Shown in pieces: positions 1 through 64,000 of a stretch of DNA of 64,000 nt. A program made the translations under genes and the position numbers. Below the pieces are notes generated by a model. It saw only the letters and a list, made by a program, of their open reading frames with translations. It searched no databases and had not been told where the DNA came from. How positions within the stretch are numbered: position 1 is the first letter of the stretch; each line of letters starts with the position of its first letter. This DNA is from a virus. The stretch is taken from the UHGV virus genome UHGV-0240017. One strand, given 5' to 3'.

Positions 1-436
1 TAGTTATACGTAACCTGTTTCCTATTCCGTTCTGTACTGCGGTTCCACCTGCACCGCCTGGCGAGTTAGAACCACCGTTGCCTCCTCTGCCGTATACTGT
101 AACCCCAGGATTGATAACGAGTGTAATGGAGGAGTTCGGTAGGTCGCCAGGGAACTCTAAACAAGGAACTCCGCTACTATAAGACACTAAATCCCCCGTA
201 ATAGTCACAACGACAGCAGTAGAGCCTAAAGAACGTAAATAGTTAATAAGAGTATCCTTATTATAGCTATGGTTAGCACCAATAGAATAATGGACCTCTT
301 TTGATTTTCCCGCCAATTGCGACATCCAGCCTGGAACCGGCACACCAAGTGTGCGCATCGCGCCAGACATCCAATCGTTACCAGTTTCAGCTTTTGCTGA
401 AGAACCAATCCAACCACCTACGCCGACAACTGCCAT
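1..436 (-). CDS. T2-type gp38-like tail fiber adhesin, N-terminal part (gene runs off window start)
   Basis: ATG at 436..434 overlaps the fiber stop (TAATG); frame open to position 1. Own translation MAVVGVGGWIGSSAKAETGNDWMSGAMRTLGVPVPGWMSQ...TITGDLVSYS...GRGGNGGSNSPGGAGGTAVQNGIG matches the conserved gp38 N-terminal domain and first glycine-rich motif as I recall them. Not in ORF track because truncated. Confidence 0.55.
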   Translation of the reverse strand, partial: MAVVGVGGWIGSSAKAETGNDWMSGAMRTLGVPVPGWMSQLAGKSKEVHYSIGANHSYNKDTLINYLRSLGSTAVVVTITGDLVSYSSGVPCLEFPGDLPNSSITLVINPGVTVYGRGGNGGSNSPGGAGGTAVQNGIGNRLRIT

Positions 437-3400
437 TAGGATCTTCCTTTAATTTCGTTAACCTCTTGACGCAACGCTTTCATACCCTCTACTAACAGCG
501 CAATAACGCCATTGTAGTTTAGACGTAAACGTTTTTCGCCTGAAATGGCATCATCATCCTCAGACACAAGTTCAGGTAACGCTTCTAATGCGTCCTGAGC
601 AATTAGACCTACAGAAGTCTGCCAGCCGTCATCAGGATGCTGAATTTCGTACAAATAACCAGTTAGTAACTCTAACCGATCCAAAGCCTTATCCAGCTTC
701 ACCAGATTACGTTTGTTACGACGGTCAGAACGAATCTGTACGTCGTTAAACGAACCGTTACCGTTGCCAGTAACGTTATGTCCAAAGTTTACTTGACCGT
801 TAGAATTATTAAAAGACAACGGACGTAATCCGTTCCAGGAACCCGCTGCGGCTTGTCCGGCGTCGGTTACTAGGAAATAGGTATTGGCACCATCGTTACG
901 TAAAATAAAACCGTAGGTACCGTAAGCGATTCGAAAATCAGGGTACTTGGTGGCCAATTTACCGTTAACGGTTAAATCACCGCCTATAGTACCGCCCCCT
1001 GACGGTAACGCGCCCACTTCCGCAGCAGTTGGCTTGTTTCTCGTATTGTAAGCACGACGCCAGCCTGGTGAGTATCCATCGCCGTTAAATACGTAGATAA
1101 ACTCCGCATTAGTGAGTGCTCCGCCGACGCTCGTCGTTGTGGCGGTCGTTATACGGATCGTGTAGTTGTTTGTGCTGTTGCCGTTACTAATGACTTCTAT
1201 AACGGCCCCAGCTAACGGAATGACACCACAACCCGTCTCGCTGTGAGGTATGGACGCACTAGCGGCATAAGCCCATGCACAGCGAGCAACCCACGATCTT
1301 GTGGTAAATGCGCCGTTATTTTTCAATAACGTCACTAGCTGTGCTGTAGTTATTGCACCGCCATCAGCGCCAGTTTCTAACCAACCACTAGGTGATGCCG
1401 GACAACCTATTTCGGCTGGCCCTAACGATATATTTCTAGTGCCGTCAAATGCGATACCGTTAATGGTTCTTGCAGTTTGCAACTTCGTTGCCGTGGCCGC
1501 GTTTCCGGTGGTCGACTGATTACCCGTTTGGTTTACGCCAGGTAAGTTGATGTCTTTGGTACCATCAAAAGCTACGCCACCTATATTTCGCGCAGTCTGG
1601 AGCTTAGTCGCTGTCGCAGCATTCCCCGTAGTCGATTGGTTACCGGTTTGGTTTACACCAGGAAGATTAACGTCTTTTGTCCCATCGAAAACCACACCGC
1701 CGATCTTACGTGCGGTTTGTAACTTAGTAGCGGTCGCCGCATTACCTGTTGTATTCTGGTTGCCTTGCTGGTTAACCCCCGGTAAATTGATATCCCCAGT
1801 ACCGTCAAAGGAAACGCCGCCGATTCTGCGAGCGGTTTTCAGTTTCGTCGCGGTAGCGGCGTTGCCGGTAGTATCTTGATTACCTGTGGTATTTACACCA
1901 GGAATACTATCACGGGCAGTATAAACTTGTGCCCAATCTGACCACGGCGCATCCGCTGTATCACGTCGACTACGAATATAAACGGGTGCGTGTGCACCGC
2001 TCGTGCCCGACCAACCAATTAACAGCTCACCTTCACCTAATGCGGCAGAACCACCCAAATGTAGCAAGTTACCATAAGCGGTCGGATAACCGTTATTGTA
2101 AACTTCGTACATCTGAATACCAGGCGTACCTTTGTTTGAACCAGTTAGTGCAGTAACCCGACCACGACCTACCAGGGTGTTGATATTGATGTCAGCAGAA
2201 CCATCGAATCTCACACCGTTAATATTTCTGGCGGTTTGAAGTTTAGTGGCTGTACCAGCATTACCCGTGGTGTTTTGATTGCCCTGTTGGTTAACACCTG
2301 GGAGGTTAATGTCACCACTACCGTCGAAAGCGACTCCACCAATTCTACGTGCGGTCTTTAATTTCGTTGCGGTTGAAGCATTGCCGGTTAACTCGCCTGC
2401 TAACCCTTTTGCAAAGGTCTGTTTTTCTGCCCAGGTGTGTGCTGCATTCAATACAGGCATCTGTCGTGGCGTAATCGTACGACTACCTTTCTCACCGGCG
2501 ATACGTACTGCAAAGAATCGATAGTTGGCAGTAGACACCGTACTACGCCAAACCAACATACTCCGGCCTGAGGATGCGCCATCTGATGGACCAACCAGAA
2601 TGCTAACTAAGTTACCGTCAATAACACCCCAATCCATTCCCGCAGGAATGTTTTTCATGGTGTTAAGTGGTGTACAGATTAACTCACCCGGTTTAAAGTC
2701 ATAGGTTTGCCAGTCTAAAGGATCAACATTCGCACGTTCACCGCCGATACCTAATACCAACGGAAGCGAATACGATGTGAAAACCTCACGCCAATCGCTC
2801 CAAGCGTTACCCGTACGGATACGTTGGAATTTACGACCTTTAGTTTCTGTACCCGTGCCGTATGTAGTATAATTCTGTTCGACCCCTGTACCGTCTAAGC
2901 GTAAGGTAACTTCACAAACACCTAATATGGTTTCACCAGAAGAACCGGTAAGTGGACCGTTAGTTGCTTCACCAGTGACACTGAAACGTCCCGGTTTAAC
3001 GAGATCGTTAAAATTGGCTTTAAAGAAAGCACCGTCAGTCTGATAACCAACCTGAATCCAATCTTCCCATTGCGGGTTTGATGAATCCCACGTTGCGGTC
3101 AAACCACGGACATACATTGTACCACGACGTGTGGTGTATCGTTGCAACCGTCCGAAAAGACCACCTTCCATTACTTCTAGTACGCCTTGCGCGCCACCAC
3201 CTTCTTCAGGGTAATGTCTGCTAAAAACAGCCAGCGAACTGCTTGAGTTTCGCCAGTTACCCATATGCTCAGCGCCACCCAAACTGTTCAAGTCTATAGA
3301 GGTAGATAATGGACGTACACCAGTAGTTACCATTCTCCACGGTGACCAGGGTCCATTGGCACCATTCCACGCGCCACTCAGCATACGGTTGTACACGTTA

Positions 3401-4878
3401 CCATTACGGCAGGTAAAACGCTGTGCGCCACTGTAGTTACCGGCTTTATACACTTCCAGATAACCGACTGCACCGTCTTCTGGGAAATGTTTTGCCATCG
3501 ACGCATTGGTTGACGTCGACTTAGCCCACGTTCCTGTGTAATTGGCATCAGGAGCAAATGTGTTAATATCAGCATCTACAGGCATTTCACCACGGAAACG
3601 CAGATAGGTGTCAGGAGACAGACCGATATTGCGAGCAAACGTTTCTTTATCTGGGATATCAGCGCCGTTAGAGTTTTTCTGTAACGCGCCATTCGCTTTA
3701 TCTACAGTAGCTTTTAATCCCAAGAAATTGATGATATCCGCAGTTGACCCTTTCGCTAACAAGGATCTAGCCGTTTCTGTAAAATCCGTTAATCCGACTT
3801 TATTACTGCCGGTGAAATACATGAGTTTATTTGCCGCTGTGGTGACTGCGGCAATAGCGGTGAGTAACGGACTGAGAGGTTGTTTCTGCGCAAGTTCCCC
3901 AGTAATCGTTGTTGCGAAGTTAGGGTCATTACCTAACGCCTCGGCTAATTCCGCTAAGGTATTTAACGTCTCGGGTGAAGAACCAACCAGTTCCGCAATC
4001 GCGTCACGCACCCAGGCCGTTGTGGAGATGCTCGTGTCGTTCGAGTCCTTCGGGGGTGTTGGGGATGACGGTTTACCCGTAAAATTCGGCGAATGTTTAT
4101 TGGCTTTTAACTGTAATTCGTCATTCAGCTGTTTAACCGTGGACGGTGTGGCAGCCTCAGTCACGGATTCGCTAGTCAGTGTATCGTTAAGTTTAACGAT
4201 ACCTTTACCGGTCGTACTAGCGTCGATTAAGCCCTGTGCAGCGATTTTCTCCGCACGTAAGGCAGCTGACTCCGAACGTGTTGCTGCGCCTTCTGAACTT
4301 TCTTTATCTTTCGCGACCTGTGCAGCAATCTTCTCCACTGCGCCCTTACTGGCCTCAACTGAAGCTGCGGTATTTGTGACACTGGTAGCGGTTTGTTGAA
4401 CTTGTCCGGCCTGTTGCGTAACCGTTTCTGCTTTCTTAGTTACATCAGCCGCTGTAGCCGTCACCGATTGTTCACTTGTGGCGACAGCTTGGGCTTTCTC
4501 ATTTACTGATTGAGAAACAGTATCTACGGCCGTTTTCGCTGCTAAAACCTCAGCGTGTTTTTTGTTAACCTCCGCAGTTTTAGTGGCGACGGTTCCCGCT
4601 TGCTCATTAACTGTGGAAGCTAAAGTGGTAGTCTGTTGCTTCGCTGTTTCTGCTAAATCTTTAGCTTTCGTAGCTTCTGTTGCGGACTGTTGTGATTTGG
4701 CCGCAGCCGTTTGTGCATCAGCAACCGCACTTCTGACGGTGTCAATGTCCGCAACGATCTCGCGGACTGGTAACTTATAATCTTTTTCGTCTTTCGAAAA
4801 AAGTAAAACGCCTTCACCGATATCCCCGGTGTACGGATGTAAGTCGTGTAAACGTATTTTCTTTACCGCTTTAGCCAT
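436..4878 (-). CDS. long tail fiber protein (gp37-like) with C-terminal intramolecular chaperone / peptidase S74 domain
   Basis: 1480 aa; Ala/Thr/Gln-rich coiled-coil N-terminus; conserved fiber segment NTLAELAEALGNDPNF...KQPLSPLLTAIAAVTTAANKLMYFTGS; six GNxxTTGNAATATKLQTAR repeats; C-terminus SDRRNKRNL...LRLNYNGVIALLVEGMKALRQE typical of the self-cleaving S74 chaperone. Confidence 0.85.
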   Translation of the reverse strand: MAKAVKKIRLHDLHPYTGDIGEGVLLFSKDEKDYKLPVREIVADIDTVRSAVADAQTAAAKSQQSATEATKAKDLAETAKQQTTTLASTVNEQAGTVATKTAEVNKKHAEVLAAKTAVDTVSQSVNEKAQAVATSEQSVTATAADVTKKAETVTQQAGQVQQTATSVTNTAASVEASKGAVEKIAAQVAKDKESSEGAATRSESAALRAEKIAAQGLIDASTTGKGIVKLNDTLTSESVTEAATPSTVKQLNDELQLKANKHSPNFTGKPSSPTPPKDSNDTSISTTAWVRDAIAELVGSSPETLNTLAELAEALGNDPNFATTITGELAQKQPLSPLLTAIAAVTTAANKLMYFTGSNKVGLTDFTETARSLLAKGSTADIINFLGLKATVDKANGALQKNSNGADIPDKETFARNIGLSPDTYLRFRGEMPVDADINTFAPDANYTGTWAKSTSTNASMAKHFPEDGAVGYLEVYKAGNYSGAQRFTCRNGNVYNRMLSGAWNGANGPWSPWRMVTTGVRPLSTSIDLNSLGGAEHMGNWRNSSSSLAVFSRHYPEEGGGAQGVLEVMEGGLFGRLQRYTTRRGTMYVRGLTATWDSSNPQWEDWIQVGYQTDGAFFKANFNDLVKPGRFSVTGEATNGPLTGSSGETILGVCEVTLRLDGTGVEQNYTTYGTGTETKGRKFQRIRTGNAWSDWREVFTSYSLPLVLGIGGERANVDPLDWQTYDFKPGELICTPLNTMKNIPAGMDWGVIDGNLVSILVGPSDGASSGRSMLVWRSTVSTANYRFFAVRIAGEKGSRTITPRQMPVLNAAHTWAEKQTFAKGLAGELTGNASTATKLKTARRIGGVAFDGSGDINLPGVNQQGNQNTTGNAGTATKLQTARNINGVRFDGSADININTLVGRGRVTALTGSNKGTPGIQMYEVYNNGYPTAYGNLLHLGGSAALGEGELLIGWSGTSGAHAPVYIRSRRDTADAPWSDWAQVYTARDSIPGVNTTGNQDTTGNAATATKLKTARRIGGVSFDGTGDINLPGVNQQGNQNTTGNAATATKLQTARKIGGVVFDGTKDVNLPGVNQTGNQSTTGNAATATKLQTARNIGGVAFDGTKDINLPGVNQTGNQSTTGNAATATKLQTARTINGIAFDGTRNISLGPAEIGCPASPSGWLETGADGGAITTAQLVTLLKNNGAFTTRSWVARCAWAYAASASIPHSETGCGVIPLAGAVIEVISNGNSTNNYTIRITTATTTSVGGALTNAEFIYVFNGDGYSPGWRRAYNTRNKPTAAEVGALPSGGGTIGGDLTVNGKLATKYPDFRIAYGTYGFILRNDGANTYFLVTDAGQAAAGSWNGLRPLSFNNSNGQVNFGHNVTGNGNGSFNDVQIRSDRRNKRNLVKLDKALDRLELLTGYLYEIQHPDDGWQTSVGLIAQDALEALPELVSEDDDAISGEKRLRLNYNGVIALLVEGMKALRQEVNEIKGRS
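1450..1905 (-). repeat. in-frame tandem repeats (~117 bp, 39 aa, about 4 copies) inside tail fiber gene
   Basis: Visible DNA periodicity; protein repeats TARxIGGVxFDGTxDINLPGVNQxGNQxTTGNAATATKLQ. Confidence 0.8.
2165..2420 (-). repeat. second block of the same tail fiber repeats (about 2 copies)
   Basis: Same 39-aa unit (TGNASTATKLKTARRIGGVAFDGSGDINLPGVNQQGNQNTTGNAGTATKLQTAR), separated from the first block by a ~120-aa non-repeat domain. Confidence 0.7.
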
Positions 4879-5085
4879 GATATTTAATTCTCTATCGGGA
4901 GCTAAAAGATCTGGGGAGGTACTTTACCCCCCGCCCAATATTTTTATAAGCGGATTATTATACTGGTTTTAATCCATCATCTTCTAACGTGAAAGTGATG
5001 CCCAACTCCGCGTTCTCATGATCTGGGTTTACTAAGTCTTGATAAACGTTTGCTTTGGCCTCCATTACCAGAAAAACCGTCAAGT

Positions 5086-5532
5086 TCATGTAGCCGGGTT
5101 TTCTTCAGCGGAGTCTCCATCTGGAACCTCAAATGTAAGAACAGCATCGTCACCAATACAGAAGATTGCATCTTCTTCGTTTGCTAATGCCCGTTCAGTT
5201 GTATCAAATAACGTCACCATAAACGCATTCATCCACGCAGGAGAATCGTCAGCAACGTTGACAGCAATAGGATCGTTACCTAAAGTGATATCTGAAGCAC
5301 GTAAATCCTCGGGTTGTAAGTTCGTTCCGCAGAATTCATTTACAACACCTAAAATGTCACGAAGGTTGTCTTCAGTACCATCTAACGAAATCAAAATAGG
5401 TTCAGACGCTAACACTTTGTCCGCATCCAAACGGTCGTAATAAACAACTACAGAAGCACCATCAGGTTTCCTGATTTTTGTAATCTCTGTCAGTGTGTTA
5501 CGACGCGACGTAGTCGGGGACAGGTTTGCCAT
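5086..5532 (-). CDS. hypothetical acidic protein
   Basis: ORF track 5086..5682; likely start at internal Met (MANLSPTT...) because the ORF 5' end runs into the upstream terminator; acidic C-terminus. Confidence 0.4.
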   Translation of the reverse strand: MANLSPTTSRRNTLTEITKIRKPDGASVVVYYDRLDADKVLASEPILISLDGTEDNLRDILGVVNEFCGTNLQPEDLRASDITLGNDPIAVNVADDSPAWMNAFMVTLFDTTERALANEEDAIFCIGDDAVLTFEVPDGDSAEENPAT

Positions 5533-5660
5533 AGTGTTGCTAATACGAATTTCGCTTAGAGACAACCGTGAACCGTTATCGTGGTTGATTAAAGCGACCA
5601 CCAATTCGGCTGAGGACAGACTTAAATCAGGTACGTATGTGGCCACTATAGCCTCCCAGA

Positions 5661-5708
5661 TCAAAAAAAAAATAAAAAACATCTACCGCCCATAGAATCG
5701 GGCGGTAG
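5661..5708 (-). terminator. intrinsic terminator
   Basis: Hairpin ctaccgcc-catagaatcg-ggcggtag followed on the minus strand by a long U-run (plus-strand A-run 5661-5679). Confidence 0.7.
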
Positions 5709-5742
5709 ACAGTCATTTTACAGCTAAAAATCTAAGTAGTTA

Positions 5743-6177
5743 CTACACTTTAACAGACTTTGCTAGATTGATATCAAAGAATAGGATTTCTAAAATTTTA
5801 TCGTTATGATACCTTATGCGTGGTATTAGTTCTACGTAACCATGTTCAATAATAAAGTTTCGAACATCGTCACCGTACACACCACCCGGACAAAATTCAC
5901 CATAAACTTCGACATTATTATCGTCCGCTGTCACCATAATGTCGGTAAGATGCCCACCAGAAAATTCAATTCTGAAAGTTTTTGGAAAGTCAGAATTGAA
6001 TTCTGTAGGATCTTTAATAGCCTCACAAACGCTCACGTGATATCTTAGTAGACGCGCAAACGCTGCGGAGGGATTTTCAGGATCGTAGAAATCTGAACGT
6101 GGTAATGTCAATAATAACCCTTTAACTTTAATATCTAGCCTTTCGGGTATCACTGTTATATCTGCTTTTACTTTCAT
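5743..6177 (-). CDS. hypothetical protein
   Basis: ORF track 5743..6195; probable start MKVKADIT at 6177 forming an ATGA overlap with the upstream stop. Confidence 0.5.
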   Translation of the reverse strand: MKVKADITVIPERLDIKVKGLLLTLPRSDFYDPENPSAAFARLLRYHVSVCEAIKDPTEFNSDFPKTFRIEFSGGHLTDIMVTADDNNVEVYGEFCPGGVYGDDVRNFIIEHGYVELIPRIRYHNDKILEILFFDINLAKSVKV

Positions 6178-6548
6178 TCGGTCAATTCTCCACATAACTC
6201 AACATCGATACCGAACGTCATTCCCACTTCTTGAAGTTTGTTCGCCAGTAGGTGACGATGACAAAACTTACCTGCGGGACAATAACACATCAAAACCAGG
6301 TCTTCGTGTCTGAGTAACGACACTAAAACTTCGGCATCGGCATCTAACAGTCGTTCGAGTTTGTACAAATACTTTATCGTGTATTCACGCTCAGCGGTAG
6401 CATCTTGGGCAGAGTTTTTATACGCCATTAGGAATTCCCAGTCGGGGGCGAGTTCCTTTCGCCCTGACTTCACAGTGATATCCACTGCGTGAAATCCTTT
6501 CTGCTTAGCTAACCGCCACTTAGCGAGTTGCAGCGTCCAGACACGCAT
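6174..6548 (-). CDS. hypothetical protein with CYCPAGKFCHRH Cys/His motif
   Basis: 124-aa ORF; Cys/His cluster may be a metal site; family not assigned. Confidence 0.5.
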   Translation of the reverse strand: MRVWTLQLAKWRLAKQKGFHAVDITVKSGRKELAPDWEFLMAYKNSAQDATAEREYTIKYLYKLERLLDADAEVLVSLLRHEDLVLMCYCPAGKFCHRHLLANKLQEVGMTFGIDVELCGELTE

Positions 6549-6745
6549 TAGGAACGAGTCTGCGTTTCAGCCATCAGCGCACAACTCTTTACAGCTTGTG
6601 CATGAAGCTCTGTACCCGGTGTGTAATCCTTTATACAGTCCTGATACAGTTCGCGCTTTGTTTCTAAAACACGATTATCGTACTCAGCACTTGCTAGTGC
6701 TCCTGCGATAAGGATAAAAACTAGAATCGGTAACCAAATTTTCAT
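6548..6745 (-). CDS. small secreted/periplasmic protein
   Basis: 65 aa; N-terminal signal peptide MKIWLPILVFILIAGALASA; two Cys; paralogous to the next gene. Confidence 0.55.
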   Translation of the reverse strand: MKIWLPILVFILIAGALASAEYDNRVLETKRELYQDCIKDYTPGTELHAQAVKSCALMAETQTRS

Positions 6746-6954
6746 CCTCCACCTCCCATTCGTTTAGCGTAATCCGTACACGCCATTACCAATTCAGCGT
6801 AGCGTGGATTATCTACAGTAGTACCTGACATACATTCACGATAAAGGGTGTCTCTACGTGATTCGTCAGACGTCTTAACGTAGAACATCAACATTGTTAC
6901 AATCAGCGCAGTTGAAACAATTGCCGAGATGATATATCCGTCATTTATTTTCAT
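6742..6954 (-). CDS. small membrane-anchored protein, paralog of 6548..6745
   Basis: 70 aa; N-terminal TM anchor; shares the LYxxC...Ax(V/L)xxC pattern with its neighbour. Confidence 0.5.
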   Translation of the reverse strand: MKINDGYIISAIVSTALIVTMLMFYVKTSDESRRDTLYRECMSGTTVDNPRYAELVMACTDYAKRMGGGG

Positions 6955-7471
6955 CTATAAAGCACCAAGGTTCTGGATAAAACTCTGTAAGTAAGTCAAC
7001 GTAAAAGCAGTTTAGGCGGGTTAATTTTATAACACAACCCAGCAGATCGTATTCTCTCCGATGGTAAATTACCACGGACGTTTCTGATAATCGCTTAACG
7101 TACGTGTAACCCACATCTTTAATCGTACGATAAAATCGACCGAAATCTATTTCACCAGTAACGTCCTTGCCGGGTACGGTGAGGTAACGTATTTGTGAGA
7201 CCTCGTTATTTACTAACGATAGAAATTTCTCCGTACTTTCAGCATGGATTTGTTCCATAAACGATAAGTGTGGAAACACTTCTTTACGCAACGCGCTGCT
7301 GGAAATCTTAGCAAAAACCTGACGTTCCGTTAAGTGCATTAACTCACCTAATCTTTTCAGGTCTTTGTTATATTCCAAAAAAGAAACTACTTTCTCGTCA
7401 TGTGTAATAGGCGGCCATTCGACCGCCTTTACCCGACCTTGCTTAAACCAACTCACAAGTCGCGCTATCAC
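6941..7471 (-). CDS. hypothetical protein
   Basis: 176-aa ORF in the minus-strand array; no motif recognised. Confidence 0.5.
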   Translation of the reverse strand: MIARLVSWFKQGRVKAVEWPPITHDEKVVSFLEYNKDLKRLGELMHLTERQVFAKISSSALRKEVFPHLSFMEQIHAESTEKFLSLVNNEVSQIRYLTVPGKDVTGEIDFGRFYRTIKDVGYTYVKRLSETSVVIYHRREYDLLGCVIKLTRLNCFYVDLLTEFYPEPWCFIDENK

Positions 7472-7473
7472 GT

Positions 7474-8166
7474 TTAGTAATCCTCTTCCTGATTAACTAC
7501 CGATTGGATACGCGTTGCGACTTCGCTAGTGTCCAGATCAGTTTCGTCTACCTTATCCACAAGTTTCTGTACTTTACGTACATGGGATTCGGTAACATCA
7601 AAACGACCACGATCGGCTAACAGCAACGTTACCATATCCTTACGCGTAACCATCAGTTCTTCTTCAGGTAGGTGTAGGGATTTGTCTAACAGCCCAGAAT
7701 GCATGAAGTTTTCCAGTAAGCGTTCTTCTCCCTGGTCGAAATCATAACGTTCGTTAGGTGCAGCAACGAAAGCGTAACCGAAATAGTTTTCTTCCGTCTC
7801 ACGCAGCGACTTGATGATTTTGTCACCATGTTGGCAGAAATCACTTAACGTGTAGTCGTCAAGCGTTGCAACGATGGTTTCTGCTTGTACACCGTTATCT
7901 GTTTCGTACAGATGCGCAACCCAAAGTTTCCAGTTACGCGGTTCGTCAAACAAACCACCGATTAACATGTCGGTGGCTGCCATGCGCATACGCGGTGACG
8001 TTGTAAACTGGAAACCACGGCCCGCGTACGGACCGATAGGACGAATAGAGCTACCGACGAAAGTAATGCGGTTTAACGCATTTTCAGCAATGGTGTGCGC
8101 GGTACGGTTAGCAGCCGCTTTCGGGTTATACTTTTTGTTACGCGGTTTCTTTTGTTTGGTAGCCAT
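7474..8166 (-). CDS. hypothetical protein (basic N-terminus, acidic C-terminus)
   Basis: 230-aa ORF; no motif recognised. Confidence 0.55.
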   Translation of the reverse strand: MATKQKKPRNKKYNPKAAANRTAHTIAENALNRITFVGSSIRPIGPYAGRGFQFTTSPRMRMAATDMLIGGLFDEPRNWKLWVAHLYETDNGVQAETIVATLDDYTLSDFCQHGDKIIKSLRETEENYFGYAFVAAPNERYDFDQGEERLLENFMHSGLLDKSLHLPEEELMVTRKDMVTLLLADRGRFDVTESHVRKVQKLVDKVDETDLDTSEVATRIQSVVNQEEDY

Positions 8167-8648
8167 TATTTATTCTCAACTAATACGGTGTGAAATGCTT
8201 TATAAAGAGCCTGTCGTGCCTCAATTAATACTGGACGATTAATCAAGCACATGTATCCGATTTTCCAAGACCAGTAAGACGTGTCGTCGGTATTTAGCCC
8301 GTAATCAGGTTCAAGATATACCAAATCCGTGTATGAATCTGGTATATAAAGACGACACAAACTAAGATTCCAAAAATTAGGTAAATCCGATTTTGCAAGT
8401 TCGGACATAACCTGCATTGGGATCTGACTTCCAATAGCGTCTGTTGCAAAAACGATATGCAGATTTCCAGGTGACTTAGAATACATACCGTGGCCTTCGC
8501 AGCTCCACATCGTCGCCAGGTGCGGATGGTCGTTGATTAGTTTACAGGTATCACGAACACCTTTCTCAATGTAACCGTTTTTAGTTGCGGACTGAGCACG
8601 CTCTTTAAATGAAGCCAGTCTTTCTGCGTCAACAGAAAATTGAATCAT
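8166..8648 (-). CDS. hypothetical protein
   Basis: 160-aa ORF; TAATG-type junction with the upstream gene. Confidence 0.55.
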   Translation of the reverse strand: MIQFSVDAERLASFKERAQSATKNGYIEKGVRDTCKLINDHPHLATMWSCEGHGMYSKSPGNLHIVFATDAIGSQIPMQVMSELAKSDLPNFWNLSLCRLYIPDSYTDLVYLEPDYGLNTDDTSYWSWKIGYMCLINRPVLIEARQALYKAFHTVLVENK

Positions 8649-9109
8649 GACGGATTCTTCCCTAAAATTATCTCGCGCATTTCCAGGTAGGTGTCAAACG
8701 GCACCACGGTGTCTTTGTAACGCAACGTTACGTAGGTTACGAAGTGTTGTGGTGCCAGGAAAGCACGTTTTGGCGACCCGTCGTGGTTGTAATACTGTTT
8801 CGGACGATATTTGTTGAAAATGTCTTCCCGTGGGAATAATGATTTCTGAATAACCACTTCCCAACGGTGTGGCGTTTCCAAGAGCCCAATACGGATCAGC
8901 ATAGCATCTACCCACCGGCTCATGTTTTCGGTTAATACGAAACTGACGTGGTGGTGTTGGACTTCTGCTAACGCGACTTCTGGTTCTTTATCCAGTCGCA
9001 TTAATACCGAAAACAGTGGGCGATAATCAGAATCGTACAGGTCACGGAAAGCGGTTTTCTCACGCTGTTTAAACAACTCAACAATTTCTTTAGATTCAAA
9101 ACATTTCAT
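8645..9109 (-). CDS. hypothetical protein
   Basis: 154-aa ORF; ATGA overlap with the downstream gene. Confidence 0.55.
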   Translation of the reverse strand: MKCFESKEIVELFKQREKTAFRDLYDSDYRPLFSVLMRLDKEPEVALAEVQHHHVSFVLTENMSRWVDAMLIRIGLLETPHRWEVVIQKSLFPREDIFNKYRPKQYYNHDGSPKRAFLAPQHFVTYVTLRYKDTVVPFDTYLEMREIILGKNPS

Positions 9110-9154
9110 TTTCTTTTCTCCTAATCATTAAAATAGCCACAGTTGTAAAAAAGA

Positions 9155-9676
9155 CTACGGGTTAAAAGGCAGCGGTTTGCAATCCCGCTTTTTCAACTCC
9201 TCTACTAGCTCAGGTAATGTACACCAACGTTTAAATTTGTTGTTGGCTTTAAAGTGACTAAGAATTTCCTCTACACGTTCAATCGACCACTTCCCTTTAC
9301 CCACGTTATCTAAATCTTTACGTAGCGAGAGCGTCTCAATGGTAAACGCTAATTCTGAACTGTCCGAGTGGTCGTAGAGCAGTCTTACCGGTGCGGGATG
9401 ATGTAGCGTAACGCGCCAACCTGACTCCTTAGTCCAGTAGACATCTTTAATTCGGCCACTGGCGTCAATTACGGAACTGATATAAGTCCAATCGGTATCC
9501 AATTTGTTCTTTTCGGCGGTTAATGCATCTTCTAATCGTAAAGAGTTAGGGGACGGAATCCACCAACCGTATTTACCGTAATAATCGTCTATTACGGTAA
9601 TACCTTCGTAATACAAATATTGTGTTTTTGTATTCACGAATATTTCATCGCAGATTAAAACCGCATTTATCTTCAT
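9155..9676 (-). CDS. hypothetical protein
   Basis: 173-aa ORF; no motif recognised. Confidence 0.55.
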   Translation of the reverse strand: MKINAVLICDEIFVNTKTQYLYYEGITVIDDYYGKYGWWIPSPNSLRLEDALTAEKNKLDTDWTYISSVIDASGRIKDVYWTKESGWRVTLHHPAPVRLLYDHSDSSELAFTIETLSLRKDLDNVGKGKWSIERVEEILSHFKANNKFKRWCTLPELVEELKKRDCKPLPFNP

Positions 9677-10164
9677 CGTAAACCCTTCCTGTAAAACAAG
9701 TCGTAAGTGGTCGAGCTAGACGGATCAATAGAACCTACCAATGGCATAATTTTCTTTTCTGATATTCCAGTTGCCCAAGCAGCCCGCGCAAATCCTCCAC
9801 CAGAACCCGTTGCCCAAACCGCATTTTTATTTATTACAAACGTTTTAAACTTATCTGCCACTAATGTCAGCCAATGTGTTTCTCTAGCCGTAAAAATGAC
9901 TATTTGATCGAATATTCGCTCTTTTTCGATAAGATCCGCAAGCAAGGGCTCAACCTTCTTACGTTTATCCTCGTCTAAATATTCTTCTATAGCAGCGGTA
10001 ATCGACATTTTCCAAAACTCGGTGTCCAGTACACGTTCGCCCGTGTAGAAAACAAACTTGTTTTTGTGTTTATGCAGTTTGGGCAATTCTTTAACCGTAC
10101 CAGCATAATCCACAAGTCGGTCAGCTAAAATGTAATCCTTTGTTACCAATACCGTTGTCATCAC
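9673..10164 (-). CDS. hypothetical protein
   Basis: 163-aa ORF; ATGA overlap with the downstream gene. Confidence 0.55.
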   Translation of the reverse strand: MMTTVLVTKDYILADRLVDYAGTVKELPKLHKHKNKFVFYTGERVLDTEFWKMSITAAIEEYLDEDKRKKVEPLLADLIEKERIFDQIVIFTARETHWLTLVADKFKTFVINKNAVWATGSGGGFARAAWATGISEKKIMPLVGSIDPSSSTTYDLFYRKGLR

Positions 10165-10169
10165 ACACC

Positions 10170-10212
10170 TCGAAGAAAAATAAAAGTACCCTCTCTCCTA
10201 ACGGAGAGAGGG
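10170..10212 (-). terminator. intrinsic terminator
   Basis: Perfect 10-bp stem ccctctctcc-taac-ggagagaggg followed on the minus strand by a U-rich run. Confidence 0.75.
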
Positions 10213-10219
10213 GCACTGC

Positions 10220-10489
10220 TTAAATTTTACGGCTGCTACCGTAGCAGCCACGACCGGCTGTCGTTTTCGCAGCACTGACAGGCGCTAACGCAGCCATCGT
10301 ACCATCGGCCTTAACAATGTGTAAGTTATTTACGCGAGTCAGACCTTTAAAGGTAATCTTCACACCCTTACGTAAACTCTTCACATCAAATCCGTCGAGT
10401 TTGAGTGTTTTAACTTTTTCAGGTTTACCTTCTTCGTAATAGGAAAGAACATTACCTGTACGTTTTTCAACAATATAAATCTTACCCAT
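10220..10489 (-). CDS. small basic hypothetical protein
   Basis: 89 aa; GGAG RBS about 11 nt upstream; degenerate copy of the conserved promoter-like motif upstream. Confidence 0.55.
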   Translation of the reverse strand: MGKIYIVEKRTGNVLSYYEEGKPEKVKTLKLDGFDVKSLRKGVKITFKGLTRVNNLHIVKADGTMAALAPVSAAKTTAGRGCYGSSRKI

Positions 10490-10521
10490 TTTAGATTACT
10501 CCATTTAGTTAAGTGAGAACT

Positions 10522-10547
10522 CTCACATAGATGAAATATATCTTAAA
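10522..10547 (-). promoter_or_regulatory. degenerate copy of the conserved promoter-like motif with palindrome GTGAGA-AC-TCTCAC
   Basis: ctcacatagatgaaatatatcttaaaa resembles the 27-nt motif at 15795, 42950 and 51206. Confidence 0.35.
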
Positions 10548-10559
10548 ATTTTTAAACCG

Positions 10560-10870
10560 TTAACTGAACAAAGCAATGTTAACCGACTTACCAGGTAGCG
10601 GGAAATGCTGTAGTTCTATTGACTGAAGTTTCCTGTCAATAGTCAGTATTTCATCAACGTTGGGCGTAAGACGGAATACGGCGCGCGGTAGCGTGAAAGG
10701 TACGTTCGTCGAGCAGTTGTTTAACAGTAACTGATCCTGAGAATAGTCAATTTCTACCACCCTCGCAATTACCCAACGTTCGTGAATCTCGCCACCCAGC
10801 GGTGCAGTTAGTGCCCGTTGCAAGCGCTGTGAATTCGTTTCATCGGTATTAGTGTGGTTTTGGTTCGACA
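10560..10870 (-). CDS. hypothetical protein
   Basis: ORF track 10560..11039; start moved to internal ATG at 10870 to limit overlap with the better-looking 10849..11166 ORF. Confidence 0.4.
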
Positions 10871-11166
10871 TAAGTTTCCCCAAACACGTACGCAGATTCT
10901 GTTTCAAGCGTCGGTTTAGCGACACGCCACTTCCATGCACCGGTTTCAGGATCTTGCCAGGACAACAAAAGAGAACCCTCACAAATTTCAGAGGTATCGA
11001 CCTCAGGGTGGAACAACATGAATTCGTTTTCGTTGTCATCCACTACGACGAATTGACCTTCTTCTACCCTTTCGAACTTAGCAACACCTACTACAGTTGC
11101 CGGTTCCCCAACGGTAAACACCATTTCTTGTTTTGGTAAATCACGGTGAATCGCACTTAACCACAT
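10849..11166 (-). CDS. hypothetical acidic protein
   Basis: 105-aa ORF with balanced composition. Confidence 0.5.
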   Translation of the reverse strand: MWLSAIHRDLPKQEMVFTVGEPATVVGVAKFERVEEGQFVVVDDNENEFMLFHPEVDTSEICEGSLLLSWQDPETGAWKWRVAKPTLETESAYVFGETYVEPKPH

Positions 11167-11217
11167 TTAAGCTGTTCCTCAATTAATTTGTTTACGTGTG
11201 CATAATTAGACGCGGAA

Positions 11218-11260
11218 GCGTAAAAATAAATTCTCCCTCCCTCCAAACGGAGAGAGGGAA
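11218..11260 (-). terminator. intrinsic terminator
   Basis: Stem ctccctccctcc-aaac-ggagagagggaag (one wobble pair) flanked by an A/T run; same family as the 10170 terminator. Confidence 0.7.
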
Positions 11261-11263
11261 GGT

Positions 11264-11770
11264 TTACAGTACGTTTTCTTCGCGATCGTCTACTAACACA
11301 GAAGTAATCACATAACGCGCTAAGCGATTACGTGCTTCTTCCGTTTCTTCTTCAGAAGGTAGCTGTTCGCCCGCAGGCGCACACAACGTTAGCCCAGACT
11401 CACGAAGCTGTTCGGCATAGTCTTCTACGGCTGTGTCGAACGTACCACGAATACCTGCTACCGCATCCATAATTTCGTCGTTCGGAATAATGGATTCTTT
11501 TAGCACAGCGTGAGCATCTGTAGGCTCCACCATTTGCAGGTTCTGTTCTACCAGCAACGCCTGTTTCGCTAAGCTGTCGGTGATAAAGCAAGACAGAATC
11601 TTTTCGAAATCGTCTAACGAGAATTCGGTGTCTTCAGATGCCCCGGTAATCAATTGCCCGTAGCGATTAAAGAATTCTTTACAACGTGTTTCGTAGTCAG
11701 CTTCTAAGTCGCGAACACCGAGATCAAAATCGTGCTGCTCCAGCTGATTAAAATCCAGAGTCTCTTTCAT
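11264..11770 (-). CDS. highly acidic hypothetical protein
   Basis: 168 aa, very Asp/Glu-rich throughout. Confidence 0.55.
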   Translation of the reverse strand: MKETLDFNQLEQHDFDLGVRDLEADYETRCKEFFNRYGQLITGASEDTEFSLDDFEKILSCFITDSLAKQALLVEQNLQMVEPTDAHAVLKESIIPNDEIMDAVAGIRGTFDTAVEDYAEQLRESGLTLCAPAGEQLPSEEETEEARNRLARYVITSVLVDDREENVL

Positions 11771-11808
11771 CTCTAAGTCTCCAGTTAAGAGGTCATATTA
11801 CCTGCTGG

Positions 11809-12036
11809 CTAGAGTACCAACGTTAACCCGGTATGGGTTTGTGCTGAACCAACGCCATCACGCGCTTTTGCTTTGGCGATAAGTTTGTCAATTACACGTT
11901 GATGACTGCGAGTAATATCTTTACCTGGATAACCGATAATCAGCACGTTCTCAGCATTAATAACCGCCGAGAACTCGTTATCACCTGCAACATAAGCAAT
12001 CTTTTTGTCTTTGGTTACAATACGTTTGATTTCCAT
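11809..12036 (-). CDS. hypothetical protein
   Basis: 75-aa ORF. Confidence 0.5.
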   Translation of the reverse strand: MEIKRIVTKDKKIAYVAGDNEFSAVINAENVLIIGYPGKDITRSHQRVIDKLIAKAKARDGVGSAQTHTGLTLVL

Positions 12037-12045
12037 TCAATGTCC

Positions 12046-12819
12046 TTAAAAGATAAAATGACCAGTTAATGCTTCTGCTTCAACACCAGGCATCGATGGA
12101 GGTGCTGAATATGGAAAAGTAAGACGCACGGTTGCGCCCTTTAAATACGCAATACGGTAGTACGTGGTCAAGAGCGCATTCCCGTAAGTACAATCGTTAT
12201 AGAAGAAACCTTCGGTGGCAAACGTCTTTTCGTTGATTTTCGAATAGACTAAGATACCTTCAACTTTACCATCTTTACGGCAGCACAAACCTTCTGCTGC
12301 ACCAATCGCTAACAATTCCAGGCAGCGCGTATCCAAACTGACATTAACCACCTTAGTGATCGTAAACGTTTCTTCTAACGTTAGAGATTCAATATCATCT
12401 ACATCAGGCAAATCGGTGCGAACTTCAGGTTTTTCAGTAAACGTCAGCTCATAATCGATGAACGACGGCTGCATACGCAAGAACGCCATTAACTGATCGC
12501 GACGTTTTAGGTCATTGGCAGGGTATGTGACATCAAACACCTCTACATTTAACAAACGTTTGAGTTGTGCGAAATTAATTTTCTTCTTCGCAAACACAAC
12601 GATTGCCGACATGTAGAAAATCTTACCATCGGCGCGACCGGAGAAGACACATTGCAGCTGATTCGTGTTCGAAAGAATGATAAAGGTCGGATCTTCAGAT
12701 TCGCGAATGATGTCTTTTTCTATCAACCCTTTTCGTAGACGGGTTAGCGAAACTATTCTACCACCCACACCAATTGCTAAATGGTCATTACGATAATCGT
12801 CAATATCCACTATACGCAT
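12046..12819 (-). CDS. hypothetical protein
   Basis: 257-aa ORF. Confidence 0.55.
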   Translation of the reverse strand: MRIVDIDDYRNDHLAIGVGGRIVSLTRLRKGLIEKDIIRESEDPTFIILSNTNQLQCVFSGRADGKIFYMSAIVVFAKKKINFAQLKRLLNVEVFDVTYPANDLKRRDQLMAFLRMQPSFIDYELTFTEKPEVRTDLPDVDDIESLTLEETFTITKVVNVSLDTRCLELLAIGAAEGLCCRKDGKVEGILVYSKINEKTFATEGFFYNDCTYGNALLTTYYRIAYLKGATVRLTFPYSAPPSMPGVEAEALTGHFIF

Positions 12820-13634
12820 TAGAGCACTCCCAGTAATTCAGTCACCGTTTTCCGAGTAGCGCCAGACGCACCCATATAGCGACCAACCTCAATACTGCGC
12901 CACTCAAAACCGTAATAAATTTCTCGGGTGAGTAGGGTGTCTGCATTTGACAACACAACACTGTTGCCACGTTCCACCTGTTGCTGTAGTAACTTGGCTA
13001 ATTCACGATGATCCGTTTGTGAGAATTCTTTACGGTGGTATTGCGCGTGTTTCGCGGTATCCGATAACGGAATATAAGGAGGATCAGCATAAATCACAGC
13101 ATCTTCAGGTGTCCGTGCTAATACAGAGCGAAAGTCCTCACAAACAATTTCCAGATACTCAACTTCTGCACAACGTTTAGCCCAATCCCGAATTTCTTCT
13201 AATGGATAATAAACCCCATTCGGGTAACGTCCAAACGGAACATTGAACCCACCGCTACTGTTATAGCGACACATACCGTTATAACCGTGACGCATTAAGT
13301 ATAAAAACATCGCAGCACGCTCAACTTCTGACATCGATTTACCGCTATTAAACAGCTCACGACGCTCCATATACTTTACAGTAGTATTACCGTCTAAGAA
13401 CAACGGTTGCGACGCAGCGATCAGTTCTTCAGGCTGTTCACGCGCAACACAAAGTAAGCGTATCAAATCGGGGTTAGAATCCGATAGAATATACCGGCTG
13501 TAATTCGTATTTAGGAAAACAGACCCTGCGCCCACAAACGGTTCTACAAAGGTTGTACGTTTAGGTAAGACCTTTTGTAATTCACCCAAAACGCGCGTTT
13601 TCCCACCCATCCATTTAATTATCGGTTTCCGCAT
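12819..13634 (-). CDS. dam: DNA adenine (N6) methyltransferase, Dam family
   Basis: MRKPIIKWMGGKTRVLGEL...FVEPFVGAGSVFLNT (SAM-binding motif) and DPPY catalytic motif; colinear with E. coli Dam as I recall it. Confidence 0.9.
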   Translation of the reverse strand: MRKPIIKWMGGKTRVLGELQKVLPKRTTFVEPFVGAGSVFLNTNYSRYILSDSNPDLIRLLCVAREQPEELIAASQPLFLDGNTTVKYMERRELFNSGKSMSEVERAAMFLYLMRHGYNGMCRYNSSGGFNVPFGRYPNGVYYPLEEIRDWAKRCAEVEYLEIVCEDFRSVLARTPEDAVIYADPPYIPLSDTAKHAQYHRKEFSQTDHRELAKLLQQQVERGNSVVLSNADTLLTREIYYGFEWRSIEVGRYMGASGATRKTVTELLGVL

Positions 13635-14613
13635 TATATCCGCCTTGTAACGATGATACTTCGTCGCCTAACACCAGCTCGACACGATTTTTCCGACGCT
13701 CCCAACTGACGACGTCATCGTCGCGCACTAAAACAAATTCGTACTCGTAGGACCGAAATTTAAATAATTCGACGACCAGGTGTCTAAATGCAGGGTTGTT
13801 ATTGAAACACCCTATCTCCAATGGTGCCGCTGTTGTCGATGCAATCTGCAGAGCACGGTATAACAAAGTCCGTCCGATACCACGCCCCCGGTGTGTTTCA
13901 CTTACCGCAATGGCTTTTAATTCACACTCGTTAAGATTACGCAATTTAACTTGCACCACGCCCACAACATCGTTGCCGTCCATCCAAACGTAGGTGTGGT
14001 GGTTGACGTGACGTACTAACTCCACCAACGTTTCGACTTGTGGCATGATTTGTCGTGTGCGACCTACAGGGTCACCGTTGATGTTTTCAACGACACTCGT
14101 GCCTAAAAGCAACATAAGCTGTTCACGTTGTGCAGCGGTTAACTCTTTATAAAAATCGCCGGAGATATTCTTCACGTTTGTTGGTAGAGCGATATCCAAT
14201 AACGAGCGTGTACCTAAACGATACGTAGTGTGGGTGTGTCTAAATCCTAAGTCATTAAGCTCAGAGATTTCTTCTACACCACTGGCGATTCGATTAAGAT
14301 ACGTAAAACCGGTGTAGTCGAGTACCAGTAGTAGGTTCAGTTTGTTCAAACAACCTGGTACAATTTCATGCATAAACAAGCAGTGTAACGTTGGATCGCC
14401 GTAAATGTGTTTTGTGATGATAAACCCTTGAATTGTTTTTCCTTTTTGTAAAGAGAACGTATTCAGCTCACTATTGCACAACGCCTCACGAATCACAGCA
14501 CCGTTAGGACCCGATAAACATGTCTGTAGCTGAGGGTTGCGAATATCTCTACGTGCTAACCGACCTACTGTTAAATCCGTGGCGGTACGTTCTATAGTCT
14601 TCCTAAAAGCCAT
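13615..14613 (-). CDS. protein with C-terminal GNAT acetyltransferase domain
   Basis: 332 aa; acetyl-CoA-binding motif IAVSETHRGRGIGRTLLYRAL in the C-terminal third. Confidence 0.55.
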   Translation of the reverse strand: MAFRKTIERTATDLTVGRLARRDIRNPQLQTCLSGPNGAVIREALCNSELNTFSLQKGKTIQGFIITKHIYGDPTLHCLFMHEIVPGCLNKLNLLLVLDYTGFTYLNRIASGVEEISELNDLGFRHTHTTYRLGTRSLLDIALPTNVKNISGDFYKELTAAQREQLMLLLGTSVVENINGDPVGRTRQIMPQVETLVELVRHVNHHTYVWMDGNDVVGVVQVKLRNLNECELKAIAVSETHRGRGIGRTLLYRALQIASTTAAPLEIGCFNNNPAFRHLVVELFKFRSYEYEFVLVRDDDVVSWERRKNRVELVLGDEVSSLQGGYNAETDN

Positions 14614-14659
14614 GTTAATTACTCCTTAAAAGGTCGTCTCAAAACAATACGCTAAAGCT

Positions 14660-14695
14660 GTAAAAACAAAAAAGAAAGGGGAACCGAAGTTCCCC
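14660..14695 (-). terminator. intrinsic terminator (UUCG loop)
   Basis: ggggaac-cgaa-gttcccc, read on the minus strand as GGGGAAC-UUCG-GUUCCCC followed by a U-run. Confidence 0.7.
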
Positions 14696-14707
14696 AATTA
14701 TTAAACA

Positions 14708-15364
14708 TCATGCAAAAGGGGCAGAACTTGTGAAAGCATTATTGGGAGGTAGGCCAGGTTTCCCCAGCTTTTCATGCAGATAATTGAAAAATCTACGATG
14801 GGCTTCGTAGTGACCAGCCGCTACTCGTTGTCCGTAAACCTCTACCAAGTCAGGCGAAAACTTAACATGGCTGTTTTGGCCAGAGAACGAAGGTTGTTGT
14901 GCCCCATCATTAATTAAGATGGGGTACTTTTTACCATCGTCTGTTACGGCATAGAGTATATTTGTATTAAAGTGGAAATAGATAGAAGGGTTAAAGCATA
15001 ACCAGGTGGCGGCATTGATTAGTAAGTCAGCTAACTTAACAGCGATTTTGTCAAGTTCAGGCCCTTCAAACTTATGCACTAAGCGCAGGAAGATTTCAGT
15101 AATAACGGTGCCTGTAAGTAACTTGTCTCTATTAAGACCAGGCGCAACTGCCAGAACATCGCCATTATAGGTGCAGACAAGTGTGAACATGTTGAAAGGT
15201 TGGTAATGATAAATATCGAAAACCAGGTCAGTATACGGGCTATAAGTTAAGAACTTCACCCCGAGTATTTCATTAACACAGGGTAAAAGTTCAATCTTCA
15301 CAGCCGGTTGAACTTCGTTGGTTTTAGTCTCATTCTTTACAGTTTCTTTAGTTTTCGGTGCCAT
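14708..15364 (-). CDS. hypothetical protein
   Basis: 218-aa ORF. Confidence 0.55.
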   Translation of the reverse strand: MAPKTKETVKNETKTNEVQPAVKIELLPCVNEILGVKFLTYSPYTDLVFDIYHYQPFNMFTLVCTYNGDVLAVAPGLNRDKLLTGTVITEIFLRLVHKFEGPELDKIAVKLADLLINAATWLCFNPSIYFHFNTNILYAVTDDGKKYPILINDGAQQPSFSGQNSHVKFSPDLVEVYGQRVAAGHYEAHRRFFNYLHEKLGKPGLPPNNAFTSSAPFA

Positions 15365-15385
15365 GATAATACTCCTTCAGGTTGA

Positions 15386-15745
15386 TTAGTGTGTTGCAGT
15401 GTTAGTGATAAAACGCACATTCTTCTTGGTACGTTTAATGGACGTGTTTGCAACGTAGTCCAATGCGGACTCTACGTGAACGGTTACTGAGCAACGACCC
15501 TTAACGGAATTAAAACTAATCTGATATTTCAGACGAATCGCATCAGCAACTTTCATCATAATCGGCAAGCTTAAACGTTCTACGCGTTCGTTCTTAATAG
15601 ATGAGATAACGGGTTGTGAAACTTTCGCAAGCTGGGCAAGCTCACGCTGGGTAATGTCTTTCGTGGTCAAATGACAAACTACGTAAGACAAATGAAGGCC
15701 AAATTTACGTTTTGCCAGAACGATGGAATTGTGATTGTAAGCCAC
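15386..15745 (-). CDS. helix-turn-helix DNA-binding protein (putative transcriptional regulator)
   Basis: HTH signature ITQRELAQLAKVSQPVISSIKN; GTG start with AAAGGAG RBS 8 nt upstream; conserved promoter-like motif ~50 nt upstream. Confidence 0.55.
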   Translation of the reverse strand: MAYNHNSIVLAKRKFGLHLSYVVCHLTTKDITQRELAQLAKVSQPVISSIKNERVERLSLPIMMKVADAIRLKYQISFNSVKGRCSVTVHVESALDYVANTSIKRTKKNVRFITNTATH

Positions 15746-15794
15746 GGTAATACTCCTTTAGGTTAACAAGTCGGTGTAAAGAGTTAATTGTAAC

Positions 15795-15820
15795 TCTCAC
15801 CTAAGTAATATATATCTGAG
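15795..15820 (-). promoter_or_regulatory. conserved promoter-like motif (coding strand TCAGATATATATTACTTAGGTGAGAG) plus downstream hairpin
   Basis: One of three near-identical copies; about 50 nt upstream of the start codon; followed by inverted repeat gagttaattgtaactc. Confidence 0.55.
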
Positions 15821-15858
15821 AAAAAATAAAATATAGGTACCACCGTTGGGTGGTACCT
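15818..15858 (-). terminator. intrinsic terminator
   Basis: aggtaccaccgttgggtggtacct stem followed on the minus strand by a U-run. Confidence 0.7.
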
Positions 15859-15864
15859 AAGCGG

Positions 15865-16488
15865 TTAGTTTGCTAAAATGTGCGTAACAATCTCTGCGGC
15901 TTTCAAACGGTAATCGTCATTCTGCGTTACCGGTAATAACGTGTGAAGACAACCGCCTTCTGTTAAGATGTGGTGTGCGAAACGATAATGGTCGCGTAAG
16001 CCATCCCAACATTGGTTGTCTTTTAGATACTTAACAGTAAGTACCTCGTCATCCCAATTCTTACCTTGTTCTTCTACGCGTTTCTTAAATCGCGCTAACG
16101 CTGTTGGGTAATCAACATCTGTCCAAACATAAAGGTCAGGAGTGTGGAAATGACGTGTTAGCTTACGTTGGAAAACCACGTCCTTACCATCTGTCCCCTG
16201 ATAAACGATCGTTGAAGGACAGAAGCGATCGAAAATAACGACATCGTACTCGTCAACAACATGGTCTAACGTGTGAAGGAAATCATCACACATTGCTTCA
16301 GCAATTTTTGTTTTCGAAGCAGACTGTACAACCAAGCTACGTGCACGAATGCCTGCCTCGGTTTCAGATGTCGGATGGTTCCGAACGCAAACTTTTAATC
16401 CTGCGGATTCCAACATCGCTTTTACCATTTTACACAACGTCGATTTTCCAGAAAAATCAGGACCATCAATAGACACTGTCTTAAGCAT
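15865..16488 (-). CDS. tmk: thymidylate kinase-like dNMP kinase
   Basis: P-loop GPDFSGKST plus downstream DRF...S..VYQG signature matching the Tmk DRY..S..AYQG motif. Confidence 0.65.
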   Translation of the reverse strand: MLKTVSIDGPDFSGKSTLCKMVKAMLESAGLKVCVRNHPTSETEAGIRARSLVVQSASKTKIAEAMCDDFLHTLDHVVDEYDVVIFDRFCPSTIVYQGTDGKDVVFQRKLTRHFHTPDLYVWTDVDYPTALARFKKRVEEQGKNWDDEVLTVKYLKDNQCWDGLRDHYRFAHHILTEGGCLHTLLPVTQNDDYRLKAAEIVTHILAN

Positions 16489-16559
16489 TATTGTTTTACC
16501 TTTTTACGCACGTTAAGTGAAACTTCTCACAATGAGGGTAACAGTTGTAATAATTTACA

Positions 16560-16596
16560 ATAAAAAAGAAACCCGCCCCTACCGTTAAGTAGGGGT
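16560..16596 (-). terminator. intrinsic terminator
   Basis: cccctac-cgttaa-gtagggg hairpin with flanking A/T runs. Confidence 0.65.
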
Positions 16597-16602
16597 AAGG
16601 TT

Positions 16603-17208
16603 TTATTGGTGATCAACAATCGGATCACTCCACACTTCTGACGTTTCCGGCATAGCGAGATTAGCAGCCTGTGCAGACGGAACGCACAGCAAGACTAACC
16701 CTTGTTTAGCAAGATAATGTTGCATTCTTGCAGCCTGCACAGCGGTGTCCACAATAACGAGCTCAGCGCCACGTAGAAGCGTTAGAGCCGCTTGTCCCTC
16801 CTGTGGCGTGGTTAAAGCATCACTGTCGTCCAGAATGCGTTTAAGGCGGTTATACGCCAGTCCGGTTACATTACTTCGACCTGCACGAAGATCGACAACC
16901 ATATCGTTGTATTCCCCCACCACTTGTTGCGTCGAGTTTGGATAAAATCGAAACGCAGCACGGCGACGTTTACGTCGCACCTCAGAAATCGCACGTTGTA
17001 AAACCAGCAAAACGTATTTCGGAGCCGCTTCGCTATTCGGTCGACGCATCTTGGCTAAACGTGCAGCTAAATCCAAAATTTTCGTTAAGGGATAGCGATG
17101 TTTAAACCCGTCGCGTTCGATAGTAACGCCACGCTTAGGCAACTTGCCTGTTTTGTTGATATACGATACTGTAATCAATAGTAATGAATCGAGAATCATC
17201 TCTGACAT
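16603..17208 (-). CDS. hypothetical protein
   Basis: 201-aa ORF. Confidence 0.5.
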   Translation of the reverse strand: MSEMILDSLLLITVSYINKTGKLPKRGVTIERDGFKHRYPLTKILDLAARLAKMRRPNSEAAPKYVLLVLQRAISEVRRKRRRAAFRFYPNSTQQVVGEYNDMVVDLRAGRSNVTGLAYNRLKRILDDSDALTTPQEGQAALTLLRGAELVIVDTAVQAARMQHYLAKQGLVLLCVPSAQAANLAMPETSEVWSDPIVDHQ

Positions 17209-17222
17209 TACAAGGCCCTCTC

Positions 17223-17594
17223 TTAGAACCCCTCAAGAACAGCTTTCACAAATTCGTAAACCGTGCGTCGGTGTTCTTCAAGCGGATAAACAAACTTAGA
17301 ATAATCGTTGTTCCAGACAACCGGATAGAGGTCGCCGTCACAACTTAAATAGCTCTTACGAACCATGTAATAATCTAAACCTACACGGAAGTTTAACGAC
17401 AGACTACCGTGTTTACTACAAACGTGTAGCTGGAGCGATTTCACACCGTCGTGGGTTGGTGATTCAATCGTTTCCGCATACAATACATCCGAACACTGTT
17501 CTATAGCGCTAACGACATCTCTGAGGTTGTTGTCTGCATCGATGGTCGCTTTTCGGAGAGCGTCGGTGTATTGCTGAAGTTCTCGATAGAACAT
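17223..17594 (-). CDS. hypothetical protein
   Basis: 123-aa ORF; GGAG RBS upstream of the ATG at 17594; overlaps the 3' end of the upstream ORF by 94 nt. Confidence 0.5.
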   Translation of the reverse strand: MFYRELQQYTDALRKATIDADNNLRDVVSAIEQCSDVLYAETIESPTHDGVKSLQLHVCSKHGSLSLNFRVGLDYYMVRKSYLSCDGDLYPVVWNNDYSKFVYPLEEHRRTVYEFVKAVLEGF

Positions 17595-18133
17595 CCTGCT
17601 AATCTCCTGTCTCTACCGTAAGGTAGGGGAAATGCTTTGTGTTCATATTCTGCAACGACATACGCAGGATAGAACAAAAGGTATTTATAGAACGTAGACA
17701 ACGTAACGTTTTTCTGGGTGGCTAAAAAGTAATTAAGATCGGGGTTGTCTGGAAAAGCAAAATGCAATCCTGTGTATACCTGACCTTTATACTCCCCATT
17801 AAAGGGTGTGACTGCACATCGTGGGTGTGTCGGCTCGACGTGTAACCAACGACTTCTTACGTGATAAACGCCACGGACTGTCGCGTTTCGTGTTTTACCC
17901 AAATAACGGCAACGGATATTCTTTTCCCACGCCGCACGTTGAGTGGGTGAACCCAGAGAAACAAACCGCGTTAAAGCTTCAGGTGTAAAGTAATCAAAAA
18001 TGCCGGTCGGTAAACACCAACACGCTTTATCGATTCGTACCACTCTCCAACCAGGACGAAAACCCACAGCGTAACGCTCTACACCAAAAGTATATCTAGA
18101 CCCGTCATGAAACGGTACTAATCTTGCAGCCAT
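17501..18133 (-). CDS. hypothetical protein
   Basis: 210-aa ORF; the last ~30 codons overlap the next gene. Confidence 0.5.
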   Translation of the reverse strand: MAARLVPFHDGSRYTFGVERYAVGFRPGWRVVRIDKACWCLPTGIFDYFTPEALTRFVSLGSPTQRAAWEKNIRCRYLGKTRNATVRGVYHVRSRWLHVEPTHPRCAVTPFNGEYKGQVYTGLHFAFPDNPDLNYFLATQKNVTLSTFYKYLLFYPAYVVAEYEHKAFPLPYGRDRRLAGCSIENFSNTPTLSEKRPSMQTTTSEMSLAL

Positions 18134-18134
18134 T

Positions 18135-18602
18135 TTAGATTTCCTTTATCATTTCCCTGCATTCGGTACGGAATCCCATCTTCTCATACAAGGAGATAGC
18201 TTTAACGTTGTTGTCTAACACATCCAGACTCATCCAACCACAGCCTTTGGACTTTCCGTATTCACGGACTTTGTCCATAAGCGCACGGCCTACCCCTTGA
18301 GAGCGTGCTTCAGGAACCACATAGTAATTCCCGATGTAAACAAACGTGTCCTTTGAGCAAGAACCCATTGAGAACGTCATAAATCCCAGAAGCTGTTCGT
18401 TGTCGTCCACCGCACACGCACAGAGATAATCTTGAGGCCAAATCTCTTCTAAACGTTCGATGGGGTTGAACGTGTCACGTCCGGTTAACTGACTAATACG
18501 CACTTTCTCTTCTGCGAACAGCATGTTGTGCAGTTTGAGTACCTGGTCGCCGTATAACTTTCCGTATTTACTGTCGGGTTTGAGAATAATAGTAATACGC
18601 AT
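18135..18602 (-). CDS. GNAT family N-acetyltransferase
   Basis: 155 aa; acetyl-CoA-binding motif VVPEARSQGVGRALMDKV and typical GNAT length. Confidence 0.75.
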   Translation of the reverse strand: MRITIILKPDSKYGKLYGDQVLKLHNMLFAEEKVRISQLTGRDTFNPIERLEEIWPQDYLCACAVDDNEQLLGFMTFSMGSCSKDTFVYIGNYYVVPEARSQGVGRALMDKVREYGKSKGCGWMSLDVLDNNVKAISLYEKMGFRTECREMIKEI

Positions 18603-19735
18603 TATTTAACCTCAATCAGCGACAACCTGCACCATTCCAGTAAGCCCTCCGCAACACGCACCAACGAAGTAGTAAAGGCATCTTCTAAACGCAGCGCGTT
18701 TTTATACCGGACAGTAGCATCGCGTAACTCACGACCATCTAACGATTTCAGCTCTTTTTTCATTCGCTGAACTTCATCGTAAATACCGGTATAACCAACA
18801 CTACGTCGTTTCGTACCACGCTGACGTAACGCTCGGATAATGTTTCTAACAGCATCGAGAGCTGAACCGATTTCGTGCAAGTTCAGAGATTTGATTGTGT
18901 GGCCAAAATCACCATCGCGGGCAATCGCCCACTCAATCTTACCGTTGTCGTGTTCAACGACCACCACGTTACCAGGCCACGGATACGCTTTCACCGTTTT
19001 AAACGGATCAATAATACCGAACAGTCCTGCGCTTCGTTTAATCGCCCAGTTCGTTGACCGACCCACTTTCTCCAAACCGCTCTCGGTAACTTTCTTGCTC
19101 TTACCGATAATAGTGCGTGTTTTAACGGTATACTCGTTGACCATCGCATCCATTGCGCTCAAGTTCTTACTGAATTCAATACATGCTTTTACGTTAGGCT
19201 TGTCTTCTAAACAAACTTTGGTTGTCCAACTTCCCGTGTCGCAGTCGACCGGCTTTAACGTGTCCTTGATGCCGAGTAAACTTAGCTTTGCGGTTAACTT
19301 TTGCAGTTTGCGTTCTAAAGTCGTCGCTTTAGACGTCGCTTCTTTTAATTCCTTTATGACTTCTTTACCGGCGGCTTCCGCGAAGTCGACAAAACGTAAC
19401 GCAAGTTGCTTAGAATGCTTACCTGCGAAGTTTCCAGTTGCCTTAGCCCCCGCTACCGCTGCCTTTCCAGCAACACGACTAGCCCCTTTAACCGCTCTGC
19501 CGGTCGCGCGTGCGACCGCTTTACCTACTCCTGCGTAAGGCTCAGTGTCCGCAACAAATTGCGCGCGCTCCATCATCGCTGCAGACTCTAGCGCAACCTG
19601 CACATCGTCTAAAACCCACCGTTTTCGGATAGCGACAATCGCCGGATAATTGTCTTTAACATTAAGCGACTCTAACGCGACCAGTCGATCATAGTCATCG
19701 CAAAGGACTTCTAAATCGGAATCTAATGTTGACAT
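18602..19735 (-). CDS. hypothetical protein
   Basis: 377-aa ORF with an Ala/Lys-rich N-terminal segment. Confidence 0.55.
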   Translation of the reverse strand: MSTLDSDLEVLCDDYDRLVALESLNVKDNYPAIVAIRKRWVLDDVQVALESAAMMERAQFVADTEPYAGVGKAVARATGRAVKGASRVAGKAAVAGAKATGNFAGKHSKQLALRFVDFAEAAGKEVIKELKEATSKATTLERKLQKLTAKLSLLGIKDTLKPVDCDTGSWTTKVCLEDKPNVKACIEFSKNLSAMDAMVNEYTVKTRTIIGKSKKVTESGLEKVGRSTNWAIKRSAGLFGIIDPFKTVKAYPWPGNVVVVEHDNGKIEWAIARDGDFGHTIKSLNLHEIGSALDAVRNIIRALRQRGTKRRSVGYTGIYDEVQRMKKELKSLDGRELRDATVRYKNALRLEDAFTTSLVRVAEGLLEWCRLSLIEVK

Positions 19736-19785
19736 CCTTTACCCCATTTTAAGCTAAAGCGGGGAGAAGCCCGCCCTGACTAACT

Positions 19786-20334
19786 TCATAATAAGCGTAG
19801 GTCTTCTAACCACTTAGACGCATCGGTAACATGGTAGTAACACTGGATGTTCAGCGACTGCGCATAACGAACACCCATTGCTGTACCACCTTTTGGATTT
19901 CCCTTTTTATCGTGTTCAGCGTAATAATAGACCGCATCTACGGGGTTGTCTAAAGCGTCACCGGATACAATATTTAAGTTTCGTCCATGCAAAGCCCAGG
20001 CTATATCCGACAGTTTATCGGGATTAGGGTGAAGCGATGCCACAATCCCACGATAACGAATGTCTTGAGGGATAACGCGAAAGTCAACATTCGGATGTAA
20101 CTTACGTAACCACAACTTACGATCGTCGGGCAAATAGCAAATATGTGGACCTGGTTCAGTACGCGCTAACATAAACTGTAATTGGTCTGGCCCTTTATAA
20201 CAACCACCCGAACGGGTTTCGATTTTGTGCTGTTTATTACGAAGAATTTTGAACCCGCGTTGCAACACGTCCAACATTTCTTGCATCGTGTCTTCGGGCG
20301 TTTCTCGAGAACCAATAATAGCGATTTTATACAT
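19786..20334 (-). CDS. Rossmann-like SLOG/DprA-like domain protein (tentative)
   Basis: N-terminal KIAIIGSRE resembles the DprA/SLOG GSR motif; glycine-rich GNPKGGTAMGVRYA later. Confidence 0.3.
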   Translation of the reverse strand: MYKIAIIGSRETPEDTMQEMLDVLQRGFKILRNKQHKIETRSGGCYKGPDQLQFMLARTEPGPHICYLPDDRKLWLRKLHPNVDFRVIPQDIRYRGIVASLHPNPDKLSDIAWALHGRNLNIVSGDALDNPVDAVYYYAEHDKKGNPKGGTAMGVRYAQSLNIQCYYHVTDASKWLEDLRLL

Positions 20335-20364
20335 TTGTCACCTCCATACTGAAGTTGTGAAGTG

Positions 20365-20407
20365 AAAAAAAAAGAAAGCAGGAGAGAACCCCGAAAAGGT
20401 TCTCTCC
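20365..20407 (-). terminator. intrinsic terminator
   Basis: ggagagaacc-ccgaaaag-gttctctcc hairpin preceded on the plus strand by an A-run. Confidence 0.7.
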
Positions 20408-20421
20408 TATCGTTGACGATA

Positions 20422-21084
20422 TCACCCTTCTAAACTACTTAAAACGGCAGTTTCGAGTAACGCTTTACCCATCCAGACATCCAACTCACCATCTAAGTCA
20501 GCTAAAGGGCGCTTATCCAGTTCGTTGTTGTAGTTAAGTCCGTCAAGGGTTTTATTCGTAATAATTTGCCCAATATGAAGCGGTAGAATAAAACGATTTC
20601 GTGCGCTATAAATAAACGAATCACATTCGTAAACTACCGCATAGCGCTCAAGATCGTCATCATACTCAACATGGCACTGCGAGCCAGTGTCCCATGCACG
20701 TGACAAAATCATACCACGATCTTGACACATCTTCTCTACTGACGCTTTCGCGGACTTTGCCCATTTATCGTAATTTTTCGGTTGGCCGTTTTCGAAATCG
20801 AACCAATCCAGATACTTACCGGGAATCTCAAGAAAGTCGTTTAGTTGAAGTTTTGTGTAAGATACCATCACCGCGTCATTAATATCGTTGCGGTTAGTTA
20901 ACTTTACCCGATACCGACCTTCCGGTGTGGGTGCACCCATTAAAGAAACATCCACTTTCTCAGCCGAAAGCTTTTTACGTACACTGCCGTTATTACAGTA
21001 GCTGACGAGGTTGAGTAAGTTCTGTCTATGACCAACTTCAAAATCAATTACAAAAGACATACAAACTCCGCGGGGGTTAATCAC
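20422..21084 (-). CDS. hypothetical protein
   Basis: 220-aa ORF. Confidence 0.5.
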   Translation of the reverse strand: MINPRGVCMSFVIDFEVGHRQNLLNLVSYCNNGSVRKKLSAEKVDVSLMGAPTPEGRYRVKLTNRNDINDAVMVSYTKLQLNDFLEIPGKYLDWFDFENGQPKNYDKWAKSAKASVEKMCQDRGMILSRAWDTGSQCHVEYDDDLERYAVVYECDSFIYSARNRFILPLHIGQIITNKTLDGLNYNNELDKRPLADLDGELDVWMGKALLETAVLSSLEG

Positions 21085-21476
21085 TAATACCCGTATAACG
21101 GGTAGCGTGCGGTGATCTCATCACCGACATAAAAAGTTAAACGTTGGATTTTAATACTTTTATTTACATAGGGTACAGTTTCTAACGTTACCTTTACACC
21201 GGCAGAACAGCTTCCAGGATCAACAAACTGATATGTACGTCGTTTGATATTTACCAAATAGTAGCCACCCGCTGGGCACAGTTCGGTTTTGCCATAATTT
21301 ACCGTGGCAAACTCATCGTTTTGAACCGCAACGACTGGTTGGTCGGTAGATTTAAATACGACAGGTTTATCCCCTGGCACCGTAGGTTCAAAACGACTAA
21401 TATCGTGCGGTTTAAATTCCGCTATCGCGGAAAATGAAAGTAACGTTAGAAAAAGGGTAATAACAGATCTTTTCAT
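21084..21476 (-). CDS. secreted hypothetical protein
   Basis: 130 aa; signal peptide MKRSVITLFLTLLSFSAIA. Confidence 0.5.
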   Translation of the reverse strand: MKRSVITLFLTLLSFSAIAEFKPHDISRFEPTVPGDKPVVFKSTDQPVVAVQNDEFATVNYGKTELCPAGGYYLVNIKRRTYQFVDPGSCSAGVKVTLETVPYVNKSIKIQRLTFYVGDEITARYPLYGY

Positions 21477-21952
21477 CAGTATACCTCATCAAGATGTTCG
21501 CGTAGCCATGGTTTCGACTCTAAGCGCGGAATCATGTTCCGCGTGTTCGGCGAAAACCATAACGCTTCGCGATATTTCTTTTTGAAACGTTCCCAGTGAT
21601 ACGAGAATGGCTTGGGTGTAAAACCGCGCTCTTTTAGCACCTCCTCCCAAACCAAGTCTTTAATAAAATCATCCACTAAAATTAATACCAGCGCTTTCCA
21701 TTTACTACGTCGGTAGTGCCGTGTAAAAGATTTGCGGAGATCAGAAAAGTCCTCTCGTCGCCGAGAACGTACTGCTGGAGTTGCCTTCTCTTTAAATTGC
21801 GAACAAGGATTATGTTCTATTATCGTTACAGGAACACCCCGAACACGACCTGTACGCAAGTCAATCTCGTGAGCGGGGATAACTTCAACGCAACGTAACA
21901 CTTTTGCTTTATTGCCTTCCAAGCACCGCGTCTCATATTCGACACGAATCAT
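21476..21952 (-). CDS. basic hypothetical protein
   Basis: 158 aa, Arg/Lys-rich. Confidence 0.5.
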   Translation of the reverse strand: MIRVEYETRCLEGNKAKVLRCVEVIPAHEIDLRTGRVRGVPVTIIEHNPCSQFKEKATPAVRSRRREDFSDLRKSFTRHYRRSKWKALVLILVDDFIKDLVWEEVLKERGFTPKPFSYHWERFKKKYREALWFSPNTRNMIPRLESKPWLREHLDEVY

Positions 21953-21971
21953 TTTGGGCTCTCAACCATTT

Positions 21972-22448
21972 CTAATAAATCTTATCCGCAACAGAGAGAA
22001 AGATGGGGGTGTTTTCAATAAAATCCACCAAATATCCTTCTTCTGGCGGGGTGTATGACGAATCAATGTTACTGTTCGTCATACGAAAATACCGACGGGA
22101 GTCACTGGCAATAAACCATCGGTCTATTTGGAAGCCTTTTTTGGAAAAGAAACATAGACCGTCGATGTTTGAGGGATGAACACGACACATCACCATTTGA
22201 CGATCTGAATTAAGTTGAACGTATTTCAGTAAAAAAGAACCTACACCGCTACGACGAGAACCTTCAGCCACCACCAGATAGATAAGATTCCCCGGCTCCC
22301 AGATTACAACCCCGTGTGTAATATCATCTTCAACGGCCAACGTAATTCTAACTGGCGTTTCTCGAATCGAATTTAAATCTTTCACATATTCGCGCAATTC
22401 AGGAAATTTAGTGGAGATTTTGTCTTCGGTAATATTTAACGGTTGCAT
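21972..22448 (-). CDS. GNAT-like acetyltransferase (putative)
   Basis: VVAEGSRRSGVGSFLLKYV resembles GNAT motif A. Confidence 0.5.
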   Translation of the reverse strand: MQPLNITEDKISTKFPELREYVKDLNSIRETPVRITLAVEDDITHGVVIWEPGNLIYLVVAEGSRRSGVGSFLLKYVQLNSDRQMVMCRVHPSNIDGLCFFSKKGFQIDRWFIASDSRRYFRMTNSNIDSSYTPPEEGYLVDFIENTPIFLSVADKIY

Positions 22449-23128
22449 TATTGATCCCCTATCGATAAAACGTTTTTAACAAATTCATCCCACGTGGTAT
22501 TCCCACCAGAAGTAAATAAACTGCTAAGTGGAACGTTTCGATGCTGTGGAATAATCGCATCAAGTTTCGTTACTGGAACTTCGCTCCATAAAGCCCAACC
22601 ATACAACCCTTCCACCGTTTTTCTCTCACCACGAAGGGATGGCACCCACCAGGTAAACTGTATGAATCTTTTACCACGACAGATTTTAAGGCTGGTAGTA
22701 AAACCGTGGTCTAACATCCGAACGTCGTCAAACTTACAATTAATCGAGAAAAGACCATAACGGGCAAGCAATCTCCTTATCTGAAGCCTTAGGTCATTCT
22801 GATAGTCGTTCAATTCGACAGCGTCTACATAAACCTGTCCCTTCCCAACTCCAAACCCTTTCTTTTCTAAATGCTCCGCTATTAACGCAGACGTACTCCC
22901 CTCCACACCCGGACAATCTAAACTGCCAGATAAAGGTACTGCACGATAATAGCGATGGACCGTCTCTTGGAAAGCGGTCGTAACAATTTTTTCGTCTTTA
23001 GCGAAATCAACAATTTCCCCATTAGAGGTGACCAACGGTCCAACCTTCAGGTCCTGAATAGGTATCAGTAACGTTCTGGTCATTAAGCGTAATGGTTCCA
23101 CAATAGCACTCCTTCTTTTAAGTCTCAC
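22448..23128 (-). CDS. hypothetical protein
   Basis: 226-aa ORF. Confidence 0.5.
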   Translation of the reverse strand: MRLKRRSAIVEPLRLMTRTLLIPIQDLKVGPLVTSNGEIVDFAKDEKIVTTAFQETVHRYYRAVPLSGSLDCPGVEGSTSALIAEHLEKKGFGVGKGQVYVDAVELNDYQNDLRLQIRRLLARYGLFSINCKFDDVRMLDHGFTTSLKICRGKRFIQFTWWVPSLRGERKTVEGLYGWALWSEVPVTKLDAIIPQHRNVPLSSLFTSGGNTTWDEFVKNVLSIGDQ

Positions 23129-23139
23129 AGTATGTTTAA

Positions 23140-23188
23140 AAATTGTAAAAATAAAAAGAAGTAACCTCTACCCGAAGGTAGAGGTTAC
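23140..23188 (-). terminator. intrinsic terminator (UUCG loop)
   Basis: gtaacctctacc-cgaa-ggtagaggttac with a long plus-strand A-run. Confidence 0.7.
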
Positions 23189-23190
23189 TG

Positions 23191-23769
23191 TTATTTCGTT
23201 GTTGGGCTTTCTGTCTTCGACTTAAGCTGGCCTGATTTCTCAAGCTTCTTCTCAACAACTTTTGTGGCTATCTCAAGAGACTTATAAGCCAACGTTTTAA
23301 TCGGCCAAGTCGCAAAAACAACCAACGCAAAGAACGGTACCAATGTCACAATCAGAACATCTAAACTGTCTTCTGGAAAATGTTGATGCGTGTCGTAACC
23401 CAGGAAACCGGTTACAACAACCGTCACTAACGTCAGAAGGGCAATAATGAACTTCTGGGGAGCGGATAATTTCGGCCATAAGGTTAGCATGGTTTCTTTG
23501 CTAATCTCATCCCCGAGAGATTCCACAGCGTCAGTTGCCTGCTGATGGAATTGTTCTGATATTTTGCCTAAGTTATCGATTAGCGTCGGGCGTAAGTCGG
23601 AAAGAATCTTTGTTCCTGAACGGGTGACGTCAACATCGACGTCATCCCCATACGCCGCTTTCAAGAGTTTCGTTAACTGTTCAGATTGTTCTTTACTTAA
23701 CTTTTTGTTTCCAGCTTGGATCAATAAGTCAAGTATTTCAGTGGGTAGTGCTTGTGTGCTTGGTTCCAT
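23191..23769 (-). CDS. membrane protein (two predicted TM helices)
   Basis: 192 aa; hydrophobic segments FIIALLTLVTVVVTGFLGY and LIVTLVPFFALVVFATWPI. Confidence 0.5.
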   Translation of the reverse strand: MEPSTQALPTEILDLLIQAGNKKLSKEQSEQLTKLLKAAYGDDVDVDVTRSGTKILSDLRPTLIDNLGKISEQFHQQATDAVESLGDEISKETMLTLWPKLSAPQKFIIALLTLVTVVVTGFLGYDTHQHFPEDSLDVLIVTLVPFFALVVFATWPIKTLAYKSLEIATKVVEKKLEKSGQLKSKTESPTTK

Positions 23770-24413
23770 TAACGTTTTCTCCGACGCCTTCTCCGCCTGG
23801 AGGTCTTAGTCGACTTTTGTTTAGGCGGTAGCAAGCTATTTAAGTTTAACAGATTTACCCTGACGAAAATATTTCCCACCGCCACAGCATCAATGCTGTG
23901 CTCATCTAACGTTGTAATATCAAACAAAGCATGTTCACGGTAGAGCTTGGTCACGGCCCGAAACATATCGGTTTTATCCGTCCCCTTCGCTTCCACCCCA
24001 ACGAATGATTTTACAATGATAGGATTGAAGCCGTGTAAAATTTTCTCCGGGTAAATATCCCACAAAGTACGTCGCAACATTAATTGTAGTTCGACGCCAG
24101 ATTCATAAGCGGAGAGTTTTGCTCTCCGCATGAACGGTGTCTCAGTTGCAACGAAAGTTGGGCAGGCAATCCGAAGAAATTCACGGTAACAAGCTTCGAG
24201 CTTAACTAAACGATCGTCACGTTTACCGACACACTCTGCGAACGCATTTGGATGCGTTGGGTCTAATACATGCATGGTATCAGCCCAAACCACTTCGGCT
24301 TGATCGCTGCCGTATTCCCAATCCAATACTGCCATACCAAGATGGCTCGTACCGGGGTCTATTGCCGCGATTCTTACCATCTTATCTGGAAGTCTCGGCT
24401 CGGGTATCAACAT
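23769..24413 (-). CDS. RuvC-like Holliday junction resolvase (putative) with poly-Arg C-terminus
   Basis: IAAIDPGTSHLGMAVLD (first catalytic Asp), VATETPF (Glu), TLDEHSIDAVAVG (Asp/His); C-terminal KTSRRRRRRRKR. Confidence 0.5.
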   Translation of the reverse strand: MLIPEPRLPDKMVRIAAIDPGTSHLGMAVLDWEYGSDQAEVVWADTMHVLDPTHPNAFAECVGKRDDRLVKLEACYREFLRIACPTFVATETPFMRRAKLSAYESGVELQLMLRRTLWDIYPEKILHGFNPIIVKSFVGVEAKGTDKTDMFRAVTKLYREHALFDITTLDEHSIDAVAVGNIFVRVNLLNLNSLLPPKQKSTKTSRRRRRRRKR

Positions 24414-25300
24414 CAGTTAGCTGTCCCCAGGAAGAACGGTGCAGGCTGTCCGATACGAATGGTCAAAGACAATTTGTCATTCGTCTGTGCCAGGTTGGTA
24501 AACATCGAAATATAGTACAGCGCTTGAACACCGATCGCCTCGTTATAGCTGAATTTAGACCCAGTTGCAGAGTCCCCGGACGCGACCTGGTCTAACCCTG
24601 AGCAGAGTGCCAGTTCAGAGATAATTGAACTACGCGGGCTACCACGCATAATGCTCGTTACGTTCATATATTCCTGAACATCAAAGTCTGTCCACGGAAT
24701 AACCAGGTCAGCACCTGATTCCACATAACGACCATCTGGGATTGCAACGGTACCATCGTCGTCGTAATCGTAGTCTGGCAATACTTTCGGTACGGGGTTT
24801 AATTCCGTGTCTGTGTACACAAAGTCTTCGACGGTCTCAACACCGTTCTCACGCCTGATATCGTAATCGGTGGTTTTTACAGCGCGCATGTCAATGCGTT
24901 TTAAATAATACGCCCAGTATTCACGTTTGTTAAACGTTTCCAAAGTACGAAAAGCGTAGTTCTTACGTTGTTCGTCAGACAGATCATTGTCTTTTGTACG
25001 CAGGACAAACGGAACGCGGGAAAACATCCCGGAAGCAATAGGTTCTTTACCTACAGGCACAACGTCAGCCACCACATCAGAGGTGTCGACCATATGGCCA
25101 CGGTTACCAATTGCCATGTACTGCAAATGAGGACGCGCTTTACCGTCCGGCACTGGTGTTTGCATGAGTTTATAAAACTCATTCAGTGTGGATTTTTGCG
25201 GGTATTGCACGTCAGCACCGGTAATTAATGCGGTAGCCAAGCGCATCGCATTAAGCGTTACCGTCGAGAGTTTACCGTCGTAAACTTTGACATTAGACAT
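24413..25300 (-). CDS. hypothetical protein
   Basis: 295-aa ORF. Confidence 0.55.
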   Translation of the reverse strand: MSNVKVYDGKLSTVTLNAMRLATALITGADVQYPQKSTLNEFYKLMQTPVPDGKARPHLQYMAIGNRGHMVDTSDVVADVVPVGKEPIASGMFSRVPFVLRTKDNDLSDEQRKNYAFRTLETFNKREYWAYYLKRIDMRAVKTTDYDIRRENGVETVEDFVYTDTELNPVPKVLPDYDYDDDGTVAIPDGRYVESGADLVIPWTDFDVQEYMNVTSIMRGSPRSSIISELALCSGLDQVASGDSATGSKFSYNEAIGVQALYYISMFTNLAQTNDKLSLTIRIGQPAPFFLGTAN

Positions 25301-25820
25301 TGATTAATTCTCCTGGGCGGAACCCATCCAACGCCAATTTCGTCACAAGAGACGCCAATTTGCGTGGGGTGGAATCAGTAAATACGACCGGAATCGTTCC
25401 TTTAAAAGATAAATGATTCGGGACGAGACGAACATCATAAGAATCCAGCTCCTCTGAAATCGGCTCAATCATAATGTCGTCAGCACGCAGGTCAATCCCT
25501 GTTTGTGCAACGATATAATCAGCCAACTCTTCACTGGACGTTACTGCGCCTTTCGGTACACTCACCGGTTCATCGGCCAGGAACGTTGCCAAATCAACGC
25601 GAGTTAAAATAAATTCCTGGTTACCGACAACGCCGTTACGGAAGACGGCAGCAACCTTTGATTCTAGTCCGTAACGTTGGCGTTCTGCTAAAGTTAGCGG
25701 TTGAACGCCGTTTGCGTTAAACTCGATGTTATCAGCAGTATAGGATAGACTAAATACGTAGTTAATCCGGTCTACTAAAATTTGTTTAGGTGCTTTCGTT
25801 AAATCGACACGATATGCCAT
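25293..25820 (-). CDS. hypothetical protein
   Basis: 175-aa ORF. Confidence 0.5.
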   Translation of the reverse strand: MAYRVDLTKAPKQILVDRINYVFSLSYTADNIEFNANGVQPLTLAERQRYGLESKVAAVFRNGVVGNQEFILTRVDLATFLADEPVSVPKGAVTSSEELADYIVAQTGIDLRADDIMIEPISEELDSYDVRLVPNHLSFKGTIPVVFTDSTPRKLASLVTKLALDGFRPGELINV

Positions 25821-25827
25821 GATTCTC

Positions 25828-28011
25828 TCACTTAGGTAGCTGGTCTAACGTAAACCCTTCGAGATCGTTAATTTTCACCTGTTCGTTTAACGCCCAGTCG
25901 TCAAGTGAAGACTTGACCTTAACAATCCCGGTGGTCGGTTCATTAATATCCACCACGACTTGCTGATTCACTCTCACACGGATACCCATGTAAATGTTCA
26001 TCCGTAGTTTGATGTGTTGCGGCATGGACAGTTCTTTAATCACCGGCGCTGCGGGAAGCACTTTGTCCGTCGTCATGTATTGGTGTCGCGTAACTGACTG
26101 TACGCCTAAGAGAGGTTCAATAATGGTAACTGTACCCTCCCCACTCATAGGGATATCCCCTAAGATTGGACAAAGCGGGTCCATAACGTCGTAAGAATCT
26201 GACCCCATCCGCGCAGCAAAATGTACGGTATACGACGAAAGCTTGGTCATCAATCGAACCATCGCACGCTGTATTTCAGATTGCGAAATAGTTGCACGCG
26301 TTTCAAGGTTTGTTGCGGTGTTCAATGCATCGACTGCAATATCTTGCCACGTCTCTGCAGAGACCAACGTATAGTCTAGCCCAAAGGTCTTAAAGAACTC
26401 GTCGTAGTTACGATACTTTAACTTTAAATCACAGCGATAATCACGATAATGGTAATCGAACAACATTAAGCCCGCAGCACGATCGGGAATCTTACGGCGG
26501 TTTTGGCTGTAACGCCAACGGCGTCGCTTCTGTAAGATAATTTCATTAACCGTATCGTAAAGTTCGTCGGCACTGAGAATGGTCCCGACTACCTCGGTGT
26601 GGGTGTCGGTATAGTAGTTAATCAGCGCATCGAAACGATGTTCCCAACTCGGGATAAGATGTTGTTCCATTTCATCGAAGGGCACCCAACGTTTAATCAA
26701 GACATCAAAAACGTTAAATACGGGGATTTCTTCAAGGGCAACGTCTGAGTAACCTTTATACGCCGCGTACAAAAACAGTGCCAACAGTTCTTTCGAACTT
26801 AACTTTAACGTATCGCCGTTTGTCGGGTTAAGAATCTCATGGTAGATGCTGTATTTTCCCTTCGCTACCAAATGTACCCATTCATTAAAGAGGTTATGTG
26901 TGTATTCAAAACGCTCAATAGCTTCTGGGTCAACGGCGGTTACTTCTACGAGTTTCGTCGTTAAGTTGGGGTATTGTGTCAGACTCAGTCGCGTGTCTAA
27001 GTCTTCTTGATACTCCGGTTCGTACGCCGGGTTGTTATACGCTAACCCCACCTCTTTTTGGATTATGTCCGTAGTAGTAACAATATCCAAATCGCGTCCA
27101 GAGTCTTTCTCTGTGTAGTTTAAAGATTGCTGATAGCCGATAGGCAACGGTGTTAAGGAATTATCATCGTTATCTTTCGGTTCGTGAATCTGCTGCGCAA
27201 CATTATACCCAACCGCAGGCATTCCCCAGCCTGTCAGTAGCGCATCGATTTGCCAATCGAAGATCTCCTCTTTCCCTGAATTACGTTCCCAGTATCGAAT
27301 ATTTCGATAAAGAATGAATTTTTGTTTCTGAGTCAGGTACGGCATAAACTCATGCAGTTCCTGGTGCGAAGCTAAAAATTCGGTAACGAAGAAAGAGTGC
27401 GTTTCTGTCGTATGCTGTAAAGAAGAACGTATATAACCAATTATACCCGGTAGCTGCGGAAACAACATGCAATAGAAAGCTAACACAAACGCATCGTTGT
27501 GGACCTTCCAACCCTCAGCCATGTAACGGACATGTGCCGCACGAATTCTCGCTTCCAGTCGGCTAATCAATGACGTCTCTTGCGATTCTACTAACGAGCT
27601 GTCGTAGTACAAAATAGAACAATCGTCTACACGTAACGCGTAGTTTAAATCGATTGGCGTAAAGACACCGCGAATATAAATCGCGTATTCGGGATAAGTT
27701 GCGATCAACGCCTCGATGTACTCAGCATTCGAACGAAAAACGTTAGAGGTCTTTTTATGACGGGACAGGTTGGCTGTCGTTAATTCTATCTGCTCTTGCG
27801 TGTCGAGCGACGTTATGTAAATGGGTTTATCCATTTCGTGACGTTGTCCTGCTAAATGCAGGTAGTATCGCCACGTACTACGGTTATCGGAAACGAAACC
27901 GCCGTTCTCGGTTATTGCCAGATTCATCTGTTGTGCGATTGATTCTGATTTAATAATCAGCGATTTCGCCAACGCGATGTTCTGATCACGAAATATGTTA
28001 AATCTCTGCAT
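25828..28011 (-). CDS. large hypothetical protein (virion protein candidate)
   Basis: ORF track 25828..28023 uses a TTG; first ATG at 28011 gives MQRFNIF..., about 727 aa. Confidence 0.55.
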   Translation of the reverse strand: MQRFNIFRDQNIALAKSLIIKSESIAQQMNLAITENGGFVSDNRSTWRYYLHLAGQRHEMDKPIYITSLDTQEQIELTTANLSRHKKTSNVFRSNAEYIEALIATYPEYAIYIRGVFTPIDLNYALRVDDCSILYYDSSLVESQETSLISRLEARIRAAHVRYMAEGWKVHNDAFVLAFYCMLFPQLPGIIGYIRSSLQHTTETHSFFVTEFLASHQELHEFMPYLTQKQKFILYRNIRYWERNSGKEEIFDWQIDALLTGWGMPAVGYNVAQQIHEPKDNDDNSLTPLPIGYQQSLNYTEKDSGRDLDIVTTTDIIQKEVGLAYNNPAYEPEYQEDLDTRLSLTQYPNLTTKLVEVTAVDPEAIERFEYTHNLFNEWVHLVAKGKYSIYHEILNPTNGDTLKLSSKELLALFLYAAYKGYSDVALEEIPVFNVFDVLIKRWVPFDEMEQHLIPSWEHRFDALINYYTDTHTEVVGTILSADELYDTVNEIILQKRRRWRYSQNRRKIPDRAAGLMLFDYHYRDYRCDLKLKYRNYDEFFKTFGLDYTLVSAETWQDIAVDALNTATNLETRATISQSEIQRAMVRLMTKLSSYTVHFAARMGSDSYDVMDPLCPILGDIPMSGEGTVTIIEPLLGVQSVTRHQYMTTDKVLPAAPVIKELSMPQHIKLRMNIYMGIRVRVNQQVVVDINEPTTGIVKVKSSLDDWALNEQVKINDLEGFTLDQLPK

Positions 28012-28022
28012 CGGAGACCCCA

Positions 28023-30740
28023 ATGGACGATATTAGTAAATTAACGGGCGACCCCGCCGTAGCTGCAATTCTTCGTAAAACTACGGGCCCAGCACCCCAG
28101 CAACAACGCGGTACGCGTAGCGAGGGTGGTTCTACGCCAACACGTCAGGAACTTGCAGGAATTGTAAGTTCGCGTATTCGTACTATCAAAAATGCGGAAC
28201 GTATCTTTGATGCGTTACCTGAACTCGAAACGATTGTTACCATTGCAACTTCGAGCTTGCTGTCGACAAAAGACTTAATCAACACCACGTTGATTTACGA
28301 CAACATCGCAGACATTCCAATTGACTTACGTAATGACTTACTGACACCAACTCGTGATTATCATGATAACGTACGTCAATTACCTAAGAAATTATATCAG
28401 TGGATTTACGACGCGTTAAAAACAAAAGGCGCAAGTCCAGTGATGATAATCTCGGACAACGGATTTGACCAGCTGTTCGGTTTAGACACCAAAGTCGCTA
28501 CCGAATCCATGCGACGTTCTCAAGCCGCCTATTTCGAGGAACAACTCGGTATTCTCGGTCCAATTAACGCGCAAGGTGACGGGCAACGCGTAGGTGTGGA
28601 ATCTATTCTGAGCCGTGTCCGTGGACCTGTTAATGGACCACAATCACTGAAAATCAATTTCAGTAACCATGATAAGATGTTCTCAGATAAGTTCGAAATG
28701 GACATCACGATTACCGACAACCCACGTATCACGTTACTGCCCCATGCTTATCGTCGAATCGCGCATGAGAACGCTCGTACTGGTCTCTACGGCCAATTAG
28801 AGCAAGCCGCATATGAAAAGCCTGCCACACCGACAGGTGCCACGCCGTATGAAGTTAATCAACAGTTTAACGATCGTCAGCGTGACGCGGCTGAAAACGG
28901 CTTCATTAACTTAGGCGATCTGAACGAAGCGTACAAAGGTACACCAAAAACTCAGACATATGGTGATATTCCGATTATTTCGATGAATGAAAACAATCAA
29001 ATCGAATATTTCGAATGTTTACTCCCTGCTGAGTCTACCGCACCGTTGGTTATCGGTGACGACGTTCGTAACCCTATTGGGTTTCTGACCATTATTGACG
29101 ATATGGGTAACTTCATCAACTCACGTTCTTCACTTTACGGAGACGCGAACTTTATGAACTACCTTAATAATGACGGCATGACAGACAGTATTATCAACCG
29201 CTCTAATTTGGGTTTGGGTAATACCTCTCGTATAACGCCAGAGATCGCCAACCGTTTAAGTGCCCGTTGTAGCGAGATTGCTGAGAACGAATTTACCCGT
29301 GCGTTAAGCCAGGCATTGGGTGGAGCTGAAATCAGCATGAAAATTACCGAAACTTTCGGTCGTATTCTGCTGGCACGTCACCTCGCAAAACGTCACACAC
29401 AGGTTGTCTATATCCCGGTTAATAACTTGTGCTACTTTGCAACGGACTTTAACGAAGATGGTATTGGGGTGTCTATCACTGAGCGTTCCTTTATCATTTC
29501 TACGGTCAGGATGGCGCTGTTGTTCGCAACGATGAACTCTTCAGTGTTGAACTCAGCACGTCACATGCAATACGACATTGAGTTATCGCCGGACGATATG
29601 AACGGCCAGAAAACGGTTGACCAGGTTAAATCGGATATCCTTAACTCCTATAATCGTCGTTTACCGATGTGGGGTGATATCAATGACGCTTGGTCAATGG
29701 GGGCTAATGCCGGGATTGCATTTAACGTGACGGGTAATGAATACTACGCCAGTCATAAAGTGTCAGTTTCGGACACAACGCCCGAGTATAAAGTACCCGA
29801 TCAACAAATCGATGAGAACTTACTCCGTCGTACTTGTCACATCGCGTGTGTAGACCCGGATCTTGTTTTGACGCCGGAAAACCTGGAATTTGCTTCGCAG
29901 ATTTATTCCAAGTCACTGCTGGTCACTCAGCAAATCGTGAAGAAACAAGAAATTCTGTCTACGCCGTTAACACGCTACGTGACAAACAGTTTGCAAGCCT
30001 CTCCTAAGTTACAAGCAGAGTTGATTCGTATTATTGTTGAATATATTCGCAATCAGAATCCTAATGTAACAGGTGAAGACTTGACCAAACAAACGTCAGA
30101 GTATCTGGCGAAGTTCATCAATGGCATGAAAGTCACCTTACCACCACCAGACACTTCAGCTTCTTCTTCACAAGCGGATCTGTTTGATAAACGCTATGAG
30201 TTCATTGAGAAACTGGCGGATCTGGTTGTTACCGACGATATTTCGAATATGCTTCAGAATGAAGGTATCGAAATGCAGCCTGATGATCTCAAGACGATGA
30301 TTAAATCGTTCTATACGCGTAACTGGCTGCGTAATCAAGGCATCGAAACCGATCTGTTTGATTTGATCTACGACGAAGATAAACGTGGTGAAAACGTCAA
30401 GATGATTTCTGATGAAATCGCAGCAGCATCGAAGACGCTGATTCAGTTAGCTAAACGCACAACAGGTAAAGTTGAAACCTTAGCAAAAGCGGCTGATTTG
30501 AATCCTGAGGACGCCAATAACTTCGGCGGGGGTAGCGACTTCGGTGGCGGCTCTGAAGACGACGGTGGCTTAGGGGGCGATGAGGAATTAGGTGGTGACG
30601 ATATGGGCGGTGATGAAGACTTGGACATGTCTGATGATGAAACGACGGAAACCGATACAACAACGGAAGAAGACGTTTCTGCTGAAGACACAGACGAGAC
30701 GGATACCGGTACAGACGACAGCGCCGACGAAACTCTCTAA
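28023..30740 (+). CDS. large hypothetical protein with Gly/Asp/Glu/Thr-rich acidic C-terminal tail
   Basis: 905 aa; last ~75 residues are low-complexity acidic; intrinsic terminator immediately downstream. Confidence 0.6.
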   Translation: MDDISKLTGDPAVAAILRKTTGPAPQQQRGTRSEGGSTPTRQELAGIVSSRIRTIKNAERIFDALPELETIVTIATSSLLSTKDLINTTLIYDNIADIPIDLRNDLLTPTRDYHDNVRQLPKKLYQWIYDALKTKGASPVMIISDNGFDQLFGLDTKVATESMRRSQAAYFEEQLGILGPINAQGDGQRVGVESILSRVRGPVNGPQSLKINFSNHDKMFSDKFEMDITITDNPRITLLPHAYRRIAHENARTGLYGQLEQAAYEKPATPTGATPYEVNQQFNDRQRDAAENGFINLGDLNEAYKGTPKTQTYGDIPIISMNENNQIEYFECLLPAESTAPLVIGDDVRNPIGFLTIIDDMGNFINSRSSLYGDANFMNYLNNDGMTDSIINRSNLGLGNTSRITPEIANRLSARCSEIAENEFTRALSQALGGAEISMKITETFGRILLARHLAKRHTQVVYIPVNNLCYFATDFNEDGIGVSITERSFIISTVRMALLFATMNSSVLNSARHMQYDIELSPDDMNGQKTVDQVKSDILNSYNRRLPMWGDINDAWSMGANAGIAFNVTGNEYYASHKVSVSDTTPEYKVPDQQIDENLLRRTCHIACVDPDLVLTPENLEFASQIYSKSLLVTQQIVKKQEILSTPLTRYVTNSLQASPKLQAELIRIIVEYIRNQNPNVTGEDLTKQTSEYLAKFINGMKVTLPPPDTSASSSQADLFDKRYEFIEKLADLVVTDDISNMLQNEGIEMQPDDLKTMIKSFYTRNWLRNQGIETDLFDLIYDEDKRGENVKMISDEIAAASKTLIQLAKRTTGKVETLAKAADLNPEDANNFGGGSDFGGGSEDDGGLGGDEELGGDDMGGDEDLDMSDDETTETDTTTEEDVSAEDTDETDTGTDDSADETL

Positions 30741-30743
30741 ATA

Positions 30744-30807
30744 GCAAAAAAAAAATAATTCGAGCTTACTCCGACCCTTCTGGGGTCGGAGTGGCTTTTC
30801 TTTTTTT
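30744..30807. terminator. bidirectional intrinsic terminator between convergent genes
   Basis: ctccgaccc-ttct-ggggtcggag hairpin with an A-run upstream and a T-run downstream on the plus strand. Confidence 0.75.
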
Positions 30808-31106
30808 CACCACGCTATCTCGTCTTTCTTAATAGCAAGGTCTAGCATCACTCCTATTGCTAAGGGATCGTTATCGTACGCCGTCAGTTTAGCTAACAGT
30901 TCCGACTGACCTGATTTCTTGACGGCTTTCAGTAGCTCATTGCGGGCATTATAGTAGATAAGCCAGTATCTACCGTGATTGATTTTGGTGTTTGAATGCT
31001 CTAATAAGTAGCGATTAAACTCCATTGTTGCTTTGGTTTCAGGTAGCTCAAAACGAAAACGTGGGCTACGTTCGTAGTCTACATTAATAACGACATATTT
31101 AATCAT
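30807..31106 (-). CDS. hypothetical protein
   Basis: 99-aa ORF. Confidence 0.5.
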   Translation of the reverse strand: MIKYVVINVDYERSPRFRFELPETKATMEFNRYLLEHSNTKINHGRYWLIYYNARNELLKAVKKSGQSELLAKLTAYDNDPLAIGVMLDLAIKKDEIAW

Positions 31107-31147
31107 TTCCTCATTCCCTCACTATAGTGGGCGGCTATAATAAATTG

Positions 31148-31182
31148 GGGAATAAAAATAAAGGAGGAGAGCCGAAGCTCTC
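31148..31182 (-). terminator. intrinsic terminator (UUCG loop)
   Basis: ggagagc-cgaa-gctctcc preceded on the plus strand by an A-rich run. Confidence 0.65.
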
Positions 31183-31193
31183 CTGTGGGGCGA

Positions 31194-31442
31194 TTAGACA
31201 ATAGCGGCAATACGTTCTTCTAACAACAACTTCTCTGCGGCCATTACCTCCAGTTCCGCAGTGATCAGTTTCACTTGGCGATCGTCAATGAAAATTGGGC
31301 GTTTTTCAATGAACTGTTCGCGTTCGTGCATCCGAACTTGGAGTTGGTATAACTCCAGATTAAGCTGTTGCTTTAAACGAGCGGCGGTATCAATCTCCTT
31401 TAACTCAATTTTTGTATTACTATAATCAACATAGGCTGCCAT
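31194..31442 (-). CDS. small coiled-coil protein
   Basis: 82 aa; heptad-like Leu/Glu pattern. Confidence 0.5.
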   Translation of the reverse strand: MAAYVDYSNTKIELKEIDTAARLKQQLNLELYQLQVRMHEREQFIEKRPIFIDDRQVKLITAELEVMAAEKLLLEERIAAIV

Positions 31443-31486
31443 GTTACTGTCCTGTGGTGTCTATAGATTAGGGGGCACGAAGCCCC

Positions 31487-33139
31487 TTAGTAACGCACCG
31501 GTGCGGTAATTTCACCATTGCTAAGCAGCGTATACGATGCCGACGGGGTAGCCAGCTTCACAATAGCTTCAGGTGCGCGTTGGTTAATTGCTTCATAGAT
31601 ACCGACAATAGGTTCAAACGCATTACCGAATGAGGAAATCTCTACGATATTGCGTCCTTTTGCAGACGGGTAATCCGCAGGCAGCTGAATGGTGTAAGTT
31701 ACGCGGCAAATTTCAATAGCACGATCGTTAGATTTCAGACGGAAATGCAGCTTACGAACAGAACGTGCAACCAGCAAGCACAGTTCGCGGAAGAAATCCG
31801 CAGCCGTGGTTACACCATTTTCACCGATAGTGCGCGGGAACAGCGTGTCACGGAAGTATTCGAGATCGCTTAAGTTACAATCGAATTGTACAAATTTCGT
31901 ACCTGGAATTCCTTTACCGTAGTTTGTCGCAACAGCAATCGCGTTATGAACCAAAACAGTGAGTGTTGCGTTAAACTGCTGACAGAACTCCACACAGCTT
32001 TGTTTCAGTGTATCCGGCTCCTCTGCCTGAGTATTGAAATATTGCAGTAGGCGCTCAGACATTTTACGGATGCGGAACACCTCATCGATCGTACGCTTCA
32101 GCATTTCTTCCGGATCGTCAATATCGCGAATATCTTCGATACCATCGATTGCCTGGCGGGTGGCAGTATAAAATTCTTGAAGGTAAGTTTTGCTCGAGTC
32201 CGTACTTACCATCGGGAACAATTTATACTCACTTTCGGTTTTCACCATCACGTCCGCTTCATCATAGACGCAATAATCGATGTCTTTATTATCGATGATT
32301 TCGTCAACCTTTTCTGACCAATTGTGATGGCTAGAATACGGTGAATTTTTGATGCGTTCGTTAAGTTCTTTTGGCGTAAGAATGTTTTTCTTAATCTGTT
32401 CTCTAAGTTCGTGATCTAAATAGTCTTCCACAATTTCTACCCGGAAATGATCGATGATAGGTTTATTGTAACGTTCGACAAGTTCTTCGATAGTTTTCTC
32501 GTCGAGCTCACGCGGCTTGTTAGCTTCCACCATAGAGTGCGAAACAGTCGGTTGTGGCTGTGCCTGTTGCACGGGTTGTTGTGCAGGCTGTTGTGCAGGC
32601 TGACCGAAGTTACCTTGCGGTTGCGCTGATTGCTTCTGTGCCGCTGTACGCGGATCGTAAGTTGACATTGGGATAGAACCCCCTTCTACCGCTGTTGCTG
32701 GTCGTGGGCTACCGTGGCCACTGCCTGTAAAGCTAGACGCGGGCATCGCTAAGCTCGGCGAAGCGGGCATTGTTGGGCCAGCGAAAGAGCTCGAATGTCC
32801 CATAAGCTGTTTAGCTTGTACCGCATACTGATTCGCCGTACGGAATTCCTGTTCCAGCTGGCTGTGAATACGCGGGTCCAATGGCTGCATACCACGCCCC
32901 AGTAAGTCACTATACAGCGTCGATTTAAATGTTGCCAGAATCGCCGATGCAGTTTCGTTATCTGGAAGACGGTTGTATACAAACCACGTGGCGACGGTAA
33001 CGGCATTATCCATGTATTTGTCGTCATTCATTCCGGCAGCACGTGCTTGATTACAAAGGTATGATAAAAGTTCGTCGCGGCCACTAGAGATTGTGCTATA
33101 GATGTGGTTACGAATTGCGTCTTTATTGACAGTTGCCAT
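31487..33139 (-). CDS. hypothetical protein with Gln/Pro-rich low-complexity linker
   Basis: 550 aa; linker QPQGNFGQPAQQPAQQPVQQAQPQP between two globular-looking parts. Confidence 0.55.
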   Translation of the reverse strand: MATVNKDAIRNHIYSTISSGRDELLSYLCNQARAAGMNDDKYMDNAVTVATWFVYNRLPDNETASAILATFKSTLYSDLLGRGMQPLDPRIHSQLEQEFRTANQYAVQAKQLMGHSSSFAGPTMPASPSLAMPASSFTGSGHGSPRPATAVEGGSIPMSTYDPRTAAQKQSAQPQGNFGQPAQQPAQQPVQQAQPQPTVSHSMVEANKPRELDEKTIEELVERYNKPIIDHFRVEIVEDYLDHELREQIKKNILTPKELNERIKNSPYSSHHNWSEKVDEIIDNKDIDYCVYDEADVMVKTESEYKLFPMVSTDSSKTYLQEFYTATRQAIDGIEDIRDIDDPEEMLKRTIDEVFRIRKMSERLLQYFNTQAEEPDTLKQSCVEFCQQFNATLTVLVHNAIAVATNYGKGIPGTKFVQFDCNLSDLEYFRDTLFPRTIGENGVTTAADFFRELCLLVARSVRKLHFRLKSNDRAIEICRVTYTIQLPADYPSAKGRNIVEISSFGNAFEPIVGIYEAINQRAPEAIVKLATPSASYTLLSNGEITAPVRY

Positions 33140-33178
33140 TATTATACTCCTGTTACGTCTTTTCTATAATTTAATTCG

Positions 33179-34954
33179 TTAACGGCCAATCTTCGCAATG
33201 TCTTCTTCAGTTGCTTGGATCAAGTCGTTGAGTTTTGGATTACGTACCATCACCAGTTGGGTATTCGTCTTCATATACGGATTGAGGATGCCCGATTTGA
33301 ACGGTGATGATTTCGGAATGTAATACACGTTACCACATTCCAGATGAGATGCAGAGGCATGTTTTGTCCGGTCGTTAAGGTTAACCGTCTTACCGCCCTT
33401 ACTGCTACGTTTTGATTCTGTTTCTGTCTGGCTGATAGCATGGGTTGAAACCCCCAGCACCATAGACTCTGTAGAAGCGTTGAAATAACTTACACCGCCG
33501 TTACCGGTAATGTTGCGCAATACCAGGCTGGTTACAATGTCTTTATTCAACGCACTGCGTATCATGTTCGCACAAGACTCCGGTGTTCTATTCTCCGTTT
33601 GTCCCAAGTGAAAACGAATCGCAGCAATGGTAGGTGTAAAGCCACGTTCACCCAATAACAGGTAATCTGTTACGGTCAGACGTTTTCCATACATTGACGG
33701 AATATCACCTTGTTTCGTGAGGCGTGTTCTCACCATCAACTTCGTCGCGTACCAGAAGAAATCAAACATATCCATATCGTCCGGGATATCGGGATCTGAC
33801 ATCATTAACTCGCCACGGAATGTTGAGTTAACGTAGCGTTCACACTCCGTATAGTGTTTCGTCATGCTGTGTGCCAGTTCAATATCTGACGGTTTAAGTC
33901 CAACAATACTTCTCCCCAAAATCTCCCGCCAAATTGCGGAGGAATTCAGGTTTAGAACATCGTCCTCCATTGCAAGTTCGTTAATAGCGGTAAACAACGG
34001 CGGTAAAGGAACAACGTTGCCGTTTTTAATCGCTTGCTTTCCGCAATAATAGTGCGCTGCTTTAAAGAATGCAGAAATCGCCACGAGTAATAAGTGCTCG
34101 TTTTGATCCCATCCCGCTTTATCGAGATTCGGTAAAGCCTCTGCAGGAACCGTCACTACGTACATAATCGACCGATTATGTTTAGGCTCACCTGAACCGA
34201 TTACTACTTTTTTATCGAGATCGATTTCAGGTACTTTGAATGCAGGATATATCTCCACATCCACGCCAGTATAACGTTTGATGGCTTCCTTAAATCCATA
34301 ACGTCCGAATAGCCAGTACATTAACGGCTTTTCGTCCGTGTCAGGATGTGTGGCGTTTTTGGCTTTAAACAGATTGTTTGTTCCTGGCAAGAACAACTCT
34401 TCTTTCTTCCCATTCACTAAAATACGTACCGGGTGCTTACAGAATTTTAGTGACGCTTTACGTTTAAAGTCAAAATTAACAAACACCCCACCGTGCTCAC
34501 GACAGATACCCGGCTGATGAATAACAGGTGCAACGTGATATGTTGTTCCGTAATAGTTCATCAACCCACCACGACGAATGAAAGGCAAGTTAATCGGTCT
34601 TGAGATCGGCCTTGAGTCGCCAGGAATACGGAACGACGACATGACCATATACGCATCGGTATTCGCTATAGACATCACACCACGACGCTTATCCATCCTG
34701 CTGCTCTCTGAACGAGACAGCTTATAGATAAAAGTTTCGAACGGCGACATTAAACGAACACCCAACACGGCCAAGCCTTCAGGAACACGAGGGTTCTCTA
34801 CAGGATGGTAATCTAGCTCACGTTTCAAGATTCGATGAACGCGATCATGAATACCATCTTTGGCTTGCGTATAACCGACTCCTTCCGCAATCGCACGGTT
34901 AAAGGGTACTATTTTACCACTCTCTTTAAGCTTTTTGATTGCATCTTTAAACAC
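33179..34954 (-). CDS. hypothetical protein
   Basis: 591-aa ORF. Confidence 0.55.
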   Translation of the reverse strand: MFKDAIKKLKESGKIVPFNRAIAEGVGYTQAKDGIHDRVHRILKRELDYHPVENPRVPEGLAVLGVRLMSPFETFIYKLSRSESSRMDKRRGVMSIANTDAYMVMSSFRIPGDSRPISRPINLPFIRRGGLMNYYGTTYHVAPVIHQPGICREHGGVFVNFDFKRKASLKFCKHPVRILVNGKKEELFLPGTNNLFKAKNATHPDTDEKPLMYWLFGRYGFKEAIKRYTGVDVEIYPAFKVPEIDLDKKVVIGSGEPKHNRSIMYVVTVPAEALPNLDKAGWDQNEHLLLVAISAFFKAAHYYCGKQAIKNGNVVPLPPLFTAINELAMEDDVLNLNSSAIWREILGRSIVGLKPSDIELAHSMTKHYTECERYVNSTFRGELMMSDPDIPDDMDMFDFFWYATKLMVRTRLTKQGDIPSMYGKRLTVTDYLLLGERGFTPTIAAIRFHLGQTENRTPESCANMIRSALNKDIVTSLVLRNITGNGGVSYFNASTESMVLGVSTHAISQTETESKRSSKGGKTVNLNDRTKHASASHLECGNVYYIPKSSPFKSGILNPYMKTNTQLVMVRNPKLNDLIQATEEDIAKIGR

Positions 34955-34964
34955 GCCATGCTCC

Positions 34965-35975
34965 TTACGTTAGCATCCCTATAAATGCGACACCCGCCGC
35001 CAAATACGCAGGGACAGATTTAAATAGGTCTGAGCCGTCCTTACGAATGTAAGAACGCGTCTCGTAGAATTCTTTACGCGCCTCAGCCCGTGACTTCGCT
35101 TCCAATTCCTGTTGCTTGAATGCTAAAGTCAATCGCTCCTTTTCTAAAGCCATGCTCTGTAGTTGTTTCTTGTGTTCCAATTCTAGCTTGTCTTTTGCCG
35201 AATCCAAGCTTTCTAATTTTTCTTTGTACTGCTCCTCTAAACGCTGCTTAATCTCAAAGAGACCGGGAACCGCTTCTTGCCATCGAAACGCGTCAGCCGC
35301 TGCCTCATCCTTAAATAATCTAAACGGTGAAGTAATGTCGTCAAATTCAAAATGAATCATTCGACTGCCTTCCACCCTCGTTCCACCTCCTATTATCATG
35401 TAAACGCCCGGTTCATAATAGCGTGACGTTATTGGTTCGATTTTCATTTTCGTACCGTAGAAACGTAGCCACCGATAATTGTCAGGCTCGTCGTAGCGCT
35501 GCACAACAACAACACCCAATGTAAATTCAGTGCGCTCACCTCCAGGGCGCATAGTTGGGGGTTTACTATCTAAGCGTATCGGTGTTGTTGAGAAAGCAAA
35601 GCCTAATTGCTTTAGTACAACCAAATCTCCTCGCAGCAACGCACCAACATCGTTTACTGCATACTCTAACGTTACCTCCCCTTTTTCTTTCAATTGGTCG
35701 CAAAAGCGAGAAAACTGTTTTCCCGGCATCAGTTCAGCAAACCCATTGAGATTCGCACATCTTCCGTATGATTGATACGTCACGTAAACGATAACCCCAT
35801 GCTCATCAGCGGGGTTTTTCGAAGCATTTAAAATAAAGCTACCGCCACTGGTTTCAGTGACGTGGATAGGCACGCCAGTGTTATTTTCAAACGTAACAAG
35901 TTTCCTCAATCCAGACGTTTGACATAACGAGCGTTCAGAGATACTGGGCACCACATCAATATCAAGACGTTTCAT
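34965..35975 (-). CDS. hypothetical protein with C-terminal coiled coil and terminal hydrophobic anchor
   Basis: 336 aa; Glu/Lys-rich coiled coil near the C-terminus ending in AYLAAGVAFIGMLT. Confidence 0.5.
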   Translation of the reverse strand: MKRLDIDVVPSISERSLCQTSGLRKLVTFENNTGVPIHVTETSGGSFILNASKNPADEHGVIVYVTYQSYGRCANLNGFAELMPGKQFSRFCDQLKEKGEVTLEYAVNDVGALLRGDLVVLKQLGFAFSTTPIRLDSKPPTMRPGGERTEFTLGVVVVQRYDEPDNYRWLRFYGTKMKIEPITSRYYEPGVYMIIGGGTRVEGSRMIHFEFDDITSPFRLFKDEAAADAFRWQEAVPGLFEIKQRLEEQYKEKLESLDSAKDKLELEHKKQLQSMALEKERLTLAFKQQELEAKSRAEARKEFYETRSYIRKDGSDLFKSVPAYLAAGVAFIGMLT

Positions 35976-36100
35976 GGGAACCCAAGCTAAATTTTAATGA
36001 TGACACATATCTTTAGTTTAAACTGTATTTTTTCCATACATACTCCTTTAAAACCAACTGGCCGTCTCCCTTTAATAATATCTATCCAAAAAATAATAGA

Positions 36101-36142
36101 AAGAAAAAAAAATAAAAGGTCTAAGCCCCGAAGGGCTTAGAC
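36101..36142 (-). terminator. strong intrinsic terminator after the capsid-like gene
   Basis: gtctaagcccc-gaag-gggcttagac stem (UUCG on minus strand) flanked by a 17-nt A/T run. Confidence 0.75.
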
Positions 36143-36157
36143 TCTTTTTAAGCAAGA

Positions 36158-38452
36158 TTACTTACCAGCAGCAGCTTTGCCTTCGCCAGCAACGTTACCT
36201 GCTACACCACCTTCGGTTTGTTTCTGACCGTTCTGTTCAACAGAAACATTGTAAGCCAGTTTTTCTTCAACCAGTTTGGTGATGCCTTTAACCCAGATCA
36301 GACCAGTGATCGGGCAGTGGCAGATGTGCGCGTTGCGCGGCTGTACGGCCAGCTCTTTAGAGGTAGAACCGTTACGCTGAATGTTGATGTTAGTAACCAT
36401 GATCGGAGACCAGAAGTGGTTACCCCAGTTCAGCACGTTGTAGGAACCATCGTCCGCAGTCGGAACTTTCAGGAACCATTGCAGACGACGAGTCCAGGAA
36501 CCGTCAGCTGCGTTGTAGATACGCCAGCGGTCATCGTTGGTGGTGATCACTTCGTATTCGTAGCGATCGCCCAGCAGACGTTGGTCACCTTGTACCAGCA
36601 GCAGCATGGATGCAGTCGGTTCGTCGGTTGCAATAACAACCTTCGGCAGAATGTCCGGATCGGCAGTGTACAGACGCAGCGCAGGAATGAAGCGAGATTC
36701 CTGGATAGCCTGAGTTACCTGATTACCGATACGCTGTACCAGGCCCTGACGAGCGTTGATCAGTGCATCTTTGGTATCCAGGGACTGTACAACTTTATCA
36801 ACGTTGTAGTCAGACTCTTTGAACCACGGAGCAACCCAGTGACGGCCCAGGCCACGAATGGCCGGTTTGTCCCACGGAGTGATCATGCTTGCAGCAGCGT
36901 TACGTACCGCTTCGGTGTAAGACAGCGTCTGAGTGATAGCCAGCTGTTCGTTACGGATGTTAACTGCGGAAATCAGGTCGTCCAGACGTTCGGTATCGTC
37001 GTATTCAACGCCAACCGGAGACTTGGTCAGAATCGGAGAACCGTATTGCAGCTTGTAGTTTTCTTGTTCCCAGATTGGGTCGAGCAGCAGACCCTGGGTA
37101 CGACGGTTTTCGTTGGTACGAGTACCATCGAAGCGCCAGCCGATCAGTTCAAGTTTCAGATTTTCCAGGACAGCTTTGCCGGTACCAGTCTTGATATCAA
37201 CTTTGTTACCGGTAGCGTCGTACAGACCTTCGATTTCCAGTTTGTGACCAGCAATGTCAACTTTACCACCGAACTGACCGGTAGTGAACAGAGACATGTT
37301 GATGGTGATCACGTAACGCAGAGTGTAGGAGTTCTGTTCCAGTGTTTTCAGAGCCGGAATAGCTTCGCCTTTCCAGTCGGTAGTTTTCGCGTTCAGAGAG
37401 AACGCAGTACGACGGAATTGCAGTACCAGCTCACGGCCATCACCTTCAGCAGGACGCTGGAAGGTTGCGAACTGCATGTCACGAACGTGCAGTTTAATGA
37501 ATTTACCTGCTTTTGCATCTTCAGCCGCTTTACGTACGGAAATCAGCAGGCTGCCCAGAGCACAACCCGGCGCGATTTCATCAGTTTCGTCGTAACCTTC
37601 GATGACGATACCCGGATGCGCAGACAGCTGGAACAGGTTCAGAGTGTCTTTAGCAAAACTCAGGTAGTTAGTCGGGTACGGAGGTACACGGCCCAGGCGA
37701 ACAGATTCGTTCGGTACCAGATCTTCGCTTACGAAGTATTCCGCGTTTTCACCGGTTTCCATTACGTAAGGAACGATGTTGATCGCTTCGTCCTGGAGAA
37801 CGGTGTGGTCAGTCAGCGCTTCGTGCAGGTTACGACGATGATCTTCAACAACATCTTTGCTCAGCAGTGCGTTCATTACACCACGAGAAACGGTGGTCAC
37901 TTTGGTACGTACGGTAATACCAACATCGTTGGTGTCAACAGTGATGGTCGGGAACAGAGTCTCAGCGAAACGAGACTGGGTTTCCAGAGCACGTACGTTC
38001 AGCGTCCAGGTCAGACCCAGGTTTTTGTCGTAGTCTTTGTTGGTGTAGTATTCCTGAGCGACAACCATACGCTCTTTGCCCCAGTCGCCGTTACCAGCTT
38101 GGGAACCAGGAATCGCAACGTCCAGGTTAAAACGGCTATGGAATTCTGGCTTAGCGTATTCTTGCGCTACTTTTTCTTGCAGGTCCATACCGTGACCAGC
38201 AGCACCCAGAATCATTGCAGAAGCAACTTCCGCAGCGTGGGACATTTTCTTACCGCCAGCAAACGCGTTTGCGTAGTGCTGTGCAGCATCGTCACGCAGG
38301 GTACCAAAAACTTTCGTGTTGCTACGTACAGACTCACCAGCAACGATGGTGTTCCACATTTCGCCAGCAGTGTTGTTACTAATGACGCTTTGTACCAGCG
38401 AGTTACCAGCTTGTACGAGTTTCTCCAGATTAGAGATTCGGGTATCTTTCAT
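36158..38452 (-). CDS. major capsid protein candidate (large jumbo-phage-type)
   Basis: 764 aa; extreme codon bias; strong terminator; A-x-E sites in the N-terminal ~150 aa (AGE, AAE, AQE); size matches phiKZ-like capsid proteins as I recall. A tail sheath is the alternative. Confidence 0.45.
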   Translation of the reverse strand: MKDTRISNLEKLVQAGNSLVQSVISNNTAGEMWNTIVAGESVRSNTKVFGTLRDDAAQHYANAFAGGKKMSHAAEVASAMILGAAGHGMDLQEKVAQEYAKPEFHSRFNLDVAIPGSQAGNGDWGKERMVVAQEYYTNKDYDKNLGLTWTLNVRALETQSRFAETLFPTITVDTNDVGITVRTKVTTVSRGVMNALLSKDVVEDHRRNLHEALTDHTVLQDEAINIVPYVMETGENAEYFVSEDLVPNESVRLGRVPPYPTNYLSFAKDTLNLFQLSAHPGIVIEGYDETDEIAPGCALGSLLISVRKAAEDAKAGKFIKLHVRDMQFATFQRPAEGDGRELVLQFRRTAFSLNAKTTDWKGEAIPALKTLEQNSYTLRYVITINMSLFTTGQFGGKVDIAGHKLEIEGLYDATGNKVDIKTGTGKAVLENLKLELIGWRFDGTRTNENRRTQGLLLDPIWEQENYKLQYGSPILTKSPVGVEYDDTERLDDLISAVNIRNEQLAITQTLSYTEAVRNAAASMITPWDKPAIRGLGRHWVAPWFKESDYNVDKVVQSLDTKDALINARQGLVQRIGNQVTQAIQESRFIPALRLYTADPDILPKVVIATDEPTASMLLLVQGDQRLLGDRYEYEVITTNDDRWRIYNAADGSWTRRLQWFLKVPTADDGSYNVLNWGNHFWSPIMVTNINIQRNGSTSKELAVQPRNAHICHCPITGLIWVKGITKLVEEKLAYNVSVEQNGQKQTEGGVAGNVAGEGKAAAGK

Positions 38453-38464
38453 TTGTTTAATACC

Positions 38465-38989
38465 TTAATGAGATAAATGACATGCGTATAATTGCGTCAG
38501 CACTTCGTTAGCGGCAAACTGCGTTGAGGTACTGAAGCAGTCATCCACGACGCGAGTCTTGGTACGCATATATTTAAAAAGTTCTGCGCAGAACATCTTT
38601 TTCGCAGCGTGGTCTTCACCCGAAGAAAAACCCGAACCGGACTTCGCTTCTGCAAATGACGCCACAATCGTATCACCACGTTGAGTAAACACCCAACGTA
38701 CGCGACAAGGAATTGTTTCCCCATATAAATCGTCAAGGGAAACCTTTTCGCCTGATTCGACCAGACGTAACACCTGATCATAATATTTACCTGGAAGCAC
38801 AGGCGGAGCCATCAGTGCTTTATAAATAGCAGAACGACTTACTTCAGGTAAGATAATAGAACTGAAACCATTCGGACAGTCATATAACCAGTTAAAGAAC
38901 CCTGCCTGGAGCAATTCTATACTTTTAACGGCAGCGCCTTTATCTATGTTAGGTTGAACTTCCCACGGTGGACTAAAACGAATTTGCAT
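38465..38989 (-). CDS. hypothetical protein
   Basis: 174 aa; stop lies 12 nt upstream of the capsid-like gene start. Confidence 0.55.
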   Translation of the reverse strand: MQIRFSPPWEVQPNIDKGAAVKSIELLQAGFFNWLYDCPNGFSSIILPEVSRSAIYKALMAPPVLPGKYYDQVLRLVESGEKVSLDDLYGETIPCRVRWVFTQRGDTIVASFAEAKSGSGFSSGEDHAAKKMFCAELFKYMRTKTRVVDDCFSTSTQFAANEVLTQLYACHLSH

Positions 38990-39002
38990 TTAAGGATGCT
39001 CC

Positions 39003-40565
39003 ATGAATAACAAAATGATGTTGATAACCGCCTTAGCCACATTATACGCTGAAAGTCTTCTGACCGATCCTGAAAAGGACCACGACATCATAAGAAAAGT
39101 GCTGTTAGAGGCTAAGCTTCCTGATTACGCAGAAGAAGGTGACGAACGTGCCGCCCTCGTCGAAATCAAGGATATCATCACATCCATCATAGACGGCGGT
39201 ATGCCTTACGACCACACAAACGTCATGAAACGTTTGAAACTGGCCACTACGCAAATACGTCCTCTATACGATACGATTACCAAATTCCTGGAAGATGATA
39301 TTCCAGAAGAACCAGAAGCACGCATCGAGCATCTTAATCGCCAAGTAGCACAATACTACTTTCAGTTACGTCAAGCTATTCAAGGCGTACAACTGAAACA
39401 AAAATTGGGTCGTACGTTAGGCGCACTGAACGGCACTGAAACGCGTGTTGATTTACAAACGGCGCTCAACGACCTTAAGGATACCTTATCCACGTTCAGT
39501 GAACGCTCTCATAATAAGATTCCTTCTCTGGTAGGGGAATTGATTACTGACAATAAAGCACCCTTCGTACATGTATTCGACTCTATCAGTAAGAAAGCGG
39601 CAGGGAACGGGTTGCGTACGGGCTGGAAAGCAATTAACCAAATGCTCGGTTGTAACAAAGGGATCACTGAAGAACTCTGGCTAATGCCTGCACTGCCCTT
39701 TAACTGTAAGTCATTATTCAGTTTATTGCTCTCTATTAGCATTCCTGTATTCAACACTCCAGAAAAGGTGATGGCGAATGTTAAAGGTGACTTACAACCG
39801 GTTATTCTGGATTTAAGTTTAGAAAACGAATTAGATGTTAACTTGGCTTACGCGTATCAAGCACTTTACGGACACTTTGAAGGTACAGCTCCGGTAATGG
39901 TTGCACCTGAAACAGCAACTGACGAAGAAAAAGCGCTACACAATGCACAAATGTCAGATTACCTCTGTAGTAAAATGCGGGCAAACGGTTGGGAGTATAT
40001 TTTCCAAAAACACACAAACTCCGATTTTAAAATTCACTATTTGAATGATTTGATTTTAGATTTAAAACGTCGAGGTTATCATGTAGCTGGAATACGCGGA
40101 GACTATTTCGGTACTATCAGCAAAGCAGGGCACGGTAACGGTATTGCGGGTAGCGACATTAAAGAAATTTATCGTATCGCGCGAAACATCCAAGTGGTAC
40201 GTAATCGTGGTTTCCTCTTAGCACCACACCAAATCTCACCTGAAGGCAAAAAATTAAAAGCACTCGACCCAGCAAGTTTCTGTAAGAGCTTACCTGGTCG
40301 TGGTCTTTACGACAACTGCTCTAGCTTAGACAACGAAGCTGACGGTGAGATGTATTTTAACAAACGTGTCGTCAGCGGACACAGCTATTTAGAAGTACAA
40401 CGCGGTAAACACCGTACCATTATTGACACCAAAGAAGCTTATCATTATACTGTAATACCTTTCCGTGATGTTGGCATTTTGCCTTGGGATTGTGATAAAG
40501 AAGAAACTGTAACAGCCTCGTCGATTAACGTATTTACCGGCGGCATGGGTGACGAACTCTTTTGA
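39003..40565 (+). CDS. hypothetical protein
   Basis: 520 aa; AAGGA RBS; start only 13 bp from the divergent start of 38465..38989. Confidence 0.6.
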   Translation: MNNKMMLITALATLYAESLLTDPEKDHDIIRKVLLEAKLPDYAEEGDERAALVEIKDIITSIIDGGMPYDHTNVMKRLKLATTQIRPLYDTITKFLEDDIPEEPEARIEHLNRQVAQYYFQLRQAIQGVQLKQKLGRTLGALNGTETRVDLQTALNDLKDTLSTFSERSHNKIPSLVGELITDNKAPFVHVFDSISKKAAGNGLRTGWKAINQMLGCNKGITEELWLMPALPFNCKSLFSLLLSISIPVFNTPEKVMANVKGDLQPVILDLSLENELDVNLAYAYQALYGHFEGTAPVMVAPETATDEEKALHNAQMSDYLCSKMRANGWEYIFQKHTNSDFKIHYLNDLILDLKRRGYHVAGIRGDYFGTISKAGHGNGIAGSDIKEIYRIARNIQVVRNRGFLLAPHQISPEGKKLKALDPASFCKSLPGRGLYDNCSSLDNEADGEMYFNKRVVSGHSYLEVQRGKHRTIIDTKEAYHYTVIPFRDVGILPWDCDKEETVTASSINVFTGGMGDELF

Positions 40566-40668
40566 GTCTGGGGAGCTTCGGCTCCCCCTATAACCCCTTA
40601 TGCGTCTCGAAAAGCAAAAAAAAACAGAAGACTATTAATTATGAACGGAAAACAACTACCGAACTAAG

Positions 40669-40700
40669 CAGGGGGTGGTAGCAACACCCCCTTTATTAGT
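40669..40700. terminator. GC-rich hairpin terminator
   Basis: cagggggtg-gtagcaa-caccccc followed by tttatt. Confidence 0.5.
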
Positions 40701-40707
40701 TAGTAAC

Positions 40708-40875
40708 TTATCTCCTTACAGGTGGTTGGTGAACATTGTGGTTGTTAACCGTTTTCGGTGCCGCAACGAGGCCGAGACGAACATATTCGTCCATGCGTTG
40801 GTTAAACTGAATTTGTTTCTCACGATTTCGCATCGCGGTATTGAACATCTGTATTTGATATTCGTTCATTTTCAT
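40708..40875 (-). CDS. small protein, diverged/frameshifted member of a 3-gene paralog family (copy A)
   Basis: ORF track 40708..40923; likely start MKMNEY at 40875. Shares RLGL and 3'-end nucleotides with copies B and C but the C-terminal half is read in a shifted frame. Confidence 0.4.
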   Translation of the reverse strand: MKMNEYQIQMFNTAMRNREKQIQFNQRMDEYVRLGLVAAPKTVNNHNVHQPPVRR

Positions 40876-40923
40876 TACCTTTTGTAATGTTGTAAAAACG
40901 TCAACAACTTTATGCGTTGACAC

Positions 40924-41020
40924 CGTACAGTAGAGACTGGTGGAACAGCCTCTACTGCTTTAACTTCTCTTTGGAAAAGTTAAAGCTAAGAAAAGGGGTG
41001 GTGGTGCACCCCTTTTTATT
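40924..41020. repeat. structured repeat unit of three hairpins (cassette copy 1)
   Basis: gtagagactggtggaacagcctctac; gctttaactt-ctctttggaaa-agttaaagc; ggggtg-gtggtg-cacccc plus T-run. Confidence 0.6.
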
Positions 41021-41092
41021 ATACCTACGACCACCATCTCGGCAGGTTACTGTACGAGGAGGAGGGGCGTGTCAGCGTCCCTCCTTTATTTG

Positions 41093-41266
41093 TTAGTAGT
41101 GTTCACTCCTCTTTTCAGTGAATATCTGCGTGAAACGGTTGGTAGACGGTTTTAACCGTTTATCCATGCCGAGCTGACTATACTTGTAGATACGTTGCTG
41201 TAAATTGGTCTTTGCTGCACTCTGTTCTGCAAGCATTTTGTCAGTAAAGTAGTAACCATTGTTCAT
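41093..41266 (-). CDS. small basic protein, paralog family copy B (57 aa)
   Basis: Own translation MNNGYYFTDKMLAEQSAAKTNLQQRIYKYSQLGMDKRLKPSTNRFTQIFTEKRSEHY; GAGGG RBS; below ORF-track size cutoff. Confidence 0.5.
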   Translation of the reverse strand: MNNGYYFTDKMLAEQSAAKTNLQQRIYKYSQLGMDKRLKPSTNRFTQIFTEKRSEHY

Positions 41267-41311
41267 GGTAAGCCCTCTTTGTAGGGTGATTAAAGAAATC
41301 CACTACGGAAA

Positions 41312-41425
41312 CGTGGTGGTGCTGTAAAGGGTACGCTGGTGCTACAGCGTACCCTGCTTTAACTTCTCTTTTCGAAAAGTTAAAGCTTTGATAAGGGGTG
41401 TGACGCCACCCCTTTATTTTATTTA
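41312..41425. repeat. structured repeat unit of three hairpins (cassette copy 2)
   Basis: gggtacgctg-gtgcta-cagcgtaccc; gctttaactt-ctcttttcgaaa-agttaaagc; ggggtg-tgacgc-cacccc. Confidence 0.6.
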
Positions 41426-41432
41426 GTAGTTA

Positions 41433-41603
41433 CTTCTCCTTTCGGTGAAGATTTGTACTCGAGGATTATTAGAAGGTTTAAGCCTTTTATTTAATCCTAG
41501 CTGTTGAACTTCTCTTAATCGTTCATTAAACCTCGCTTGTTCTGCATAGCTGTTCGAGATAGAAGTAAAGATACGTGTATTGTTGTTAGTCATGTTAAAA
41601 CCT
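41433..41603 (-). CDS. small basic protein, paralog family copy C (56 aa)
   Basis: Own translation MTNNNTRIFTSISNSYAEQARFNERLREVQQLGLNKRLKPSNNPRVQIFTERRSNY; differences from copy B are mostly synonymous or conservative. Confidence 0.5.
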
Positions 41604-41649
41604 CACACGAGTTGGGTATTAAGCTATTACGTACCGGTAATAGCGACAA

Positions 41650-41745
41650 GTAGGGACTGCTGGTACAGTCTCTACTGCTTTATCTTCTCTTTCGAAAAGA
41701 TAAAGCGCCTAAGGGGAATGTTGGCGCACTCCCCTTTAGGTTGTT
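41650..41745. repeat. structured repeat unit of three hairpins (cassette copy 3)
   Basis: gtagggactgctggtacagtctctac; gctttatctt-ctctttcgaaa-agataaagc (compensatory change versus copies 1 and 2); gggga-atgttggcgcac-tcccc. Confidence 0.6.
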
Positions 41746-41841
41746 ACCTCCTTTCAACTATCAACCGGGTGTTTCTTGGGTATGCAACCGACGAAACAGC
41801 AGTTCATGTTTCATGAACTTATCCCCTATGTTGAATTTGCG

Positions 41842-41884
41842 AAAATAAATAAAGTGTACCCCTAATCCCGAAAAGGATTAGGGG
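41842..41884 (-). terminator. intrinsic terminator
   Basis: cccctaatcc-cgaaaag-gattagggg hairpin preceded on the plus strand by an A/T run. Confidence 0.65.
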
Positions 41885-41890
41885 TTGCTT

Positions 41891-42706
41891 TTATTTAGTC
41901 GCTACGTATTGAACATGGCCACATTCCTTACATTCCACGTTGGCTTTCGGGATTGTCAGGCCGGTTAAAGGAACACGTATTTGATACTGCGCTCCACATT
42001 CTTCACAAACAAAGTCGTATTCTGGATAGACACGACCTTCTAATTTCTCTTCTTTCCTTAGTGTGCCTGCTAAGAACAGCATCGCACCTAACGCTTCATT
42101 AATCTGCTGTTCCCATTCTCCGTCTAACGGGTAAGCGAACGCACGAGTCAACGTTTCCACCATCTCTGGGGTATTACTTACATAAACGTGTTTCAGTTCA
42201 AACTCAACACGTTGTAAACCAAACAATACGCGCGCTGTTACCGTAACGTTATCTAATGTTTGTGCAAACACAACGGGATTATCGTCACCGTACATCGCGA
42301 ATAACGCAGCACGTTCGTATTCGATATCACTCCACTCGATTAGTTCTACAGATTTAATCGCTTCCGCAATCTCAGCATTACCGAACGTTTCATGTTCCAA
42401 TAATCCGACGATAACTTCATTCAACGATTTCAATTGCTGTAAACGAATCGCAGGATCGGTGTTCACGATAAGCAAACGATGCATTCTGGATTTCAACCAG
42501 TTAATCGTTCCTTCTACACCACCCCCAAACGAGCAGATGCTTATCACTTCAGGTTCGCGAAGGATAAGAGTGGATTTTCCTGCTGCCGTACTCAAGTAGA
42601 GTTTAAAAGACTTATCGTTAGACTCTGCAACGATGGCAATGTCTTCAGTTGGAACGAAGTTTTCATTGCTCAGCCCACGCGGAAAATAATCTTTAATAGT
42701 AATCAT
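41891..42706 (-). CDS. hypothetical protein with C-terminal zinc-ribbon-like motif
   Basis: 271 aa; C-terminal CEECGAQY...CKECGH. Confidence 0.55.
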   Translation of the reverse strand: MITIKDYFPRGLSNENFVPTEDIAIVAESNDKSFKLYLSTAAGKSTLILREPEVISICSFGGGVEGTINWLKSRMHRLLIVNTDPAIRLQQLKSLNEVIVGLLEHETFGNAEIAEAIKSVELIEWSDIEYERAALFAMYGDDNPVVFAQTLDNVTVTARVLFGLQRVEFELKHVYVSNTPEMVETLTRAFAYPLDGEWEQQINEALGAMLFLAGTLRKEEKLEGRVYPEYDFVCEECGAQYQIRVPLTGLTIPKANVECKECGHVQYVATK

Positions 42707-42721
42707 CTTTTATGCTCCAAT

Positions 42722-42753
42722 TAATAAAAAAATTAAGGGCACCCGAAGGTGCC
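42722..42753 (-). terminator. intrinsic terminator (UUCG loop)
   Basis: gggcacc-cgaa-ggtgcc with an upstream plus-strand A-run. Confidence 0.65.
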
Positions 42754-42760
42754 TTATACA

Positions 42761-42904
42761 TTAACCACGACCAGTGCACTGTGCAACGGAATTACCGTTG
42801 TCGATGCAAGTGTCGTAGCCTTTGTCGATATCCAGGTACAGGCAACCCAGAACAACAGCGATAACAACAGCGAAGATAGCTTTTTTGTGTTTTACAGAAA
42901 TCAT
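42761..42904 (-). CDS. small membrane/lipoprotein-like peptide (47 aa)
   Basis: Own translation MISVKHKKAIFAVVIAVVLGCLYLDIDKGYDTCIDNGNSVAQCTGRG; signal-peptide-like N-terminus with VLGC lipobox-like site and 4 Cys; AGGAG RBS; conserved promoter-like motif upstream; not in ORF track (<60 aa). Confidence 0.5.
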   Translation of the reverse strand: MISVKHKKAIFAVVIAVVLGCLYLDIDKGYDTCIDNGNSVAQCTGRG

Positions 42905-42949
42905 GATATAACTCCTAATTAGGTATTCGATAAATGAGTATTACGTAAA

Positions 42950-42977
42950 CTCTCACCTAGGTAATATATATCTGAAA
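42950..42977 (-). promoter_or_regulatory. conserved promoter-like motif (coding strand TCAGATATATATTACCTAGGTGAGAG)
   Basis: Near-identical to the copies at 15795 and 51206; 46 nt upstream of the small-peptide start. Confidence 0.55.
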
Positions 42978-43092
42978 TCTTTTTGAATCCATATACCCTC
43001 TAGAACGCTCTAAAACGCATTCTAACGCAATTTTCTTTTTAAAGGGTAATTAGTCGTCTTAATGGAGAAATGACTTCTGTGTGGCGTTTAGG

Positions 43093-43135
43093 AATAAATA
43101 AAAGGTATTCCCGTTACCCACAGAGGTAACGGGAA
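43093..43135 (-). terminator. intrinsic terminator
   Basis: ttcccgttacc-cacaga-ggtaacgggaa hairpin preceded on the plus strand by an A-run. Confidence 0.65.
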
Positions 43136-43139
43136 GTTT

Positions 43140-43946
43140 TTACAGACCTTGCATCTTATCCATTACAGCGATTTCAGGATCGCTAATGCCCGTCTTCGAA
43201 GAAATCATAAAGCGCTTATCGCTAATAGCTTCTACGGATTCGCGAATAAACAATGACTTTTCTTCCGCAACAGGAAGAATAGAATCGTTATCCTGCGGAC
43301 CCACAAGCTGGCAACTGAAAGGTACATAGCTGTTGAAGGTCACATAAGGACCTAACTGCAAGACCGGATACACTTCATTAAAGTTATTTGATGTACCGCT
43401 GTCTGTAGAAATAACAGAATAGCGCACCACCGCACGAACCGCTGTTGTGTATTCAGGATCGCGGGCTTCACCCACCACGGTAAAACGAAACGCATTGAAG
43501 TCGTAGTCTTCCGACTCACTAAAGTGAGAGGGGAGAATACGTTCAATATACTGAGGATAGGTTTCTTGTTGCCCTGGAATAACTGCTGCAGCTAATTTCT
43601 GAGCATAGAAGTAACAATAAGCAAAGCCGTATTGCGCTTCTAAAGCACCAGACACCACGGCGGTTGTGATCGCGTGCAGGAACAACAAATGACCTAACGT
43701 CCCTTTTTCTTCGATTGGTAATAAGCGACAATTCTGTACACCGTCTACGGTATAAATAACAGAAATCGTTTTGTCAGCACTGGACGCCATGATGTAGTCC
43801 AACTGGCGTTGTTCGCCACCAGGAATAACATTAAGGCAACGTTCTAACAACTTCGACGGTTTCGAAAAATTCTCTTCTTCGAACTTGTCGATTTGGATTA
43901 ACGTTTGGCCAGACATTCTGAAAGTAAGTAGATTACTCATTAACAA
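43140..43946 (-). CDS. hypothetical protein (virion/morphogenesis candidate)
   Basis: 268-aa ORF. Confidence 0.55.
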   Translation of the reverse strand: MLMSNLLTFRMSGQTLIQIDKFEEENFSKPSKLLERCLNVIPGGEQRQLDYIMASSADKTISVIYTVDGVQNCRLLPIEEKGTLGHLLFLHAITTAVVSGALEAQYGFAYCYFYAQKLAAAVIPGQQETYPQYIERILPSHFSESEDYDFNAFRFTVVGEARDPEYTTAVRAVVRYSVISTDSGTSNNFNEVYPVLQLGPYVTFNSYVPFSCQLVGPQDNDSILPVAEEKSLFIRESVEAISDKRFMISSKTGISDPEIAVMDKMQGL

Positions 43947-43972
43947 ATCCTTTAGGTTACGGACGACATAAT

Positions 43973-45292
43973 TTACGTAGCGGTTGTAAATTTTTCATTA
44001 GTCAACCACAACGTCAATTGACTAATGGTATTAAATTGTGGGGACGCCATCGAACCACCGTCAACGGCAGCTTGGAAAACTTCACCAACCAACGTCCCAT
44101 AACGAGTGTATACACCGTAATTATTCGCATACAGATATTTTACTGCCATACCCGGCTGCAATAAACCGTACGCTGAACGGTTCCAGGTCGTTGCGGTCAG
44201 TGTCCCTCTGGCGGCAGCCAACTTAGAACGACGAGGTTTATCCGTGTCGCTGAAATGCTCGTTTGGATCAATAGGTGCATTAACAACACCACCGGGGTAC
44301 TGTGTAGGGTCTGCTGCCGAAACAAACGAATCTGACGTCGTTGCTGAAACGTCGCCTGGAGAGAAAGAACTTGCACGTCCATCTAAGGCACGGATTGAAC
44401 CCACACGGTAACCCGTTCCCTGATTTAGCGCAAGGGCGTCTTTGTCTTCGAAGGTGAGAACATCGCCACCACAAATCAGATAAATGACGTCACCTGCAAT
44501 GTGACACGTTTTATCTAAATAGGCAACCTTCTCTCTTGGAAGGTTAATTACCACCAGTTTCTTTTTCGCCGTAGAGAATTTCTTAGAATCCCACGGCTGA
44601 AAGATATGCCAACGGTGTTTATACAAGAAGACACCTAATCCTTGGCTATACACACCGTAACGGTTCTGAATGAAATCGAAAACCGAAAGAAAACTTTGCG
44701 AATCGGGAATCAAAATGTCGCGATAAGGCTGTTGTTCTTCTTCCTCGTATTCCACACCAACCAACTGACCTTCTGGTGCATCCCCGGTAGGTAATGTGTC
44801 AGCAAGTAATGCACGAACGACACTTAATCCATCGGTTTCGTGGTAAATCCCTCCTACCTGACGACAACGAAGGAACCACATCGATTCGTCCATCAGTTCC
44901 AACGTTACCACGCCCAACCCTTTTTGGTCAGATTCACCCAAAAACATTGTAGGTGATTCCATATCAGGATCGTGGTTGTTAACCACAATTCCTCGGTAGT
45001 TCAGTTGGGCAATGGTTTTCTTGTTCATTGTCCGCATCAGGATTTTAACTGATAAATCCCCTTCTGCCGACGACGTAAGAATACGTTGCTGGCTCAGTGG
45101 AATCACCACACTGAGGTGCGTGATGGTCGTTAAATCCTGAGCGAAATTACTGGCATGGATTATCGACATGGTTTTGTAAACGTCAATCGTCACCCCACGA
45201 ACCGTGATAAGGGGTACGTAGTCGATGGCCGGTAATCCCGCCGCTTGTGCAATGTGCACGTTTGCTATGTTCTGTAACCGACCAAACGACAT
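43973..45292 (-). CDS. hypothetical protein (virion/morphogenesis candidate)
   Basis: 439-aa ORF. Confidence 0.55.
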   Translation of the reverse strand: MSFGRLQNIANVHIAQAAGLPAIDYVPLITVRGVTIDVYKTMSIIHASNFAQDLTTITHLSVVIPLSQQRILTSSAEGDLSVKILMRTMNKKTIAQLNYRGIVVNNHDPDMESPTMFLGESDQKGLGVVTLELMDESMWFLRCRQVGGIYHETDGLSVVRALLADTLPTGDAPEGQLVGVEYEEEEQQPYRDILIPDSQSFLSVFDFIQNRYGVYSQGLGVFLYKHRWHIFQPWDSKKFSTAKKKLVVINLPREKVAYLDKTCHIAGDVIYLICGGDVLTFEDKDALALNQGTGYRVGSIRALDGRASSFSPGDVSATTSDSFVSAADPTQYPGGVVNAPIDPNEHFSDTDKPRRSKLAAARGTLTATTWNRSAYGLLQPGMAVKYLYANNYGVYTRYGTLVGEVFQAAVDGGSMASPQFNTISQLTLWLTNEKFTTAT

Positions 45293-45804
45293 TACAGAAT
45301 TCCTCCACGTCTACGGTATATCTGTTCAATACGGTGCATAATCGTATCGTTGAACTGATGCCGTTCTGTTTCCAATCGGACTTCGCCAAATAACGCTTGT
45401 ACGGAAACCGCCATCGTTACTTCAGGTTTCTTAAAGTAACCATAACGGTTCGCTACCGGGAACAGTTTACGCGCTAACGCATTAAACTGACGCAAGCCCT
45501 CCATAGGGACTTTACGTACCGTTAAGTGCGGGGTCTGCATGTAATTTAGCCAATCAGCTAAGTGTTCCATGATATACCCGTACACGATAATCCCGTCATG
45601 TGGGTCGTGGACGTCTAACGCCGCGCCCGATTCTGCATAAACCGCAACTTCGAAAGGTCGCATGTATACGGTCTTTTTATTGAGCAGTATCGCGCGTGCT
45701 TTTTTCTCGTCTTCCGGTAAGAACAACCCATGTTCCTGAGACATGTACGTTGAAATCGTCGTCCATTCAGGAACACGCCATCCCACCCACTTGTGAAACA
45801 GCAT
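45292..45804 (-). CDS. hypothetical protein
   Basis: ORF track 45292..45933 overlaps the upstream gene by ~100 nt; internal ATG at 45804 (MLFHKW...) removes the overlap. Start uncertain. Confidence 0.45.
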   Translation of the reverse strand: MLFHKWVGWRVPEWTTISTYMSQEHGLFLPEDEKKARAILLNKKTVYMRPFEVAVYAESGAALDVHDPHDGIIVYGYIMEHLADWLNYMQTPHLTVRKVPMEGLRQFNALARKLFPVANRYGYFKKPEVTMAVSVQALFGEVRLETERHQFNDTIMHRIEQIYRRRGGIL

Positions 45805-45832
45805 AAATGCTGCGCTACGTTTTTCAGCCACG

Positions 45833-47203
45833 TTAATCCCTCGCATACCGTAACAACAAATACACCATCGGAATGTAATAGAATTGCGCATCCTTCGGCA
45901 AACGGTAAACTTCTTCAAACAACCGCAACGCAATTACTGTCGACAGTGGACGCTTATTCAGATAGAGATATAAACCGTATTCTAATAACGAACTGTACGA
46001 ACCCTCGTAAAACGTTGGGCTTAACAAATACGGCTTGTAGGTCAGCGGTAAAAACGCAGGGATCGATTCACCTTCGTTACCCCGATAGTTTTCCACTTCA
46101 ACCGGTTCAAACTCCGTCCACTTCGGCCACTGTCCAGGAAAACGTTGTGCCATCCCATAACCTGGTTTTAATTCATCGGTAAAGAATCGGGTATCCGAAA
46201 TTAATGACCAGGTCACAGAATTCCGATGCTGCATCGTGCGGAAGGTTTTTACCTGCCAGACGCTGGAATCACGTTTGTAATCCGCTAAGAACGTTGGCGA
46301 TTGATTTAACAATGCTGTCCAGACCGTTTCAATATCTTCCACACGCATCGGTGGATGCGGGTAGATTTGAATATCTTTACCGACGGTCCGTAAGCCTACA
46401 GAGCGTACAAACTGTGCCAAGAACACATCGTAATACGCGCGACTACGCAACCCATCGCTGTGCCGATCGTGCGGGAAAAGCAACGTTGCCGTTTCCCCAT
46501 CGTAAAACCGTTTTACGTAAGTCTGTTCAATGTCTGCAATCGCATCAACGACCTTCAAAAACGCACGATATTCTTTCGGTGTCAGTAACGTATCACCGCC
46601 CGTCCAGGCACGTTCAGAAACGTAATAATACTCACGGACCGTACACCGGCGAATGGTTTCTGCAACTTCTGGATCAACTTCAAACAGCAATGTATACTCG
46701 ATGTTATACGTTGCAATTTTGTTATTGGACATCCGTACGACGTTCGTGACGTTGAACAACGCGAACCGACCGTCCCCAATCGGGGCAACGAAAAAACACC
46801 CTTCGTTGGGAATCACCGAGTTCGCCATTGTTGCGGCACCGGACATGGTGAACGTTTTGTTCGTTGTATCCTGAGAACGATCTAACGGTGTAGTAACCCG
46901 CAATTCTAACCCGATGATTTTCTCTACTTGCTGGTCAGGCGTAAGTACCTTCGAATCGAAGAATTTCTTCGCGTCGTTACGCCCTTTCAGGAAATTAAAG
47001 AAATCCACTGTCCAGGAAGACCCTTCCAGGTACTTCATCAGGTACTGTTTCGGTATACGCTCTAAATCCGTCACCGTTGTACGTGTCGGTTGTGTCACCA
47101 CGTTCGTGGTTTCTTTCACACCGTCTTGCGGTTTATTCAACTCAGGGATCGGGCGTTCCACCGGTTCGAAAGAAGACGGTTTATCACGCTTCGCTTTGAG
47201 CAT
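45833..47203 (-). CDS. hypothetical protein (virion/morphogenesis candidate)
   Basis: 456-aa ORF. Confidence 0.55.
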   Translation of the reverse strand: MLKAKRDKPSSFEPVERPIPELNKPQDGVKETTNVVTQPTRTTVTDLERIPKQYLMKYLEGSSWTVDFFNFLKGRNDAKKFFDSKVLTPDQQVEKIIGLELRVTTPLDRSQDTTNKTFTMSGAATMANSVIPNEGCFFVAPIGDGRFALFNVTNVVRMSNNKIATYNIEYTLLFEVDPEVAETIRRCTVREYYYVSERAWTGGDTLLTPKEYRAFLKVVDAIADIEQTYVKRFYDGETATLLFPHDRHSDGLRSRAYYDVFLAQFVRSVGLRTVGKDIQIYPHPPMRVEDIETVWTALLNQSPTFLADYKRDSSVWQVKTFRTMQHRNSVTWSLISDTRFFTDELKPGYGMAQRFPGQWPKWTEFEPVEVENYRGNEGESIPAFLPLTYKPYLLSPTFYEGSYSSLLEYGLYLYLNKRPLSTVIALRLFEEVYRLPKDAQFYYIPMVYLLLRYARD

Positions 47204-48692
47204 TCTCTGTTCCTCGCATGGTAATAATGGTCGAGTTCAGCACCGTCAATAACACACGGGCTTCTACGTTCGGAATCAGTTTATTAATGTCATCGATAAC
47301 GCTCGGAGGTAACACCGGCTTATCCCACCACCAATCAGGAACGTCCCATTTCGGGAACAACCATTCAATTAATACTTTCGCTGCCTGCGGATATAACTGT
47401 AATGGCCAGAGGTTCATTCCGCGCCAGTCAAACATGACCGATTCGGTTAAGTAATAACCCTTACTTACTTTCAGGTCACGACCTTTAAGCGAAAACGTAT
47501 TTCCTTCCCAATGGTAGAAACGCGGTTCGATAATCTGTCCCTCTTCAAACAACTCGATACGGAAAACACCCGTCTGTCCTGTCGGGTCAATCGCACGACA
47601 ATGTTCGATATACGGTAGCAACGCTTCGTTCCATTCGTAAGGTAAATCTTCCGTAGACATCACCTTCGGCGATAACATGTTGTCCGGTTCAAAAACAACA
47701 TCTGTACCGAAAATCGGTAAGAGTTTATCTTTCAACGGGGAATGTGTACGGTGGAACTGTTCTGTCGGTGACAGTAAATACGGTAAACGAATATACTGAC
47801 GGGTTTCGTTAATCCACCAGGTTGAATCGAGATTCTTCTGTTGTGGATGACGGTAAACTAACTCCTCGTTAGACACCCACGGTGGGTCTATCTCTGGCCA
47901 ATATTCATCAGGCAGCGGTGTCTGATTGATGATATACGGATACGAAACCACAATCTCTTCAGGGCGCTGATAAGAGAAACGGATAACGAACGTTGCTTCC
48001 CAGTGGTTTTCATCTTTATCCCAAGCCGGTGTTTGAACATCGTATACCGTTTCTAAACGCGTAGGTGCGTAACGTACCGCAATAGTTTCCTGACCGCCAG
48101 CAACATTAGCTGCGCGAAATACGTCGGGCGTAAAATACGCTTTCAAATAGGCTTTAAAATCGTCAAACGTTGATACTCGCGTTCCCGCAGCAACGTAGCA
48201 GGCATTCAACAATTTTAAAGCAGGTTTAGGGATATAATAGAACGCTTCTGACTCCGTCATAGTCGAATAACGACCCATGTCCACTAACGAGTCTAAACGG
48301 TTCGTCCAGCGCAATAACTCGTCACGTGAGGCACTGGTACGTCGTAACGTTACTGTTACGTTATACATCGTTCTAACGGGCCAGGCGCGTACCTGATCGA
48401 CACGGTTCTCAAAGAAGTACGGTTCAGCCTGCTGACCAACCTGACGGTTGATTCTTGCCCACTCATCACGTTCTTCTTCTACTTCAACGTAAACCTTTTC
48501 AGGTGAACTGTACTCTACTTCTGTACCGTCACCTAAAGTAGAATCCGGCTGATGGGCGCTATTGAATTCATCGAGGAAAACAACCGCTGCTGTATCAATA
48601 CCAGACTCATTAAGTACACGTTGTATAACGCCATCGATTATTGGTTTGCGAATGGTCGCGTCTAACGACGGAATTTCAAAATACTGTTGCAT
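47184..48692 (-). CDS. hypothetical protein (virion/morphogenesis candidate)
   Basis: 502-aa ORF. Confidence 0.55.
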   Translation of the reverse strand: MQQYFEIPSLDATIRKPIIDGVIQRVLNESGIDTAAVVFLDEFNSAHQPDSTLGDGTEVEYSSPEKVYVEVEEERDEWARINRQVGQQAEPYFFENRVDQVRAWPVRTMYNVTVTLRRTSASRDELLRWTNRLDSLVDMGRYSTMTESEAFYYIPKPALKLLNACYVAAGTRVSTFDDFKAYLKAYFTPDVFRAANVAGGQETIAVRYAPTRLETVYDVQTPAWDKDENHWEATFVIRFSYQRPEEIVVSYPYIINQTPLPDEYWPEIDPPWVSNEELVYRHPQQKNLDSTWWINETRQYIRLPYLLSPTEQFHRTHSPLKDKLLPIFGTDVVFEPDNMLSPKVMSTEDLPYEWNEALLPYIEHCRAIDPTGQTGVFRIELFEEGQIIEPRFYHWEGNTFSLKGRDLKVSKGYYLTESVMFDWRGMNLWPLQLYPQAAKVLIEWLFPKWDVPDWWWDKPVLPPSVIDDINKLIPNVEARVLLTVLNSTIITMRGTENAQSEA

Positions 48693-48732
48693 TGGCTTGT
48701 TCCTTCGTTATAGTCATATCACAGGCGCGAAA

Positions 48733-48770
48733 TGAAAAAAAAATAAAAGGGAACCGAAGTCCCCTTTTAC
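48733..48770 (-). terminator. hairpin terminator (UUCG loop, imperfect stem)
   Basis: aagggaac-cgaa-gtcccctttt with an upstream plus-strand A-run. Confidence 0.5.
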
Positions 48771-48781
48771 GGTTAAACTAC

Positions 48782-49078
48782 CTATAACAGATAAGGTATA
48801 CCTTCAAAGATAATCTCGTCGTTAGCGAAGCCAACAGACGCTTCCTCGCCCCCAGAGGTGGTTGCCCAAATCTCTGCCGCAAAACGCTGGTTGTTAATCA
48901 ACAGCCCACGGTTGTTTTCGAACAACACTATCAAGACCAACCTGACGCTTTTCTCTTGATGTAAACGGCGTATAAACGCGTGTTTTACAGGGGAAGGACA
49001 CCAGGTGAAGCGTGCTATTTTCCCTTTCGCAACTCTACCTAAAAAGAGCTTTTCTAAGGTTACAAACTCAGTGCCCAT
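48782..49078 (-). CDS. hypothetical protein
   Basis: ORF track 48782..49114; start probably the internal Met (MGTEF...) just after the DHFR stop. Confidence 0.4.
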   Translation of the reverse strand: MGTEFVTLEKLFLGRVAKGKIARFTWCPSPVKHAFIRRLHQEKSVRLVLIVLFENNRGLLINNQRFAAEIWATTSGGEEASVGFANDEIIFEGIPYLL

Positions 49079-49604
49079 CTCTTTTCCAAATCTGATAATG
49101 CCAACGCGGAACATCGCTATCCGGTTTGGAAGCGTGCGTTAAGTTATAAACCAGTCTAAAGTTGTTACGATCGATTTCAGGAAAGAACGCATCTGCACCA
49201 TCAACTTTAACTTCTACGCGTGACAAGTAAATCTTATCCGCATAAGGTAACGCCTGATGGTAAATTTCTGCGCCGCCGATAATAAAGATTTCCTTAGGAT
49301 AACCCTTTTTCTCAACCTCGGTTTTGAGGAATTCAATAATCGAACCCATTTCACCCTTAAGGTTAAGCACCCCATCGATTTCGGGCACACCACCAGGTCT
49401 TCTCGTTAACACGACATGGTGGCGATTTGGTAGGGGTTTATACCCTAACGATTCCCATGTCTTGCTTCCTATCACGATAACTTTACCTGATGTAAGTGCC
49501 TTAAAATTCTTTAAGTCATCGGGAATACGCCACGGCAGTTTATTGTCTTTCCCGATTTCGTTATTCAATCCAGCGGCAGCTATCATCGAAACTGTAATTG
49601 TCAT
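49068..49604 (-). CDS. folA: dihydrofolate reductase
   Basis: True start at MTITVSMIAAAG (GGAG RBS 8 nt upstream); DHFR signatures IGKDNKLPW, VIGSKTWESL, IFIIGGAEIY; about 178 aa. The ORF-track N-terminal extension is spurious. Confidence 0.9.
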   Translation of the reverse strand: MTITVSMIAAAGLNNEIGKDNKLPWRIPDDLKNFKALTSGKVIVIGSKTWESLGYKPLPNRHHVVLTRRPGGVPEIDGVLNLKGEMGSIIEFLKTEVEKKGYPKEIFIIGGAEIYHQALPYADKIYLSRVEVKVDGADAFFPEIDRNNFRLVYNLTHASKPDSDVPRWHYQIWKRDGH

Positions 49605-49906
49605 TTCTTTATCTCCAGTGAGCCTCTTAAATGGCGTATAAAATCTTTTCGGGTATACCGGCTCGTTTTGTACTGATCGGCCAAATGGTAAACGGTAATA
49701 TACCGCCCTTTGGCTTCCATATGCAAATGCGTTATATTGCCATCGTTCGTAGGGAGTGGTCTGATCAGTGGAATCATCAAATCCCCATTCCAACCAGGTT
49801 CATTAAGTCTCGGTATCAGTAATCGAATGTCTAACCGTTTTACGCAGTACACCACATTACTTTCCGGCAACTTAACAACACATATCGCATCGGCTTTGAG
49901 TTTCAT
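49601..49906 (-). CDS. hypothetical protein
   Basis: 101-aa ORF; 4-nt overlap with the DHFR start. Confidence 0.45.
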   Translation of the reverse strand: MKLKADAICVVKLPESNVVYCVKRLDIRLLIPRLNEPGWNGDLMIPLIRPLPTNDGNITHLHMEAKGRYITVYHLADQYKTSRYTRKDFIRHLRGSLEIKK

Positions 49907-49907
49907 T

Positions 49908-50459
49908 TTAACCTTCCTGGTATTGTCTAATTCCGTAATCAGGTAGAATGTTTTCTACTGTGGCTTTCGGTACAACTGAAAGCTGATTGTATAAATTCAA
50001 CAAATCCTCGCGCAGTAACTTCTGCTCGATATCAAGTTTATAACAAGCCAGTTCTTTTTCTAGCGGTTTAAGTAATACAACGCGGGTTTGAAAACCGTCA
50101 ATAGGCTCAGGAACACGATAACTGCGGCGACGGTAGAAAGTTTCCAGCTTCGAATAATCACGGATGTACGTTTTCGTCAGTGTAGAATAACCTGCGTCTA
50201 ACATAAACTTGTAGAACGGGCGTAAAGCGATGAAACGATTATATTCCAGGTGTTCTGGAATATAGAATTCGTAATTGTTGTAAGTGAGCGTGGAGAGTTG
50301 AGAACCATTACAATGTGCACAGTTAATAAAAATAGCCAGTCCAATCATTACCGGACGTGGGACGATAAGGGTTTTATCGCCAAACTGAATACGAAAGATT
50401 TCCTGCTGTAAACTGGTTTCAGATACGACTTCAGCGTCTAAAATATTAAATTTGTTCAT
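49908..50459 (-). CDS. hypothetical protein
   Basis: 183-aa ORF. Confidence 0.5.
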   Translation of the reverse strand: MNKFNILDAEVVSETSLQQEIFRIQFGDKTLIVPRPVMIGLAIFINCAHCNGSQLSTLTYNNYEFYIPEHLEYNRFIALRPFYKFMLDAGYSTLTKTYIRDYSKLETFYRRRSYRVPEPIDGFQTRVVLLKPLEKELACYKLDIEQKLLREDLLNLYNQLSVVPKATVENILPDYGIRQYQEG

Positions 50460-50476
50460 TTCTATTCTCCTAAAGG

Positions 50477-50507
50477 TCGAAAAAATAAAACCCTCCGTAG
50501 AGGGTTT
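50477..50507 (-). terminator. intrinsic terminator
   Basis: aaaccctc-cgta-gagggttt hairpin flanked by A-run and T-run. Confidence 0.65.
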
Positions 50508-50513
50508 TTTATC

Positions 50514-51155
50514 TCATAAATCTTCAAAGAAAGTAACAACTGCTTCCGAAAGACTAATTTCGAATAGTCCGAAGGTGTTCTCATCTTCGTATTCTTTACT
50601 AGCTATTAGGGGTAATAATTTAAAACAATCGAAAGCCCCATCAGTAACTTTCAACACACGTGGGATTCTTTTCATCCCTTCTATAAGTTCTGACACCGTT
50701 TCCATAACAGCTTCCGCCGATTTTTCAACGGTTTCATACACAGCTTCGTTTTCTGTTGGTGCGATTAAGTGAAAGAAACAAACTGAATCGTACATCCCAT
50801 TTTCTTTTTCACGCAATGCTACGTGACTATCAAGAAACGCATGGTACGTTACTCCGTCATATTCGGCACATCCGATGTCGCGAGTTTTATGCTTGCCGTT
50901 CAGTTCTTTAGCAATGCTGTCCAGTTTATCTTGGGTTATGTCTTTGAAAACAAACTCACGTGTACCAACTAATAAGCCACCCTTCGCTTGGTCTTTAGGT
51001 TTCTTACCAGAAAGTAAGCGCAACCAGGTAGAAATAGAAATCAGTTCTACCGGATTTAAAGTAACAACTTTACTATTCGGTGCCACCATCGTAACAACAC
51101 CTTTATCCGTAGACACAACACCATCAACAAAATCAGTTAAATTAATGCGGCTCAT
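50514..51155 (-). CDS. hypothetical protein
   Basis: ORF track 50514..51182; start set to MSRINL at 51155 (AGGAG RBS 8 nt upstream), ~50 nt downstream of the promoter-like motif. Confidence 0.5.
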   Translation of the reverse strand: MSRINLTDFVDGVVSTDKGVVTMVAPNSKVVTLNPVELISISTWLRLLSGKKPKDQAKGGLLVGTREFVFKDITQDKLDSIAKELNGKHKTRDIGCAEYDGVTYHAFLDSHVALREKENGMYDSVCFFHLIAPTENEAVYETVEKSAEAVMETVSELIEGMKRIPRVLKVTDGAFDCFKLLPLIASKEYEDENTFGLFEISLSEAVVTFFEDL

Positions 51156-51205
51156 GATATTTCTCCTAAACGTAATAAACAAGTCGTAAAGAGATTACTG
51201 TGTAA

Positions 51206-51233
51206 TCTCACCTAGGTAATATATATCTGAAAA
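51206..51233 (-). promoter_or_regulatory. conserved promoter-like motif (coding strand TCAGATATATATTACCTAGGTGAGA) plus hairpin
   Basis: Near-identical to the copies at 15795 and 42950; followed by inverted repeat gagattac-tgt-gtaatctc. Confidence 0.55.
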
Positions 51234-51245
51234 TTATTTTAATCG

Positions 51246-51293
51246 AAAAAAAAAAGAAAAGAGAGAACCACCCCATTACAGGGTGGTTCTCTT
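51246..51293 (-). terminator. intrinsic terminator
   Basis: gagagaaccacc-ccattaca-gggtggttctc preceded on the plus strand by an A-run. Confidence 0.7.
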
Positions 51294-51309
51294 ACTAAAC
51301 AATCAGGGA

Positions 51310-52575
51310 TTATTTAGATTTTTCGTAAGCGCCGATACCGGCACTCAGGTAACCGTTCAGACCACCGGCCAGGTGTTTCTGAGTAGAAGCAATAACCTTC
51401 TCACCCAGAGACAGACCCTGGTTAACGCTGGTGATGAAACGACGGGCAGCACGTACACCTTCGGTCAGTTCCGGTTTTTCGTCGATCTTAACTTTATCGA
51501 CTTCTTTCAGGAGCTTATCGATATTATCTTCAAAGGTTTTACGCGCGCTTTCGACTTTACGATAATCCTGAACGTTTTTCTCAATCTGTTTACCCACTTC
51601 GTTGAAGAGGGCATTAATTTTGGCCAGTTCGCCAACAGACGGAGTTTTCACGCTAGTTTCAACGCTGTTTTCAGCTTCAACAAAGGTGGAGCTGAAGCCG
51701 CCTTCGTTGTCATACTCGGTTTTCACCGCCATGTTACCGAGCTTGAAGTTTTGGAGACTGTCTTGTTTGGACAGTTCGGTAAAGTCGGCTTTCAGTTTTT
51801 CAACTTTAACACCATTACCTTTGGTAACATCGGAAACCACTTCAGCAGCTTTAGCGGCCATGGCAGGCATCTTAGCGCTATAGAACGAGGAGACCTGGTT
51901 AAGGATACCTTTCAGTTTCGGAATATTATCGCCGACGAACTTGCCGTCGATAGACAGAGACTTGATAAAGCCACCAGAGATCTCATCTTTCTTCTGTTTG
52001 CCCAGCTTACGAATAACTTCATCGTATTTCTTAGCACGCGCCTGAATAGATTTACCCTGGTTGTGGAATTTCAGCCAGCGATCTTTCAGTTTGCGGCCTT
52101 GTTCTTTCAGCCAATCGAGAATACGGCCCAGGAAGGCTTTGATGTCTTCCCACAGGGATTCACGAGCAACCTGACGACGGTTACGAGAACCGTAGGATTC
52201 GTGAGCAACAGAAGAACGGTGTTCGAAGTTCCAACGAGAACGGATAGATTCCTGAGCAACGTCCAGCGCAGTCGCAGCGTCGTCCGGCATATCTTCTTCG
52301 GCGTCCATCGGTTCTTCACCGTCTTCGCCAGCACCTTCACCGTCAGCAGCAGCCTGAGCTTCATCCAGAACATCCAGCTGAGCGTCAGTTTCGTCGCCGT
52401 CTTCTGCCAGCAGTTCAGCGTCAGCGTCCAGAGCTTCGATCGGTTTGGTGTCATGCTCGATATCGGCCAGAGTGCCTTCTACGGATTCTGCTGGCAGTTC
52501 GATGCCGTCTGGAACTACAGTAGAAGTAGACTCCATAGACTCACGAGCAATTTTGTTTTTGTAGAAATTCGCCAT
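51310..52575 (-). CDS. acidic head/inner-body-type protein candidate, paralog 1
   Basis: Start set to MANFYKNKIARESMES to match the paralog; repeated A-x-E motifs (ARES, AHES, AQES); C-terminus GLNGYLSAGIGAYEKSK; strong codon bias. Confidence 0.5.
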   Translation of the reverse strand: MANFYKNKIARESMESTSTVVPDGIELPAESVEGTLADIEHDTKPIEALDADAELLAEDGDETDAQLDVLDEAQAAADGEGAGEDGEEPMDAEEDMPDDAATALDVAQESIRSRWNFEHRSSVAHESYGSRNRRQVARESLWEDIKAFLGRILDWLKEQGRKLKDRWLKFHNQGKSIQARAKKYDEVIRKLGKQKKDEISGGFIKSLSIDGKFVGDNIPKLKGILNQVSSFYSAKMPAMAAKAAEVVSDVTKGNGVKVEKLKADFTELSKQDSLQNFKLGNMAVKTEYDNEGGFSSTFVEAENSVETSVKTPSVGELAKINALFNEVGKQIEKNVQDYRKVESARKTFEDNIDKLLKEVDKVKIDEKPELTEGVRAARRFITSVNQGLSLGEKVIASTQKHLAGGLNGYLSAGIGAYEKSK

Positions 52576-52657
52576 TTTAAGCTTTTCCTCTAAGGGGAAC
52601 AATACGTTCCCCTGATGATTTATTTCAAGAACTGTACGGAACTACGAATCTAAATGA

Positions 52658-53929
52658 TTATTTAGATTTTTCGTAAGCACCGATACCAGCACCCAGGTAG
52701 CCATTCAGACCGCTAATAACGGTGTTAGCAACATAGCTAACTGCGCGGTTCAGGGTCTGGTAGTTCTTAACAGACCAATCGGCAGCTTGACGTGCGTTAC
52801 GCAGGCCATCCCACTTGCTATCGTCTTTTTCGTTGTTCAGCGCCTTAGCAGCATTCTCAGCAGCCTGTTGCAGCTTCACGATTTCAGAATCGTAAGCACG
52901 GAAATCTTTCAGTACGGCTTCGAAGCCTTTACCGATTGCTTCCAGAGCAGAAGCAGCACCAGCCATTTCAGAAACAGACGGAGTTTTCACGTCTTTATCG
53001 TCAGAAGCGTCACCGGTGCTCATGAAAGCAATTGCGGTGAACTTGTGGCCGCCAGCCAGTTCTTTAGTACCAGCCTGAATGTATGCGTTGCCTGGCAGTG
53101 CCAGCAGTTTAGACGCATCGCCTTTTTCAAAATTCGGCAGAGAATGCAGTTTAGACGCTGCTTTACCGAACAGGTCTACAGGCTGATCGCCGCGCATTGC
53201 TTTGAAGGAATCGTCGTCACCCTTGCTCACAGCAGTTACAGCTTCACCGGCCTGTTTTTCCAGAGCACTGATGGAACCTTTAGCTTTACCAGCAGTAACT
53301 TCTTTCGCAATAGCGATAGAGCCAGCAGCATCGAATTTACCTTCGATAGACAGCTTGGTGATAAACCCGCCAGAGATTTCATCTTTCTTCTGTTTGCCCA
53401 GCTTACGCAGCATTTCCTGATATTTCTTCGCACGTTTCTGCGCGGTCTTACCGACGTTGAAATATTTCAGTTTCAGGTCTTTGATCTTCGCAATCACTTC
53501 TTTACAGAACTGAATGAAACGATCGTAAAGATCTTTCAGGGTTTCTTTCCAACCTTCCTGGGCAGCAGCAGTCATACCACGGCCACGACGATAGGATTCG
53601 CGAGCCAGTTTAGTACGTTCCAGGCACCAACGACGTGCGATGGATTCCTGTGCCACTTCGTGCAGGGCAACCGCTTCTTCCGGCATTTCTTCACCGTTAG
53701 CAACGGCTTCTTCCGCCTGTTCGATAGCGTCTTCAGTACGCTCGGTATCGGCAGCCAGGGTTTCACCGTCGGTTTCCAGCTGATCGAGCTGACCGTCGAT
53801 AGATGCTACGTCCGCAAGTTGGACGTCCAGGTTCTCTTCTGCCGGTTCAACGTTGCTGATACCGTCGATTACTTCATCGGCCGCTTCCATCGATTCACGA
53901 GCGGCGCGAGTTTTTGCGAAATTTGCCAT
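52658..53929 (-). CDS. acidic head/inner-body-type protein candidate, paralog 2
   Basis: MANFAKTRAARESMEA...; shared blocks RKLGKQKKDEISGGFI and GLNGYLGAGIGAYEKSK; last ~50 nt nearly identical to paralog 1. Confidence 0.5.
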   Translation of the reverse strand: MANFAKTRAARESMEAADEVIDGISNVEPAEENLDVQLADVASIDGQLDQLETDGETLAADTERTEDAIEQAEEAVANGEEMPEEAVALHEVAQESIARRWCLERTKLARESYRRGRGMTAAAQEGWKETLKDLYDRFIQFCKEVIAKIKDLKLKYFNVGKTAQKRAKKYQEMLRKLGKQKKDEISGGFITKLSIEGKFDAAGSIAIAKEVTAGKAKGSISALEKQAGEAVTAVSKGDDDSFKAMRGDQPVDLFGKAASKLHSLPNFEKGDASKLLALPGNAYIQAGTKELAGGHKFTAIAFMSTGDASDDKDVKTPSVSEMAGAASALEAIGKGFEAVLKDFRAYDSEIVKLQQAAENAAKALNNEKDDSKWDGLRNARQAADWSVKNYQTLNRAVSYVANTVISGLNGYLGAGIGAYEKSK

Positions 53930-53988
53930 TTCGTTTATTTCCTTTGGTTATATAACCCAATTACACGCCCCTAGAATGAGGGGCCCCC

Positions 53989-54549
53989 TTAGGGACGTGC
54001 GATTTTCAAAAACACTGCTAACGACGAGATCATGTCGGACAACCCGTTCGGGCGCGTCATCCAGCGTGCCAGCAGTTCATGGTCTGCATAAGATAAAAGA
54101 CGTTTGCTACACTCAACAGATTGGTGAGCAGAGCCCATATTACGTACAGTACCTCGGCGACCAAACGCAGCAGCTAATAGACGCGAGCCTAATGCACCCG
54201 TCTGTTCAACATTCTTCGTGTTACGAACATCGTTCATATACGACGACAGCAAAGTCGACCACTGCCCTAACGTCACATTACGTCGCTTACCATCCAGCAA
54301 GAAATCTACACTTTCGTTATAAAACGTATTAAAGGTAAATCCGACCTGCGGATATTCGTCATATAATACCTGCTGCAATGAGTCAGCAGCCATCAGACGA
54401 AAATACGGTAAAACAACGGCAGCGGCTTCCAGCGTTTTGTGAATAACTTCGTCATCGTGTGTGTCGATTGGGTTTTTCGATAAAATCGACATGTAGGATT
54501 TAATGCGCTCTACAGCAACATTAAATTCTGGACTATCGTGCTCAAACAT
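53989..54549 (-). CDS. hypothetical protein
   Basis: 186-aa ORF. Confidence 0.5.
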   Translation of the reverse strand: MFEHDSPEFNVAVERIKSYMSILSKNPIDTHDDEVIHKTLEAAAVVLPYFRLMAADSLQQVLYDEYPQVGFTFNTFYNESVDFLLDGKRRNVTLGQWSTLLSSYMNDVRNTKNVEQTGALGSRLLAAAFGRRGTVRNMGSAHQSVECSKRLLSYADHELLARWMTRPNGLSDMISSLAVFLKIARP

Positions 54550-54566
54550 TCGCCTCTCCTAACGGT

Positions 54567-55502
54567 TTACGCTAAACCGTATTTCTTTTCAAGACGCTCA
54601 CGCTTGTGCTTGAGTTCCATCAGATGCTTTTCACTGATTTCAATCAGTTTCTCAATGTGGGCATCACCCTTACCTTCTGCGACTTGCTTTTTGTAAAGCA
54701 AGATACGCAGTTCCGCCGCTTTCGCCGCTTCTACACACTCGTCGTACTTATCCATCTGCCGTTCAGCGATATTCAAACGTACGCGCAATATCAGCGAGAT
54801 TGGGAACGGTACACTACTCATTCCCAGTGGGTCAACGGAGCTCGAACCGAACTGTTGCGCCAACTCACCGTAAGTTTCGTCGTTAAAGATCGCTTCAGGA
54901 ATTTCCGCATAATCCGCTTTCAGTTTATTCAGCGGCGTTGCCAGCACACGGACAGCAATGCAGTAAGAAATAGAACGAGTATTGAGGTATTGAAGGTCAT
55001 TCGGACCGACGCCTTTTACTTCAATATTCGAGCCTTCTACGGCGGCTATTTCTTCTGCGGTTACGTAGTTAAGTAAGGTGGCACTGTAGCCTGTAAAGAA
55101 GTCAATCAGGTCAAGCAGTCTGAGCACCGTTAATTTATTAAACGTCATTGAAGACGTGACTAACGCTTTACCAATGTCACGCGTAATACATTGGTCTAAG
55201 AAAGAACGCAATTGTAGCGTGTTTTCCATCGAGGCAACGATGTATTCCAGCATCGAAGGATTACGGAGACCTTTGGCTTCCAGACCGGAATTCCGCAGGT
55301 ACTTAACCAAATCATCCGACATGTCCTGCACCGTTTTCGATTTAAACGGCTTGCCTTCTTTCGACGCTACCAGCTCTTGCAGAGACTGGAAACGTGGTAA
55401 AAGTTGTTCACCAATCGCATCACAGTTTGATGAGAGTTGGTTTTTCAAGTTTGTTGCTTCAAAGCTCGGCAACAACATAGCGAGCATATTCGGGATTGCC
55501 AT
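54567..55502 (-). CDS. hypothetical protein
   Basis: 311-aa ORF. Confidence 0.55.
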   Translation of the reverse strand: MAIPNMLAMLLPSFEATNLKNQLSSNCDAIGEQLLPRFQSLQELVASKEGKPFKSKTVQDMSDDLVKYLRNSGLEAKGLRNPSMLEYIVASMENTLQLRSFLDQCITRDIGKALVTSSMTFNKLTVLRLLDLIDFFTGYSATLLNYVTAEEIAAVEGSNIEVKGVGPNDLQYLNTRSISYCIAVRVLATPLNKLKADYAEIPEAIFNDETYGELAQQFGSSSVDPLGMSSVPFPISLILRVRLNIAERQMDKYDECVEAAKAAELRILLYKKQVAEGKGDAHIEKLIEISEKHLMELKHKRERLEKKYGLA

Positions 55503-55512
55503 GCCTTACCCC

Positions 55513-56619
55513 TTAAAGAACTGGCTGAGCGCCAGAGCGATACGCTTCGATGATTTTATTCACATCGGCGCTACCAGACTTCGATTTACTAAAGTCAGAT
55601 TTATCGAGTTCCTGAGAGCCATTCTGACCACGGGTATAAATAGTGACACGATTCCAGGTGGTGTCCACAACAACATAGTAGACAGTCAAGGTGTCTTTGA
55701 ACACACGCTGACGGATATTGAAATCGTCAAATTCGCCACCTAGCTGTGCGGTCAAACCGTCGATAGTGTCTTGAGAAACCACCATAACGGAAGAAGCGTT
55801 ATTGATAGACGGTGCCAAAGACAGCAGACCAGACAGCCAGTTACCGTTCTTCTTCTCCATCATCTTACGGTAATAACCGGACTTATCACGATAACGGTTC
55901 TTACGATATTCTTCTACCAGGTCGTTACAGAACGCAATGTCTTTTACGTAACCCAACGCACCAACGCGCGCACGCAGCCAACGTTCCCAGAATGTTTTCG
56001 TCTGGTCACTGAACGCAATCAGCGTTTCAATTTGTTCGGTCGGTAAGGATTTCACATCCAAACGTAGGCGCATTGGGAGTTCGACTTTATTACCGTCACG
56101 TTCGAATGTTACTGAGAACATCTTCCCGTTGGACAACCCTTCTTGATCGAAAAGCTGTTTAATCGGATCACCTTTCCCGCCACTGACCGAACCTTTTGAT
56201 TCCTGAGCAACACGACGAGCAGATTCACCGACCGCAATGCCGATTTTATCGTATGACGGTAAACCATAACGGGCAGACTCGCCGACCGCAAGCGCTGCTA
56301 AGCGGGAACCGCTGCGGACTGCATTATCGAGCGCACTACGACGTGTGCTGACCTGATCCAGTGTACCGATAATATCGACATCCGGTACACCAGTTAACAG
56401 GGAGATAGCCGTTAATTGGTTTCCTGCCAGCAAAATTTGGATTTTCTCCAGAATTCCCGGAAGGTAATCTAAACCCAGCAGGCTTTGTTCGACTAAGGTA
56501 ATGTGCTCGTTATAGAGCACTGAGTTAAATTCCTCCATCGACTCCGCACGCGAACGAAACAGCATGGGAAGTCTGGAGAGGAAAGAGACAACGCTTGTCT
56601 CAAACGTTTTTTCTAACAT
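55513..56619 (-). CDS. hypothetical protein (virion protein candidate)
   Basis: 368 aa; repeated GESAR and an AQES site. Confidence 0.55.
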   Translation of the reverse strand: MLEKTFETSVVSFLSRLPMLFRSRAESMEEFNSVLYNEHITLVEQSLLGLDYLPGILEKIQILLAGNQLTAISLLTGVPDVDIIGTLDQVSTRRSALDNAVRSGSRLAALAVGESARYGLPSYDKIGIAVGESARRVAQESKGSVSGGKGDPIKQLFDQEGLSNGKMFSVTFERDGNKVELPMRLRLDVKSLPTEQIETLIAFSDQTKTFWERWLRARVGALGYVKDIAFCNDLVEEYRKNRYRDKSGYYRKMMEKKNGNWLSGLLSLAPSINNASSVMVVSQDTIDGLTAQLGGEFDDFNIRQRVFKDTLTVYYVVVDTTWNRVTIYTRGQNGSQELDKSDFSKSKSGSADVNKIIEAYRSGAQPVL

Positions 56620-56645
56620 TTTCCTAATGAACTCCGGAGTTAAAG

Positions 56646-57944
56646 ATGAGTGACGAGACAGATAAGAACGATCCGGGGTATGACCCGAATACTGATTACG
56701 ACGATTCTCTCCACAATCCGAATAATGCGGACGCAGTGCCTTCGGTCGCAGGGTATTTCGACGGACGGATTAGTAATGCTAACCCCCCGACGCCTTACGA
56801 CGCTAATACTGAACTTACGGCATGGAACGATCGTATCCGTCTTACTGTAGGTTTGGGTCTTGCTGCGCAGCGTTTGACCAACCCCTACATGGGGTTCAAC
56901 CATATGATGGCGTCTAACCCCACGCCAATCAACCGAGAATACGGTGGACTAACTTTTATTACCCGGCCCGATTTTAACCTGTGCTACGACAACATTGCTA
57001 AGTCTCGTAAAATGTCGAACATGGCAATGCAGCCAAAGGACTCCATAGATTATTCGATTTTAGCTGCGCTTGACCCCGATTTTGAACTCGGATTTACGGA
57101 CGCACCTATGGAAAACGGTAGGCGGAAAAATCGCTTAGGTACACCGTTTATGCCTCAAGTAAAATTCGATAATCTACAAGCGTTCATACCAATACTCAGT
57201 ACGCAGCTGATTAGCCTTAGTGGTGCACCCGATCAATCGATTGATAACTGGATGGCAAGTGAAGGTTTAATGCGTGAACAGTGGGGGATGGTTGACTCTA
57301 CCCACGAAGTTAACAACAGCTTTTCCATCAGCATGTCATTAAACAACCCCTATGGCGACCCATTAATGAAAATGATGGGGGTGTGGCTGGAGTATATGTC
57401 TGGTGTGAAGATGGGTAAATTCCGTCCGAAAATGCGTAACTCCATTCAACGCAGAATCGATTATCAATCGCGAATTTACGGGATGCGTTACGATGCCTTA
57501 GGGAACATCACCCGTTTCTGGACGATTTGTGTCGCATGGCCGATGAACGATAACGCGGGACAAATGGCGAACGTTGATAACTCCAAACCGCAGTTAAACG
57601 ACGATGTTACGATTACTATTAACTGGCAAGCTATCGGTGCACGGTTTAACGATCCGCTATACATGGAAATGTTTAACCGCACCGTTTCCATTTTTAATCC
57701 AGATATGTTGCCGCAACCCGGTTCTATCCAGTCGGGCAACTTCATCCCGATTGCCAGTGACCAATTAGTCCCCATCGCGCCACAATTACTGCCGTTGTTT
57801 AACTATTACGGTTATCCGCACATCGATTCCGTACGACGCAAACTTACCTGGTATGTTTACCAGGCAGACTACCAACATATTCTCAAGAAAGCGGGATTAC
57901 TGGATAACGCTAATGCCGCTTCACTACCGACAGGTAATAACTGA
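56646..57944 (+). CDS. hypothetical protein (virion/morphogenesis candidate)
   Basis: 432 aa; GGAG RBS 8 nt upstream of the ATG; first gene of a plus-strand two-gene operon. Confidence 0.6.
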   Translation: MSDETDKNDPGYDPNTDYDDSLHNPNNADAVPSVAGYFDGRISNANPPTPYDANTELTAWNDRIRLTVGLGLAAQRLTNPYMGFNHMMASNPTPINREYGGLTFITRPDFNLCYDNIAKSRKMSNMAMQPKDSIDYSILAALDPDFELGFTDAPMENGRRKNRLGTPFMPQVKFDNLQAFIPILSTQLISLSGAPDQSIDNWMASEGLMREQWGMVDSTHEVNNSFSISMSLNNPYGDPLMKMMGVWLEYMSGVKMGKFRPKMRNSIQRRIDYQSRIYGMRYDALGNITRFWTICVAWPMNDNAGQMANVDNSKPQLNDDVTITINWQAIGARFNDPLYMEMFNRTVSIFNPDMLPQPGSIQSGNFIPIASDQLVPIAPQLLPLFNYYGYPHIDSVRRKLTWYVYQADYQHILKKAGLLDNANAASLPTGNN

Positions 57945-60898
57945 TGAGTTCTACGACTTACGATACTTTGGCAAAGAACATATTGTTGTTTGCCCACCAT
58001 CCGGCAGCGATGCAAACACTGCTCTTGAATCAGCTTCTGGATGTAGAAGACGCCGAAGGCCAAATAGTGTTACGTGACCCAACAGACCCTGTTGTTTATT
58101 TGGCGGAAATGGGGACAATGTTGGGCCATGCAACGCTTATGGGGTTGCAAGAATCGGTGCCAAAGACATTTCCATCGATGGCACAAACGTACGATGACCT
58201 GTTCCGACATATGTCCGATGTGGACTACGTTGATGTGTTCGCCCAACCTTCAACCACCGAGTTGTTGTTATTAATCGATGTTGATAGCTTAATCTCCAAG
58301 GCGTACCCTTTACAAATAGCGGGCGTGCGTAAGGTTGTTATCCCACGAGACACAATTTTCACGGTGTCAGGTTACACCTTTGCCATCCAGTATCCGATTG
58401 AAATCAGGGTACTTCCTTACGGTACCAATGAAAACCCGGCGTTTCAGGTTCTTTGGATTACCGAAACACAGTCACCTATTTCTCCTGTGTCGACGAATGC
58501 GCTGGATTGGGAGTTGACGTCGTCTAACACCACGGCTTCGCAACTACTGGCAATCCATATCCCGGTCATGCAGTATGCGGTGAAAAACGAAAGTGACACC
58601 GTTGCGGGGAAAAATACCTTTGTCATGACCCGTCATTACACTAACAAATTTTTCTACGTAAGGGTGTGGATGAAATCAACCAACGATAACAAGTGGGTTG
58701 AAATTCAACATACGCACAGTCGTGACGTTTACGACCCCAACACCCCAACCGCGTTAATCCAGGTCGGTGACGGTGTTATACGGTGTACTATCCCCTCGAT
58801 CTACATGGCGAAGAATTTGGTCAGCGGCGAAATTCGTATGGATATCTACACGACCTTAGGGCCTTTAAGTGTCGATATCTCAGCTTATCCGTCTGACGAA
58901 TACACGTTTACATTGCGTGATTTAAACGGCGAATACGACGAAAACTACGTTAACCCGATTAAGAGTTTTTCCATCAAACAGATGGCTGCAAAAGCAGGTA
59001 AAATGTTATCAGGTGGTCGTAGCCAGCTCACGTTCGAAGATTTGCGTACACGTGTAGTCAATAACGCTGTAGGTGCACGAAAACTCCCTGTAACGGAGAA
59101 ACAATTAGAGGCAACGGTTTCTGACTACGGTCTAACGTTGTCGAAACCAAACGACTATGTTACTAGCCGTACATACTTCTTAACGGCACCGATGCTCGAA
59201 TCGACAATTCCCAATGTCAGTTCTCCCATCGGGACGATCACGGCACCGTTCTATTTCTCCTGGAATGAATTGGTTAATCTACCGACGGTAAAGGTTAACG
59301 GTAATCGCCTGACGATTCTTCCTGACACACTTTATCGGTTCACCGACACCAGCCTGACGGTTGATGCGGAGATGACGGTCTTGGCAAAAACCATGCGTAA
59401 AGAAGATTTGATTAATGCGGCCAACGCTAATCGTTATCTCTTTACACCATTCCATTACGTTGTGGATATCAACAATAAAGCCATTGACGTTCGTATTTAT
59501 CAATTAGATAAACCGACGTTAAACTCCAAACGCTTTATCGCCACTAACGTAAGCACGGAACTCAGTGTGGTAACAGCCGACTACACTATCGAAAAGACCG
59601 AAGCCGGTTATGTATTGCGCACCGTAACGAAGTCAGAGGCACCTTATCAAGCACTGACCGACGACCAAGTTTTTGCACAGCTATCGTTCCGTCCACGTAA
59701 CGCAGACAACACTTTAGCGTACATCAACGGTACGTTAGTCGGTAAACAGGGTAGTGAACGCGTATGGGAATTCCTGTTGGAAACCAACCTGGACGTCGAC
59801 CGTAATGACGAATTGGTGCTAACGAACACACGCATTAGTAGTAGCACAGCCACGGAAACGCCTGTACCGCTGACAACGGACTTCAACCTGTTCTACGGCT
59901 GCACCGGTTATTATCCTGGTAATTACGAACGTGCGGAAATGGATGCGTTAATCACTGCCCCGTCACGCGATGCTATTGGTATTACTCACGAGATTTTCAA
60001 AATCGAATTGGGTAAAGCAATGACGTACTACTGGCGTAAAGCGCGTGCTGTTACTGACAGCATTAACTACCAGTATTACGAAAAAGACGTGATGGCAACG
60101 TGGGAAATCGATGTGGTTAAACGCGATGAGAACGGTGTACCAATCTACACCTACGACGCAGGTCGCACGCCGCCACTACAGATTACGTACGAGCATCGTA
60201 AAGGTGATCCTAAACTCGACGAGGCTGGAGAACAGATCGTCCTACATCGTGAAGGAGACTTAGTTAAAGACGAGTTCGGCAATCCGAAAATTGCGAAATC
60301 GCGTTCTATCAAATTCCGTAGTGAGATGGCGGTATTCGATGCGCGATATAAATTCGCGACGACACCTTCTGCAAAATCGTATCTGAATGAAGTTATCGAA
60401 AACATCGTTAACTACGTCACGGTAATACTCCCGACTTTGAAGCCTATGTTGTTAGAACGCACCGAAGGTTACTTTGTGCCGATTACAACAATGGGGTATA
60501 TCGACGCTCGTACAGAGGACGGGGTAGTAACACCTGTCCCTGCGGAAAACCAGTTCACAGTACGCTATTACCTAACGGCTGCTAACCGTAATAACACCGA
60601 GCTCTTAACGCAGATTCGTAAGAAAACTTCTCAGGTTATCAACGATTACTTGGGTAGCCATCTAACAATCTCTGCAACAGAAATCGGTAATGCGTTGAGT
60701 GAAACCCTCGATGCGTCTATTATCGGTGTTGAACTCGATGCTATGGGACCAGATAAAGACATGCGTCTCTTTACCGTTGTCTCAGAAGCATCAAGAGCAA
60801 CTATAGGTAAAAAGCTGGACATTGAGGCCAGCGGCGACATCGGGCTTAAAGACGATATCGTTATTGTTTATAATCGCCACGATACTACCGCCGATTAA
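57944..60898 (+). CDS. large hypothetical protein (virion protein candidate)
   Basis: 984 aa; start coupled to the upstream stop; strong terminator immediately downstream. Confidence 0.6.
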   Translation: MSSTTYDTLAKNILLFAHHPAAMQTLLLNQLLDVEDAEGQIVLRDPTDPVVYLAEMGTMLGHATLMGLQESVPKTFPSMAQTYDDLFRHMSDVDYVDVFAQPSTTELLLLIDVDSLISKAYPLQIAGVRKVVIPRDTIFTVSGYTFAIQYPIEIRVLPYGTNENPAFQVLWITETQSPISPVSTNALDWELTSSNTTASQLLAIHIPVMQYAVKNESDTVAGKNTFVMTRHYTNKFFYVRVWMKSTNDNKWVEIQHTHSRDVYDPNTPTALIQVGDGVIRCTIPSIYMAKNLVSGEIRMDIYTTLGPLSVDISAYPSDEYTFTLRDLNGEYDENYVNPIKSFSIKQMAAKAGKMLSGGRSQLTFEDLRTRVVNNAVGARKLPVTEKQLEATVSDYGLTLSKPNDYVTSRTYFLTAPMLESTIPNVSSPIGTITAPFYFSWNELVNLPTVKVNGNRLTILPDTLYRFTDTSLTVDAEMTVLAKTMRKEDLINAANANRYLFTPFHYVVDINNKAIDVRIYQLDKPTLNSKRFIATNVSTELSVVTADYTIEKTEAGYVLRTVTKSEAPYQALTDDQVFAQLSFRPRNADNTLAYINGTLVGKQGSERVWEFLLETNLDVDRNDELVLTNTRISSSTATETPVPLTTDFNLFYGCTGYYPGNYERAEMDALITAPSRDAIGITHEIFKIELGKAMTYYWRKARAVTDSINYQYYEKDVMATWEIDVVKRDENGVPIYTYDAGRTPPLQITYEHRKGDPKLDEAGEQIVLHREGDLVKDEFGNPKIAKSRSIKFRSEMAVFDARYKFATTPSAKSYLNEVIENIVNYVTVILPTLKPMLLERTEGYFVPITTMGYIDARTEDGVVTPVPAENQFTVRYYLTAANRNNTELLTQIRKKTSQVINDYLGSHLTISATEIGNALSETLDASIIGVELDAMGPDKDMRLFTVVSEASRATIGKKLDIEASGDIGLKDDIVIVYNRHDTTAD

Positions 60899-60952
60899 GA
60901 AAAAAAATAATAAAAGTTACCCTACTCCTCCGGGAGTAGGGTAATCTTTTTT
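60899..60952. terminator. bidirectional intrinsic terminator between convergent genes
   Basis: ttaccctactcc-tccg-ggagtagggtaa with an A-run upstream and a T-run downstream. Confidence 0.75.
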
Positions 60953-62621
60953 AATCAATCAATTTATTGAACTTCCCACCTTTCACAAGTGGGTTGGACT
61001 TGGCACGCTTCAACACCGTTGCCATAGACCCTGCGGCCTTGCACCACATGTTAATCATGTTTGCACTGTGCGCAACAGAATCCCAGACATTACGGTCAGG
61101 GTTTAACACCATCATCGTGGTCAGCTCACGACCGTGAAGGTTAAAGTTCTCCCCTCGCGTCACTTGGTCTTTAAACGCCTGTTCCATCGCCTGCCATTTC
61201 TGACTGTCGACGCCAGAACGTGACTGACGCGCCATCTCTTTCAGCGTTTTTACAACCTGATCGACACGTTTTTCCAACACCTTATACTTGTCTAGCGCAG
61301 TATTCGCTACACCATCCGAGATACCACTACGTGCCAGTGTAATCAGACATGCCAACAGCTCACGGTAATCCCCGTTACTTAAACTCAACTCCTGGCGCAT
61401 CATCTCCAGGTTTGTTGTGGAGCCAAAGAAAGAGTTAGCGCCGATTGATGCAATCATCCAACCGTTGTCTAATTCACGTGTGGTATAACCGAGAAGCTCA
61501 ACCTTGTCTTTCACACGCAAAATTGGGCCCGGGCTACCTTTCTGTCGACCGAACTCCGTAGCAGAATATTCAATTCGACCGTTGATCTCACCTAACGCAC
61601 GGACCAGATGCACCGCAGCAACTTGGTTCTCTTGCGACGTCCCTACCTTCGGGTTATTTGACAGGTAGTAAGTTTTGATGTCTTTCAGCGACTGGTCTAA
61701 GTCCTGAAGCGCACCGCCAAAACTGTCAAGAATCGTGCTCATTAAGTTGAACTGAATATCTGACGGAATGTTCACCCCAGCACGTTTCACATCAGGCGGC
61801 AAACCGTTATAGACTTCCTCAGCAACCCCGAAGTCAAATACACCGTAACCGATGTTCGTCCGTAGCAGCGTATCTAGCAGATCCTGAATAACCTGCAGCT
61901 CATTCTGACGACGTTTAAGGTGGTTCTTAAACGTATCGATAAACGGCGATTTCCCTAACGCGGCGGCGAGTTTATTTAGAAACTCTTCAGCTTCCATGTT
62001 CACAAAAACATCGTCAGCCAGCGAAAGAGATAACTCCAGGTTGCTTAACTCGCTGTCTTTCAAACCTTTTGACAGTACCAGATAAACTTCTTTCAGTACG
62101 GTTGTTTTCAGGCGCTCTGTGAAAGGAACATCGGCCAACTTCTCTTCCAGTTTCTCGCGATAGTCGTTCCCGTCAATATTCGCAGCACCTGCAAAAGGAA
62201 CGGCGTTGCTGATAATCCAACTGAGGATTTTCATTATCCCCATCATCACCATCACGATAAGGCTAATCTTACCAAAATTGGCGTAAGACTCTAATGCCAC
62301 CACCGTTTCTTTCTGGTGTGTTTTGGAATAATTCGACGTCAGAACACTTTGTACCGCCTTCGGGATTGTGCCAGGACGCAACGATTCAGTCGCTACAGCA
62401 ACATCACGGTTCAACCCTGCATTACGTATTTCCCGTAAGATCGCTTCAATTTGCGCGATAAGGCGAGAACCGTAAATCAGGTCTGCTTCATTACGTTGCA
62501 TGTAGAGATTGAGTTGGCTAACAGAATCGATGCGTTCTTCCATGCGCTGTTCTAACAGTGCAGGAAGTTCATCGAGTTTCCATTGCGGTTGCGCAATGTT
62601 TGCTGTCATCTCCATACTCAT
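60951..62621 (-). CDS. hypothetical protein
   Basis: ORF track 60951..62684; start set to the ATG at 62621 forming an ATGA overlap with the upstream stop; ~556 aa. Confidence 0.55.
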   Translation of the reverse strand: MSMEMTANIAQPQWKLDELPALLEQRMEERIDSVSQLNLYMQRNEADLIYGSRLIAQIEAILREIRNAGLNRDVAVATESLRPGTIPKAVQSVLTSNYSKTHQKETVVALESYANFGKISLIVMVMMGIMKILSWIISNAVPFAGAANIDGNDYREKLEEKLADVPFTERLKTTVLKEVYLVLSKGLKDSELSNLELSLSLADDVFVNMEAEEFLNKLAAALGKSPFIDTFKNHLKRRQNELQVIQDLLDTLLRTNIGYGVFDFGVAEEVYNGLPPDVKRAGVNIPSDIQFNLMSTILDSFGGALQDLDQSLKDIKTYYLSNNPKVGTSQENQVAAVHLVRALGEINGRIEYSATEFGRQKGSPGPILRVKDKVELLGYTTRELDNGWMIASIGANSFFGSTTNLEMMRQELSLSNGDYRELLACLITLARSGISDGVANTALDKYKVLEKRVDQVVKTLKEMARQSRSGVDSQKWQAMEQAFKDQVTRGENFNLHGRELTTMMVLNPDRNVWDSVAHSANMINMWCKAAGSMATVLKRAKSNPLVKGGKFNKLID

Positions 62622-63061
62622 ACCAGCTCGCCTCGCGTTTCTTCCATATAGAATTTCACCGTTTCCATGAAACGTTCCAGCCACAGATTAACGGTATCCC
62701 ATACATCGTCGCCCAAGGCTTCATTGAAAATCTCACGGACAGAGAAATTCTCAATAGCACGACGACCGCCCCAAGCGCTATCGTAGCGGTTACAAAACAG
62801 CGCCACTGTCAAATCTTCAATAGTGCCCAGATCGACACAATAAAGCTCGTTTACGTCCGAAACAACATTTTTCATCAGCGGGCGAAGCTTTAGCTGCGAC
62901 ACTTCATTCGACCCAAACGGGCCATTATCGGGCATGTCGGTATTATAAGCCAATGCGAATGCGACCAGGCCAGTCAGTGCGCGTTGTGCCTGTACACCTT
63001 TACCCTCGTTCGTACGTTTAAAGTCCAGAACCAGGGAATTTAAAGAAACTTTATGCGTCAT
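62618..63061 (-). CDS. hypothetical protein
   Basis: 147-aa ORF. Confidence 0.5.
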   Translation of the reverse strand: MTHKVSLNSLVLDFKRTNEGKGVQAQRALTGLVAFALAYNTDMPDNGPFGSNEVSQLKLRPLMKNVVSDVNELYCVDLGTIEDLTVALFCNRYDSAWGGRRAIENFSVREIFNEALGDDVWDTVNLWLERFMETVKFYMEETRGELV

Positions 63062-63075
63062 GATTTTACCTTTAC

Positions 63076-64000
63076 TTATTCGACATTAAACATGGCTGAA
63101 GCAATACGAAGATCGTTCGACATATACTTCCCAATCGCACGCTGGTAATCAACGGCAGCACGTGAGCGACGACCCTTCGGCGTTAAAGTATTCCAGATAA
63201 ACTGATACAAGTTATCTTTATCTTTTACGGTTTCTAATAACTTGTCGATAACCGCAATACCATCTAAAATACGTTTACGTTGCTCGTTAGCCGCTTTCGT
63301 ATTTTTGTCTTTAATCGTATTGAGTTCTTCAACGAGTGTACGTCGCATTGCCTCAAAACGCTGCTGCGGCGGATCGTAAATGGTGTTATCCGGGTCATTT
63401 AAGATCATTCCGAACGTCACGGAAATCACTGGAATAATTGGAATCGTAGAAGAGACTATTAACGCGGTCACGCGGAAAAGTTCTACTGTCAAATGGACAC
63501 CCATGTTCATATACGCTGAGTTCCGCAGCAAATAGAACGAACTGGTTTCCATTTTATACAGCGCAGAGGCCAGATAAGGAGCGCCTCCGAAACGGGAAGC
63601 AAAATCATCCGCAGCACGTTCCCACGTTCTGTTAGCAAAGCCTTGACTGCCGCTAATGAACGGGCGATCTAATAACAACTGCGTGACTAAGTGCATGTAG
63701 ACGTTTTCTTTTTTGTACTCGGTACAAATCGTTTCTGGCTGATTCACTTTCGTGTTCAGCATCTTCTCTACGTCTTTAACAATGCGCAAGCGGACAGTCT
63801 GGTCTTCTGTTTCCATGATGCGGTTAGCCGCAGCATCTGCCAGCAAATCAGTCACCACGGTACGCATTAGCGTACGGAAATAATAATAGATGTGGCCGAC
63901 TTCGTGAAGAATCACCGAGGCGATTTCCAGATCGGTCAGATTTAATTTTTCCAGCAGCACCGGGGTAAGATAAAGCGGAGAACCCACTTTGCTTAGATCG
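63076..64000 (-). CDS. HExxH motif protein (putative zinc metallopeptidase), 5' end beyond window
   Basis: Frame stays open to the window edge; VILHEVGHIYYYF HExxH motif near the visible N-terminal region; hydrophobic segment ALIVSSTIPIIPVISVTFGMIL. Confidence 0.4.
   Translation of the reverse strand, partial: DLSKVGSPLYLTPVLLEKLNLTDLEIASVILHEVGHIYYYFRTLMRTVVTDLLADAAANRIMETEDQTVRLRIVKDVEKMLNTKVNQPETICTEYKKENVYMHLVTQLLLDRPFISGSQGFANRTWERAADDFASRFGGAPYLASALYKMETSSFYLLRNSAYMNMGVHLTVELFRVTALIVSSTIPIIPVISVTFGMILNDPDNTIYDPPQQRFEAMRRTLVEELNTIKDKNTKAANEQRKRILDGIAVIDKLLETVKDKDNLYQFIWNTLTPKGRRSRAAVDYQRAIGKYMSNDLRIASAMFNVE

Follow-up and report, generated by a model that had tools for sequence, protein, structure and literature searches.

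The window analysed here, the whole 64,000-nt stretch of viral DNA (UHGV virus genome UHGV-0240017), comes from a phiKZ-related, SPN3US-like jumbo (giant) phage. At the point where a helicase gene on the plus strand converges on a long block of minus-strand genes, we identified an array of three intact small minus-strand genes (A, B, and C), beside which lie remnants of two further paralogues (D and X). The genes flanking the array encode the DnaB-like helicase on one side and a zinc-ribbon-like protein of 271 aa on the other, in place of the structural operons of the original prediction, and no recombinase was found among its ten neighbouring genes. The predicted arrangement in three tandem units was borne out by three direct copies of a hairpin block of ~90 nt (40929-41018, 41328-41417, and 41649-41738) with start-to-start spacings of 399 and 321 nt. 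Each gene is preceded by four hairpins rather than the three first described, in the order H3, H2, H1, and H4, the additional H4 being located between H1 and the ribosome-binding site. The features of the locus are listed below, with the strand where one is assigned.

40670-40692, terminator-like hairpin directly 3' of gene A, T-rich tail on the plus strand
40708-40869, minus strand, gene A, intact paralogue of 53 aa (MNEYQIQMF...VRR) with orthologues P0002/3/5/7
40900-40921, minus strand, H4 of unit A (GTCAAC...GTTGAC), hairpin in the leader, immediately before the ribosome-binding site
40929-40956, H1 of unit A, covarying stem of 11 bp
40957-40986, minus strand, H2 of unit A (GCTTTAACTTTTC-CAAA-GAGAAGTTAAAGC), sequence-conserved T-rich/A-rich hairpin
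40991-41016, H3 upstream of unit A, once the terminator of the deleted X gene
41025-41057, minus strand, remnant of an X-type paralogue, final ~32 nt (..SYSNLPRWWS and stop codon)
41058-41087, terminator-like hairpin directly 3' of gene B, the same hairpin being found 3' of B in L036
41093-41266, minus strand, gene B, 57 aa
41300-41319, minus strand, H4 of unit B (CCACCACG-TTTC-CGTAGTGG)
41328-41355, H1 of unit B (AGGGTACGCTG...CAGCGTACCCT)
41356-41386, minus strand, H2 of unit B, 31 nt with a GAAAA loop
41393-41414, H3 directly 3' of gene C, terminator-like
41423-41593, minus strand, gene C, 56 aa, 98% identical to P0001, which is found on 90 contigs
41623-41644, minus strand, H4 of unit C (GCTATTAC-CGGTAC-GTAATAGC)
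41649-41676, H1 of unit C
41677-41706, minus strand, H2 of unit C, T/A variant of pair 7
41713-41734, H3 hairpin after the D remnant
41761-41814, minus strand, remnant of a D-type paralogue, 17 codons, holding the palindrome at 41801-41819
41858-41885, canonical terminator of the upstream 271-aa gene, GC hairpin and TTTATTTATTTTC tract, upstream boundary of the array
42949-42976, minus strand, candidate early (virion RNA polymerase) promoter TTTCAGATATATATTACCTAGGTGAGA (cf. the review PMC7598289)

Comparisons across genomes showed that A, B, and C are genuine genes with orthologues under purifying selection, pN/pS being mostly 0.0-0.2 with an excess of third-position changes. For gene C the value was 0.03 and for gene B 0.05-0.48, while the gene A orthologues of L020/L021 and L024 differ by synonymous changes only. 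Selection on the small ORFs had been predicted correctly, but not for the right reason, as the differences between B and C are not mostly synonymous (29 codons differ non-synonymously and 11 synonymously, at 46% amino-acid identity and with 25/16/30 nucleotide differences at codon positions 1/2/3); the third-position bias exists between orthologues of other genomes only. The proteins of different units share only 25-46% identity, and the common motif QLG(L/M)(N/D)KRLKPS...QIFTE(K/R)RS was correctly described. The position of gene B was confirmed, that of gene C had to be moved from 41433-41603 to 41423-41593, and gene A, previously placed at 40708-40875, is intact and most likely starts at 40869 (MNEYQ), the start common to its orthologues. 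A frame shift had been proposed for the C-terminal half of A. The +1 frame of the 3' half does read RKRLTTTMFT, which recalls KRLKPS..IFT, but A itself is intact and conserved in relatives.

The X gene is intact (61 aa) in the relatives L012, L036, and L118. The D remnant differs from the L003 sequence by an in-frame internal deletion of 69 nt, and an intact D of 52 aa with the C-terminus ...QLIVERRSN is present in L033. The palindrome noticed earlier upstream of the array does exist, but it constitutes the start codon region of this truncated fourth paralogue (AGTTC-ATG-AAA-CAT-GAACT) and no separate signal, and was rejected as an operator on that ground.

The three proteins match their family profile with E-values of 1e-25 to 1e-29, and no other ORF of the window scores in this way. 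The family consists of basic, Q/N-rich proteins of 48-61 aa and is lineage-restricted, with 22 clusters among 5.8 billion proteins and only 7 representatives among 1.84 billion proteins. The small proteins are hydrophilic, with a net charge of +4 to +6, and are predicted to fold into a long helix at the N-terminus and a short one at the C-terminus, joined by a linker that contains proline (AF2 model with helices at residues 2-35 and 44-54, pLDDT of 71). No matches to A, B, and C were found in Pfam and PHROGs at E≤0.1, tblastn searches with gene C gave no match in 50,697 phage records, and neither a PDB sequence search nor Foldseek with the AF2 model gave a meaningful match. However, alignment of the family with gp71/gp72 of phage SPN3US and the pEa29 sequence by hhalign gave a probability of 91% and an E-value of 9e-7 over 34 columns. 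When all ORFs of the window were searched for likeness to the gp71/gp72 family (phrog_18219), C and A ranked as the top two, weakly (E 0.03-0.06); a direct hmmscan of A, B, and C against phrog_18219 gave no match at E≤1.

Taken together with the genomic position, these profile comparisons suggest that the window family is probably homologous to gp71/gp72, 48-aa hypothetical proteins of the genera Seoulvirus, Machinavirus, and Wellingtonvirus. In these phages the genes are found on the same strand between the DnaB-like helicase and a gp70-like gene, and they are preceded by the same series of terminator, AT-hairpin, and GC-hairpin. The proteins are of similar size (47-49 aa vs 53-57 aa) and have in common an N-terminal helix with the motif F(N/Q)(Q/E)R(V/L/M) and a basic C-terminus of the (I/V)(I/F)(F/T)(N/E)(K/R)(K/R) type. 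The window proteins differ in containing the insert-like segment QLG(L/M)xKRLKPS, the window has up to three intact copies and two remnants where the described related genera have 0-2 copies of the small gene, and the H2 and H1 sequences differ from those at the gp71/gp72 loci. Literature searches for SPN3US gp71/gp72 or SPN3US transcriptomics returned nothing relevant. As a speculation, the small proteins are most likely early or accessory factors, dispensable in part, with nucleic acid or a host target as their binding partner.

Between positions 40300 and 42200 we counted 11 terminator-like hairpins, where 1.9 ± 1.5 are expected, and the three leaders fold at z-scores of -7.0, -7.4, and -8.2. 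The H2 palindrome is restricted to the hairpin block within the window, with two matches to a 30-nt pattern against 0.00 expected from shuffled sequences; the third copy of the block has an H2 with a 5-nt loop. In IMG/VR the H2 module was found only at this locus of relatives, and only in front of members of the small-gene family. A loosened pattern in metagenomes gave, among the matches listed, mostly chance hits, those in L118 and L178 being real. With H2 confined to one locus, a genome-wide regulatory motif was rejected. The Rfam 15 scan of 38-44 kb (E≤10) returned only hits far below threshold, the best scoring 24 bits where 65 are required, and ARAGORN detected no tRNA or tmRNA in the whole window. 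A tRNA-like element and type III ToxI-like repeats were considered and rejected, as were a CRISPR-like array and a solitary repeat, since the copies of the 30-nt unit are 320-400 nt apart with coding sequence in between.

The order of the hairpins is constant across the units of all relatives. The H2-H1-H4 fold was predicted in all 31 true units (32 sequences folded), and 98.5% of the cells in the aligned units are paired, compared to 41-56% when the partners are slid; the hairpins thus keep pairing through both-sided changes, as predicted. The stems of H1 and H4 covary, and in H1 8 of 11 pairs have changed on both sides. Relative to the commonest H1 stem, that of unit B carries both-sided changes in six consecutive pair columns (UA to GC, AU to GC, GC to UA, AU to GC, GC to CG, and AU to GC). 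The sequence of H2 is nearly invariant, with 9 of 13 pairs unchanged. The pair of stems quoted in the original prediction (gctttaactt/aagttaaagc vs gctttatctt/aagataaagc) is exact, but the covariation it was cited for is weak, as 4 of 22 distinct units have an A.A mismatch at this pair (pair 7).

H1, H3, and H4 fold equally well on both strands, and their loops are repeatedly reverse-complemented between near-identical genomes; H1 alone has at least six reverse-complement loop pairs, where ~0.07 are expected by chance, and others were observed in H3 and H4. H2 was never inverted, and all 11 of its variants fold better on the mRNA strand (-14.1 vs -9.4 kcal/mol), because an invariant U.G turns into C.A on the plus strand. 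The loops seen in H2 are GAAA, GAAAA, CAAA, GAATA, CGAA, and GGGAG. Template switching is known to produce compensatory-looking changes and loop inversions in the absence of RNA selection (PMC8794818), and by their sequence pattern the repeated loop flips are a signature of such switching during replication. Since H1, H3, and H4 are strand-neutral and have inverted loops, the covariation does not by itself establish that an RNA is under selection, and the conserved RNA structure previously concluded from it was overstated. The near-invariance of H2, in turn, exceeds what a plain T tract would need and hints at a specific binding partner.

The copy-number variation suggested earlier as a check was found in related genomes. 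Among relatives with almost identical flanks we identified at least 11 architectures, each with one to three intact genes and together drawing on six paralogue types. They include a C/B chimera (P0019, a crossover within the ORF), 5'- and 3'-truncated genes, an X-before-B order, and, in L003, the 3' end of B fused to the 3' end of A. Many array members are truncated or deleted, with deletions at microhomologies (TCG; CGGTT/ACGTT) and truncations at non-repeat positions. The difference between L020 and L021 is consistent with an exchange in the hairpin module, while other differences are located in ORFs or at microhomologies. Together, these comparisons show that the array expands, shrinks, and recombines rapidly, owing to its repeated modules, the similarity of its genes, deletions at microhomologies, and template switching at the hairpins. 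We regard the array as a genuine, clear-cut variable hotspot of accessory genes rather than as a novel type of system.

The phage's own terminators consist of a GC hairpin followed by TTTTATTT(A)TTTTC. H3 hairpins, of the GGGGTG...CACCCC type, are located directly 3' of each stop codon and are candidate terminators. On the plus strand, both H3 and H1 are GC-rich hairpins followed within a few nt by a tract of the TTTTATTT type, and this strand carries 7 of the 11 terminator-like sites, with the better T tracts after H3 and H1. On the gene strand, the T tract after H3 is poorer than the canonical one and resembles the TTTTATTT type only moderately. The left arm and loop of H2 (GCTTTAACTTTTCGAAA) resemble the terminator tract of the 271-aa gene (CTTTATTTATTTTCGCAAA). 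Three elements precede the first small gene in Seoulvirus, Machinavirus, and Wellingtonvirus, namely a terminator with a cUUCGg loop, a TTTATTTTC...GAAAATAAA hairpin, and a GC hairpin. In all versions of this GC hairpin a canonical T tract follows on the opposite strand, and three of the four distinct versions, the Machina version excepted, have a cUUCGg loop on that strand. The same terminator design was observed at further loci of related phages.

No sigma-70-like promoter was detected in the H3-H2-H1-H4 modules, minus-strand matches being confined to the interior of ORF B and a 9/12 match overlapping the start of A, and no promoter-like site was found on the plus strand inside the units. 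The early-promoter motif of the phage group is absent within the units, and no small gene was found to have a promoter of its own. The motif TTAATAC / TTAATCAC, located after H4, was rejected as a promoter, as it pairs weakly with the Shine-Dalgarno region; a weak hairpin involving this region is present in every unit. SPN3US-like phages transcribe their genes with their own RNA polymerases, and hairpin-structured leaders come after early promoters in this group. The candidate early promoter TTTCAGATATATATTACCTAGGTGAGA is located ~1.1-1.3 kb upstream of the array in the same orientation, and the motif is conserved.

Based on these results, we consider it about 60% probable that the array is a fast-changing accessory locus of self-insulated small-gene cassettes in an SPN3US-like jumbo phage, in which the most likely role of the hairpin stacks in the spacers is to stop transcription and to provide mRNA leaders. 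Each small gene would be a self-contained cassette with its own hairpin modules. H3, right after the preceding stop codon, may serve as a (bidirectional) intrinsic terminator or attenuator, and H2 would represent the T-rich tract of a terminator paired to a downstream A/G-rich complement, apparently the only element under sequence constraint and the only one favouring the mRNA strand. H1 would be a structure-only hairpin abutting H2; its T-rich tail is found only on the opposite strand, and the H3-H2-H1 series therefore resembles face-to-face terminator pairs. Such a pair could shield each small gene from transcription in either direction, including read-through from the helicase gene, while H4 and the weak Shine-Dalgarno pairing may form the 5' leader of the mRNA, analogous to the leader hairpins after early promoters of the phage group. 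The three-hairpin design is not obligatory, because a single bidirectional hairpin suffices at other convergent junctions in the window. Against insulation count the poor T tract of H3 on the gene strand, the lack of promoters for the individual genes, the near-invariance of H2, and the natural variant L026, in which gene B occurs without H3 or H2.

A possible but distinctly less probable explanation is that H2-H1-H4 serves the sense mRNA of the small-gene family as its own cis-regulatory 5' leader, with H2 as a sequence-specific operator for the small basic proteins or another phage factor, resulting in feedback control of translation or stability, or in a protected 5' end after processing. 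The near-invariant, mRNA-strand-favouring, and never inverted H2 amid drifting neighbours would fit such a role, as would its confinement to family members at this locus (in the window and in IMG/VR), the small, basic, and helical proteins, the weak Shine-Dalgarno hairpin of each unit, and the structured leaders after early promoters. On the other hand, no promoter was found upstream of H2, from which H3 is separated by just 6-8 nt, the loop sequence of H2 is not conserved, H1 and H4 have no strand preference, and the H2 sequence is lacking from the D and D' members, the Seoulvirus genes, and gene B of L026. An improbable combination of ideas is that H2 is a recognition hairpin coupling the basic proteins to their own transcripts, and the spacers are exploited hotspots of template switching. 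The H2 module would then be an autoregulated protein-RNA unit or an mRNA-handling tag in a nucleus-forming phage, the hotspots would diversify an early, host-directed set of small proteins in vivo, and the locus would be a cassette system that shuffles itself and is peculiar to SPN3US-like jumbo phages.

Slightly more doubtful still is the view that the hairpins are functionless duplicated terminator debris in a decaying array, with stems maintained by template switching (quasipalindrome correction) and not by selection. The frequent loop inversions in H1, with others in H3 and H4, the documented capacity of template switching to create both these and compensatory-looking changes (PMC8794818), and the truncation or deletion of many array members are in line with decay; yet the hairpin order is constant in all units and relatives, H2 has kept its orientation and sequence, and distant genera have an equivalent terminator/AT-hairpin/GC-hairpin series in front of the homologous gene. 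Moreover, the UUCG loop of the GC hairpin is retained on one strand in both the Seoulvirus type (SPN3US, STsAS, and pEa29) and Wellingtonvirus (pEa11), with the limit that the Machina hairpin has a different loop. It is very unlikely that the plus strand is the functional one, each unit producing an antisense RNA of ~120 nt (H4'-H1'-H2'-H3', ending in a T tract) in a tandem type I toxin-antitoxin-like system. The better plus-strand T tracts, the share of terminator-like sites on that strand, and ORFs within the size range of type I toxins agree with this, but the proteins are hydrophilic and basic rather than membrane peptides, the units have no plus-strand promoter-like site, H2 folds worse on the plus strand, and relatives freely lose copies with no partner left behind; a type I toxin-antitoxin pair was rejected on the protein properties and the missing promoter-like site. 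We give equally little credence to mobile cassettes moved by site-specific recombination at H2, either integron/attC-like or by strict exchange of the PeSL type (see below). The core sites of attC are GTTRRRY / RYYYAAC, and H2 does hold the close GTTAAAG / CTTTAAC in a series of small ORFs with a conserved folded repeat between them and a content that varies between relatives. However, the junctions are heterogeneous (ORF crossovers, microhomology deletions, and non-repeat truncations) and not site-specific, for which integron attC sites were rejected, no recombinase was found among the ten neighbouring genes, and among the matches listed the module was found on no unrelated gene or other phage lineage.

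The layout, earlier thought to be without known precedent, resembles both T4-type PeSL cassettes and the face-to-face terminators of related phages. PeSL (promoter-early stem-loop) cassettes, by analogy the closest counterpart of the array, are found on either side of small ORFans in the variable regions of T4-type phages (Arbiol et al. 2010, PMC2839356), and analogous elements are found at the internal-protein (IP) loci of T-even phages (Comeau et al. 2014, PMC4122927). Both systems have small lineage-specific ORFs in a variable region, each bracketed by a repeated intergenic motif of ~100 nt with a G/C-stem terminator hairpin that would insulate it transcriptionally, and in both, ORFs together with their motif have been inserted, deleted, or replaced between close relatives. 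They differ in that a sigma-70-type early promoter is the defining feature of PeSLs and is missing from the array units, and in that PeSLs contain one hairpin per unit instead of four. In addition, PeSL ORFs are unrelated ORFans and not paralogues of one family, the PeSL motif is scattered through the genome and not confined to one locus, and many array junctions are located outside the motif.

The likeness to face-to-face, or bidirectional, terminators consists of GC hairpins flanked by complementary T-rich and A-rich tracts, a design also present upstream of Seoulvirus gp71 and at other loci of related phages. Unlike these, the array repeats the design before each co-directional small gene, and its T/A tract (H2) shows much stronger conservation than T tracts normally do and is constrained in orientation. 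The locus is a compact and well-resolved case of small accessory-gene turnover in giant phages, and its junctions preserve traces of crossovers between homologous stretches, of deletions at microhomologies, and of inverted hairpins. It also defines an uncharacterised yet persistent small-protein family (SPN3US gp71/72 and relatives), which could be deleted or expressed at once in an SPN3US laboratory, and offers the hairpin insulator module and the conserved early-promoter-plus-leader-hairpin motif as candidate parts for phage engineering.

The hairpins further resemble template-switch products (quasipalindromes) in having loops inverted in place, perfect stems, and multi-base "compensatory" changes. 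Compensatory covariation in phage hairpins can come from DNA template switching, and strand preference and loop inversion should be checked before an RNA function is claimed. Complete loop inversions are very rare in rRNA, with 69 loop-only cases in the data set of Monttinen and Loytynoja (2022, PMC8794818), whereas the array shows at least six in one 28-nt hairpin among near-identical phages.

The array in UHGV-0240017 is real and goes beyond the original prediction in complexity; the description that suits it best is a variable set of lineage-restricted small-protein genes with probable composite terminator/leader hairpin modules. It had been placed between structural operons; its flanks are a helicase gene on the + strand and a gene for a 271-aa protein on the minus strand, and it thus lies at a convergent junction. 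The neighbours not listed below are conserved hypothetical genes, and SPN3US-like jumbo phages match the surrounding DNA (~75-81% identity) only where the helicase gene ends.

Array, neighbouring genes and early-promoter-like motifs (window positions)
36158-38452, phiKZ-type major head protein, neighbour of the array
39003-40565, + strand, DnaB-like helicase
40708-40869, minus strand, small gene A
40929-41018, 41328-41417 and 41649-41738, copies of a ~90-nt block
41025-41057, final ~32 nt left from an X gene otherwise deleted
41093-41266, minus strand, small gene B
41423-41593, minus strand, small gene C
41801-41819, start of a D gene lacking 23 internal codons
41891-42706, minus strand, 271-aa protein, weak C-terminal zinc-ribbon match
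15805-15815, 42961-42971 and 51216-51226, minus strand, early-promoter-like motif

All three predicted minus-strand small ORFs are present, with C displaced from the proposed 41433-41603 and the start of A most likely at 40869. They are real genes and their family is narrow: profile searching among 5.8 billion proteins gave 22 clusters, comprising the A, B and C orthologue groups and chimeras, an HMM search run exhaustively over 1.84 billion representatives gave seven family members only, and pN/pS is 0.0-0.2 in most orthologue pairs, with third-position changes in excess. The statement that B and C differ mostly synonymously is wrong for these paralogues, which share 46% amino-acid identity and differ by 29 non-synonymous and 11 synonymous codon changes. 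The proposed frame shift in A has limited support, in that its +1 frame reads RKRLTTTMFT, but the gene is intact and conserved. Basic and Q/N-rich, the window proteins gave no match to Pfam, PHROG or PDB entries or to a known fold; in the AF2 model (pLDDT 71) a long helix at residues 2-35 is joined by a linker to a short one at 44-54. At the exact array position SPN3US carries two 48-aa genes (gp71 and gp72; phrog_18219) and pEa_SNUABM_29 carries one. Profile-profile comparison of the window family with this set gave 91% probability (E 9e-7), and C and A ranked highest when a Seoulvirus-type HMM was run against all window ORFs; the window family and SPN3US gp71/gp72 are probably one family.

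The equivalent interval was compared across relatives with nearly identical flanking genes. Copy-number variation, sought in related phages, was found: relatives and window together show at least 11 distinct arrangements, built from six types of paralogue (D, D', C, B, X and A). With r marking a remnant, these are D-C-B (nine assemblies), C-X-Ar, D'-C-A, D'-A, D-Cr-A, a single C/B chimera, D'-C-B, Cr-B-Xr-A, Br-X-A, ...X-B and, in the window, Dr-C-B-Xr-A. The palindrome noted upstream of the array is the start of the D remnant (AGTTC-ATG-AAA-CAT-GAACT), and the longer spacing from B to A is due to the leftover X 3' end and the orphan X terminator. Some junctions are crossovers where ORF segments are homologous, others are compatible with exchange at the repeated module, and others are deletions at 3-5-nt microhomologies, a heterogeneity that argues against site-specific recombination. 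Erskinevirus has no small-gene copy, Machinavirus, Wellingtonvirus and some Seoulvirus have one, and SPN3US and Proteus phage 7 have two.

The predicted tandem repetition was borne out by the three ~90-nt blocks. Terminator-like hairpins number 11 in the array region, against 1.9 +/- 1.5 expected, and the three leaders have folding z-scores of -7.0 to -8.2. Each C, B, X and A gene is preceded, in order and on its own strand, by four hairpins rather than three: H3, a GGGGTG...CACCCC-type hairpin directly after the preceding stop codon; H2, a palindrome of 30-31 nt (GCUUUAACUUUUC-GAAA-GAGAAGUUAAAGC) confined to these blocks within the 64 kb (0.00 matches expected in shuffles); H1, an 11-bp stem abutting H2 without spacer; and H4, a 7-9-bp stem followed by a short stretch of weak pairing with a Shine-Dalgarno sequence. 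Among 22 distinct units, 98.5% of cells are paired, compared with 41-56% when the partners are slid. H1 has both-sided changes at 8 of its 11 pairs, and H2 is almost invariant, with 9 of 13 pairs never varying and one U.G wobble in all units. Pairing is thus kept as proposed, but the pair cited as compensatory covariation is an A.A mismatch in 4 of the 22. In one natural variant (L026, a locus in a relative, 1620-1745), gene B comes after gene C with nothing between them but an H1-like hairpin (AAGGTGAGCTG...CAGCTCACCTT), its stem compensated in comparison with H1 of other B units, and H4; gene B lacks H3 and H2 there, so that H2 is dispensable for carrying the gene.

When each hairpin was folded on both strands, H2 alone favoured the mRNA strand (-14.1 vs -9.4 kcal/mol, 11/11 variants), and H1, H3 and H4 were strand-neutral. 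In near-identical phage genomes, H1 loops are exact reverse complements in at least six pairs of same-stem variants (GTGCTA/TAGCAC, TTGTAG/CTACAA, CCTATA/TATAGG, GTGCCAG/CTGGCAC, GTGGAA/TTCCAC and CGCCAA/TTGGCG), with one case each for H4 (TTTC/GAAA) and H3 (CTGTCA/TGACAG), where chance would give ~0.07 such pairs. The hairpins compared are those at 40900-41740 of the window and at loci L003-L036, L118 and L178 of relatives; the inversions are not assembly errors, since several loop variants recur in independent assemblies. H2 was never inverted, which argues for selection on its orientation. In-place loop inversion is a signature of replication template switching, which can yield multi-base 'compensatory' changes without RNA selection (PMC8794818), and the flipped loops suggest that template switching is very active at short perfect palindromes in this lineage. 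The claim of covarying RNA is upheld only in part.

Across the genome, terminators combine a GC hairpin with a downstream TTTTATTT(A)TTTTC tract, which the left arm and loop of H2 resemble. In Seoulvirus, Machinavirus and Wellingtonvirus, three elements precede the first small gene: the upstream gene's terminator (cUUCGg loop), a TTTATTTTC...GAAAATAAA hairpin, and a covarying GC hairpin with an opposite-strand cUUCGg loop in three of four distinct versions (the Machina loop differs) and, in all versions, a canonical T tract following on the opposite strand. This series reads as two face-to-face terminators with common complementary T/A tracts, a design also found at other loci of related phages. 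H3-H2-H1 has the same geometry; the T tail of H3 is moderate on the gene strand and good on the other, and H1 has a T-rich tail on the other strand only. By this geometry H3-H2-H1 is most likely an insulator, which would halt transcription from both sides, including helicase read-through; H4 would form the 5' leader of the small gene. No promoter was identified for individual small genes. H2 is far more strictly conserved than a T tract requires and occurs only alongside the small-gene family, which the insulator reading does not explain; in a less likely alternative, H2 would serve the small basic proteins as a specific operator or a hairpin for recognition.

No known phage module had been recognised in this layout, but PeSL cassettes (T4-type), with similar elements at T-even internal-protein loci, are the nearest precedent: small ORFs of variable regions are bracketed there by a repeated promoter-plus-stem-loop motif, and the PeSL-type motif insulates them and promotes shuffling (PMC2839356). 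The window array shares this logic but lacks the PeSL-defining sigma-70 promoter, and is therefore an analogue rather than a member.

The window has three copies of a conserved motif, TTTCAGATATATATTACYTAGGTGAG, identical over at least 24 nt ((T/C)TCAGATATATATTAC(C/T)TAGGTGAGA), each copy with a terminator before it and a covarying hairpin, then TTTAC, after it. SPN3US-like genomes hold many more occurrences, and the 21-mer is present in 37 IMG/VR stretches (L044-L079), including SPN3US (5 sites), phiEaH2, Huxley and others. The motif agrees with how early promoters of jumbo phages are described (PMC7598289); it is likely a conserved early promoter for the virion RNA polymerase, accompanied by a hairpin in the 5' leader. 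One copy, oriented like the array, lies ~1.1-1.3 kb upstream of it, and the array may accordingly be the last part of an early unit. The first gene after that motif (42764-42907, minus strand) encodes a protein of 47 aa, predicted to be of membrane type (MISVKHKKAIFAVVIAVVLGCLYL...; phrog_8574), and a cUUCGg terminator hairpin of its own separates it from the 271-aa gene.

On the helicase side, the start codons of the helicase (39003) and a divergent 174-aa gene (38989; phrog_8266) are 13 nt apart, so their promoters must fall within each other's coding or leader regions. Just past the helicase stop codon, a conserved element (40572-40627, + strand) consists of a GGGGAGCTTCGGCTCCCC hairpin, ~10 nt, TTATGCGTC and a run of A9-11; it recurs in relatives (L001 5275-5330, L002 5278-5335 and L039, phiEaH2) and is kept in Seoulvirus, Erskinevirus and the window lineage, also where small genes are absent. 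The intergenic-looking stretch at 30740-31490, another convergent junction, with a bidirectional terminator at 30768-30793, apparently holds two unlisted small minus-strand ORFs with a GGAGGAGAGCCGAAGCTCTCC hairpin (~31163-31185) between them, and may be a second small-gene pocket.

What the first reader, a model, noticed from the sequence alone, without database searches (positions are those of the whole stretch)
42761..42977. Unlisted 47-aa lipoprotein-like peptide driven by the conserved promoter-like motif
A minus-strand ORF below the ORF-track size cutoff encodes MISVKHKKAIFAVVIAVVLGCLYLDIDKGYDTCIDNGNSVAQCTGRG: a signal-peptide-like N-terminus with a VLGC lipobox-like site and three further Cys. 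It has an AGGAG RBS and its own terminator, and sits 46 nt downstream of the promoter-like motif. Small early phage lipoproteins such as T5 Llp or Cor-type proteins mask receptors for superinfection exclusion, so this is a candidate for that role.
Basis: inference. Interest (0 to 1): 0.5.

Follow-up and report, generated by a model that had tools for sequence, protein, structure and literature searches.

The report
Early jumbo-phage small envelope peptide gene
The 47-codon reading frame is a real, conserved gene of an enterobacterial jumbo phage that makes a tiny exported membrane or lipid-anchored peptide early in infection; the family is already catalogued but has no known function, and the proposed role in blocking a second infection is untested.

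Summary
The ORF (42761-42904, minus strand) is real. It has an AGGAG RBS, a conserved 25-nt promoter core 46 nt upstream and a UUCG-loop terminator. It is a full-length member of PHROG 8574 (SPN3US gp66; E=3e-23) and is under purifying selection (C-terminal pN 0.11-0.18 vs pS ~0.75). The exact peptide is already in NCBI (WP_262880969.1) from Salmonella and E. coli isolates and gut metagenomes. The invariant part is a basic N-terminus, a 16-22 aa hydrophobic segment and C-x9-C-TGR[GS], predicted periplasmic. The "lipobox" Cys is not invariant: 18 of 30 members have it, and SPN3US, Asesino and the nearest outgroup have V, S or W. No member fits the strict lipobox. The window variant has the least TM-like hydrophobic segment, so lipidation is plausible here (~50%). 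There is no homology to T5 Llp/Cor (phrog_1119), MgrB, Pfam, PDB or PADLOC. The peptide has two further Cys, not three. The promoter-to-terminator cassette is nearly identical (pS 0.12) in a sister lineage whose flanking genes are saturated (pS 0.63-0.73), which indicates recent cassette exchange. Verdict: new member of a known but uncharacterised family of early phage envelope peptides. Superinfection exclusion is possible but unsupported.

The parts
42976..43050 (-). Locus-specific conserved element upstream of the promoter: about three 10-bp units GCGTTnTAGA ending in TAGAGGGT. Possible operator or upstream promoter element.
   Evidence: Aligned with the syntenic intergenic regions of SPN3US, ChrisDB and Caitlin, but absent from the other two promoter copies in the window. 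Unique in the window. No Rfam match. Function inferred only.
42951..42975 (-). Promoter core TCAGATATATATTACCTAGGTGAGA, inferred to be a virion-RNAP early promoter
   Evidence: 3 copies in the window against 0 expected, each 45-60 nt upstream of an RBS and start codon on the same strand. Nearly invariant in SPN3US and Erwinia jumbo phages, and at the syntenic position. The strict 22-mer occurs 3-5 times per genome and only in this clade. Review PMC7598289 says such conserved AT-rich motifs upstream of early operons are vRNAP early promoters wherever they were tested. The TSS has not been mapped here.
42905..42950 (-). 5' leader with Shine-Dalgarno AGGAG (42916-42912), 7 nt before the ATG
   Evidence: Read directly from the sequence. 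94% identical in the E. coli p98232 lineage, where the flanks are 74-79% identical.
42761..42904 (-). 47-aa coding sequence (PHROG 8574; orthologue of SPN3US_0066, ChrisDB gp82, Caitlin gp76; identical to WP_262880969.1)
42842..42904 (-). Codons 1-21: basic n-region (K5, H6, K7, K8), hydrophobic segment A9-G20, and Cys21 of the lipobox-like VLGC. Reads as a signal peptide or signal anchor.
   Evidence: Pattern and hydrophobicity analysis. The AF2 model has a helix over residues 4-35. Cleavage and lipidation were not testable.
42764..42808 (-). Codons 33-47: invariant module C33-IDNGNSVAQ-C43-TGRG, predicted periplasmic and disulfide-closed
   Evidence: C33, G37, S39, A41, C43, T44, G45 and R46 are invariant in 25 sequences. 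pN 0.11-0.18 against pS ~0.75. Topology follows from the positive-inside rule (inference). The disulfide is inferred.
42726..42756 (-). Intrinsic terminator: GGCACC-UUCG-GGUGCC plus U7
   Evidence: -11.6 kcal/mol, z -2.9. Invariant in 7 related contigs and in the 20-25% diverged p98232 lineage.

Best explanation
This is a self-contained early transcription unit of about 225 nt (promoter, leader, 47-codon ORF, terminator) in a SPN3US-related jumbo phage of Salmonella, E. coli and Enterobacter. The injected virion RNA polymerase is inferred to transcribe it within minutes of infection. The peptide is targeted to the inner membrane by its basic N-terminus and hydrophobic segment, with N inside and C outside. 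Its last ~20 residues therefore sit in the periplasm, where C33 and C43 are oxidised to close an 11-residue loop (C-IDNGNSVAQ-C) followed by TGRG. That loop is the conserved working part. The anchor is interchangeable across the family. In this phage it is about equally likely to be a lipid on Cys21 after Lgt/LspA processing (then Lol-sorted to the outer membrane, because +2 is Leu) or an uncleaved membrane helix. In SPN3US-type members it is a plain membrane helix. The loop most likely binds a periplasm-exposed component that is conserved across the clade's hosts, or that belongs to the phages themselves. Candidates are an envelope protein or the entry apparatus of an incoming related phage, which would condition the envelope early in infection. 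Shown here: gene reality, selection, family membership, conserved promoter and terminator, variability of the Cys. Inferred: early timing, export, topology, disulfide, lipidation, target.
For: The ORF, RBS, promoter spacing and terminator are confirmed. Full-length PHROG 8574 match, E=3e-23. Synteny with SPN3US_0064-0073, and the same promoter motif ~50 nt upstream of SPN3US gp66. Purifying selection is concentrated on the C-terminal module. The invariant columns are C33, G37, S39, A41, C43, T44, G45 and R46. N-terminal net charge is +2 to +4, followed by a 16-22 aa uncharged run in all members. Cys at position 21 is present in 18 of 30 members. A or G at -1 is found in 17 of those 18, against 5 of 12 members without the Cys (Fisher 0.0025, not corrected for phylogeny). 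The window variant has the least TM-like segment of the family (+2.81). UniRef labels the Kwan and Wellington orthologues 'Lipoprotein'. The cassette is exchanged as a unit: pS 0.12 and pN 0 for the ORF against pS 0.63-0.73 for three flanking genes in the p98232 lineage, P<=5e-6. It is the only small ORF in the 64-kb window with this export-type signature. The literature on conserved vRNAP early promoter motifs agrees.
Against: No transcript, protein or localisation data exist for any family member. The one SPN3US infection-proteome paper could not be read. The early-promoter assignment rests on analogy with phiKZ and AR9. No signal-peptide or lipoprotein predictor was available, and my hydrophobicity test is crude: the Cys versus non-Cys difference is not significant for the best 19-mer (p=0.16). 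AF2 draws one continuous helix through the lipobox, which fits a TM anchor better than a cleaved signal. The lipobox is non-canonical (Leu at -2). No target is identified. The function is argued only from architecture, timing and conservation pattern.
Confidence: 0.6

Rival explanations
1. One reading: an outer-membrane lipoprotein that masks the phage's receptor, like T5 Llp on FhuA or Cor, and so gives superinfection exclusion or protects progeny from inactivation on debris.
For: VLGC passes the permissive lipoprotein rule, +2 is Leu (outer-membrane sorting), and the hydrophobic segment is short and signal-peptide-like. The gene is inferred to be early and has its own promoter and terminator, like llp. 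The cassette sweeps across lineages, as expected for an accessory trait under strong selection.
Against: Not homologous to Llp/Cor (phrog_1119). The Cys is absent in 12 of 30 members, including SPN3US and several Erwinia phages that share a host with Cys-bearing members. An outer-membrane location therefore cannot be required for the conserved function. The loop is nearly invariant across phages of Salmonella, E. coli, Erwinia and Proteus, which is unexpected for a mask fitted to lineage-specific receptors. The gene is not adjacent to a receptor-binding protein gene. The mature part would be only 27 aa, against 61 aa for the folded Llp.
Confidence: 0.12
2. An uncleaved bitopic inner-membrane peptide that works like the host small protein MgrB. 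It docks by its TM helix and disulfide-bonded periplasmic tail onto a host inner-membrane sensor kinase, transporter or envelope machine and changes its activity early in infection.
For: The architecture is the same as E. coli MgrB, whose sequence was verified. Both are 47 aa with a basic N-terminus, a TM segment containing xLAC, and two periplasmic Cys spaced 9-10 apart. In MgrB the TM Cys16 is dispensable and C28/C39 are essential (bioRxiv 10.1101/438515). That mirrors the conservation pattern here, with a variable Cys21 and invariant C33/C43. SPN3US-type members have TM-grade hydrophobicity (-2.1, against -2.2 for MgrB). AF2 gives a continuous helix over residues 4-35. An invariant loop across hosts fits a target conserved in Enterobacterales.
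Against: No sequence relationship: hhalign 28% probability over 17 TM columns only, and no Pfam MgrB hit. The window variant's hydrophobic run is only 16 residues and is flanked by K8 and D25, which is marginal for a stable TM helix. No target is known.
Confidence: 0.2
3. A membrane-damaging host shut-off or lysis-timing peptide (Hok/Gef-like type I toxin or a holin/antiholin-like factor) that depolarises or permeabilises the inner membrane.
For: A ~50-aa single-pass peptide with a periplasmic Cys-containing tail is also the Hok/Gef layout (from my own knowledge). Early jumbo-phage genes are described as a rich source of potentially cytotoxic activities (PMC5312081).
Against: No Pfam hit to Hok/Gef or any holin family at E<=10. 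Selection is concentrated on the polar periplasmic loop rather than on the TM helix. Early depolarisation would harm a phage with a long infection cycle. The same phage lineage is repeatedly recovered with viable isolates.
Confidence: 0.07
4. The outer-membrane lipoprotein subunit (o-spanin) of the lysis system.
For: Small size, lipobox-like site and periplasmic Cys residues. Weak PHROG hit to 'Rz-like spanin' (phrog_4297, E=0.04).
Against: The weak hit covers only the N-terminal hydrophobic segment of an i-spanin profile. There is no adjacent, overlapping or embedded i-spanin partner: the neighbours are a 271-aa zinc-ribbon protein and a 268-aa PHROG 8163 protein. The lipobox Cys is missing in 40% of the family. 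The gene sits under the early-type promoter. The peptide has no Pro-rich region.
Confidence: 0.02
5. Not a gene: a chance ORF inside a short non-coding early transcript.
For: The ORF is short, and the region is dense in hairpins and small ORFs.
Against: pN is far below pS, with saturated synonymous sites across genera. Length is conserved at 45-51 aa, and there is an invariant C-terminal motif in 30 sequences. Strong RBS. No Rfam family match.
Confidence: 0.01

Closest known systems
PHROG 8574 / Salmonella phage SPN3US gp66 (SPN3US_0066) and orthologues in Erwinia jumbo phages (ChrisDB gp82, Caitlin gp76, Kwan gp81, Asesino gp84)
   Same: Full-length homologue (E=3e-23), with the same length, the same synteny (virion protein, 266-aa protein, promoter, peptide, ..., helicase), and the same promoter motif directly upstream in SPN3US. 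The C-x9-C-TGRG module is invariant.
   Different: 45-54% identity. The window variant has LGC-LYLDIDK, where SPN3US has AFA-V-LSITVTQ (no Cys, longer hydrophobic run). In the window it is monocistronic with its own terminator. In SPN3US it is the first gene of an operon (gp66-gp67 overlap), and in the Erwinia phages it is the third gene after the promoter. The family has no assigned function.
E. coli MgrB (47-aa PhoQ inhibitor)
   Same: Same size, topology and layout: basic N-terminus, TM segment with an xLAC Cys that is dispensable in MgrB and variable here, and two essential or invariant periplasmic Cys 9-10 residues apart.
   Different: No detectable homology (hhalign 28%, TM only). Host-encoded rather than phage-encoded. 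The periplasmic sequence is unrelated. The target here is unknown.
T5 Llp / Cor superinfection-exclusion lipoproteins (phrog_1119)
   Same: Small phage-encoded peptide with a signal peptide and lipobox-type Cys, its own promoter, and expression inferred to be early.
   Different: No homology (2.7% probability). The mature part is 27 aa against 61 aa. The lipobox is non-canonical and not conserved in the family. The gene is not next to a receptor-binding protein gene.
T4 Spackle (Sp) and Imm, early periplasmic or inner-membrane superinfection-exclusion proteins
   Same: Early phage proteins exported to the periplasmic face. Sp targets the incoming phage's own tail lysozyme (PMC7677548). A phage-intrinsic target would explain why the loop is invariant across hosts.
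   Different: No sequence relationship was sought beyond the library scans, which were negative. Sp is a 97-aa precursor with a folded helical domain. Here only about 20 residues are exposed.
phiKZ/AR9-type virion-RNAP early promoters
   Same: A highly conserved AT-rich motif recurs upstream of same-strand genes and is conserved across related jumbo phages.
   Different: The 25-mer is specific to the SPN3US/Erwinia clade, and its strict form is rare (3-5 per genome). No TSS mapping exists for this clade.

Membership tests
PHROG 8574 (SPN3US gp66-like small proteins) | Full-length match to the 47-position family profile | tested here: met
   E=3.4e-23, residues 1-47 on profile positions 1-47.
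PHROG 8574 (SPN3US gp66-like small proteins) | Syntenic position between the 266-aa PHROG 8163 gene and the divergently transcribed DnaB-type helicase | tested here: met
PHROG 8574 (SPN3US gp66-like small proteins) | C-terminal C-x9-C-T-G-R-[GS] module | tested here: met
   CIDNGNSVAQCTGRG in the window. The columns are invariant in 25 sequences.
Bacterial lipoprotein (Lgt/LspA/Lnt substrate) | Basic n-region followed by an uncharged h-region of 7-22 residues that ends at the lipobox | tested here: met
   K5, K7 and K8, then A9-G20 (12 residues), with Cys at position 21.
Bacterial lipoprotein (Lgt/LspA/Lnt substrate) | Canonical lipobox [LVI][ASTVI][GAS]C | tested here: not met
   VLGC has Leu at -2. 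None of the 18 Cys-bearing family members fits the strict pattern.
Bacterial lipoprotein (Lgt/LspA/Lnt substrate) | Permissive PROSITE PS51257-type pattern, Cys at positions 15-35, and K/R within the first 7 residues | tested here: met
   16 of 28 sequences pass, including the window.
Bacterial lipoprotein (Lgt/LspA/Lnt substrate) | Lipidated Cys conserved among orthologues | tested here: not met
   18 of 30 members have Cys. The others have V, A, S, T, W or L.
Bacterial lipoprotein (Lgt/LspA/Lnt substrate) | Diacylglyceryl modification and globomycin-sensitive cleavage | not testable with these tools
   Needs labelling or globomycin experiments. No SignalP or LipoP was available.
T5 Llp / Cor superinfection-exclusion lipoproteins (phrog_1119) | Sequence or profile homology to Llp/Cor | tested here: not met
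   Llp hits phrog_1119 at 1e-19. The peptide has no hit to it at E<=1. hhalign probability is 2.7%.
T5 Llp / Cor superinfection-exclusion lipoproteins (phrog_1119) | Gene adjacent to the receptor-binding protein or tail-fibre gene | tested here: not met
   The neighbours are head-tail joining and virion proteins of unknown role, a zinc-ribbon protein and a helicase. None is a recognisable receptor-binding protein.
T5 Llp / Cor superinfection-exclusion lipoproteins (phrog_1119) | Binds and inactivates the phage's outer-membrane receptor | not testable with these tools
   Needs adsorption, plating-efficiency and binding assays.
MgrB family | Sequence homology (Pfam MgrB) | tested here: not met
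   No Pfam hit at E<=10. hhalign 28% over the TM segment only.
MgrB family | 47-aa N-in/C-out bitopic peptide with two functionally required periplasmic Cys | tested here: inconclusive
   Size, charge bias and the invariant Cys pair match. Topology and the requirement for the Cys pair were not tested.
o-spanin (Rz1-like) | Partner i-spanin gene adjacent, overlapping or embedding | tested here: not met
   No such ORF on either side.
Virion-RNAP early promoter of RNAP-encoding jumbo phages | Over-represented, conserved AT-rich motif upstream of same-strand genes, shared by related phages | tested here: met
   Literature criterion from PMC7598289.
Virion-RNAP early promoter of RNAP-encoding jumbo phages | Early, rifampicin-insensitive transcription start about 10 nt downstream of the motif centre | not testable with these tools
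   No transcriptome for this clade was found.

The most novel reading that the evidence does not exclude
The peptide is the first envelope-acting early effector of a nucleus-forming-type jumbo phage clade. A disulfide-closed 11-residue periplasmic loop, hung on either a lipid or a TM helix depending on lineage, would block entry of related jumbo phages or reprogram a conserved enterobacterial envelope sensor. Its 255-bp promoter-to-terminator cassette would be swept by recombination among co-circulating lineages that persist in Salmonella, E. coli and Enterobacter isolates as ~222-kb extrachromosomal elements.
Probability: 0.2. Interest if true: 0.6.

Novelty: new member of a known kind. Interest (0 to 1): 0.33.

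Why it matters
Small early phage proteins that act on the cell envelope are hard to find and rarely characterised, and none is described for SPN3US-type jumbo phages. This one offers three things that can be tested directly. First, it is a minimal unit of about 225 nt under one of only 3-5 copies per genome of the clade's most conserved promoter. Second, the family provides a natural experiment in anchor type, with a lipobox Cys present in some lineages and absent in others. Third, the cassette has been exchanged between lineages that differ by 20-25% in their flanking genes, which argues for a selectable accessory function. Even so, the family was already catalogued and annotated as hypothetical, so the immediate gain is better annotation rather than a new principle.

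Tried and rejected
(1) Homology routes to a function all came back empty: Pfam, NCBIfam, PADLOC and the PDB sequence profile. The Rfam hit (beta_tmRNA, 13 bits against a gathering score of 84) is noise.
(2) The exhaustive profile search of 1.84 billion representatives found only 9 clusters. All are 45-51-aa phage peptides except one repeat protein that matched by low complexity, so no longer or better-known relatives exist.
(3) MgrB and T5 Llp were fetched as verified sequences and compared by hhalign. Only the hydrophobic segments align.
(4) AF2 gave a long helix plus a short C-terminal helix (pLDDT 86). I did not run fold searches, because a 47-aa helix gives meaningless matches.
(5) The hydrophobicity comparison of Cys-bearing and Cys-less members showed the expected trend but was weak (p=0.16 and 0.035, not corrected for phylogeny).
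(6) Literature: no paper mentions SPN3US gp66. The SPN3US infection-proteome paper (PMC6384053) is not held. A text search for the motif string was uninformative.
(7) The fourth TATATTAC match at 49695 lies inside coding sequence without the rest of the motif and was rejected as chance.
(8) The SPase I cleavage idea for Cys-less members (AFA|V in SPN3US) was considered but left open. There is no polar c-region or helix breaker, so an uncleaved anchor is the simpler reading.
(9) No paralogue of the peptide or of its C-terminal motif exists elsewhere in the window.

Full report
WHAT IS THERE. The minus-strand ORF 42761..42904 encodes MISVKHKKAIFAVVIAVVLGCLYLDIDKGYDTCIDNGNSVAQCTGRG, exactly as reported. 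AGGAG (42916-42912) lies 7 nt before the ATG. The 25-nt motif TCAGATATATATTACCTAGGTGAGA (42975-42951) ends 46 nt before the ATG. A GGCACC-UUCG-GGUGCC hairpin plus U7 (42753-42726) follows the stop codon, with energy -11.6 kcal/mol and z -2.9.

IS IT A GENE. Length alone proves nothing, since there are 63 ORFs of at least 25 aa in 5 kb. Four results show it is a gene:
- The peptide is a full-length member of PHROG 8574 (E=3e-23).
- tblastn finds it in 61 phage records, all SPN3US-like Salmonella, E. coli and Proteus phages or Erwinia jumbo phages. Most annotate it as a hypothetical protein.
- It is syntenic with SPN3US_0066, ChrisDB gp82 and Caitlin gp76.
- Against those orthologues, synonymous sites are saturated (pS 0.6-0.75) while pN is ~0.3 overall and 0.11-0.18 in codons 29-47. 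All five variable sites among close relatives are synonymous third positions.

The exact peptide is already public. It is WP_262880969.1, 'MULTISPECIES: hypothetical protein [Enterobacterales]'. It occurs on more than 1000 contigs of up to 238 kb from Salmonella enterica and E. coli isolate assemblies and from human-gut metagenomes.

THE PROMOTER. The 25-mer occurs three times in the window against 0 expected. All copies are on the minus strand, each 45-60 nt upstream of an RBS and start codon. It is almost invariant in SPN3US and the Erwinia phages, although their coding DNA is only ~60% identical to the window's, and it sits at the syntenic position. In SPN3US it lies ~50 nt before gp66, with one mismatch. 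A scan of IMG/VR finds the strict 22-mer only in this clade, at 3-5 copies per 220-245 kb genome. Review PMC7598289 states that every RNAP-encoding jumbo phage has such a conserved AT-rich motif upstream of early operons, and that it proved to be the early (virion RNAP) promoter wherever transcripts were profiled. Early expression is therefore a well-founded inference, not an observation. I recall the phiKZ early consensus containing TATATTAC, but I could not verify that here.

THE FAMILY AND THE LIPOBOX. Thirty distinct members were collected. The exhaustive profile search found only 9 clusters at 50% identity among 1.84 billion representatives, so the family is confined to this phage clade. 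All members share the same layout: a basic N-terminus (net +2 to +4), a 16-22 aa uncharged run, then [DY..]C-x9-C-T-G-R-[GS]. C33, G37, S39, A41, C43, T44, G45 and R46 are invariant.

The 'lipobox' Cys is present in 18 of 30 members. It is replaced by V in SPN3US and Asesino, by A, S or T in others, by W in P0024, and by S in P0025. P0025 reads TFG-S-LYL, the closest outgroup to the window's LG-C-LYL. Erwinia amylovora phages include both states. None of the 18 fits the strict [LVI][ASTVI][GAS]C pattern, and 16 of 28 pass the permissive PROSITE-type rule. That rule is presumably why UniRef calls the Kwan and Wellington orthologues 'Lipoprotein'.

Two observations favour a functional lipobox in some lineages:
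- Cys co-occurs with A or G at -1 in 17 of 18 members, against 5 of 12 Cys-less members (Fisher 0.0025, not corrected for phylogeny).
- Cys-bearing members tend to have less TM-like segments, although the difference is weak (p=0.16 and 0.035).

The window variant is the extreme case. Its uncharged run is 16 residues, bounded by K8 and D25, and its best 19-residue Hessa sum is +2.8. That is closer to the verified T5 Llp signal peptide (+4.2) than to the verified MgrB TM helix (-2.2) or to SPN3US gp66 (-2.1). AF2, in contrast, draws one helix over residues 4-35 (pLDDT 86). I put lipidation of the window peptide at about 50%. If it is lipidated, Leu at +2 predicts Lol sorting to the outer membrane, by the established '+2 rule' for Enterobacterales.

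HOW IT MOST LIKELY WORKS. The positive-inside rule places the N-terminus in the cytoplasm and the C-terminal ~20 residues in the periplasm. There, two invariant Cys nine residues apart would be oxidised into a loop. Selection is concentrated on that loop and not on the anchor. The anchor type is interchangeable even among phages of one host. So the conserved activity is a periplasm-exposed, disulfide-closed loop that binds something reachable from the membrane surface.

The loop is nearly invariant across phages of Salmonella, E. coli, Erwinia and Proteus. That argues for a target conserved across Enterobacterales, or one belonging to the phages themselves. An example of the latter is an incoming phage's entry machinery, as with T4 Spackle, which inhibits the gp5 lysozyme (PMC7677548). 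It argues against a lineage-specific receptor. This keeps 'superinfection exclusion' alive as a role but disfavours the Llp/Cor receptor-mask mechanism.

COMPARISON WITH KNOWN SYSTEMS. The peptide is not a member of the Llp/Cor family. T5 Llp maps to phrog_1119, the peptide does not, and hhalign gives 2.7%. The gene is not next to a recognisable receptor-binding protein gene.

It is not homologous to MgrB, but its architecture matches MgrB closely. Both are 47 aa with a TM segment containing xLAC. The TM Cys is dispensable in MgrB and variable here, while the two periplasmic Cys are essential in MgrB and invariant here.

It is not an o-spanin, because there is no partner gene, the promoter is of the early type, and the Cys is not conserved. 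Pfam, NCBIfam, PADLOC and the PDB gave nothing.

CASSETTE EXCHANGE. A sister lineage is deposited as circular 'plasmids' of 221,873 bp (E. coli 98232, urine) and 222,441 bp (Enterobacter ludwigii, gull cloaca). Its flanking genes are only 74-79% identical to the window's, with pS 0.63-0.73. The 47-aa ORF, in contrast, is 97% identical with pS 0.12 and pN 0; P<=5e-6 if it had diverged like its neighbours. The high-identity block runs from the promoter core to the end of the terminator hairpin. Synonymous sites in this gene are free to saturate against more distant orthologues. The block is therefore best explained by recent recombinational exchange of the whole mini-cassette. In the window it is a monocistronic unit. 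In SPN3US the orthologue heads an operon, and in the Erwinia phages it is the third gene after the promoter.

VERDICT. It is a real, probably early, exported envelope peptide, and the lipoprotein reading is plausible for this variant, but lipidation is not a family trait. There is no relationship to Llp/Cor, and the exclusion function is untested. It is a new member of an already catalogued, uncharacterised family of small phage proteins. Interest is modest.

Noticed in passing
window 42976-43050 (minus strand); L001 2290-2345; L002 and L003 syntenic intergenic regions: A ~45-70-nt element immediately upstream of this promoter copy only. It has about three 10-bp units GCGTTnTAGA ending in TAGAGGGT. 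It is conserved at the syntenic locus in SPN3US, ChrisDB and Caitlin but absent from the other two promoter copies. In SPN3US it forms nested inverted repeats. It could be an operator or upstream element specific to this early unit. No Rfam match.
   Followed up: partly
window 40570-41890; L014-L019 4000-5300: The stretch between the 271-aa gene and the helicase gene carries a variable number (1-4) of 51-61-aa ORFs in otherwise near-identical contigs. It is only 48% alignable to the p98232 lineage and is packed with strong hairpins: 18 terminator-like sites in 5 kb against 4.9 expected. The ORFs (e.g. 41423-41593 and 41093-41266, which resemble each other) have no PHROG match. It looks like a hypervariable array of mini-cassettes.
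   Followed up: partly
whole window; NZ_CP173450.1 and NZ_CP134650.1; cluster 1: This SPN3US-related jumbo phage lineage (~220-238 kb) turns up on more than 1000 contigs in Salmonella enterica and E. coli isolate assemblies. A sister lineage is deposited as circular non-mobilizable 'plasmids' in complete genomes of E. coli (urine) and Enterobacter ludwigii (gull). This suggests a carrier state or pseudolysogeny for a phage type regarded as strictly lytic.
   Followed up: partly
window 51206-51230 (-) and 15795-15819 (-): The other two copies of the 25-nt promoter core precede two genes. One is a 213-aa ORF (ATG at 51155) with no PHROG match. The other is a GTG-initiated 119-aa HTH DNA-binding protein (15386-15745, phrog_7126), a candidate early regulator.
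   Followed up: partly
IMG/VR loci L020-L055: The strict 22-mer form of the promoter occurs only 3-5 times per 220-245 kb genome and only in the SPN3US/Erwinia jumbo-phage clade. That is far fewer than the 28 early promoters reported for phiKZ. Either most early promoters are degenerate versions, or this is a special subclass.
   Followed up: no
window 41891-42706 (-): The 271-aa gene immediately downstream of the terminator ends in a CxxC...CxxC zinc ribbon (weak Pfam Zn_ribbon hits, phrog_10180). It is the fastest-evolving neighbour, at 69% aa identity to the p98232 lineage with pN 0.17.
   Followed up: no

What the first reader, a model, noticed from the sequence alone, without database searches (positions are those of the whole stretch)
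51310..53929. Tandem paralogous acidic proteins packed with A-x-E motifs and sharing near-identical 3' ends
Two adjacent genes encode 421- and 423-aa paralogs with acidic N-terminal ~100-aa regions, repeated ARES/AQES/AHES motifs, and shared blocks RKLGKQKKDEISGGFI and GLNGYL(S/G)AGIGAYEKSK. A-x-E is the cleavage motif reported for phiKZ-type prohead proteases, so these look like processed head or inner-body proteins. The last ~50 nt of both genes are almost identical, suggesting recent gene conversion. A GC hairpin without a U-tract (52594-52612) lies between them and may tune relative expression.
Basis: partly seen in the sequence, partly recalled or inferred. Interest (0 to 1): 0.55.

Follow-up and report, generated by a model that had tools for sequence, protein, structure and literature searches.

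The report
Jumbo-phage internal head ejection protein pair
These two adjacent genes are this giant phage's versions of the already-studied SPN3US gp53 and gp54, very abundant proteins packed inside the phage head with the DNA, trimmed by the head protease and, in related phages, injected into the host, so the finding is correct but describes a known kind of protein.

Summary
Two minus-strand genes (51310-52575, 421 aa; 52658-53929, 423 aa) encode 36%-identical paralogs with acidic N-terminal regions, shared blocks and an intergenic GC hairpin. They are orthologs of Salmonella phage SPN3US gp54 and gp53 (Pfam PF12699). In SPN3US these are present at over 600 copies each per head and are cut by prohead protease gp245 after A-x-E. 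All five mapped SPN3US sites are conserved here. Only four A-x-E motifs per protein are real candidates; they fit [VAIL]-A-x-E^[S/G] and are kept in 44-48 of 48 relatives. The other A-x-E motifs look like chance. Cleavage would remove a strongly acidic propeptide and leave a basic, mainly helical protein of about 31-32 kDa. The near-identical 3' ends mostly reflect a C-terminal peptide conserved across the family. Synonymous sites give no conversion signal there. However, variable residues in the N-terminal, middle and C-terminal blocks co-vary between paralogs within genomes, and the middle block looks like a short 54-to-53 conversion. The hairpin is conserved in 17 genomes with compensatory changes and abuts the gp54 ribosome-binding site; its role is untested. 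Verdict: new member of a known kind, modest interest.

The parts
52658..53929 (-). Gene B: ortholog of SPN3US gp53 (423 aa precursor, 45.7 kDa), a PF12699 internal head / ejection protein
   Evidence: PF12699 244 bits against a cut-off of 27; PHROG 2497 E = 5e-148. SPN3US gp53 matches B at 67.9% and A at only 33.5%. Synteny gp50-gp51-gp52-gp53-gp54...DHFR.
51310..52575 (-). Gene A: ortholog of SPN3US gp54 (421 aa precursor, 46.4 kDa), a PF12699 internal head / ejection protein
   Evidence: PF12699 195 bits; PHROG 2497 E = 9e-120. SPN3US gp54 matches A at 59.8% and B at 34.2%.
53555..53929 (-). B propeptide region, residues 1-125 (13.7 kDa, net charge -19). Predicted protease sites: ARE-12 (53894-53902), AQE-95 (53645-53653), ARE-111 (53597-53605) and the maturation site AQE-125^GWKETLKDLYDR (53555-53563)
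   Evidence: SPN3US gp53 is cut at ARE-12, AQE-95 and AQE-125^GWKETLKDLFER (PMC10052503, Table 2). The aligned sites are identical in position. A..E is kept in 44-48 of 48 relatives. Charges, coordinates.
52159..52575 (-). A propeptide region, residues 1-139 (15.1 kDa, net charge -27). Predicted sites: ARE-12 (52540-52548), AQE-109 (52249-52257), AHE-126 (52198-52206) and the maturation site ARE-139^SLWEDIK (52159-52167)
   Evidence: SPN3US gp54 is cut at AQE-124 and ARE-137^SLWDDIK. These align to AHE-126 and ARE-139. Conservation; coordinates.
52661..53554 (-). B mature domain, residues 126-423 (32.0 kDa, pI 9.3, net charge +10): long helical bundle with a small beta subdomain
   Evidence: AlphaFold2 model with pLDDT 83.7 and pTM 0.82. 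The fold matches jumbo-phage internal head and virion proteins in BFVD, E down to 7e-20. Charges.
51313..52158 (-). A mature domain, residues 140-421 (31.3 kDa, pI 9.4, net charge +11)
52661..52711 (-). B C-terminal tail GLNGYLGAGIGAYEKSK. The counterpart in A, GLNGYLSAGIGAYEKSK, lies at 51313-51363
   Evidence: 46/51 nt identical. The motif is conserved in both paralogs of 13 genomes. Its variable columns co-vary within genomes, 0.60 vs 0.49, P < 1e-4; its conserved columns do not.
53360..53407 (-). B middle block RKLGKQKKDEISGGFI. The counterpart in A lies at 51964-52011. Candidate short 54-to-53 conversion tract
   Evidence: 45/48 nt identical, higher than any cross-genome 53-vs-54 comparison (maximum 0.81). 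The close relative L016 keeps gp53-type KQDKDNISGGFI with AAC ATT as in SPN3US gp53, while the window, L013, L014 and L015 carry gp54's codons.
52593..52613 (-). Intergenic stem-loop AGGGGAAC-GTATT-GTTCCCCT, 45 nt after the gene B stop and 1 nt before the gene A ribosome-binding site
   Evidence: A perfect 7-10 bp stem sits at the same place in 17 genomes, with at least 6 different stem sequences. 100% of cells pair against 71% in shuffles (0/500); 5 of 7 pairs change on both sides; slid controls give 41-65%. The two wobble pairs are G-U on the mRNA strand. No T-run follows. No Rfam family matches.
52586..52591 (-). AGAGGA Shine-Dalgarno-like element of gene A, invariant in all genomes compared
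   Evidence: Invariant columns in the alignment; coordinates.
53964..53999 (-). Second GC-rich stem-loop without a T-run (CACGTCCCTA...TAGGGGCGTG). It overlaps the stop codon (53989-53991) of the upstream gp52-like gene and precedes gene B
   Evidence: Present and nearly sequence-invariant in 13 genomes; coordinates. Its 5' arm is coding, so its conservation is partly protein-driven.
51252..51292 (-). Canonical intrinsic terminator (12-14 bp stem, then CTTTTCTTTTTTTTTT), 17 nt after the gene A stop. It closes the two-gene unit
   Evidence: Terminator scan. A stem plus T-run is conserved after gp54 in all 13 genomes.

Best explanation
The two genes are this phage's gp53 (B) and gp54 (A). They are the paired, very abundant PF12699 internal head proteins of SPN3US-like, phiKZ-related jumbo phages.

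Proposed mechanism, with the status of each step:
1. Both genes are expressed late. They appear to form one unit, closed by an intrinsic terminator after gene A (inferred from layout).
2. The precursors enter the prohead. In SPN3US, protease-deficient capsids contain a T=1 inner shell made mainly of gp53 and gp54 (shown in SPN3US).
3. The S80 prohead protease cuts after four conserved [V/A/I/L]-A-x-E^[S/G] sites in the N-terminal 125 (B) or 139 (A) residues. This is shown by mass spectrometry for five homologous sites in SPN3US and inferred here from exact site conservation.
4. Cleavage removes a strongly acidic propeptide (net charge -19 and -27). It leaves a basic (+10, +11), mainly helical protein of about 31-32 kDa that stays in the DNA-filled head (charges computed here; retention shown in SPN3US).
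5. The mature proteins leave the head with the DNA at infection. In phiKZ and Goslar, PF12699 proteins were shown to enter the cell and co-localise with the early lipid vesicle. The SPN3US papers call gp53 and gp54 ejection proteins. For this phage it is inferred.
6. What they do after entry is unknown for the whole family.

The conserved N-terminal 15 residues, the middle block and the glycine-rich C-terminal tail are shared interaction modules. Their variable residues track each other between the two paralogs within each genome.

The hairpin between the genes is a selected mRNA-strand structure directly 5' of the gp54 ribosome-binding site. My best guess is that it shields or stabilises that cistron's start so that both proteins are made in similar amounts.
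For: Family: PF12699 at 195 and 244 bits against a cut-off of 27; PHROG 2497 'internal head protein' at E = 1e-119 and 5e-148. All 124 homologs found carry PF12699.

Orthology: reciprocal best matches to SPN3US gp53/gp54 and the same gene order. The tandem pair is present in all 12 relatives fetched.

Processing: the SPN3US sites ARE-12, AQE-95 and AQE-125 (gp53) and AQE-124 and ARE-137 (gp54) (PMC10052503) align to A-x-E in the window proteins. The four sites are kept in 44-48 of 48 family members with V/A/I/L at P4 and S or G at P1', matching the published gp245 logo; the other A-x-E motifs are not kept. The pattern [VAIL]A.E[SG] picks exactly these four sites in each protein. Other mapped gp245 substrates in this window keep A-x-E with a different middle residue: gp47 ATE, the major capsid protein AQE^YYTNKD, and the portal ATE^S and AHE^N. 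A relative about 91% identical in DNA encodes an S80 protease 80.9% identical to gp245.

Charge switch.

Fold: confident model matching internal head and virion proteins of 201phi2-1, PhiPA3, RSF1 and Ea35-70.

Biology of orthologs and homologs: more than 600 copies each per head (PMC5694885); T=1 inner shell (PMC7552025); intact propeptides in protease mutants and in vitro cleavage of gp53 (PMC7411985); injection and vesicle association of phiKZ gp93/95/97 (bioRxiv 2024.03.24.586471) and of Goslar gp58 (bioRxiv 10.64898/2026.04.21.720040).

Hairpin. Terminator.
Against: There is no virion proteomics, cleavage data or injection data for this phage; steps 2-5 are transferred from relatives that are 60-68% identical (SPN3US) or much more distant (phiKZ, Goslar). 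Not every PF12699 paralog is injected: phiKZ gp162 stays in the head. ARE-111 (B) and AQE-109 (A) have no mapped counterpart in SPN3US gp53 and gp54 respectively, so they rest on conservation alone. The protease gene is not in the window. The proposed hairpin role has no experimental support. A-x-E enrichment in gene A alone is marginal (P = 0.05).
Confidence: 0.9

Rival explanations
1. The near-identical 3' ends, and the other shared blocks, result from recent gene conversion between the tandem paralogs.
For: Window paralogs are 46/51 identical in the last 17 codons and 45/48 in the middle block. Both values are higher than any cross-genome 53-vs-54 comparison (maxima 0.84 and 0.81). A run test on polymorphic sites picks the middle block in the window, L013, L014 and L015 (P <= 0.0006) and the 5' 45 nt in L016. 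L016 gp53 keeps ancestral gp53-type codons in the middle block, while the window lineage carries gp54's codons. Across genomes, within-genome identity exceeds cross-genome identity in all three blocks (P <= 0.02) but not in the rest of the gene.
Against: For the 3' end itself, the peptide is conserved family-wide. Identical codons among amino-acid-identical positions (12/16) do not exceed the background of 62/96 (P = 0.30), and the longest run of identical codons is not unusual (P = 0.57). The within-genome excess lies only in the amino-acid-variable columns. Conserved-residue columns inside the blocks show none (+0.007, -0.002 and +0.014; P = 0.15-0.56), and neither do 61 control conserved columns (-0.001, P = 0.57). 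SPN3US gp53 and gp54 share 15/15 N-terminal residues but only 8 of 14 degenerate codons. This fits parallel selection on shared docking peptides, or very short tracts of about 25 nt or less, better than a recent 50-nt conversion. The run test does not correct for the higher match rate at conserved positions.
Confidence: 0.25
2. The proteins act mainly as an internal scaffold or capsid cement and are not delivered to the host.
Against: The mature SPN3US proteins stay in DNA-filled heads after the inner shell disappears, and the SPN3US papers call them ejection proteins. The high-copy phiKZ and Goslar homologs gp93, gp95, gp97 and gp58 were seen to enter cells. The two roles are not exclusive: the N-terminal fragments could act as cement while the C-terminal domain is ejected.
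Confidence: 0.12
3. The intergenic hairpin is a leaky terminator or pause site for the phage RNA polymerase, or a 3' protector of the gp53 message. It would lower or uncouple gp54 expression rather than protect the gp54 start.
For: It is a GC-rich stem downstream of a stop codon. A terminator at 14678-14695 uses the same GGGGAAC/GTTCCCC stem. In phage 201phi2-1, only 52 of 132 mapped transcript ends were predicted to be factor-independent terminators, so other 3'-end signals exist in these phages (PMC11512511).
Against: In all 17 genomes the stem is followed within 0-1 nt by the invariant AGAGGA and never by a T-run, whereas the true end of the unit has a classic stem plus T-run. Its fixed distance is to the downstream ribosome-binding site; the distance to the upstream stop codon varies. 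In SPN3US gp54 is as abundant as gp53 (21.0 vs 20.2).
Confidence: 0.3
4. The real genes are the long plus-strand ORFs (51283-52593, 436 aa; 52787-53974, 395 aa).
For: They are long open frames.
Against: Only the minus-strand products match PF12699 and PHROG 2497 and have orthologs. 59 of the 63 gene-like ORFs in the window are on the minus strand. The plus-strand frames are the usual mirror ORFs of codon-biased genes.
Confidence: 0.01

Closest known systems
Salmonella phage SPN3US gp53 and gp54 ('paralog family A', high-abundance ejection proteins)
   Same: Same tandem order and neighbours, similar lengths (425/419 vs 423/421 aa), and 68% and 60% identity. All five mapped gp245 cleavage sites are conserved, as are the MANF..ARES N-terminus, the C-terminal Gly-rich tail, the intergenic hairpin next to AGAGGA, and the terminator after gp54.
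   Different: A different phage lineage: about 76% DNA identity at best to any isolated phage. Gene A's second internal site is AHE, not AQE. The N-terminal 15 residues are 10/15 identical between paralogs here, against 15/15 in SPN3US. The middle block is identical between paralogs here but not in SPN3US. The hairpin stem sequence is entirely different.
phiKZ inner-body / injected proteins gp93, gp95, gp97, gp162 and relatives (PF12699); Goslar gp58 and gp53
   Same: Same Pfam domain and predicted helical fold. All are high-copy head proteins with N-terminal processing by the S80 protease, including a site about 12-13 residues from the N-terminus (phiKZ gp93 SLE-13).
   Different: phiKZ has 7-8 paralogs at about 100-200 copies, and Goslar has one dominant member at about 2000 copies. 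SPN3US-like phages, including this one, have exactly two, which in SPN3US are about equally abundant. The phiKZ protease motif is looser (S/A/G-x-E). Sequence identity is too low for BLAST-level matching.
T4 internal proteins IPI-IPIII with their capsid-targeting sequences
   Same: Functional analogy only: basic proteins packaged with the DNA, targeted by a short N-terminal peptide that the prohead protease removes after a glutamate, and then ejected (PMC5694885, PMC7411985).
   Different: No sequence or fold relationship. The T4 propeptides are 10-20 residues, against 125-139 residues cut at several places here.

Membership tests
Pfam PF12699 (phiKZ_IP, phiKZ-like phage internal head proteins) | Profile match above the curated gathering score over most of the model | tested here: met
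   A: 195 bits, model positions 2-386 of 387. B: 244.2 bits, 2-387 of 387. Cut-off 27.
SPN3US paralog family A (gp53/gp54 orthologs) | Reciprocal best match to gp53 and gp54 respectively, in the syntenic position as a tandem pair | tested here: met
   gp53 matches B at 67.9% (A 33.5%). gp54 matches A at 59.8% (B 34.2%). The flanks match: gp50/51/52-like genes upstream, DHFR downstream.
Substrates of the S80 prohead protease (SPN3US gp245 type) | A-x-E motifs at the positions where cleavage was mapped, with the P4 and P1' preferences | tested here: met
   All five mapped sites are conserved. P4 is V/A/I/L and P1' is S or G in 48 relatives.
Substrates of the S80 prohead protease (SPN3US gp245 type) | Actual cleavage of the protein in proheads or in vitro | not testable with these tools
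   Needs virion mass spectrometry or a recombinant protease assay.
Substrates of the S80 prohead protease (SPN3US gp245 type) | The phage encodes the protease | tested here: inconclusive
   The protease gene is not in the 64-kb window. A relative about 91% identical in DNA (NZ_CP134650.1) encodes a full-length ortholog, 80.9% identical and annotated as an S80 family protease.
Ejection (E) proteins / injected inner-body proteins | Present in the mature virion at high copy and delivered into the host with the DNA | not testable with these tools
   Virion abundance was shown for the SPN3US orthologs. Injection was shown directly for phiKZ gp93/95/97 and Goslar gp58, and phiKZ gp162 is an exception.
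ClyA-family alpha-pore-forming toxins (considered because of weak Foldseek hits) | Significant structural similarity to the ClyA/Hbl/Nhe helical bundle with its beta-tongue | tested here: not met
   [not shown]
Intrinsic (rho-independent) terminator, for the 52593-52613 hairpin | GC-rich stem followed directly by a U-run on the transcribed strand | tested here: not met
   TAGAGGAAAAGC follows the stem on the coding strand in this window, and AGAGGA follows it in all 17 genomes. The scan flags the hairpin only on the non-coding strand.

The most novel reading that the evidence does not exclude
gp53 and gp54 may work as an obligate matched pair. Three short modules are held in step between the two paralogs within each genome, by repeated micro-conversion (about 25 nt or less) or by selection for a shared docking partner: the N-terminal targeting peptide, the RKLGKQKK..GGFI block and the Gly-rich C-terminal tail. 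The co-varying hairpin next to the gp54 ribosome-binding site would keep their output near 1:1. If true, the terminal peptides would be the specificity code for loading more than a thousand internal proteins into a giant capsid, and they could be swapped to test that.
Probability: 0.3. Interest if true: 0.45.

Novelty: new member of a known kind. Interest (0 to 1): 0.3.

Why it matters
PF12699 proteins are among the most abundant components of chimallivirus virions. A 2026 structural study calls their role 'a key unsolved mystery' of that life cycle. This pair adds no new kind of protein. It does give a clean, two-member version of the family in an enterobacterial phage lineage that has no isolated representative in the phage collection searched. 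It also gives exact predicted processing sites, a marked acidic-to-basic charge switch on maturation, three co-varying peptide modules that could be tested as assembly signals, and a phylogenetically supported RNA hairpin at the gp54 start. These are useful for annotation, because RefSeq calls the close homologs 'hypothetical protein' and one fragment is mislabelled YajC. They are also useful for designing experiments in SPN3US.

Tried and rejected
2. Sequence search of solved structures: nothing (best E = 0.88).
3. Rfam search of 51150-54100 at E <= 1: no family.
4. Sigma-70 promoter scan: 2 sites against 3.9 expected, so uninformative. These phages use their own RNA polymerases in any case.
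5. An AT-rich 'TCATT' box 5' of the hairpin as a possible late promoter: not enriched in intergenic DNA or upstream of genes in the window. The phiKZ late motif TATG is absent from the window's spacer. No transcript maps for SPN3US-like phages turned up in my literature searches.
6. Whole-spacer folding energy against shuffles: weak (z = -0.4 to -2.9). The evidence for the hairpin comes from covariation, not from energy.
7. The MAFFT alignment of the spacer put several stems out of register. I replaced it with a structure-anchored construct; that construct was built from stems already called as paired, so the percentage paired is partly circular, while the compensatory changes and the slid controls are not.
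8. Codon bias as the cause of within-genome paralog similarity: excluded with 61 control conserved columns.
9. Plus-strand mirror ORFs: rejected.
Full report
**Observation.** Both genes are real and lie on the minus strand. Gene A is 51310-52575 (421 aa) and gene B is 52658-53929 (423 aa). The mechanical ORF list extends A to a TTG at 52602. The ATG at 52575 is the true start, because it gives the conserved MANF N-terminus and sits 10 nt after an AGAGGA ribosome-binding site. The proteins are 36% identical (E = 9e-59). Their first 100 residues hold 33 and 28 acidic against 4 and 6 basic residues. The motifs ARES, AQES and AHES, the blocks RKLGKQKKDEISGGFI and GLNGYL(S/G)AGIGAYEKSK, the 46/51 identity of the last 51 nt, and the hairpin at 52593-52613 are all as described.

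**Identity.** Both proteins match Pfam PF12699 (phiKZ-like internal head proteins) at 195 and 244 bits against a cut-off of 27. Both match PHROG 2497 'internal head protein'. The window comes from a relative of the SPN3US, Asesino and Machina group of enterobacterial jumbo phages. No isolated phage in the collection is closer than about 76% in DNA. Protein B is 73% identical to its Asesino counterpart and 68% to the SPN3US one. SPN3US gp53 matches B at 68% and A at 33%. SPN3US gp54 matches A at 60% and B at 34%. The neighbouring genes are in the same order. B is therefore the gp53 ortholog and A the gp54 ortholog. All 12 relatives fetched have the same tandem pair.

**What is known about the orthologs.** In SPN3US, gp53 and gp54 form 'paralog family A'. 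After the major capsid protein they are the most abundant head proteins, at more than 600 copies each (PMC5694885).
- They are cut by the prohead protease gp245 after A-x-E, at ARE-12, AQE-95 and AQE-125 in gp53 and at AQE-124 and ARE-137 in gp54 (PMC10052503).
- They keep their propeptides in protease mutants, and gp53 is cut by recombinant gp245 in vitro (PMC7411985).
- They make up a T=1 inner shell in protease-deficient capsids. They remain in the mature head and are described as ejection proteins (PMC7552025).

In phiKZ, the PF12699 proteins gp93, gp95 and gp97 are injected and co-localise with the early lipid vesicle, while gp162 stays in the head (bioRxiv 2024.03.24.586471). In Goslar, gp58 is present at about 2000 copies per virion and is injected. 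The authors of that study state that the role of these proteins is unknown (bioRxiv 10.64898/2026.04.21.720040).

**Processing sites.** All five mapped SPN3US sites align to A-x-E in the window proteins: ARE-12, AQE-95 and AQE-125^GWKETLKDLYDR in B, and AHE-126 and ARE-139^SLWEDIK in A.
- In a 48-member family alignment, four sites per protein keep A..E in 44-48 members, with V/A/I/L at P4 and S or G at P1'. This matches the published protease logo.
- The remaining 10 (B) and 4 (A) A-x-E motifs are kept in only 3-27 members.
- The pattern [VAIL]A.E[SG] finds exactly the four conserved sites in each protein. The proteins are therefore not 'packed' with sites; each has four, all in the N-terminal third.
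- Other gp245 substrates encoded in this window also keep A-x-E while changing the middle residue: gp47, the major capsid protein at 36185-38452, and the portal at 28023-30515.
- The protease gene lies outside the window. A relative about 91% identical in DNA encodes an S80 protease 80.9% identical to gp245.

**Consequence of processing.** The propeptides carry net charges of -19 (B) and -27 (A). The mature parts are 32.0 and 31.3 kDa with charges of +10 and +11. By inference, the acidic part masks a basic domain until the protease acts and the fragments leave. That leaves over a thousand basic proteins in the head with the DNA. In phiKZ, residues 14-84 of gp93, just after its first cleavage site, stay bound to the inner capsid surface (PMC11297242). 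Some N-terminal fragments here may likewise stay as cement. This would fit the persistent gp53 propeptide peptides seen in SPN3US heads.

**Fold.** An AlphaFold2 model of B is confident (pLDDT 83.7, pTM 0.82). It shows long helices with a small beta subdomain, and low confidence at residues 15-29 and 109-113, next to two of the cleavage sites.
- It matches many jumbo-phage internal head and virion proteins (E down to 7e-20).
- It matches nothing significantly in the PDB by Foldseek.
- A ClyA-like reading was considered and rejected.

**The 3' ends and gene conversion.** The C-terminal 17 residues are conserved in both paralogs of every genome compared.
- Among positions with the same amino acid, the window paralogs share 12/16 codons in the tail and 13/16 in the middle block, against 62/96 elsewhere (P = 0.30 and 0.15). 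The longest run of shared codons is not unusual (P = 0.57). The near-identity of the 3' ends is therefore mostly protein-level constraint.
- Across 13 genomes, paralogs from the same genome are nonetheless more alike than paralogs from different genomes in three blocks: the N-terminal 15 codons (0.82 vs 0.68), the middle block (0.71 vs 0.68) and the tail (0.75 vs 0.71), with P <= 0.02. The rest of the gene shows no such excess.
- The excess lies only in the amino-acid-variable columns, for example 0.79 vs 0.49 at the N-terminus. It is absent from conserved-residue columns and from 61 control columns. This rules out codon bias. It points to matched evolution of shared peptides, either by very short conversion tracts or by selection.
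- The best single case for conversion is the middle block. The close relative L016 keeps gp53-type codons there, while the window and three other close relatives carry gp54's codons.

**The hairpin and the transcription unit.** A perfect 7-10 bp stem lies 0-1 nt before an invariant AGAGGA in all 17 genomes, with at least six different stem sequences. On a structure-anchored alignment, every cell pairs (71% in shuffles; 41-65% when the partner is slid), and 5 of 7 pairs change on both sides. The stems were picked as paired, so the paired fraction is partly circular; the compensatory changes are the real evidence. The two wobble pairs are G-U only on the mRNA strand. No T-run follows the stem. 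The true end of the unit, after gene A, has a classic terminator that is conserved in all genomes. A second hairpin without a T-run overlaps the stop codon of the upstream gene and precedes gene B. Among perfect GC-rich stems in the window, this is the only one that abuts a ribosome-binding site. Its function is unproven. I favour protection or insulation of the gp54 start over termination, because its fixed relationship is to the downstream ribosome-binding site and because the two proteins are about equally abundant in SPN3US.

**Verdict.** The gene-conversion idea is not supported for the 3' end as stated, although a related and subtler co-variation exists. The hairpin is a real, selected element of unknown role. 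This is a new member of a known kind.

Noticed in passing
whole window; L013-L016, L022; NZ_CP173450.1, NZ_CP134650.1: The phage collection searched holds no isolated phage of this lineage. Yet relatives about 91% identical are deposited as circular ~222-kb 'plasmids' of E. coli strain 98232 (human urine) and Enterobacter ludwigii. Relatives 95-98% identical in protein occur on 220-225-kb metagenomic viral contigs. Dozens of homolog clusters sit on 220-227-kb contigs labelled Salmonella, Shigella or E. coli. An SPN3US-like jumbo phage repeatedly assembled from bacterial isolates suggests a carrier state or episomal persistence.
   Followed up: partly
window 52601-52605 vs L013: The hairpin loop is GTATT in the window and AATAC, its reverse complement, in the 97%-identical relative L013. 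The stems are identical, so the whole palindromic hairpin has flipped. L014, L015 and L022 have AACGC, and L016 has ACGTC.
   Followed up: no
window 14678-14695 (minus strand): A canonical terminator, with a TTCG loop followed by TTTCTTTTTTG, uses exactly the same stem (GGGGAAC/GTTCCCC) as the gp53-gp54 hairpin, which lacks the T-run.
   Followed up: no
window about 51205-51240 (minus strand): Just after the gp54 terminator lies TCAGATATATATTACCTAGGTGAG, conserved in most of the relatives. TATATTAC occurs 4 times in the window, 3 of them intergenic. It looks like the AT-rich early-promoter type described for jumbo-phage virion RNA polymerases (PMC7598289). The resemblance to the phiKZ consensus itself is from memory.
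   Followed up: no
window 53964-53999 (minus strand): A GC-rich hairpin overlaps the stop codon of the gp52-like gene and is almost sequence-invariant across phages whose proteins are only about 55-70% identical. It is followed by the palindrome-like GGTTATA(T)AACC just before the gp53 ribosome-binding site.
   Followed up: partly
[not shown]
   Followed up: no
L015, L016, L022 vs window genes A and B: Among close relatives the gp54-type gene is much more diverged than the adjacent gp53-type gene: 82-87% vs 91-94% nucleotide identity. This suggests faster evolution or exchange of gp54 between phages.
   Followed up: no
protein P0004: A 327-aa fragment 95% identical to gene B's product is named 'preprotein translocase subunit YajC, partial [Escherichia coli]' in NCBI. 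This is probably a mis-annotation; the only YajC signal here is a sub-threshold Pfam hit (E = 0.072). RefSeq calls the full-length close homologs 'hypothetical protein'.
   Followed up: no
window 51283-52593 and 52787-53974 (plus strand): Long antisense ORFs of 436 and 395 aa mirror the two genes. They have no homologs and are artefacts of codon bias. 59 of the 63 gene-like ORFs in the window are on the minus strand.
   Followed up: yes
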